Part shown: positions 1 through 366 of the stretch, piece after piece
Position numbering within the stretch: the first letter of the stretch is position 1
Layout: the number at the start of each line of letters is the position of its first letter
Assembly (NCBI RefSeq): GCF_003334305.1
Contig: NZ_QOWS01000082.1
Reading direction: 5' to 3' (one strand)
Origin: Escherichia coli
Lineage (GTDB): Bacteria; Pseudomonadota; Gammaproteobacteria; Enterobacterales; Enterobacteriaceae
Length of the DNA stretch: 366 nt
Notes under the pieces: generated by a model
What the model was told of the DNA's origin: nothing
Database searches by the model: none
What the model saw: the letters and a program-made list of their open reading frames with translations, nothing else
Made by a program: the position numbers and the translations under genes

Positions 1-62
1 AATTTGAGAGACTCACGAACAACTTTCGTTGTTCAGTGTTTCAATTTTCAGCTTGATCCAGA

Positions 63-75
63 TTTTTAAAGAGCA
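63..75 (-). promoter_or_regulatory. boxA-like antitermination motif of the rrn spacer (NusB/NusE binding-site type)
   Basis: Minus-strand sequence TGCTCTTTAAAAA (reverse complement of plus 63-75) differs at one position from the rrn leader boxA TGCTCTTTAACAA. It sits just downstream (in the transcript) of a hairpin, giving the boxB-then-boxA order typical of rrn and lambda nut antiterminators. Functional assignment rests on established knowledge of E. coli rrn operons. Confidence 0.7.
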
Positions 76-76
76 A

Positions 77-114
77 ATATCTCAAACATCACCCGAAGAT
101 GAGTTTTGAGATAT
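77..114 (-). promoter_or_regulatory. boxB-like RNA hairpin upstream of boxA in the spacer transcript
   Basis: Minus-strand RNA ATATCTCAAAACTCATC-UUCG-GGTGATGTTTGAGATAT folds into a 17-position stem capped by a UUCG tetraloop. It has one G-U wobble and a 2-nt internal mismatch (C-U, A-G), with 14 Watson-Crick pairs. Pairing was checked by hand. The boxB role is inferred from its position next to boxA. Confidence 0.5.
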
Positions 115-148
115 TAAGGCAGGTGACTTTCACTCACAAACCAGCAAG

Positions 149-224
149 TGGCGTCCCCTAGGGGATTCGAACCCCTGTTACCGCCGTGAAAGGGCGGTGT
201 CCTGGGCCTCTAGACGAAGGGGAC
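149..224 (-). tRNA. tRNA-Glu (anticodon UUC), complete 76 nt with encoded 3' CCA
   Basis: Reverse complement of 149-224 is GTCCCCTTCGTCTAGAGGCCCAGGACACCGCCCTTTCACGGCGGTAACAGGGGTTCGAATCCCCTAGGGGACGCCA. It has a 7-bp acceptor stem (GTCCCCT/AGGGGAC), anticodon loop CUUUCAC with anticodon UUC, T-arm GGTTCGAATCC and terminal CCA. This is identical to E. coli tRNA-Glu as I recall it. In E. coli the spacer copies are gltT/U/V/W; which copy this is cannot be determined from the window, so the symbol is left empty. Confidence 0.97.
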
Positions 225-309
225 GTATCAGTCTGCTTCGCAAGACGCCTTGCTTTTCACTTTCTATCAGACAATCTGTGTGAGCACTTCAAAGAACGCT
301 TCTTTAAGG
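225..309 (-). other. 16S-23S internal transcribed spacer, segment between the 16S 3' end and tRNA-Glu (85 nt)
   Basis: Lies between the mature 16S 3' end (310) and the tRNA 5' end (224) on the same strand. Minus-strand sequence begins CCTTAAAGAAGCGTTCTTTGAAGTGCTCACACAGATTGTCTGATAGAAAG..., which resembles enterobacterial spacer sequence as I recall it. Contains no ORF and is part of the pre-rRNA transcript. Confidence 0.9.
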
Positions 310-366
310 TAAGGAGGTGATCCAACCGCAGGTTCCCCTACGGTTACCTTGTTACGACTTCACCCC
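310..366 (-). rRNA. rrs: 16S ribosomal RNA, 3'-terminal 57 nt (partial; gene continues beyond the right edge of the window)
   Basis: Reverse complement of 310-366 reads GGGGTGAAGTCGTAACAAGGTAACCGTAGGGGAACCTGCGGTTGGATCACCTCCTTA, the canonical 3' end of bacterial 16S rRNA including the anti-Shine-Dalgarno CCUCC and terminal UUA. Match to the E. coli 16S terminus is from memory, not a database search. Confidence 0.96.

Follow-up and report, generated by a model that had tools for sequence, protein, structure and literature searches.

A 366-nt Escherichia coli sequence is a segment of an rRNA operon with a short Glu-type 16S–23S spacer

The stretch of DNA analysed here, referred to as the window, is 366 nt long; its positions are given as w1 to w366, and the RNA sense is the minus strand. 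Read on that strand, the window consists of the last 57 nt of the 16S rRNA gene, an 85-nt spacer, tRNA-Glu(UUC) with an encoded CCA, and a 148-nt spacer leading toward the 23S rRNA gene. The only tRNA that ARAGORN finds is tRNA-Glu(UUC), which shares its strand with 16S; there is neither tRNA-Ile nor tRNA-Ala. An earlier note on this DNA had given the order on the minus strand as 16S tail, spacer, tRNA-Glu and spacer, and this is borne out at base resolution by Rfam, by ARAGORN and by an annotated locus of identical sequence. The two Rfam families that the note proposed to look for, SSU_rRNA_bacteria and tRNA, both score above their gathering scores on the minus strand. The note was right about the order of the two spacers, but they are not featureless, as they contain a strand of the 16S leader–trailer helix, a nut-like boxB/boxA arrangement, covarying hairpins and a match to the Rfam family StyR-44 (Table 1). 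These spacer features are all part of the known pre-rRNA processing and antitermination machinery.

Table 1. Features of the window, listed in the direction of transcription
Feature	Positions	Strand	Basis
3' terminal 57 nt of 16S rRNA	310..366	-	Rfam RF00177, annotation, alignment A1
Trailer (3') strand of the pre-16S leader–trailer helix, RNase III substrate	262..305	-	Predicted duplex with leader
5' leader of the spacer tRNA	225..261	-	Position between helix strand and tRNA 5' end
tRNA-Glu(UUC) with genomically encoded CCA, gltT/U/V/W type	149..224	-	ARAGORN, Rfam, identity with K-12
Conserved hairpin just 3' of the tRNA; variable stem, 7-nt loop GUGAAAG at w127–133	118..142	-	RNAalifold, covariation
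boxB-like long hairpin directly upstream of the spacer boxA	76..115	-	Inverted repeat I1, covariation
Spacer boxA, UGCUCUUUAAAAA	63..75	-	Alignment A1, K-12 comparison, literature
Highly conserved single-stranded block, UCUGGAUCAAGCUGAAAAUUGAAAC; boxA-to-boxC-like linker	38..62	-	Near-invariant A1 columns
Variable hairpin (CACUGAACAAC-GAAA-GUUGUUCGUG)	14..38	-	Per-sequence folds
Conserved GAGUCUCUCAAAUU at the window end	1..14	-	Alignment A1
Rfam StyR-44 (RF01830) match	1..71	-	Model positions 1–71 of 107, cut by the window end

Megablast against complete E. coli genomes gives a match in all 5426 of the 5426 genomes, at a median of seven places per genome, and many chromosomes match over 366/366 nt at 100% identity. 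The annotation beneath these matches is '16S ribosomal RNA' and 'tRNA-Glu'. The rrnC operon of strain ATCC 8739 (locus L001) is identical to the window, which corresponds to L001 6001–6366, between the annotated 16S and 23S genes; the gene order there is yieP, 16S, tRNA-Glu, 23S, 5S, tRNA-Asp, tRNA-Trp, hdfR, which is that of rrnC. In both L001 and K-12 the sequence beyond the window runs on into 23S, and in L001 the 23S gene begins 45 nt past the window end. Records from Salmonella, Klebsiella and Enterobacter in the phage and plasmid collections match at ~90–95% identity. We aligned the window block by block with 45 Enterobacterales spacers (46 sequences, alignment A1). It aligns to Glu-type rrn spacers over its full length and each of its sub-segments is a known or structurally supported element, which upholds the claim that every base belongs to a pre-rRNA.

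Comparison with the spacers of K-12 places the window precisely. All the sequence-level features that define the short Glu-type 16S–23S spacer class of E. coli are present. The short Glu-type operons rrnE (gltV) and rrnC (gltU) have the same order and the same lengths, with an 85-nt spacer between 16S and the tRNA and a 76-nt tRNA-Glu, and their tRNA–23S spacer is identical to that of the window. K-12 rrnE matches at 365/366 bases, w289 being the only difference, and K-12 rrnC at 364/366. In the long Glu-type operons rrnB and rrnG the 16S trailer and tRNA-Glu are ~86 nt further apart, and in rrnG the loop of the boxB-like hairpin also differs from the window. In rrnA, which is of the Ile/Ala type, w78–250 is replaced by two other tRNAs. 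Common to all the K-12 types are the end of 16S, ~60 nt at the start of the trailer, and the stretch from boxA to the window end (w1–77).

The 16S segment is matched by the Rfam model SSU_rRNA_bacteria (RF00177) at w310–366(-), over model positions 1477–1533 of 1533 and with 56.9 bits against a gathering score of 50 (E = 9e-16). The mature 3' end of 16S rRNA lies at w310, where the end of the model (1533) aligns, and the 16S annotation of L001 agrees. The segment carries helix 45 and the anti-Shine–Dalgarno sequence CCUCC (w313–317) and is invariant across the 46 aligned sequences.

The trailer strand has its partner in the boxC-containing leader, ~90–130 nt upstream of 16S. The RNA duplex predicted for leader and trailer of L001 is ~40 bp long (dG -57.7 kcal/mol), and an equally long duplex is kept in ~25 other Enterobacterales loci, namely those with enough upstream sequence. 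The 16S-proximal half of the helix is altered on both strands, from CUCGAAGAUACGGAUUCUU / AAGAAGCGUUCUUUGAAG in E. coli to CUCACAAGACGGUAUCAC / UGAGAUGCGGUUGAGUG in Photorhabdus. One position, w289 (RNA position 78), is the sole non-conserved column within the otherwise invariant core of the trailer strand in alignment A1: the window shares an A with K-12 rrnA, the base is C in three other K-12 operons (rrnC, rrnE and rrnG), and rrnB has T. This suggests that the position is unpaired or bulged. RNase III reportedly cuts at +33 (Young & Steitz, 1978), which would be at about w276/277. It has been reported that the leader–trailer helix holds the RNase III site and that trailer nt 1548–1570 (w282–304) are essential for 30S biogenesis (PMC10250234).

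The tRNA scores 60.1 bits with the Rfam tRNA model (RF00005) at w152–224(-), against a gathering score of 29, and is identical to K-12 gltU, gltV, gltT and gltW. Its leader holds a small hairpin, GCAAGGCGUCUUGC (w240–253 in the MFE fold), and the part-conserved sequence GCGUCUUGCGAAGC (alignment A1); as is general for tRNAs, the leader would be removed by RNase P. Rfam hits to SNORD24, ceN33, Tymo_tRNA-like and plastid psbI-rps4 were rejected as chance or tRNA-like echoes (E 0.19–0.59, far under their gathering scores). The Glu spacer of Mangrovibacter phragmitis (L029:7638–8078, + strand; A1 columns 223–261) is 39 nt longer at the 3' end of tRNA-Glu, through an insertion that repeats AGGGGACGCCA and resembles a second copy of the end of the tRNA or an att-like scar.

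Two hairpins lie between the tRNA and the spacer boxA, and both are supported by covariation in an alignment of 25 sequences. The hairpin just 3' of the tRNA has compensatory changes in 5/7 stem pairs and its GUGAAAG loop is invariant among the 25 sequences. The boxB-like hairpin is formed by inverted repeat I1, with 16-nt arms; of its 15 pairs, ~95% paired in the alignment, 12 show compensatory changes, and slid controls gave 34–42% pairing. Taken jointly, the two hairpins are 92% paired with double changes in 17/22 pairs, values that none of 500 shuffles reached. The GUGAAAG hairpin is absent from the Ile/Ala-type spacer in the K-12 comparison, and no documented role for it was found in Rfam or in the literature searched.

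The spacer boxA that follows has a core, GCTCTTTAA, which is invariant in 46/46 aligned spacers. It is one base apart from the leader boxA, TGCTCTTTAACAA, in L001 and is common to all seven K-12 operon types compared, including Ile/Ala. There is thus a boxA consensus preceded by a covariation-supported hairpin (w76–115), which is the arrangement of a nut-like site. Nut-like boxB–boxA(–boxC) sites sit in both the 16S leader and the 16S–23S spacer and nucleate the NusA/B/E/G–SuhB–S4 complex (PMC8632103), boxA being the NusB–NusE binding site of the rrn antitermination complex (PMC8632103, PMC10250234). On the basis of this literature the spacer boxA would bind NusB–NusE, assembling the rrnTAC (PMC8632103). 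The leader element (boxB–boxA–boxC) likewise has a hairpin and then boxA, UGCUCUUUAACAA in the leader and UGCUCUUUAAAAA in the spacer, whereas in the nut sites of phage lambda the order of boxB and boxA is reversed (PMC8632103). The resemblance does not extend further downstream: the leader boxC (UGUGUGGG) belongs to the 16S leader–trailer helix, and the block after the spacer boxA differs from it in sequence. By analogy with the leader element, this block (w38–62) would be contacted by NusA, SuhB and S4 (PMC8632103).

The rest of the window belongs to the leader of pre-23S rRNA. The hairpin at w14–38 was folded sequence by sequence, and RNAalifold on a MAFFT alignment missed it because its length varies. 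Among 31 distinct homologous segments, every one of the 29 from Enterobacterales gives a stable hairpin, with energies of -10 to -27 kcal/mol, and the two Orbaceae segments fold only weakly (-2.5 and -4.0 kcal/mol). The stems are unrelated in sequence and differ in length among genera. Many Enterobacter, Citrobacter, Kluyvera and Pantoea spacers have a hairpin that is ~25 nt longer, E. coli having the short version, and the extended hairpins share a conserved apical loop, CUCCGUAAUAAG (loci L009, L021, L025, L030, L033, L035, L064, L065, L075, L079 and L086).

At the window end GAGTCTCTCAA is nearly invariant in alignment A1, and UCUCUCA (w5–11) is complementary to UGAGAGA of the 23S 3' trailer (L001 9318–9360). 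The sequence GAAAAUU (w43–49) can pair with AAUUUUC at the window end (w1–5 region), as in the outer stem of Rfam StyR-44, in whose consensus structure line GCUGAAAAUU is the 5' strand of that stem. GAAAAUU has an alternative partner, GAUUUUC, in the same part of the 23S trailer (L001 9318–9360). The pairings of w43–49 and of the window end are possibly mutually exclusive in the maturation of 23S rRNA. Both the pairing of GAGUCUCUCA with the 23S trailer and the StyR-44 outer stem rest on complementarity; the bases are nearly invariant, and their 3' partners lie beyond the window. Some spacers have a GC-rich, partly palindromic insertion of ~125 nt that falls between GAGUCUCUCA and the 23S leader–trailer strand (A1 columns ~580–710), just outside the region homologous to the window; they are L014, L063 and L082 (Morganella), L051 (Izhakiella) and L066 (Prodigiosinella). 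The insertion may be an ERIC/IRU-like repeat or an additional helix of pre-23S.

The same region is covered by the StyR-44 match, which scores 81.5 bits against a gathering score of 54 (E = 5.7e-13). StyR-44 occupies the same genomic position, upstream of 23S; the window has only the 5' two-thirds of it, the last 36 model positions lying beyond. It was reported as an RNA fragment of 109 nt that lies upstream of 23S in each of the seven operons (PMC2943607) and is the same RNA as sYJ118 (PMC3511261). As everything from boxA onward is common to all the K-12 spacer types, StyR-44 is a seven-copy element.

Is this RNA (w1–71 and beyond) also a bona fide trans-acting regulator, and more than a by-product of processing? 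Its northern signal is stable and growth-phase-regulated in Salmonella Typhi and E. coli (PMC2943607), sYJ118 rises 8-fold under tigecycline or tetracycline in Salmonella (PMC3511261), and w1–14 and w38–75 are highly conserved in sequence. However, the conserved parts are accounted for by boxA, factor binding and pre-23S folding, and induction by drugs that target the 30S subunit is expected from disturbed rRNA processing. Additionally, no target has been reported, and both papers allow that the RNA may be a metastable intermediate or by-product of rRNA maturation (PMC2943607, PMC3511261); the discoverers of StyR-44 themselves described it as possibly just a metastable processing intermediate (PMC2943607). 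We consider a regulatory role quite unlikely. Somewhat broader is the proposal that either the StyR-44 fragment has a regulatory role of its own or the GUGAAAG hairpin is a specific, unnamed recognition element, which may be read, for example, by a nuclease involved in processing or by an assembly factor that acts on spacers of the Glu type. This too we regard as unlikely, and if true it would add only a little to what is known of a very well-studied locus.

Even less can be said for a hidden gene or a mobile origin. Eight ORFs of at least 20 aa are present in the window. The longest (44 codons, + strand, w186–320) runs antisense to tRNA-Glu and the 16S trailer and is open in the closest relatives, Enterobacter, Citrobacter and Kluyvera; no other exceeds 28 aa. 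However, its GTG start falls within the antisense of the tRNA, the + strand has no promoter-like site, and the residues that are conserved follow from the conserved RNA on the opposite strand. Its frame is broken, by stops or by length changes that are not multiples of three, in Photorhabdus, Morganella, Xenorhabdus, Pantoea, Mixta, Edwardsiella and others. That it encodes a small protein is extremely improbable, and the statement that the window has no unexplained coding capacity stands, since outside the closest relatives most genera do not keep the only ORF above 28 aa open and in frame. No promoter-like site was found on either strand of the window. There is a single terminator-like site, on the + strand, and it mirrors a hairpin of the sense strand. 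Matches in 15 records of the phage collection, 97 in PLSDB and at 10 places on E. coli plasmid replicons might suggest that an rrn fragment was captured by a mobile element, phage or plasmid and that the window stems from there. The best 'phage' matches, however, are short unannotated records (the top full-length ones are 1.6–7.3 kb) or Salmonella chromosomal scaffolds, and the best 'plasmid' matches are replicons of 0.65–5.4 Mb with 4–8 rrn copies, or short unannotated contigs, which fits mislabelled host rrn DNA. The window itself has no internal repeat or integration boundary: no direct-repeat family was found in it beyond chance-level 9–13-mers, and its inverted repeats are the tRNA arms and the spacer hairpins. 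We regard a mobile origin as very improbable. The earlier note had reported no repeat array or mobile-element boundary, and the chance-level short repeats, the expected hairpins and the full-length homology to rrn spacers agree with it. The note had also named two observations that would speak against its reading, a part of the window that fails to align to rrn spacers and a conserved ORF overlapping the spacer; we looked for both and found neither.

The window almost certainly belongs to an rRNA operon with a short Glu-type spacer, such as rrnC or rrnE, in E. coli (or Shigella), and shows it as the reverse complement; we found no data that contradict this explanation. What we observed directly are the identities and coordinates of the elements, their complementarity and the covariation, which backs the helices across ~25–45 Enterobacterales spacers; the enzymes and the binding of factors in the following scheme we infer from the literature. 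The window is transcribed within the 30S pre-rRNA, of which it is an internal part. The trailer strand, which follows the 3' end of 16S, pairs with the leader to give the long leader–trailer helix; assembly of the 30S subunit requires this helix, and RNase III would cut it. Next, tRNA-Glu would be released by RNase P together with enzymes that trim its 3' side. The boxB-like hairpin and boxA would reload or maintain the antitermination complex of Nus factors, SuhB and S4 for the transcription and folding of 23S. Finally, the w38–62 block, the variable hairpin, GAGUCUCUCAAAUU and the 45 nt beyond the window make up the pre-23S leader, which experiments have detected as the StyR-44/sYJ118 fragment after processing. 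The window is thus an ordinary rRNA operon spacer of E. coli, already known, with no undescribed system in it. The region is among the best-characterised non-coding stretches of E. coli, and assigning each base to known pre-rRNA elements prevents a false lead. The result has value only as a negative control, and it confirms that the earlier note had recognised canonical sequence.

Several database records that came up in the searches deserve mention. Five phage records span the whole window (OR844775.1, OR850364.1, OR850889.1, PV358070.1 and PQ800148.1; 1.6–7.3 kb, unannotated) and OR845267.1 contains half of it only, which suggests host rrn DNA; one of these six, a 'Staphylococcus phage' record, carries an enterobacterial spacer at 94.8% identity. 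The PLSDB entries NZ_OL790696.1, NZ_CP141089.1, NZ_CP134663.1 and CP125156.1 are 4.8–5.4 Mb long with 7–8 rrn copies and are chromosomes mislabelled as plasmids. In the GTDB representative set, a record named 'MAG: Oxalobacter sp.' (L072, JAHAYL010000010.1) has a Glu-type spacer one base off the window, and one named 'Chryseobacterium sp. 18061' (L074, CACSKA010000057.1) has a Glu-type spacer matching the enterobacterial pattern; both are probably due to contamination or mis-binning. Finally, in the 'complete' E. coli genome NZ_CP168269.1 the sole match (H35, 4832255–4832325) is to the first 71 nt, that is the 16S tail and 14 nt, and adjoins a gene of the Ail/Lom family. Such a match points to an rrn assembly that was collapsed or truncated, or else to a piece of 16S at the edge of a prophage.

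Follow-up and report, generated by a model that had tools for sequence, protein, structure and literature searches.

The 16S–23S spacer of Escherichia coli rRNA operons contains, between boxA and the 23S gene, a short stem-loop whose pairing is conserved among enteric bacteria and whose flanks show conserved complementarity to the 23S trailer. We interpret this hairpin, with a probability of roughly 60%, as a variable stem-loop of the pre-23S leader that would form the passive third arm of a three-way junction in an extended leader–trailer structure; the arm, we infer, has no sequence-specific partner. On its own the hairpin matters little, as a catalogued piece of the E. coli rRNA spacer with a putative function, and the conserved strands around it are likely to be a distal extension of the 23S leader–trailer helix.

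The window, i.e. the whole stretch of DNA that was analysed, is 366 nt long and covers an E. coli rrn 16S–23S spacer read on the antisense strand, the rRNA-sense strand being the minus strand. Many complete E. coli genomes carry a sequence 100% identical to it, and one such copy, located between clpB and kgtP, was used together with its flanks (locus L001, in whose coordinates the core hairpin lies at 4333–4350, the 23S start at 4412 and the 5S start at 7410). The 23S gene begins 45 nt past the end of the window, and RefSeq annotates nothing at the hairpin region. With 16S, tRNA-Glu, boxB, boxA and 23S mapped, the context given in the initial annotation, within an rrn spacer and downstream of boxA, proved correct. 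A coding reading of the window was rejected, the open reading frames being only 20–44 aa long and all situated in rRNA/tRNA DNA. The elements of the window are as follows:

310–366, minus strand: 3' end of 16S (Rfam SSU match).
149–224, minus strand: tRNA-Glu(UUC).
76–115, minus strand: spacer boxB, a long hairpin upstream of boxA (inverted repeat and fold).
About 63–75, minus strand: spacer boxA, UGCUCUUUAAAAA, directly upstream of leader strand A (read from the sequence; identity from known rrn nut-like sites, PMC6614801, PMC10250234).
43–64, minus strand: leader strand of helix A, AAUCUGGAUCAAGCUGAAAAUU (cofold with the 23S–5S spacer).
39–42, minus strand: junction strand GAAA, which joins leader strand A to the hairpin, hardly varies among Enterobacterales (invariant columns) and is unpaired in cofolds.
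14–38, minus strand: full stem-loop, 10 bp (fold, pair probability and Rfam consensus shape).
17–34, minus strand: core hairpin GAACAAC-GAAA-GUUGUUC, 7 bp and a GNRA tetraloop, with arms at 17–23 and 28–34.
24–27, minus strand: GAAA tetraloop (read from the sequence).
5–11, minus strand: leader strand of helix B, UCUCUCA (cofold with trailer UGAGAGA).
1–71, minus strand: 5' two thirds of a match to Rfam RF01830 (StyR-44), 81.5 bits; the family runs past the window end.

The window also includes, at 275–284 (plus strand TCTGTGTGAG; RNA strand CUCACACAGA), the 16S trailer strand that, according to its sequence and the published description (PMC10250234), is complementary to the 16S leader boxC, UCUGUGUGGG; the 3' strand of the 16S leader–trailer helix is thus present as well.

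The core hairpin exists as originally described, with 7-nt arms that are 100% complementary and separated by 4 nt, and folds on the minus strand with a minimum free energy of -7.4 kcal/mol (z = -4.8). A CAC/GUG pairing adds three base pairs below a bulged U35, which extends the structure to 14–38 (CAC-U-GAACAAC GAAA GUUGUUC-GUG, -10.3 kcal/mol). The loop, G27 A26 A25 A24 on the minus strand, is closed by the Watson–Crick pair C28–G23 and is of the GNRA type. A plus-strand transcript would fold into the same stem with a UUUC loop; that reading was set aside, as nothing points to antisense transcription of the rrn spacer. When the window was dinucleotide-shuffled 2000 times, a perfect hairpin of at least 7 bp with a loop of 3–8 nt turned up in 12.6% of the shuffles, and one with a 4-nt loop in 2.6%. 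Because about 13% of the shuffles yield a perfect 7-bp hairpin, the sequence of the window by itself is weak evidence, and on that basis the hairpin could be a product of chance. Judged by aligned homologs, the comparative data show the hairpin to stand above chance.

With boxA and the 5' end of 23S as anchors, one scan across representative genomes yielded 120 loci, mostly from Enterobacterales, which reduce to 92 distinct boxA-to-23S segments. In these, two leader strands, AAGCUGAAAAUUGAAAC and GAGUCUCUCAA, are nearly invariant, and the slot between them varies widely in sequence and length. All 72 distinct Enterobacterales slots fold into a single hairpin, most with z-scores of -3 to -6, and the stems are unrelated in sequence. 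Three size classes can be recognized, the long one with distinct versions:

Short class, stem about 10 bp: Escherichia, Superficieibacter and Mangrovibacter; with other sequence in Enterobacter, Klebsiella and some Citrobacter.
Medium class, stem 11–14 bp: Photorhabdus, Xenorhabdus, Edwardsiella and Dickeya.
Long class, stem about 20 bp with a conserved apical loop: Citrobacter, Pantoea, Buttiauxella, Cedecea, Erwinia and others.
Long class, distinct versions: Yersinia, Serratia, Lonsdalea, Pectobacterium and Rahnella.

When 26 short and medium forms were aligned with MAFFT, 81.5% of the cells retained the E. coli pairing, versus 30–48% with slid partners; nine of the ten pairs are changed on both sides, and the covariation score of 0.577 compares with at most 0.17 in the controls and is reached by none of 500 shuffles. 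RNAalifold, run with no structure supplied, recovered the lower four pairs of the 7-bp stem, in AU, CG, GC and UA types. Compensatory changes occur at 15 of the 21 predicted pairs in 24 long forms. The structure used in the covariation test was taken from the aligned E. coli sequence, and the controls correct only partly for phylogeny; despite both caveats, the alignments clearly point to pairing as what is conserved in the slot. The stem thus covaries in related enterobacterial spacers, where the initial annotation had suggested that its reality be judged. Within E. coli itself, the hairpin region was found in 5424 of 5426 genomes, with a median of 7 copies per genome, and the variants seen keep the structure, namely a C-to-U change that yields a G–U pair (L106) and a loop change from GAAA to GAGA; the long form occurs in none of the 5426 genomes. 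In the long forms of many genera (L075, L080, L088, L094, L137, L145, L167 and others) the apical loop, CUCCGUAAUAAGAG, is almost invariant, and the stem below it covaries. Such invariance suggests that this loop may have a sequence-specific role in other genera, so that a purely passive model leaves the hinted function there unexplained.

Several side observations emerged from the scans. Short and long forms coexist in one named species, Citrobacter amalonaticus (L158 versus L142, L159 and L187), which suggests exchange or deletion of the slot among rrn operons or strains. Two loci, from a metagenome-assembled genome labeled "Oxalobacter sp." (L151) and from an "uncultured Desulfovibrio sp." (L184), are identical to the E. 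coli sequence from boxA to 23S, and a Microbispora bryophytorum assembly (L174, coverage 0.83) carries an enterobacterial spacer under an unrelated taxon; all three are probably mis-binned or contaminant contigs. Viral contigs, scanned with the pattern TTGCUCUUUAAMAAUYUGGA, gave 68 loci (L002–L069); in nearly all of them, phage DNA carries a boxA of the rrn type, after which a stretch resembling TCTGGATATCCCTAAC recurs. These are presumably nut-like antitermination sites that copy the host rrn boxA, and the set was discarded as covariation material, being almost entirely phage DNA rather than rrn spacers. One viral-contig locus (TTGCTCTTTAAAAATCTGGATCAAGCTGAAAATTGAATCAACTTTAATAAC...) matches the enterobacterial spacer up to GCUGAAAAUUGAA, just before the hairpin slot, and continues into unrelated DNA; this switch could mark the boundary of a prophage or of a contig, or stem from a chimeric assembly.

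The strands on either side of the slot find partners in the 23S–5S spacer. In cofolds, leader strand AAUCUGGAUCAAGCUGAAAAUU (window 43–64) pairs with GAUUUUCAGCCUGAUACAGAUU at L001 7349–7370 (helix A, with AUCUGGAUCAAGCUGAAAAUU predicted to pair with GAUUUUCAGCCUGAUACAGAU), and UCUCUCA (window 5–11) pairs with UGAGAGA at L001 7341–7347 (helix B). Both helices lie beyond the known 23S processing helix and are one trailer nucleotide apart, and the hairpin is the third arm of the predicted three-way junction. Folding with both 23S flanks leaves the hairpin intact, its pairs keeping probabilities of 0.998–1.0 with or without the 23S trailer; a fold that consistently pairs these bases elsewhere, which the initial annotation had considered, was not found. 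Its description of the hairpin as a structural element or part of the pre-23S fold has therefore held, through covariation and survival in the cofold, and its alternative of a boxC-like element has not, on account of unconserved sequence, spacing and self-pairing. It had also placed the hairpin downstream of boxA, which is right, and upstream of the 23S processing region, which is not: since the flanking strands are predicted to pair with the 23S–5S spacer, the hairpin would lie inside the extended leader–trailer structure.

Both 23S flanks were recovered for 39 distinct operons from about 17 genera, 37 of which carry the enterobacterial motifs. In cofolds of these 37, helix A forms with the trailer in all 37, helix B in 35, and a local slot hairpin of at least 8 bp in all 37. 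Arsukibacterium, which lies outside Enterobacterales, has the same three-arm layout with different sequences. The distal leader–trailer pairing of E. coli is 16 kcal/mol better than that with a shuffled trailer (z = -5.65; none of 200 shuffles as good). In the two segments of helix A, 89–95% of the cells are paired, compared with no more than 57% over the whole structure when the partners are slid. One helix A pair covaries (AU 12, UA 10, UG 1), leader GGAUC going with trailer GAU and GGAAC with GUU; in addition, as read from the sequences, leader AUCUG goes with trailer CAGAU (or GGGAU via a U–G pair) and AUCCG with CGGAU. MAFFT does not align the trailers reliably at the far end of helix A and shifts the GAGAGA repeat of E. 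coli by two columns. For this reason the AUCYG/CRGAU covariation is argued from the sequences themselves, and the cell count for helix B is understated. The two strands of helix B are almost invariant, which is consistent with pairing and gives zero covariation; more generally, covariation in helices A and B is confined to two or three positions because both strands are so conserved. This strong conservation could reflect recognition by a protein or an RNase, instead of or besides pairing. In silico deletion of the hairpin left helices A and B unchanged, which fits a dispensable-looking side arm. In our reading, the three-way junction would also form in vivo. Downstream of helix A, no 5S occurs within the stretch read in Klebsiella michiganensis (L161) and several Pantoea operons (L075/L137–L139), where GCGCAGCAGCAAGGCG... 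or GCGCTGAGGCAAGGCGGCAA... is present instead; the region after 23S seems to be organized differently in these operons.

The E. coli pre-23S leader–trailer helix has been described as 27 bp only (PMC10250234), which counts against a longer structure; leader–trailer structures are reported to be ubiquitous but diverse (PMC11404451). Our search, which did not reach the older subscription literature, found no published account of an extended 23S helix or of a function for the hairpin; the extended helix is not claimed as new, and an earlier description may exist. According to the mechanism that we propose, the extended 23S leader–trailer structure would start right after boxA, and the hairpin would fold locally, at once on transcription. 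When the 23S–5S spacer is made about 3 kb later, the leader strands flanking the hairpin would pair with two nearly adjacent trailer segments, and the hairpin would stay folded throughout this pairing, becoming the third arm of the junction. By sequestering the variable insert between the two functional leader strands, it would hold these side by side for the trailer and keep them from mispairing; selection would then act on pairing and not on sequence, length or loop.

A bolder version can be put forward tentatively, and we regard it as possible rather than probable. The folding models would allow a pre-23S leader–trailer structure far longer than 27 bp, one that starts right after boxA, reaches 66 nt into the 23S–5S spacer and mirrors the 16S boxA–boxC/hLT arrangement. 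The hairpin might here be a required, fast-folding junction arm that brings the two leader strands into register for the antitermination complex to deliver them to the trailer, and it could in addition hold the excised "StyR-44" fragment on the 5S precursor, paired with the 5' leader of the latter. In the "delivery" model, the antitermination complex retains the leader close to the exit channel for RNA, where it awaits the emerging trailer (PMC6614801).

The hairpin is already catalogued within RF01830, and it is a real, ordinary structural element with a putative function. The match of the window (1–71) scores 81.5 bits against a gathering score of 54 and ends with the window; the full match in L001 (4296–4404, model positions 1–107 of 107) scores 124.9 bits, and the 23S gene starts 8 nt past it, at the location that characterizes the family. 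The consensus structure of the family includes this stem-loop with its bulge (<<<-<<<<<<<____>>>>>>>>>>), and every pair of the internal hairpin is standard for E. coli in the cmscan alignment. The 109-nt RNA StyR-44 was cloned from S. Typhi and lies upstream of 23S in all seven operons; its Northern signals in S. Typhi and E. coli are reported to be growth-rate dependent and to derive from processing of longer precursors (PMC2943607). All 7 copies reportedly rise strongly within 5 min in E. coli treated with carolacton (PMC5615136), and under the name sYJ118 this RNA was also recovered after treatment with tigecycline (PMC3511261). An alternative to the junction arm, which we consider unlikely, is that the hairpin is the stability or function module of a genuine sRNA. 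Together with a local closing helix it would protect a fragment of roughly 109 nt, released by RNase III and other cuts, which would act in trans or annealed to the 5' leader of the 5S precursor. The match to the family, the Northern signals, the drug responses and the stability of the hairpin by itself are all in line with this idea. However, the discoverers considered the RNA to be possibly just a metastable rRNA maturation intermediate (PMC2943607), the authors of the tigecycline study allow for a "by-product" (PMC3511261), and later transcriptome papers list an sRNA of unknown function or a possible by-product (PMC5615136, PMC3511261); no target or phenotype is known, and between genera the stem sequence and the loop change freely, as would not be expected of a seed or of a region that binds targets.

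The local closing helix cuts both ways. In RF01830 the domain is closed by GCUGAAAAUU/AAUUUUCGC and not by the long-range helix, and this local helix involves the same leader nucleotides as helix A, which counts against the extended structure; its 3' strand is not complementary in the leaders of Xenorhabdus, Photorhabdus and Dickeya, which counts against a stand-alone RNA. The local helix may form transiently or after cleavage and be restricted to Enterobacteriaceae. If the flanks are the 5' strand of the extended leader–trailer structure, StyR-44 would be a processing fragment. The simplest reading of the "StyR-44 small RNAs" in transcriptome studies is that they are pre-23S leader fragments, for which the hairpin serves as a marker.

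It is quite unlikely, in our estimate, that the hairpin is a neutral remnant in an indel-tolerant slot, left by apical deletion of a longer ancestral stem-loop, with pairing kept up solely by the tendency of palindromic remnants to fold. Such a history would accommodate the three size classes, the coexistence of short and long forms in C. amalonaticus, the base CGACACAC...GUGUGUUCG shared by short Enterobacter-type and long forms, and the absence of the long form from the E. coli genomes. Decay would nevertheless break the pairing, yet at least 8 bp are kept in 37 of 37 operons and in 72 of 72 slots, and in both groups, short/medium and long, most stem positions have undergone double compensatory changes.

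Still less probable, indeed very unlikely, is a specific recognition element of the boxC, lambda boxB or GNRA tetraloop–receptor kind that would bind an antitermination-complex protein (NusA, SuhB), an assembly factor or a receptor in pre-23S. The position downstream of boxA follows the order boxA–boxB of phage nut sites, the GNRA loop of E. coli is closed by C–G, the GNRA class is kept in a few Escherichia-type variants (GCAA in Mangrovibacter, GAGA in one E. coli strain), and the 3' arm in many other genera is GGUGUGU, which is GU-rich like boxC. GNRA loops are nevertheless found in only 10 of the 89 distinct homologous leaders (GAAA 8, GAGA 1, GCAA 1), on stems unrelated in sequence, and the commonest loop, CCGUAAUA, occurs in 44 of the 89; conservation of a GNRA loop is, by this comparison, limited to the Escherichia-type short form. 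Neither half of the 11-nt tetraloop receptor (CCUAAG...UAUGG) is present in the leader or the trailer, the regions searched. E. coli also encodes no N protein (PMC10250234), which speaks against a specific recognition element of this kind.

The boxC of the 16S leader is linear and almost invariant, lies 18–19 nt after boxA and forms the 5' strand of the leader–trailer helix, whose integrity matters more in 16S mutagenesis than the boxC sequence (PMC10250234). A boxC-like role for the hairpin is not supported, on three counts. Its sequence is unlike boxC and, like its loop, unconserved among genera. The stem-loop starts at window position 38 and boxA ends at about 63, so that the hairpin starts about 25 nt after the end of boxA and about 39 nt after its start, versus 18–19 nt between boxA and boxC. 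Finally, it pairs with itself in every cofold, and it is the neighboring strand 43–64 that pairs with the trailer. By position and predicted behavior, the boxC-like element of the spacer would be strand 43–64, not the hairpin.

Two further candidates concern processing and transcription. RNase III substrates comprise about two helical turns, roughly 20 bp of duplex. The hairpin does not match such a processing helix, with an E. coli arm of 10 bp and the known cleavage helix situated nearer to 23S (27 bp, PMC10250234). There is next to no chance that this stable hairpin within a transcribed spacer serves as a signal for transcription, whether as intrinsic terminator, as pause hairpin or within an internal promoter, since the stem is AU-rich with 2 G–C pairs in the 7-bp core, GUGAGUCUCUC and no U-run follows it, a consensus scan of L001 4200–4450 gave zero terminator-like and zero promoter-like sites, and the region is transcribed by antitermination-modified polymerase.

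Compared with known systems, the extended 23S structure in which we place the hairpin resembles the 16S boxA–boxC/hLT arrangement (Warner et al. 2023, PMC10250234). In both, a highly conserved leader strand comes directly after boxA and finds its partner in a trailer transcribed kilobases further on, hairpins internal to the leader separate this strand from the mature rRNA, and the structure of the helix outweighs its sequence. The 16S helix, however, flanks 16S and has been tested by mutagenesis, whereas the 23S version is predicted beyond its 27 bp; in this comparison the hairpin corresponds to a leader-internal hairpin and not to boxC. In the phage lambda nut site, too, a short hairpin, boxB, lies downstream of boxA and has a loop that is GNRA-like and rich in purines, but boxB has a 5-bp stem and a pentaloop, binds N and is about 8 nt away from boxA. 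In our element the loop is unconserved, the distance from the end of boxA is about 25 nt and N is absent from E. coli, and a lambda boxB reading is unsupported; the rrn boxB is a separate hairpin at window 76–115. StyR-44 (Salmonella Typhi npcRNA 44, sYJ118) shares with our element the locus, the 7 copies per genome, the sequence family and the consensus hairpin. It differs in that Rfam treats it as a stand-alone "gene" with a local closing helix, whereas the flanks described here fit better as the 5' strand of an extended 23S leader–trailer structure. By analogy only, the hairpin can also be likened to the variable, expansion-type arms at three-way junctions, which have a fixed insertion point and conserved pairing and are free in length and sequence.

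Follow-up and report, generated by a model that had tools for sequence, protein, structure and literature searches.

Seven ribosomal RNA operons with two spacer subtypes have been described (PMC2943607). A fragment of such an operon raises the question of which part of the operon it represents, how often that part recurs in a genome, and whether it can be assigned to one locus. The stretch of Escherichia coli DNA analysed here, called the window and 366 nt long in full, had been placed by an initial annotation in a multicopy rrn operon, and was expected to be repetitive at genome scale. We compared it with known RNA families, with the seven operons of strain MG1655 and with complete E. coli genomes.

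Identity and layout of the window

The window is, with near certainty, the 16S-23S spacer region of a tRNA-Glu-type rrn operon of E. coli, encoded on the minus strand. Rfam gives three matches that pass their gathering thresholds; all share this strand and follow the order of the operon, an arrangement far beyond chance. Together with a tRNA-Glu identified by ARAGORN and 100% identity to E. coli chromosomes over the full 366 nt, with tRNA-Glu and 16S ribosomal RNA annotated beneath the match, these matches bear out the assignment to an rrn operon, and no evidence contradicts it. The feature is entirely known and holds no new biology.

Read along the minus strand, Rfam and ARAGORN give the order 16S 3′ end, 85-nt spacer, tRNA-Glu(UUC) and 148 nt of pre-23S spacer. 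The 3′-terminal 57 nt of 16S rRNA (366..310) match positions 1477-1533 of the Rfam SSU_rRNA_bacteria model with 56.9 bits against a gathering score of 50 (E 9e-16), and contain the anti-Shine-Dalgarno tail. They are followed by a 16S-tRNA spacer of 85 nt (309..225), the ‘short’ ITS-Glu variant, with the spacing seen in rrnC and rrnE of MG1655. The tRNA-Glu(UUC) gene (224..149) is 76 nt long and encodes its CCA end. It is recovered by ARAGORN and by the Rfam tRNA model (224..152, minus strand; 60.1 bits against a gathering score of 29, E 9e-13), and its sequence aligns with zero differences to MG1655 gltT, gltU, gltV and gltW. It is the sole tRNA in the window, in which ARAGORN and Rfam find no tRNA-Ile or tRNA-Ala.

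The remainder (148..1), aligned to MG1655 rrnE, is the tRNA-proximal part of the spacer that leads from tRNA-Glu to 23S, and makes up 148 of its 193 nt. By the same alignment, 23S starts 46 nt beyond the left end of the window; in coordinates of the rrnE segment, window 1-366 aligns at 548..183 and rrlE starts at 594. In every inspected genome that carries the window or a near-copy, 23S likewise begins 46 nt beyond position 1 and is followed by 5S. About 85% of the window is thus spacer, the least uniform part of the operon. Identity reaches approximately 94% in records of Salmonella and 90% in records of Klebsiella. As the genomes searched were those of E. coli, the species label is to be taken as E. 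coli sensu lato.

Several further signals in the window were rejected. Rfam matches to SNORD24, ceN33, Plastid-psbI-rps4 and Tymo_tRNA-like have E-values of 0.2-0.6, fall far below their gathering scores and belong to irrelevant taxa; they are attributed to chance. Eight open reading frames of 20-44 aa span rRNA, tRNA and spacer and are treated in the same way. The plus strand reads AAGGAGGTGATCC at 311-323, which resembles a perfect Shine-Dalgarno site but is the complement of the 16S anti-Shine-Dalgarno tail; the 44-aa frame at 186-320 on that strand, which ends at AAGGAGGTGATCC, is spurious.

Comparison with the seven operons of MG1655

Seven rrn operons were located in MG1655, and they resemble the window to different degrees. 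Two are colinear with it over all 366 nt: rrnE (gltV) with one mismatch and rrnC (gltU) with two. Both share with the window the 85-nt 16S-tRNA spacer, an identical tRNA-Glu, boxA and the hairpin described below. Both differ from it by one base at position 289, with one further difference in rrnC, and both sit on the plus strand, unlike the window operon. They are the only operons of K-12 that match the window from end to end. Position 289 of the window is T on the plus strand (A in the RNA sense), a base that sets it apart from all four Glu-type operons of MG1655, which read C, C, T and C in the RNA sense.

The other two Glu-type operons of K-12, rrnB (gltT) and rrnG (gltW), carry the long ITS-Glu variant. 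Their gene order, tRNA-Glu, boxA and 16S end are as in the window, but their 16S-tRNA spacer measures 171 nt instead of 85 nt, and window positions 225-244 remain unaligned. The flanks are 98% identical to the window in rrnB and 93-96% identical in rrnG, whose hairpin sequence also differs from that of the window. The operons rrnA, rrnD and rrnH, which carry tRNA-Ile and tRNA-Ala, have only positions 1-77 and 257-366 in common with the window, at 96-100% identity. The first of these blocks is the boxA/pre-23S segment, and the second comprises the 16S end with the adjoining ~53 nt of spacer. Between them the spacer is unrelated, with two tRNA genes in place of tRNA-Glu and another boxB-like hairpin sequence.

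This graded similarity is also apparent at the scale of sequencing reads. In MG1655, 25-mers from positions 296-366 and 29-77 recur in every one of the seven operons; for the tRNA-Glu part the count is four operons, and for 25-mers specific to the short spacer it is two. For the rrnE equivalent of the window, the fraction of reads unique to one operon rises from 16% at 50 nt to 48% at 150 nt and 89% at 250 nt.

Copy number across complete genomes

Copy numbers were counted in 5,426 complete E. coli genomes from RefSeq. Any part of the window is found in every one of them, at 38,012 places (median 7, range 1-20), which upholds the expectation that the window is repetitive; the upper end of the range is a single genome with 20 places. 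The tRNA-Glu segment (100-224) occurs at 21,639 places in 5,394 genomes (median 4, range 1-12). The whole window as a single colinear alignment (E ≤ 1e-150) occurs at 17,554 places in 5,357 genomes (median 3, range 1-9). Allowing at most three mismatches (E ≤ 1e-185) retains 12,959 places in 4,601 genomes, or 85% of the total (median 3, range 1-7). The exact sequence (E ≤ 1e-190) is found at 1,439 places in 654 genomes (median 2, range 1-5), every one of these places lying on a chromosome.

The E-value cut-offs were calibrated on pairs of bit score and E-value from the colinear full-length search, and the matches listed under them had only 100% identity in the exact set and only at least 99.2% in the set with up to three mismatches. 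An 81-nt junction query (195-275), tried as a means of counting the short variant, was dropped: its flanks of 30 nt and 31 nt each seed megablast alone, so that long-variant operons were partly counted and the query did not discriminate.

Most E. coli genomes therefore carry two to four near-identical full-length copies of the window. The description of several near-identical copies per genome stands in this form, yet it does not extend to all seven operons: the spacer is heterogeneous, and of the K-12 operons rrnE and rrnC alone match over the full length. The exact window sequence, with its allele at position 289, is a minority variant, since it is present in 654 of the 5,426 genomes.

Multiplicity also depends on stringency. 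Strain 120899 has seven places that match in part and four full-length copies at the 1e-150 cut-off, and only one copy with three mismatches or fewer, which is the exact one. The whole window is thus unique at high stringency in some genomes, and a strict self-BLAST could return a single match there even with every sub-segment repeated.

Locus and orientation

The sequence of the window does not fix its locus. In strain 120899, the exact copy lies between clpB and kgtP, the position of rrnG, and has the 85-nt 16S-tRNA spacer (segment 8225-8309). The same clpB-kgtP locus of K-12 holds a diverged spacer of 171 nt (MG1655 segment 6446-6616). WCHEC020032 carries three exact copies, and the one inspected lies between purH and yjaA, which is rrnE. 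An assignment of the window to any single locus was rejected on the basis of these exact copies at rrnG and rrnE. As strain 120899 has the short spacer at rrnG and K-12 the long one, the spacer type is not tied to the locus. Spacer variants move from one rrn locus to another, a distribution consistent with gene conversion. Gene conversion between E. coli rrn operons has been measured experimentally (PMC8022953).

The 16S end, tRNA-Glu and pre-23S spacer all lie on the minus strand, so transcription of the operon proceeds leftward, and the body of 16S lies beyond the right edge of the window and 23S beyond its left edge. The leftward orientation therefore does give the direction of the whole operon, as first proposed. 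In MG1655, oriC occupies 3,925,744-3,925,975. The counter-clockwise arm carries rrnG at 2.73 Mb (minus strand), and the clockwise arm carries rrnC, rrnB and rrnE at 3.94-4.21 Mb (plus strand). The exact copy at rrnE of WCHEC020032 is on the minus strand at 4.346-4.351 Mb; oriC of this strain lies approximately 290 kb further right, in the gap between mioC and mnmG at 4.639 Mb. With the position of the terminus taken from established knowledge, all four Glu-type operons of MG1655 and the exact copy of WCHEC020032 are co-directional with replication. The suggested check of orientation relative to oriC was thus positive in both genomes to which it was applied.

Elements of the spacer

The spacer contains one arm of a predicted processing stem. 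The 3′ arm of the 16S stem lies at approximately 251-300 on the minus strand, with a core at 265-290, and is recognised by its complementarity to the leader upstream of 16S. BLAST finds window 251-288 as an inverted (reverse-complement) match to the 16S leader. The duplex of leader and spacer has a predicted energy of -74.9 kcal/mol, compared with -36.9 ± 4.5 kcal/mol in 300 shuffles. The pairing corresponds to the classic stem around 16S in the precursor, a known RNase III substrate. A corresponding 23S stem was sought as the best duplex of the tRNA-23S spacer with the 3′ flank of 23S. The strong helix adjoins 23S, outside the window, and its extension inward is patchy; no 23S processing stem is claimed within the window.

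Closer to 23S, a boxB-like hairpin (115..76, minus strand) is predicted to form 11 bp and 5 bp of stem with a UUCG loop, at -16 to -18 kcal/mol. It lies directly upstream of the spacer boxA, TGCTCTTTAAAAA (75..63, minus strand), which was located by exact motif search and differs by one base from the leader boxA, TGCTCTTTAACAA. The spacer boxA is present exactly in all seven MG1655 spacers, each time preceded by a hairpin of the same shape (stem, internal loop, stem). The sequences of these hairpins fall into three unrelated types: one in the short Glu operons and rrnB, one in rrnG and one in the Ile/Ala operons. The structure upstream of boxA is conserved, and its sequence is not. NusB/NusE binding and antitermination are established for the leader and spacer boxA of E. 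coli rrn operons. The hairpin and boxA of the window form the pattern expected of an rrn boxB-like/boxA antitermination signal, and may serve as one.

The last of the three Rfam matches, to StyR-44 (RF01830), covers the conserved pre-23S segment of the spacer at 71..1 on the minus strand. It spans model positions 1-71 of 107 with 81.5 bits against a gathering score of 54 (E 5.7e-13) and is cut at the edge of the window, so that two thirds of the model fit within it. A hairpin of the form GAACAAC-GAAA-GUUGUUC is predicted at 17-34, inside this match. StyR-44 (Salmonella Typhi npcRNA 44) was cloned from S. Typhi. Its authors assign it to the ribosomal operon, with seven copies, and place it upstream of 23S in all operons (PMC2943607), where it coincides in position with the corresponding segment of the window.

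Discussion

The elements of the window can be accounted for by a single ribosomal precursor. They would be transcribed from right to left within one long RNA, in which the spacer would supply one arm of the 16S processing stem, cut by RNase III, and tRNA-Glu would be freed by RNase P and 3′ trimming. The boxB-like hairpin and boxA would keep RNA polymerase resistant to termination as it enters 23S. Processing by RNase III and RNase P and Nus-factor antitermination at boxA are here carried over from established knowledge of such operons, and may be expected to apply to the window. The window is repeated in the genome because the seven rrn operons of E. coli are kept similar by gene conversion. 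Its multiplicity is graded, with the 16S end and the boxA/pre-23S segment in seven operons, tRNA-Glu in the four Glu-type operons and the whole window in the two to four operons with a short spacer.

In its own genome, the window might nevertheless be effectively single-copy, the private spacer variant of one operon that poses no mapping or assembly problem at its full length. We regard this as possible but doubtful. Strain 120899 offers a precedent, with its one exact copy and no other within three mismatches, as do 10 of 30 genomes (about a third) in a spread sample of those with an exact copy, where that copy is alone. Moreover, 89% of 250-mers and 48% of 150-mers in the MG1655 rrnE equivalent are unique among the seven operons. 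Against this, the 654 genomes with an exact copy have a median of two exact places and as many as five, and the sub-segments remain repeated (25-mers of MG1655 recur in seven operons or in four), so that short reads multi-map. A single full-length copy refines the main reading and is compatible with membership of a multicopy rrn family. There is practically no likelihood that the window comes from outside a working chromosomal operon, as a stray or non-chromosomal rrn fragment (on a plasmid or prophage, or as a pseudo-copy). Records labelled as plasmids do contribute 10 of the 38,012 places that match any part of the window, and 5 places among the copies with up to three mismatches. Several of the PLSDB ‘plasmid’ matches are records of 0.5-5 Mb, probably mislabelled chromosomes or chromids. 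However, the exact places are chromosomal without exception (1,439 of 1,439), and the two inspected exact copies each belong to a complete 16S-tRNA-23S-5S operon, one at the canonical rrnG locus and the other at that of rrnE. All functional elements of the window are also intact, as judged by Rfam, ARAGORN and the comparison of boxA and hairpin.

The match to StyR-44 raises a different alternative, in which positions 1-71 would represent an independent small RNA with a regulatory function of its own beyond that of a precursor spacer. This is very unlikely, even with StyR-44 listed by Rfam as a gene, a match of 81.5 bits in the window, and a northern signal and growth-phase regulation reported in both S. 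Typhi and E. coli (PMC2943607). The segment sits within the rrn transcript and contains boxA, and the authors who described StyR-44 themselves cannot exclude a metastable intermediate of rRNA processing (PMC2943607). An extension of this idea, that the StyR-44 segment or another spacer fragment acts in trans as a small RNA with a dosage set by the spacer variant at each rrn locus, is more speculative still and hardly credible at present. If it were true, the shuffling of short and long ITS-Glu between loci would have regulatory consequences and would not be neutral gene conversion.

The reading of the window as an ordinary rrn spacer has a bearing on assembly quality. Within the search of 5,426 complete E. 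coli genomes, 32 lack any match to the tRNA-Glu segment (100-224) and 69 lack a full-length colinear copy. Genomes without the tRNA-Glu segment probably reflect an assembly defect or an engineered strain, because the tRNA-Glu genes located in K-12 are all inside rrn operons. The weakest-ranked genome is that of E. coli IH5 (NZ_CP168269.1), a RefSeq ‘complete genome’ with a single matching place, which covers only window 296-366 (71 nt, the 16S end). This match lies at 6001-6071 within the segment 5495-9425 (segment coordinates), and the window search of the genome yielded no matching spacer and no match other than this 16S end. On either side of the lone 16S gene lie duplicated CDS fragments that carry the flag ‘partial in the middle of a contig’. 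The assembly resembles a concatenation of short-read contigs in which the rrn repeats have collapsed.

The value of the window is practical only. It marks a region prone to multi-mapping of short reads and to collapse in assemblies built from them, and its spacer is the part of the operon able to tell the rrn copies of E. coli apart.

Follow-up and report, generated by a model that had tools for sequence, protein, structure and literature searches.

The tRNA-Glu-type 16S-23S spacer of Escherichia coli very probably carries the spacer copy of the rrn nut-like antitermination signal, a conserved hairpin directly upstream of boxA

The stretch of DNA analysed here (366 nucleotides, called the window) is a 16S-23S spacer of Escherichia coli of the tRNA-Glu type, in which the rRNA sense strand is the minus strand. 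On this strand a stable UUCG-capped hairpin is directly followed by an exact boxA, and we are confident that this module represents the nut-like antitermination signal of the E. coli rrn operons in its spacer copy. The spacer boxB-boxA element is already known and nothing in the sequence contradicts the identification; the primary papers, as they are presented in PMC6614797 and PMC10250234, are those of Berg, Squires and Squires (1989) and Pfeiffer and Hartmann (1997). The initial annotation of this DNA had labelled the module as known biology, and this label is appropriate, given that the position, the hairpin-then-boxA order, the strand and the sequence all match the published spacer nut-like site. 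Our analysis bears out what textbooks describe and brings no new biology. What is mildly new is how strongly the spacer hairpin covaries across a bacterial order, despite the drift of its sequence, and this sharpens the question of what the rrn boxB is for.

The rrn sense orientation is supported by two genes. The last 57 bases of the 16S rRNA occupy 366..310 of the minus strand (Rfam SSU_rRNA_bacteria model positions 1477-1533, and RefSeq annotation), and the spacer tRNA-Glu(UUC) occupies 224..149 of the same strand (ARAGORN; Rfam tRNA, 60.1 bits; RefSeq annotation), with its 3ʹ end 33 bases upstream of the hairpin. A match to the window is present in all 5426 E. coli genomes of our collection, and many complete genomes match it over its whole length at 100% identity. 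In strain 120899 the matching locus, L001, lies downstream of clpB and shows the order 16S, tRNA-Glu, hairpin, boxA and 23S; boxA is found there at 2592 and 23S is annotated from 2712 onwards, which places boxA about 120 bases upstream of 23S. The spacer boxA is thus located, in the rrn transcript, between the 16S rRNA with the spacer tRNA on one side and the 23S rRNA on the other. The window contains no protein-coding sequence that bears on the module.

The boxA consensus given in the literature is UGCUCUUUA (PMC6614797), and the sense strand of the rRNA in the window carries it as UGCUCUUUA(A). The spacer boxA, UGCUCUUUAAAAA, a proposed binding site of NusB-NusE(S10) at which the rRNA antitermination complex would nucleate before 23S, lies at positions 63..75; the minus strand reads TGCTCTTTAAAAA from 75 to 63, and a single base (76) separates it from the hairpin at 114..77. 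The exact 10-base core, TGCTCTTTAA, occurs once in the window, at 75..66 of the minus strand, and in 0 of 200 shuffled sequences, so the boxA-like sequence proposed earlier for 63-75 of the transcribed strand turned out to contain the exact core. When two mismatches were allowed, the core was no longer significant, as it was matched in 66 of 200 shuffles, and the weight of the boxA assignment therefore rests on the exactness of the match.

Next to boxA, the minus strand reads ATATCTCAAAACTCATC-TTCG-GGTGATGTTTGAGATAT from 114 to 77. RNAfold of the segment 120..60 of the minus strand gave a lower stem of 11 pairs, a 2x2 internal loop and an upper stem of 5 pairs, capped by a C(UUCG)G tetraloop that can be read directly in the sequence at 98..93. 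The minimum free energy of this hairpin was -17.9 kcal/mol, in comparison to -6.3 +/- 2.4 kcal/mol for 200 dinucleotide shuffles (z = -4.9), none of which folded as well. In the fold, the pair A115-U76 is added to the stem, which extends the hairpin from 114..77 to 115..76 and brings it into direct contact with boxA; the boxB-like hairpin is therefore given here as 76..115 of the minus strand, with inverted repeat arms at 76-91 and 100-115. The hairpin was unchanged when the entire 148-base segment after the tRNA was folded. The UUCG-capped hairpin that had been predicted at 77-114, and for which folding of the minus-strand transcript had been suggested as a check, is thus a stable one. The complementary plus strand folds more weakly (-13.2 vs -17.9 kcal/mol) and lacks a stable tetraloop, and together with the orientation of the genes this rules out a plus-strand reading of the module. 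A search of the hairpin against Rfam, with E values up to 10, returned only chance-level matches of the snoRNA type (E 0.19-0.5, far below the gathering scores), and in the Rfam search of the window no family was found to model the boxB-boxA module.

To examine the copies of the module within E. coli, we compared the stretches from the leader to the 23S rRNA in all seven operons of K-12 MG1655. The boxA core was present once in each of the seven leaders and once in each of the seven spacers (14/14 positions), with no further core matches in these stretches or in L001. The leaders carry the variant TGCTCTTTAACAA in 7/7 cases, and the spacers carry the 13-mer TGCTCTTTAAAAA in 7/7 cases. At all 14 copies a hairpin ends 2-3 bases upstream of boxA, in either the minimum-energy or the centroid fold, and the sequences of these hairpins fall into three types in the spacers and at least three in the leaders; the leader hairpins are short and G+C-rich, and individually they were not significant in comparison to shuffles. 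The alignment with the leader boxA and the comparison across rrn copies, both proposed with the initial annotation, thus came out in its favour, as the core is shared with all seven K-12 leaders and is kept at all 14 positions, and the stem shows compensatory changes across copies and species.

No K-12 operon is identical to the window over its full length, and the hairpin-boxA module of the window is the version of rrnB, rrnC and rrnE, the spacers of which are identical to it in both hairpin and boxA. In the rrnG spacer the lower stem is the same as in the window except for one mismatch, and the upper stem is wholly different but again self-complementary (CAGACU-GUUA-AGUCUUG). The Ile/Ala-type spacers of rrnA, rrnD and rrnH (L006, L004 and L002) carry an unrelated hairpin, ACUUCAGAGUGUACCU-GCAA-AGGUUCACUGCGAAGU (-15.5 kcal/mol), that ends 3 bases before boxA, with the same boxA and the same downstream sequence. 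We also noticed that the operon L001 of strain 120899 carries the rrnB/C/E-type hairpin of the window, unlike K-12 rrnG (L003) at the same clpB-adjacent position, where the upper stem is swapped for ACAGACU-GUUA-AGUCUUGU. This difference suggests gene conversion between operons, or hairpin tips that are exchanged like cassettes. A hairpin of the form 'CUUCAG...GCGAAGU', similar to the Ile/Ala type, also occurs in some Glu-type spacers from other genera (e.g. L072, L073, L087 and L104). The 59-base module as a whole was found in 5366 of the 5426 E. coli genomes, at a median of four places per genome, and five of its places sit on plasmids. In the eight records listed, of 5370 with a match, RefSeq holds no annotation under the match to the module.

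For the comparison across species, one genome per species was scanned for TGCTCTTTAA located 65-95 bases after a tRNA-Glu T-arm. This gave at least 120 loci from other Gammaproteobacteria, namely Enterobacterales and Aeromonadaceae (e.g. Zobellella), with 100 distinct sequences of 46 bases plus boxA. As the exact core was the search anchor, the invariance of boxA in this set holds by construction, and the loci are a non-random sample of related sequences. Among the 100 distinct spacers of the matches listed, 93 had, in a count that needs no alignment, a minimum-energy fold whose last hairpin ended 0-1 bases before boxA. In 86 of these 100 distinct sequences, all of which enter this statistic, the hairpin that ended there had at least 8 pairs; this was so in 16% of 3000 dinucleotide shuffles, and the median z score was -5.0. 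The spacers of Aeromonadaceae have a different hairpin, a shorter one, which yet adjoins boxA.

To follow the pairing itself, we aligned the window with 84 of the 100 distinct spacers among the matches listed (MAFFT, 85 sequences in total); the 16 left out were of the Aeromonadales type, near-duplicates, or a few others that had long insertions or could not be aligned in the stem. RNAalifold gave a consensus of 12 pairs, of which 11 showed compensatory changes. For the 16 pairs of the window, standard pairing was kept in 93.7% of the alignment cells, in comparison to 25.7-45.5% when the 3ʹ partners were slid by one to three columns, and 13 of the 16 pairs had changed on both sides, in comparison to 5-9 of 16 with slid partners. 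Cells with a double change numbered 147, as against 33 +/- 4.7 in column shuffles; since the sequences are related, the shuffle control overstates the significance, and the control with slid partners is the fairer one. The degree of pairing together with the compensatory changes indicates that the structure of the hairpin is under selection and its sequence is not. Thus a hairpin lies immediately 5ʹ of boxA in the window (z = -4.9), 13 of its 16 pairs covary, and the same adjacency recurs in 93 of the 100 spacers among the matches listed. The loop was UNCG in 41 of the 100 distinct spacers among the matches listed (mostly UACG, UUCG, UGCG and UCCG) and GNRA in 8. With regard to the boxA 13-mer, its ending in E. 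coli is AACAA in 7/7 leaders and AAAAA in 7/7 spacers; among the 100 distinct Glu-type spacers of other species in the matches listed, AACAA was found in 56 and AAAAA in 40, and the distinction between leader and spacer at position 11 is therefore not general.

The structure of the hairpin is clearly selected, and it could have been kept for a reason other than antitermination, as an element of spacer processing or stability, with its adjacency to boxA being incidental; it might, for instance, limit how far the 3ʹ trailer of tRNA-Glu is trimmed or, as a nuclease determinant, fix where spacer fragments end. We consider this explanation unlikely, although it accounts for some of the data. In earlier studies boxB was reported as dispensable and its presence as puzzling (PMC6614797, PMC10250234), and a stable processed fragment, StyR-44, detected by northern blot, has its 5ʹ end 5 bases into boxA, immediately 3ʹ of the hairpin (PMC2943607). 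Against this explanation speaks the position of the hairpin, which ends 0-1 bases from boxA in 93 of the 100 distinct spacers among the matches listed. Hairpins of unrelated sequence, in a different upstream context, likewise adjoin boxA in the leader, which has no tRNA, and in the Ile/Ala-type spacers. The constant partner of the hairpin is therefore boxA and not the tRNA. We also know of no nuclease site at the spacer hairpin.

The 5ʹ part of StyR-44 itself (Rfam RF01830) matches the window at 1..71 of the minus strand with 81.5 bits (gathering score 54), and the match stops at the end of the window. In L001 the match is full-length (2596-2704, 124.9 bits); its first base is base 5 of boxA (CUUUAAAAAUCUGG...), and its last lies 8 bases before the 23S start at 2712. 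StyR-44 therefore overlaps the last 9 bases of boxA and the spacer up to about 8 bases before the 23S rRNA, and it excludes the hairpin and the first 4 bases of boxA. Its discoverers stated that a metastable intermediate of rRNA processing could not be excluded (PMC2943607). The cloned 109-nt StyR-44 RNA looks like the piece of the spacer between boxA and the RNase III cut of the 23S rRNA, and its 5ʹ end within boxA may have arisen through protection by NusB/E or through cleavage by a nuclease immediately 3ʹ of the hairpin. A second hairpin, at 17-34 of the minus strand (GAACAAC-GAAA-GUUGUUC, 7 pairs with a GNRA tetraloop), lies downstream of boxA; it belongs to the consensus structure of StyR-44, and the Rfam alignment marks compensatory positions in it.

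A stable stem-loop followed by a U-rich stretch, UUUGCUCUUUAAAAA, could also be taken for an intrinsic terminator or a hairpin-dependent pause site within the operon, formed by the hairpin and UUUGCUCUUU. This is very improbable, because the U-rich stretch coincides with the exact boxA, the U tract is not continuous and A and U are abundant in the lower stem, and because termination before the 23S rRNA would work against an operon that has to yield its rRNAs in equimolar amounts. In agreement with this, the promoter and terminator scan was blank at the hairpin on the sense strand, and an intrinsic terminator, with a G+C-rich stem and an uninterrupted run of U, was rejected for lack of a sense-strand call at 63-115. 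Finally, chance co-occurrence of a hairpin and a boxA-like word without function, suggested by the small size of the motifs and by the lack of significance of the boxA 10-mer with two mismatches, has a negligible probability and is refuted by conservation and covariation, given an exact boxA in 0/200 shuffles, a fold z of -4.9, conservation in 14/14 K-12 copies and covariation over 85 sequences.

The preferred reading of the module as the spacer nut-like signal does not make it the only regulatory content of the window, as had been claimed before. The trailer strand of the 16S leader-trailer helix is also present, at approximately 262..305 of the minus strand; the processing of this helix by RNase III has been described (PMC10250234, PMC6614801). 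RNAduplex of the leader (L001 685-745) with the trailer of the window gave -57.7 kcal/mol, in comparison to -24.8 +/- 3.8 kcal/mol for 200 shuffles, and the trailer (about 305..262) shows nearly perfect complementarity to a leader segment that begins just downstream of the leader boxA and runs through boxC. A boxC-like sequence, TGTGTGAG, is seen on the plus strand at 277-284 and is the complement of the 16S trailer strand. Only one terminator-like call was obtained in the window; it consists of GCAAGACGCCTTGC and then TTTTCACTTT, at 240-253 of the plus strand, which is antisense to the operon. Read in the sense direction, this palindrome forms a small hairpin of the 16S trailer that resembles the leader segment CGTCGCAAGACG.

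In earlier studies the boxA RNA was described as bound by NusB-NusE, which leads to Rho-resistant transcription and efficient synthesis of 23S rRNA (Nodwell and Greenblatt 1993, Berg 1989, and Pfeiffer and Hartmann 1997, as cited in PMC6614797, PMC10250234 and PMC12541390). Both the leader and the spacer sites of rrn were described as boxB-boxA, with boxA as the NusB/E site (PMC10250234, PMC6614797, PMC6614801, PMC8632103), and the complex of NusA, NusB, NusE, NusG, SuhB and S4 as Rho-resistant (PMC6614797, PMC6614801, PMC8632103). Besides Rho resistance, the complex has been assigned a role as RNA chaperone and in processing (PMC6614801, PMC8632103, bioRxiv 10.64898/2026.03.17.712431). According to the 'delivery' model it keeps the nut-like RNA of the leader or spacer at the polymerase, so that the 5ʹ strands meet their 3ʹ partners, which are made later (PMC6614797, PMC6614801, PMC8632103). 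In a 2026 preprint the stably assembled complex was shown to lessen pausing and to increase co-transcriptional cleavage by RNase III (10.64898/2026.03.17.712431).

On the basis of this literature, the spacer module would act as follows. The NusB-NusE(S10) heterodimer would bind boxA as it leaves RNA polymerase and, together with NusA, NusG, SuhB and S4, would form the rrnTAC around the RNA exit channel, which would suppress pausing as well as Rho-dependent termination. The rrnTAC may keep the nut-like RNA at the polymerase and thereby offer the 5ʹ strands of long-range helices to their 3ʹ partners and to RNase III processing, and the spacer copy would establish or renew the antitermination state for transcription of the 23S rRNA. 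The spacer boxA would let RNA polymerase carry the antitermination and chaperone complex into the 23S rRNA, which bears on equimolar rRNA synthesis and on 50S biogenesis.

In the literature, boxA is necessary and sufficient for recruitment of the factors, and the presence of boxB is called 'puzzling' (PMC10250234); the rrn boxB is a hairpin without consensus sequence and dispensable for antitermination (PMC6614797, PMC10250234). Since deletion of the leader boxB gives little phenotype (PMC10250234), the contribution of the hairpin to antitermination is only putative. We infer that the spacer hairpin is most likely not a protein-specific boxB but a local fold that exposes a single-stranded boxA: by locking up the upstream trailer, it could let the A/U-rich boxA emerge single-stranded, with the distance to a structured boundary held constant. 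That the hairpin has its own specific function, either as a folding insulator that secures the accessibility of boxA and with it the kinetics of Nus loading, or as a contact for a subunit of the rrnTAC (such as NusA or S4), is a tentative possibility, less probable than not; it is raised by the compensatory changes across Enterobacterales, by the near-invariant spacing of 0-1 bases and by the UNCG caps, which are far above chance.

Among known systems, the module resembles nutL and nutR of phage lambda in having a linear boxA bound by NusB/NusE and an adjacent hairpin in the nascent RNA, with a Nus-factor complex on RNA polymerase (PMC6614801, PMC8632103). The order is reversed: in lambda, boxA lies 5ʹ of boxB, and the same reversal relative to lambda has been described for the rrn leader and spacer (PMC6614797, PMC8632103). 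The lambda boxB carries an N-binding loop with a GNRA-like fold, and the loop in the window is UUCG. In a host without N protein, SuhB and S4 take the organising role in rrn (PMC10250234, PMC8632103). A lambda-type N-binding boxB, with a short stem and a purine-rich GNRA-like loop, was ruled out by the UUCG loop and by the absence of N from the host (PMC10250234). The name 'boxB' is thus a positional label for the spacer hairpin, which is boxB-like by its position alone.

The closest relative outside the spacers is the E. coli rrn leader antiterminator (boxB-boxA-boxC), located downstream of promoter P2, which the initial annotation had described as mirrored by the module. This held for the boxA core (TGCTCTTTAA in both) and for the order, with the leader hairpin 2-3 bases 5ʹ of boxA, and the mechanism with Nus factors is the same according to the literature; it did not hold for boxC, which does not follow the spacer boxA. 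The leader boxA is TGCTCTTTAACAA and the spacer boxA TGCTCTTTAAAAA, and the G+C-rich leader hairpin is unrelated in sequence to the spacer hairpin. The leader boxC (TGTGTGGG) stands 14 bases after the leader boxA, within the 16S RNase III helix, whereas the GU-rich TGTGTGGG, searched with up to one mismatch, was absent 3ʹ of boxA on the sense strand of the window; the sole boxC-like match in the window belongs to the 16S trailer helix and is on the other strand. The spacer site thus consists of boxB-boxA and does not repeat the complete boxB-boxA-boxC of the leader. Since boxC is not required for antitermination (PMC6614797), the spacer site can nevertheless belong to the nut-like signals. In comparison to the published E. 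coli spacer boxB-boxA, the window represents the Glu-type version, and it shows no difference of substance.

Follow-up and report, generated by a model that had tools for sequence, protein, structure and literature searches.

A tRNA-Glu(UUC) gene in the short form of the Glu-type rRNA operon spacer of Escherichia coli

Our analyses leave hardly any doubt that the window, i.e. the whole 366-nt stretch of DNA analysed here, is a minus-strand piece of a Glu-type rRNA operon of Escherichia coli (or Shigella) in its short spacer form, a reading that includes the processing proposed below for its transcript. The species is named on the basis of a sensitive comparison within the E. coli genome collection only, which does not separate E. 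coli from Shigella or from very close relatives within Escherichia. Everything in the window is already known, and its tRNA-Glu(UUC) gene is an ordinary textbook one.

Background

That the spacers of the E. coli rrn operons contain tRNA-Glu genes has been established since the late 1970s; the mature tRNA-Glu reads both GAA and GAG. The Glu-type operon has been defined in a study that counts seven rrn operons in E. coli, four of them of this type (PMC5179076), and the existence of two operon types, as well as the co-transcription and processing of the RNAs that they encode, are documented in several sources (PMC5179076, PMC10250234, PMC2943607). Leader and trailer of the 16S precursor form a helix, which is cleaved by RNase III and is essential for 30S biogenesis (PMC10250234). 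In addition, the spacer just upstream of 23S has been found to give rise to StyR-44, an RNA of ~109 nt reported in all seven operons, which in the opinion of its describers may still prove to be a metastable intermediate of rRNA maturation (PMC2943607).

Results

Location of the window and order of its features

Many E. coli chromosomes contain the whole window with 100% identity, and the features lying under it there are annotated as 16S ribosomal RNA and tRNA-Glu. The window was matched in all of the 5,426 complete E. coli genomes, at a median of 7 places per genome, and its best match was at least 99% identical in 4,611 of the 5,433 matching E. coli records. Read along the minus strand, the window comprises the 3' end of the 16S gene, a spacer of 85 nt, the tRNA-Glu gene and the first 148 nt of the spacer between tRNA and 23S (Table 1). 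The 16S gene is incomplete, extending past the window edge on its 5' side, and the part that is present includes the anti-Shine-Dalgarno motif CCUCC at 313-317. The 23S gene itself lies outside the window, and the placement of the window between 16S and 23S follows from the genomes carrying the identical 366 nt, which show the latter gene: the operon around the exact matches in ATCC 8739, AMSCJX02, 120899 and 204446 consists of 16S, tRNA-Glu, 23S and 5S, and the 23S start is found 193 nt past tRNA-Glu in every checked genome with the identical 366 nt, as it is in K-12.

Table 1. Features of the 366-nt window, with strand and supporting evidence
Feature	Position	Strand	Evidence
16S rRNA, 3' terminal 57 nt	310..366	-	Rfam RF00177, model 1477-1533 of 1533, 56.9 bits, E = 9.1e-16, cut at 5' end
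16S-to-tRNA spacer, short Glu form, 85 nt	225..309	-	Alignment to K-12 rrn operons and K-12 annotations
Trailer strand of pre-16S leader-trailer helix (RNase III substrate), predicted	263..298	-	Cofold with the leader of exact-match operons
tRNA-Glu(UUC) gene	149..224	-	ARAGORN, Rfam, fold, K-12 identity; anticodon 190-188, encoded CCA 151-149
tRNA-to-23S spacer, first 148 of 193 nt	1..148	-	Alignment to K-12 and exact-match operons
16-bp hairpin with UUCG tetraloop, boxB-like position, predicted	76..115	-	Minimum-energy and centroid folds of the spacer
Spacer boxA, UGCUCUUUAAAAA	63..75	-	Core matches leader boxA
StyR-44 (RF01830), 5' two-thirds	1..71	-	Rfam model positions 1-71 of 107, 81.5 bits (gathering score 54), truncated at the window edge

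Identity and fold of the tRNA-Glu gene

A first-pass annotation of the window, made from its letters, had placed a tRNA-Glu(UUC) gene there, and ARAGORN recovered that gene, with the anticodon ttc, as the single tRNA gene in the window, agreeing in isotype, anticodon and coordinates; the minus strand is the one that the annotation had implied by referring to the reverse complement. The anticodon UUC (positions 34-36) accordingly appears as 'gaa' on the plus strand. The tRNA model of Rfam (RF00005), run with Infernal, matched over its full length (1-71) at 152-224 on the minus strand, with E = 9.4e-13 and a score of 60.1 bits, the gathering score being 29, and its alignment flagged zero non-canonical pairs. 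The three bases of the gene that fall outside this match are the encoded CCA. At minimum energy, the 76-nt RNA folds into a cloverleaf (-32.8 kcal/mol, z = -2.49 versus shuffles), formed by a 7-bp acceptor stem, a 4-bp D stem, an anticodon stem and a 5-bp T stem, with the loop GTTCGAATC in the T arm. By its cloverleaf arms and its above-threshold score against RF00005, the gene belongs with the bacterial elongator tRNAs. The acceptor stem, described at first pass as rich in G-C, pairs GUCCCCU with AGGGGAC through five G-C pairs out of seven, and the CCA described as encoded in the genome is present at the 3' end, directly following the discriminator base G73.

The proposed match to E. coli tRNA-Glu was borne out by alignment, in which the gene proved identical to each of gltT, gltU, gltV and gltW of K-12 at 76 of 76 positions. 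An annotated tRNA-Glu with 100% identity to it occurs in 5,394 of the 5,426 complete E. coli genomes (21,632 places in total), and all but one of the 5,398 matching records (5,397) are likewise 100% identical over the annotated tRNA-Glu. The agreement of these lines of evidence is far beyond chance. The median of 4 tRNA-Glu copies per genome, set beside the median of 7 places for the window, corresponds to the familiar seven rrn operons with four of the Glu type, and it fits the two enterobacterial spacer types that the first-pass annotation had named and that are described in the literature (PMC5179076, PMC2943607). Other Rfam matches in the window were weak (SNORD24, ceN33, Plastid-psbl-rps4 and Tymo_tRNA-like, E = 0.19-0.59); they lie far under their gathering scores and were discarded as due to chance or as tRNA-like by construction.

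The exact positions of the features by which glutamyl-tRNA synthetase (GluRS) recognizes its tRNA are said to have been set out by Sekine et al. in 1996. The features are listed in PMC2777447, and the tRNA of the window carries them as the pairs G1-C72 and U2-A71, a 4-bp augmented D stem (U11-A24, U13-G22), a variable loop of 4 nt in which position 47 is absent, and U34, U35, C36 and A37.

Short and long forms of the Glu spacer

One tRNA-Glu, and neither tRNA-Ile nor tRNA-Ala, lies between the 16S end and the 23S start, which defines the Glu-type ('type A') spacer; the tRNA begins 85 nt past the 16S 3' end, so that the ITS-Glu operon type initially suggested for the window could be refined to its short form. 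When the window was aligned with rrnB, rrnC, rrnE and rrnG, the Glu operons of K-12 MG1655, the 16S-tRNA spacer was found to measure 85 nt in the window as in rrnC and rrnE, versus 171 nt, i.e. 86 more, in rrnB and rrnG.

The closest K-12 counterparts are gltV in rrnE (b4008) and gltU in rrnC (b3757), which share with the window the tRNA, the spacer length and the complete sequence of its 148 nt of tRNA-23S spacer, including the hairpin and boxA. At position 289, its single difference from rrnE, the window has A on the RNA strand where rrnE has C; between the window and rrnC there are two differing bases. The operons containing gltT (rrnB) and gltW (rrnG) also have an identical tRNA and share the first ~55 nt past 16S and most of the tRNA-23S spacer, but in addition to their longer 16S-tRNA spacer they show several substitutions just past the tRNA, and in rrnG the hairpin sequence upstream of boxA is unlike that of the window. 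The Ile/Ala-type operons rrnA, rrnD and rrnH are built in the same way and have the 16S end and the distal part of the spacer in common with the window, but carry tRNA-Ile and tRNA-Ala, whereas the window contains tRNA-Glu only. Beyond E. coli, the Glu spacer of Salmonella enterica is organised in the same way, with a tRNA-Glu annotated under the match, although it is only ~91-94% identical to the window and its match is split in two by an indel; this identifies the window as the E. coli form rather than that of Salmonella. An Enterobacter-derived record was 89% identical.

Across E. coli the two forms are unequally represented. A 52-nt probe for the short-form junction was found at 17,589 places, distributed over 5,367 genomes (median 3 each), and a probe for the long-form insertion at 4,007 places in 2,791 genomes (median 1), together accounting for 21,596 of the 21,632 tRNA-Glu places. 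The short form thus represents ~81% of the Glu spacers and is about four times commoner than the long one, and the K-12 arrangement of two short and two long Glu spacers is atypical. The two forms diverge at a point where the plus strand of the window carries a terminator-like hairpin, GCAAGACGCCTTGC, with a T-rich tail (240-253), antisense to the rrn transcript. As a terminator it was dismissed, one such site having been found where 0.3 were expected from shuffles, which is at chance level.

Neither is the form fixed to a locus. The identical 366 nt were found at the rrnC locus (yieP ... tRNA-Asp, tRNA-Trp, hdfR) in ATCC 8739 and AMSCJX02, and at the rrnG locus (clpB ... kgtP), which in K-12 holds the long form, in strains 120899 and 204446. 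The sequence is not unique to any one rrn locus.

The 16S trailer

The trailer of the 16S precursor was cofolded with leaders taken from the four operons with an identical window and from K-12, seven operons being compared. Nucleotides 12-47 of the trailer (window 298-263) are predicted to form with the leader a continuous duplex of 35 bp, with an energy of -54.2 kcal/mol. Position 289 of the window (1563 in 16S numbering), which reads A on the minus strand and C or U in the K-12 operons, is the single unpaired bulge of this predicted helix, and its duplex energy is equal for A, C and U, so that exchanging this base leaves the predicted pairing energy unaffected. Across the seven operons, the ~35 nt of leader that are complementary to the trailer do not vary, and the few leader differences all lie elsewhere. 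A compensatory change in the leader was considered for base 289 and discarded, the complementary leader being invariant and the base an unpaired bulge. On this model, base 289 is to be seen as a neutral bulge polymorphism.

Hairpin, boxA and StyR-44 in the tRNA-23S spacer

The tRNA-23S spacer as a whole folds with z = -3.79. We take its 16-bp hairpin to be the 'spacer boxB' of the antitermination signal; a spacer boxB-boxA signal of this kind was reportedly described by Berg, Squires and Squires in 1989. The hairpin stands directly upstream of boxA, the core of which is the same as in the leader, and both elements lie between the tRNA and 23S, which is the arrangement of a spacer boxB-boxA. 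The core, TGCTCTTTAA, occurred exactly twice in the one complete operon that was examined, against a chance expectation of 0.07: one copy is in the leader, 144-135 nt ahead of 16S, and the other is in the spacer, at the position equal to window 66-75. The former agrees with the leader boxA given at -147..-133 in PMC10250234. By analogy with the work on E. coli rrn operons presented there, NusB/NusE would presumably be loaded at the spacer boxA, so that the antitermination complex is renewed ahead of 23S.

The match to StyR-44, which begins within the spacer boxA, scores above the gathering threshold and thereby places window 1-71 in this Rfam family. The RNA is probably a processing intermediate.

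Occurrence of the spacer in public records

An exact scan for the 85-nt spacer, with N at two positions, in 100,044 species-representative genomes returned a single match, in an Oxalobacter metagenome contig, and left the E. coli representative itself unmatched; such a scan is therefore too strict to inform on species range. In the matching contig, JAHAYL010000010.1 (region 9267-13266; 'MAG: Oxalobacter sp. isolate MBin.057'), the 16S end, the spacer and ~2.7 kb of 23S are E. coli-identical, with no more than 1 difference in 200 nt. Over the final ~500 nt of 23S the similarity falls off sharply, leading into an unrelated 5S gene and flank, and this 9.5-kb flank had no match in any E. coli genome. 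The contig is an assembly chimera with its junction in 23S.

Conversely, in 32 of the 5,426 complete E. coli genomes BLAST found no match to the tRNA-Glu, and the number was still 32 at word size 11 and E <= 1e-3; these are probably genomes with collapsed or mis-assembled rrn operons. Among the records labelled 'plasmid', E. coli replicons of 4.8-4.9 Mb, i.e. of chromosome size, hold all 7 rrn places, and replicons of 0.66-1.0 Mb hold 1-4. Enterobacterial Glu spacers, with 89-99.7% identity, were also present in several short 'phage' records of 1.6-7 kb that lack annotation, among them one with a Staphylococcus phage label. Mislabelling or contamination by host DNA is the likely origin of these rrn-bearing 'plasmid' and 'phage' records. 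Since fragments of E. coli rrn operons contaminate public records or become part of chimeras in this way, a match to an rrn spacer alone is weak evidence of origin.

Discussion

Proposed expression and processing of the spacer tRNA

The genes represented in the window would be expressed as part of one long precursor, in which tRNA-Glu is co-transcribed with 16S, 23S and 5S from the upstream promoters P1 and P2. Past the tRNA, the Nus-factor antitermination complex would be formed again at the spacer boxA for the transcription of 23S. RNase III would cut the helix between leader and trailer, thereby releasing pre-16S, and RNase P would generate the 5' end of the tRNA at window position 224, while at the opposite end an endonuclease cleavage would be followed by exonuclease trimming, halting at the encoded CCA (position 149). 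The mature tRNA would then be charged with glutamate by GluRS and, judging from its identity to the K-12 tRNA, would carry mnm5s2U at position 34. For transcription, processing, Nus-factor action and charging alike, we infer these steps from work on E. coli K-12, where the sequence is identical.

Alternative explanations

Several other readings of the window, or of parts of it, were weighed against this one. The one that we consider possible, if on balance unlikely, concerns the supply of tRNA-Glu at least during starvation or in stationary phase: its transcription would be driven by a sigma-70 promoter lying within 16S instead of by P1/P2, on an RNA ('riRNA') that mostly ends near the spacer end, uncoupling the supply of tRNA-Glu from rRNA synthesis. 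Takada et al. (2016; PMC5179076) reported a promoter of this kind for each of the seven 16S genes, in a study that also describes an in vitro transcript of ~800 nt containing tRNA-Glu and ending near the spacer end, together with steady tRNA-Glu levels under starvation, and the spacer that it deals with is of the same type as that of the window. A transcript of this length ending near the spacer end would start upstream of the 16S part of the window; by our own reckoning, and not from a position given in the paper, the start would lie several hundred nt inside 16S, beyond the 57 nt that the window holds. Within the window, the promoter scan gave 0 promoter-like sites and the terminator scan gave none on the RNA-sense strand. 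The claim comes from a single paper, and a transcript of this kind would add to co-transcription from P1/P2 rather than replace it.

The two remaining alternatives bear on the nature of the sequence itself. It is highly improbable that the window derives from a record that is mis-assembled, chimeric or mislabelled, such as certain 'plasmid', 'phage' or metagenome entries, instead of a genuine chromosomal rrn operon of E. coli: such records do exist, as illustrated by the chimeric Oxalobacter contig and by the short unannotated 'phage' and 'plasmid' records with the spacer, but 38,002 of the 38,012 places that match the window in E. coli assemblies are chromosomal, and even in a record of that kind the sequence would still be the Glu spacer of an E. 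coli rrn operon, which leaves its biological reading unchanged. The idea that the tRNA-like sequence is a decayed, non-functional copy deserves practically no credence. Its complete identity to the functional K-12 genes, its full-length Rfam match with no non-canonical pair flagged and its near-invariance among the matching records all speak against a pseudogene, which, as far as sequence identity can tell, is already refuted. To our knowledge, the gltT/U/V/W family is the sole tRNA-Glu gene family in E. coli, and with no other such family in the genome, copies of the type found in the window must be functional. The window is best read as a genuine Glu-type rrn operon fragment of the short form, bearing an intact tRNA-Glu gene, and none of the evidence speaks against this reading.

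Operon copy and movement of the short spacer

A further expectation of the first-pass annotation, that the sequence would help to assign the operon copy, did not hold. Apart from the short form being present in a median of three copies per genome, the identical window stands at rrnC in two strains and at rrnG in two others, so that it is unable to name the copy from which it came. The placement at one locus or the other according to the strain also means that the spacer form is not tied to a particular operon. The means by which the short form moves between rrn loci is most likely gene conversion. Such conversion among the rrn operons of E. coli, in which the region of the spacer tRNA is also transferred, is documented in PMC8022953, where Harvey & Hill 1990 is cited for it. 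A tentative and rather doubtful extension of this explanation is that the conversion between rrn loci is biased and that the short Glu spacer is spreading across E. coli by this means, at the expense of the long form.

The usefulness for ITS-based typing, which had likewise been anticipated, was upheld in part. The species-level form can be recognized, as the distance to Salmonella indicates, and so can the spacer class, but the strain cannot, given how many E. coli records match the window at 99% identity or more.

Conclusions

Beyond a correct annotation, the importance of the window is very little, its sequence being identical to the reference. It does carry a caution for spacer typing: from a fragment of this kind the species-level form and the class (Glu, short) can be read, but not the strain or the operon copy, since each genome contains the sequence several times and its loci vary from strain to strain. 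If biased conversion between rrn loci were indeed at work, the pattern of short and long forms over the four Glu loci would constitute a readable record of recent intragenomic recombination, in which the arrangement of K-12, with two spacers of each form, would represent an unusual state.

Follow-up and report, generated by a model that had tools for sequence, protein, structure and literature searches.

The heterogeneity of the spacers in the rrn operons of Escherichia coli is long established. In operons of the Ile/Ala type (rrnA, rrnD and rrnH) the 16S rRNA gene is followed by the genes for tRNA-Ile(GAU) and tRNA-Ala(UGC), and in those of the Glu type, of which four are expected per genome, by the gene for tRNA-Glu(UUC). 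Within the Glu type, two lengths of the 16S-to-tRNA-Glu spacer are annotated in K-12 strain MG1655: 171 nt in rrnB and in rrnG versus 85 nt in rrnC and in rrnE. Alignment of the K-12 operons shows that the first ~65 nt, through GCAAGGCGT, are common to both forms, after which the short form continues with a 20-nt tail and the long form with 106 nt. Harvey, Hill, Squires & Squires 1988 (J Bacteriol 170:1235) is the reference for a 'ribosomal spacer loop' to which the insert of the 171-nt spacers presumably corresponds. This loop is reportedly a 106-nt sequence which replaces 20 nt, in agreement with the insert measured here.

The DNA analysed in this work, hereafter called the window, is a stretch of 366 nt from E. 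coli that contains a spacer of the short form. Taken together, the evidence makes it very probable that window positions 225-309 represent the majority, ancestral-type allele of the transcribed 16S-to-tRNA-Glu spacer, that the long form is derived, and that the variants are mobile between operons by gene conversion. As such, the spacer of the window is an ordinary, already described feature.

Organization of the window

On its minus strand the window comprises, in this order, the 3' end of the 16S rRNA gene, the spacer, the gene for tRNA-Glu(UUC) and the first part of the tRNA–23S spacer (Table 1). The gap from the 16S rRNA gene to that for tRNA-Glu, as bounded by ARAGORN and Rfam, measures 85 nt exactly. 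Its sequence in the direction of transcription is CCTTAAAGAAGCGTTCTTTGAAGTGCTCACACAGATTGTCTGATAGAAAGTGAAAAGCAAGGCGTCTTGCGAAGCAGACTGATAC, followed directly by GTCCCCTTCG of the tRNA; in the reverse complement of the window, accordingly, ...AAGCAAGGCGTCTTGCGAAGCAGACTGATAC is the end of the spacer and the tRNA begins immediately after it. In genomes with the sequence of the window, RefSeq annotates an identical gap of 85 nt. Many E. coli chromosomes match the whole 366 nt at 100%, and the matched features are annotated as 16S rRNA and tRNA-Glu. The initial annotation had described an 85-nt spacer at this place, with its sequence quoted directly before tRNA-Glu; coordinates and sequence both proved correct.

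The spacer has the properties of the short form of the E. coli Glu type. It directly joins the 16S 3' end (...CCTCCTTA) to tRNA-Glu(UUC), and within its 85 nt the short tail follows GCAAGGCGT; the 44-nt junction matches at 100% in most genomes. ARAGORN found tRNA-Glu as the sole tRNA of the window, which is not the arrangement of an Ile/Ala-type spacer. Likewise, the 106-nt segment TTACGCGTTGGGAG...AATTTTCGT that precedes the tRNA in the long form is absent from the window in the alignment.

Table 1. Features of the 366-nt window, with the evidence for each.
Feature	Position	Strand	Evidence
3' end of the 16S rRNA gene, last 57 nt, ending ...GGATCACCTCCTTA	310..366	-	Rfam SSU_rRNA_bacteria, model positions 1477-1533 of 1533, E 9e-16; 16S annotation in identical genomes
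16S-to-tRNA-Glu transcribed spacer, short form, 85 nt	225..309	-	bounded by ARAGORN tRNA and Rfam SSU calls
Polymorphic spacer nt 15 (T in window; A in K-12 rrnB/rrnG and in ATCC 8739 rrnB/rrnE)	295	-	alignments
Polymorphic spacer nt 21 (A in window; C in K-12 rrnC/E/G; T in K-12 rrnB), predicted bulge in stem	289	-	alignments; unpaired in co-fold
Spacer nt 6-47, predicted 3' strand of the 16S processing stem, pairing with 16S leader -89 to -131	263..304	-	co-fold with leader of identical operon
Small predicted hairpin GCAAG-GCGU-CUUGC (spacer nt 57-70), 3' arm within the short-form tail	240..253	-	centroid structure
Short-form-specific 20-nt tail CTTGCGAAGCAGACTGATAC (spacer nt 66-85), end part of the tRNA-Glu 5' leader	225..244	-	alignment with K-12 rrnB and rrnG
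tRNA-Glu(UUC) gene including CCA	149..224	-	ARAGORN; Rfam tRNA, 60.1 bits at 152-224; same sequence in all operons compared
First 148 nt of the 193-nt tRNA-Glu-to-23S spacer	1..148	-	alignment with K-12

Comparison with the Glu-type operons of K-12

The closest described counterparts in K-12 are the spacers between 16S and gltV or gltU in rrnE and rrnC, in which the Glu-type 16S–23S spacer has a total length of 354 nt. The window resembles them in length, tail and tRNA, and its tRNA–23S part is identical across the 148 nt available. Within the 85 nt, a single base differs from rrnE (window position 289, A versus C) and two differ from rrnC. The long spacers of rrnB and rrnG have the tRNA and the first ~65 nt, including the strand of the RNase III stem, in common with the window but differ by 106 nt in place of the 20-nt tail. 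The statement of the initial annotation that some Glu-type operons have a considerably longer 16S–tRNA spacer is borne out in K-12. Just after the tRNA, the long-form operons of K-12 show linked differences (GTCGCCGACC versus GTCACCTGCC); this linkage is broken in other strains.

Two peculiarities of K-12 operons were seen in passing. First, the tRNA–23S spacer of rrnG measures 184 nt instead of 193 nt; one of its hairpins is swapped wholesale (ACAGACTGTTAAGTCTTGT versus ACTCATCTTCGGGTGATGT), and 9 nt are deleted near its 23S end (alignment columns ~350-372 and 461-476); rrnG of the other strains examined has the common 193-nt form. Second, the assembly of strain MC4100 (NZ_HG738867; 4049000-4060000 and 2600000-2635000) contains the hybrid operons clpB-rrn-murB and murI-rrn-kgtP, both with 171-nt spacers, which correspond to an inversion of ~1.4 Mb between rrnG and rrnB.

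Frequency of the two spacer forms in E. coli

Population counts were made in 5,426 complete E. coli genomes with the 44-nt short junction and the 106-nt long insert as probes. The short junction was present at 17,556 places in 5,366 genomes (median of three per genome); the insert occupied 4,008 places, spread over 2,791 genomes (median of one per genome; none on plasmids in this count). Both forms together amount to 3.97 copies per genome, i.e. close to the four expected, and essentially all Glu-type operons are therefore accounted for. The short form makes up ~81% of the Glu-type copies, and 2,635 of the genomes (49%) lack a long copy. The exact 85-nt allele of the window was the best match in 1,427 of 5,398 records. 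These values update an old observation.

In an evenly spaced sample of 60 insert-bearing genomes, 42 had one copy of the insert, 13 had two, four had three and one had seven. The seven places belong to strain C10 (NZ_CP010132.1). This count is probably a repeat-collapse artefact of the assembly, because seven long Glu-type copies would leave no Ile/Ala-type spacers and those tRNA genes are located only in rrn operons. Strain Santai has six short junctions.

Distribution of the variants over rrn operons

The initial annotation had proposed that the spacer length could identify the rrn copy. In K-12 it does so in part, as a short spacer narrows the choice to rrnC and rrnE. The proposal did not hold in other strains, in which the long copy is located in rrnG or rrnB or is absent. 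The single long copy is in rrnG (flanked by clpB and kgtP) in strains TKEC21-17 and ECONIH5 and in rrnB (flanked by murI and murB) in HS30-1. In ATCC 8739, rrnG is long and rrnB, rrnC and rrnE are short. The exact 366-nt window was found in rrnC (ATCC 8739 and AMSCJX02), in rrnE (WCHEC020031 and 05-3629) and in rrnG (strain 120899). The same annotation had considered that all Glu-type operons might have the same 85-nt spacer and that length would then be uninformative. This applies to about half of the complete E. coli genomes and is false in the other half, to which ATCC 8739 with its exact match to the window belongs.

Accordingly, the two lengths are unlikely to serve as stable tags, short for rrnC and rrnE and long for rrnB and rrnG, by which the window could be assigned to a copy. 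Such an assignment is valid within K-12 MG1655. In favour of the rule is also that in ATCC 8739 the window corresponds only to rrnC, with an identical 85-nt spacer, and rrnB and rrnE differ from it at six sites. The short rrnB of that same strain, the changing location of single long copies, the 2,635 genomes devoid of them and the occurrence of the exact window in three different operons of five strains argue against the rule, and across strains it is largely refuted.

The variable sites of 15 operons were compared in order to describe how the differences are combined. The two 5' haplotypes (nt 15/21 = T/A or A/T) occur together with short and with long tails in all four combinations, and the sites just after the tRNA also assort independently. 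Such a four-gamete pattern points to recombination among operons. Conversion between rrn operons of E. coli has been measured (PMC8022953), and exchange of whole spacer regions between them was shown earlier according to the citation given there (Harvey and Hill 1990, as cited in PMC8022953). We infer that gene conversion is the mechanism that moves the variants from operon to operon. It would transfer the tail cassette and the neighbouring SNPs independently of each other, so that neither length nor exact sequence would be bound to a single operon of the chromosome. Since the variants change operons, the length of a 16S–23S spacer, and even its exact sequence, cannot assign a short read or a window to one rrn operon across E. 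coli strains. Beyond such bookkeeping the importance of the observation is small.

Predicted processing stem and RNA structure

The 5' leader of a pre-tRNA is removed by RNase P at the 5' end of the tRNA. For the upstream part of the spacer, the window spacer was co-folded with the 16S leader, 200 nt long, from an operon of the same sequence as the window. In the predicted structure the 5' part of the spacer is complementary to the leader, as befits an RNase III processing stem, and the pairs include +31:-115 and +33:-117. This pairing agrees with the published extensions of the 17S precursor, in which the 5' end is longer by 115 nt and the 3' end by 33 nt, with both ends in a long helix (PMC3996153). 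The RNase III cut described there, after spacer nt 33, corresponds to window position 277. The bulge predicted at nt 21 coincides with a site that varies between A, C and T across genera, too.

With cleavage sites taken from the literature, the following course of processing can be proposed. The spacer would be transcribed within the rRNA precursor, and its first ~47 nt would pair with the 16S leader to form a stem that RNase III cuts 33 nt beyond the mature 16S end. Spacer nt 34-85 would then constitute the 5' leader of pre-tRNA-Glu and be removed by a cut of RNase P at the first base of the tRNA. The two forms diverge from nt 66 onwards, beyond the RNase III stem, and the exchange of 20 nt for 106 nt would thus lie wholly inside the discarded leader, downstream of that stem.

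Downstream of the stem the hairpin of nt 57-70 follows, and another 15 nt separate it from the tRNA. The distal part of the short form, hairpin included, had a fold energy no better than that of shuffled sequences (z = -0.25). The whole 85 nt folded alone gave z = +0.62, as expected for a strand whose pairing partner lies elsewhere. For the long insert two hairpin domains are predicted, with a fold better than that of shuffled sequences (z = -2.8); on the strength of this prediction the insert could have a role of its own.

Possible function of the length difference

A site resembling a sigma-70 promoter was found neither in the short nor in the long form. Each form has one terminator-like hairpin in antisense orientation, which is within chance expectation, and a promoter or terminator difference between the forms was rejected on these grounds. 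In the window the antisense site is at 240-253 on the plus strand, where the spacer hairpin is followed by the T-run TTTTCACTTT; one such site was found versus 0.3 expected in shuffles, and it is probably due to chance. The antisense terminator-like site of the long form differs from that of the short form.

Both lengths are probably tolerated because the difference lies in leader RNA that is discarded, and the difference would then be neutral. The alternative, i.e. that the two lengths differ in processing kinetics, in output of tRNA-Glu or in an internal promoter and are kept by selection, appears improbable. It could appeal to the predicted structure of the long insert, to the fact that about half of the genomes keep at least one long copy, and to published claims of internal rrn promoters, among them a weak one in the 16S–23S spacer of rrnB (PMC5179076). 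Against these points stand the lack of sigma-70-like promoter sites in either form and of any Rfam family on the insert at E ≤ 1. Moreover, the other half of the genomes live without the long form, and copy number and position of the latter vary freely.

The spacer in other Enterobacterales and the origin of the long form

One genome per bacterial species was scanned for the anchor CACAGATTGTCTGA followed, after 10-25 nt, by the anchor GCAAGGCGT, both of which are common to the two E. coli forms. Both anchors had to be intact, and Salmonella, Klebsiella and the other Escherichia species are not among the loci obtained, so that a long form may exist outside E. coli. Fifty of the 51 loci were in rrn context, in genera including Enterobacter, Citrobacter, Kluyvera, Cedecea, Leclercia, Phytobacter, Rosenbergiella, Mixta, Pantoea and Mangrovibacter. 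All 50 have a tail of 18-20 nt, and at loci whose contig includes the 16S end the spacer measures 83-86 nt. The long form was not found at any of these 50 loci of the two-anchor scan.

The spacers of the other Enterobacterales (Enterobacter, Citrobacter, Kluyvera, Leclercia and others) resemble that of the window in the stem core CACAGATTGTCTGA, the hairpin GCAAGGCGTCTTGC and the AGACT motif. They differ from it in the middle of the tail, which is mostly GATTGAGACT versus GAAGCAGACT in the window, and in the final 3-5 nt preceding the tRNA. Within the short tail, the AGACT motif is invariant across genera. The 3' arm of the hairpin, CTTGC, was outside the search pattern and is nevertheless the same in all 50 rrn matches from other genera, which leaves no covariation to test. 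Invariance of hairpin and motif hints at a constraint beyond that on a passive linker.

Two loci came from records with non-enterobacterial names, 'Chryseobacterium sp. 18061' (CACSKA010000057.1) and 'MAG: Oxalobacter sp.' (JAHAYL010000010.1). Both contain enterobacterial Glu-type rrn spacers, the latter with exactly the short tail of E. coli, and they are likely to reflect contamination or mis-binning.

Since all Glu-type spacers obtained from other genera of the Enterobacterales are short, these sequences are most simply read as follows: the short form, shared within the Enterobacterales, is the conserved state, and the long form is derived from it by insertion. The latter would then be an insertion allele which segregates within E. 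coli. The insert itself contains a diverged version of the short tail at offsets 7-26, with 15 of 20 matches to the Dryocola-type tail, a value reached by one of 5,000 shuffles. Compared with E. coli's own short tail, this segment had 11 of 20 matches, which is no better than chance. A sensitive search for the extra 81 nt of the insert elsewhere in E. coli gave no location beyond the 4,008 places, in 2,791 genomes, counted above. Origin from a mobile element was considered and discarded, as no copy outside rrn operons was detected in E. coli at the sensitivity set for distant matches and none in phage records. The plasmid collection yielded only one match to the insert, in the 1.41-Mb E. coli record CP061244.1, which is presumably a split or engineered chromosome and not a plasmid.

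The opposite polarity, with the 171-nt form as the ancestral one and the 85-nt form arising by loss of the extra sequence, is very unlikely. That a single operon can turn from long to short is suggested by the title of Harvey et al. 1988, according to which the spacer loop sequence was reportedly lost from rrnB in a K-12 subline. In two relA1 K-12 strains for which this title implies a short rrnB, the operon in question is long (the murI-side operon of MC4100 and rrnB of DH10B), the two strains being of shared lineage and relA being unlinked to rrnB. A loss at one operon is better accounted for by conversion with a short operon as the donor. The uniformly short spacers of the other genera, the recognisable diverged short tail that the long form holds in addition to its extra sequence, and the confinement of the extra 81 nt to these places in E. 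coli all speak for an insertion.

There is hardly any probability that the 52-nt piece between the cuts of RNase III (nt 33) and RNase P is more than debris, for example a processing or folding signal for pre-tRNA-Glu or a small regulatory RNA with altered activity in the long allele, as might be argued because the hairpin GCAAG-GCGU-CUUGC and the AGACU motif are invariant across Enterobacterales genera.

Features of the tRNA-Glu-to-23S spacer

Two further elements were noted on the minus strand beyond the tRNA. At 63-75 the window contains the boxA-like sequence TGCTCTTTAAAAA, which we take to be boxA and which is one base off the boxA of the leader, TGCTCTTTAACAA. Positions 1-71 match the Rfam family StyR-44 (RF01830) with 81.5 bits, the match being cut by the window end; in K-12 rrnB it is full-length and scores 122.9 bits. 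As the spacer contains the boxA-like TGCTCTTTAAAAA, the 'gene' defined by this family extends into the part of the rrn transcript that serves as 23S leader and antitermination region.
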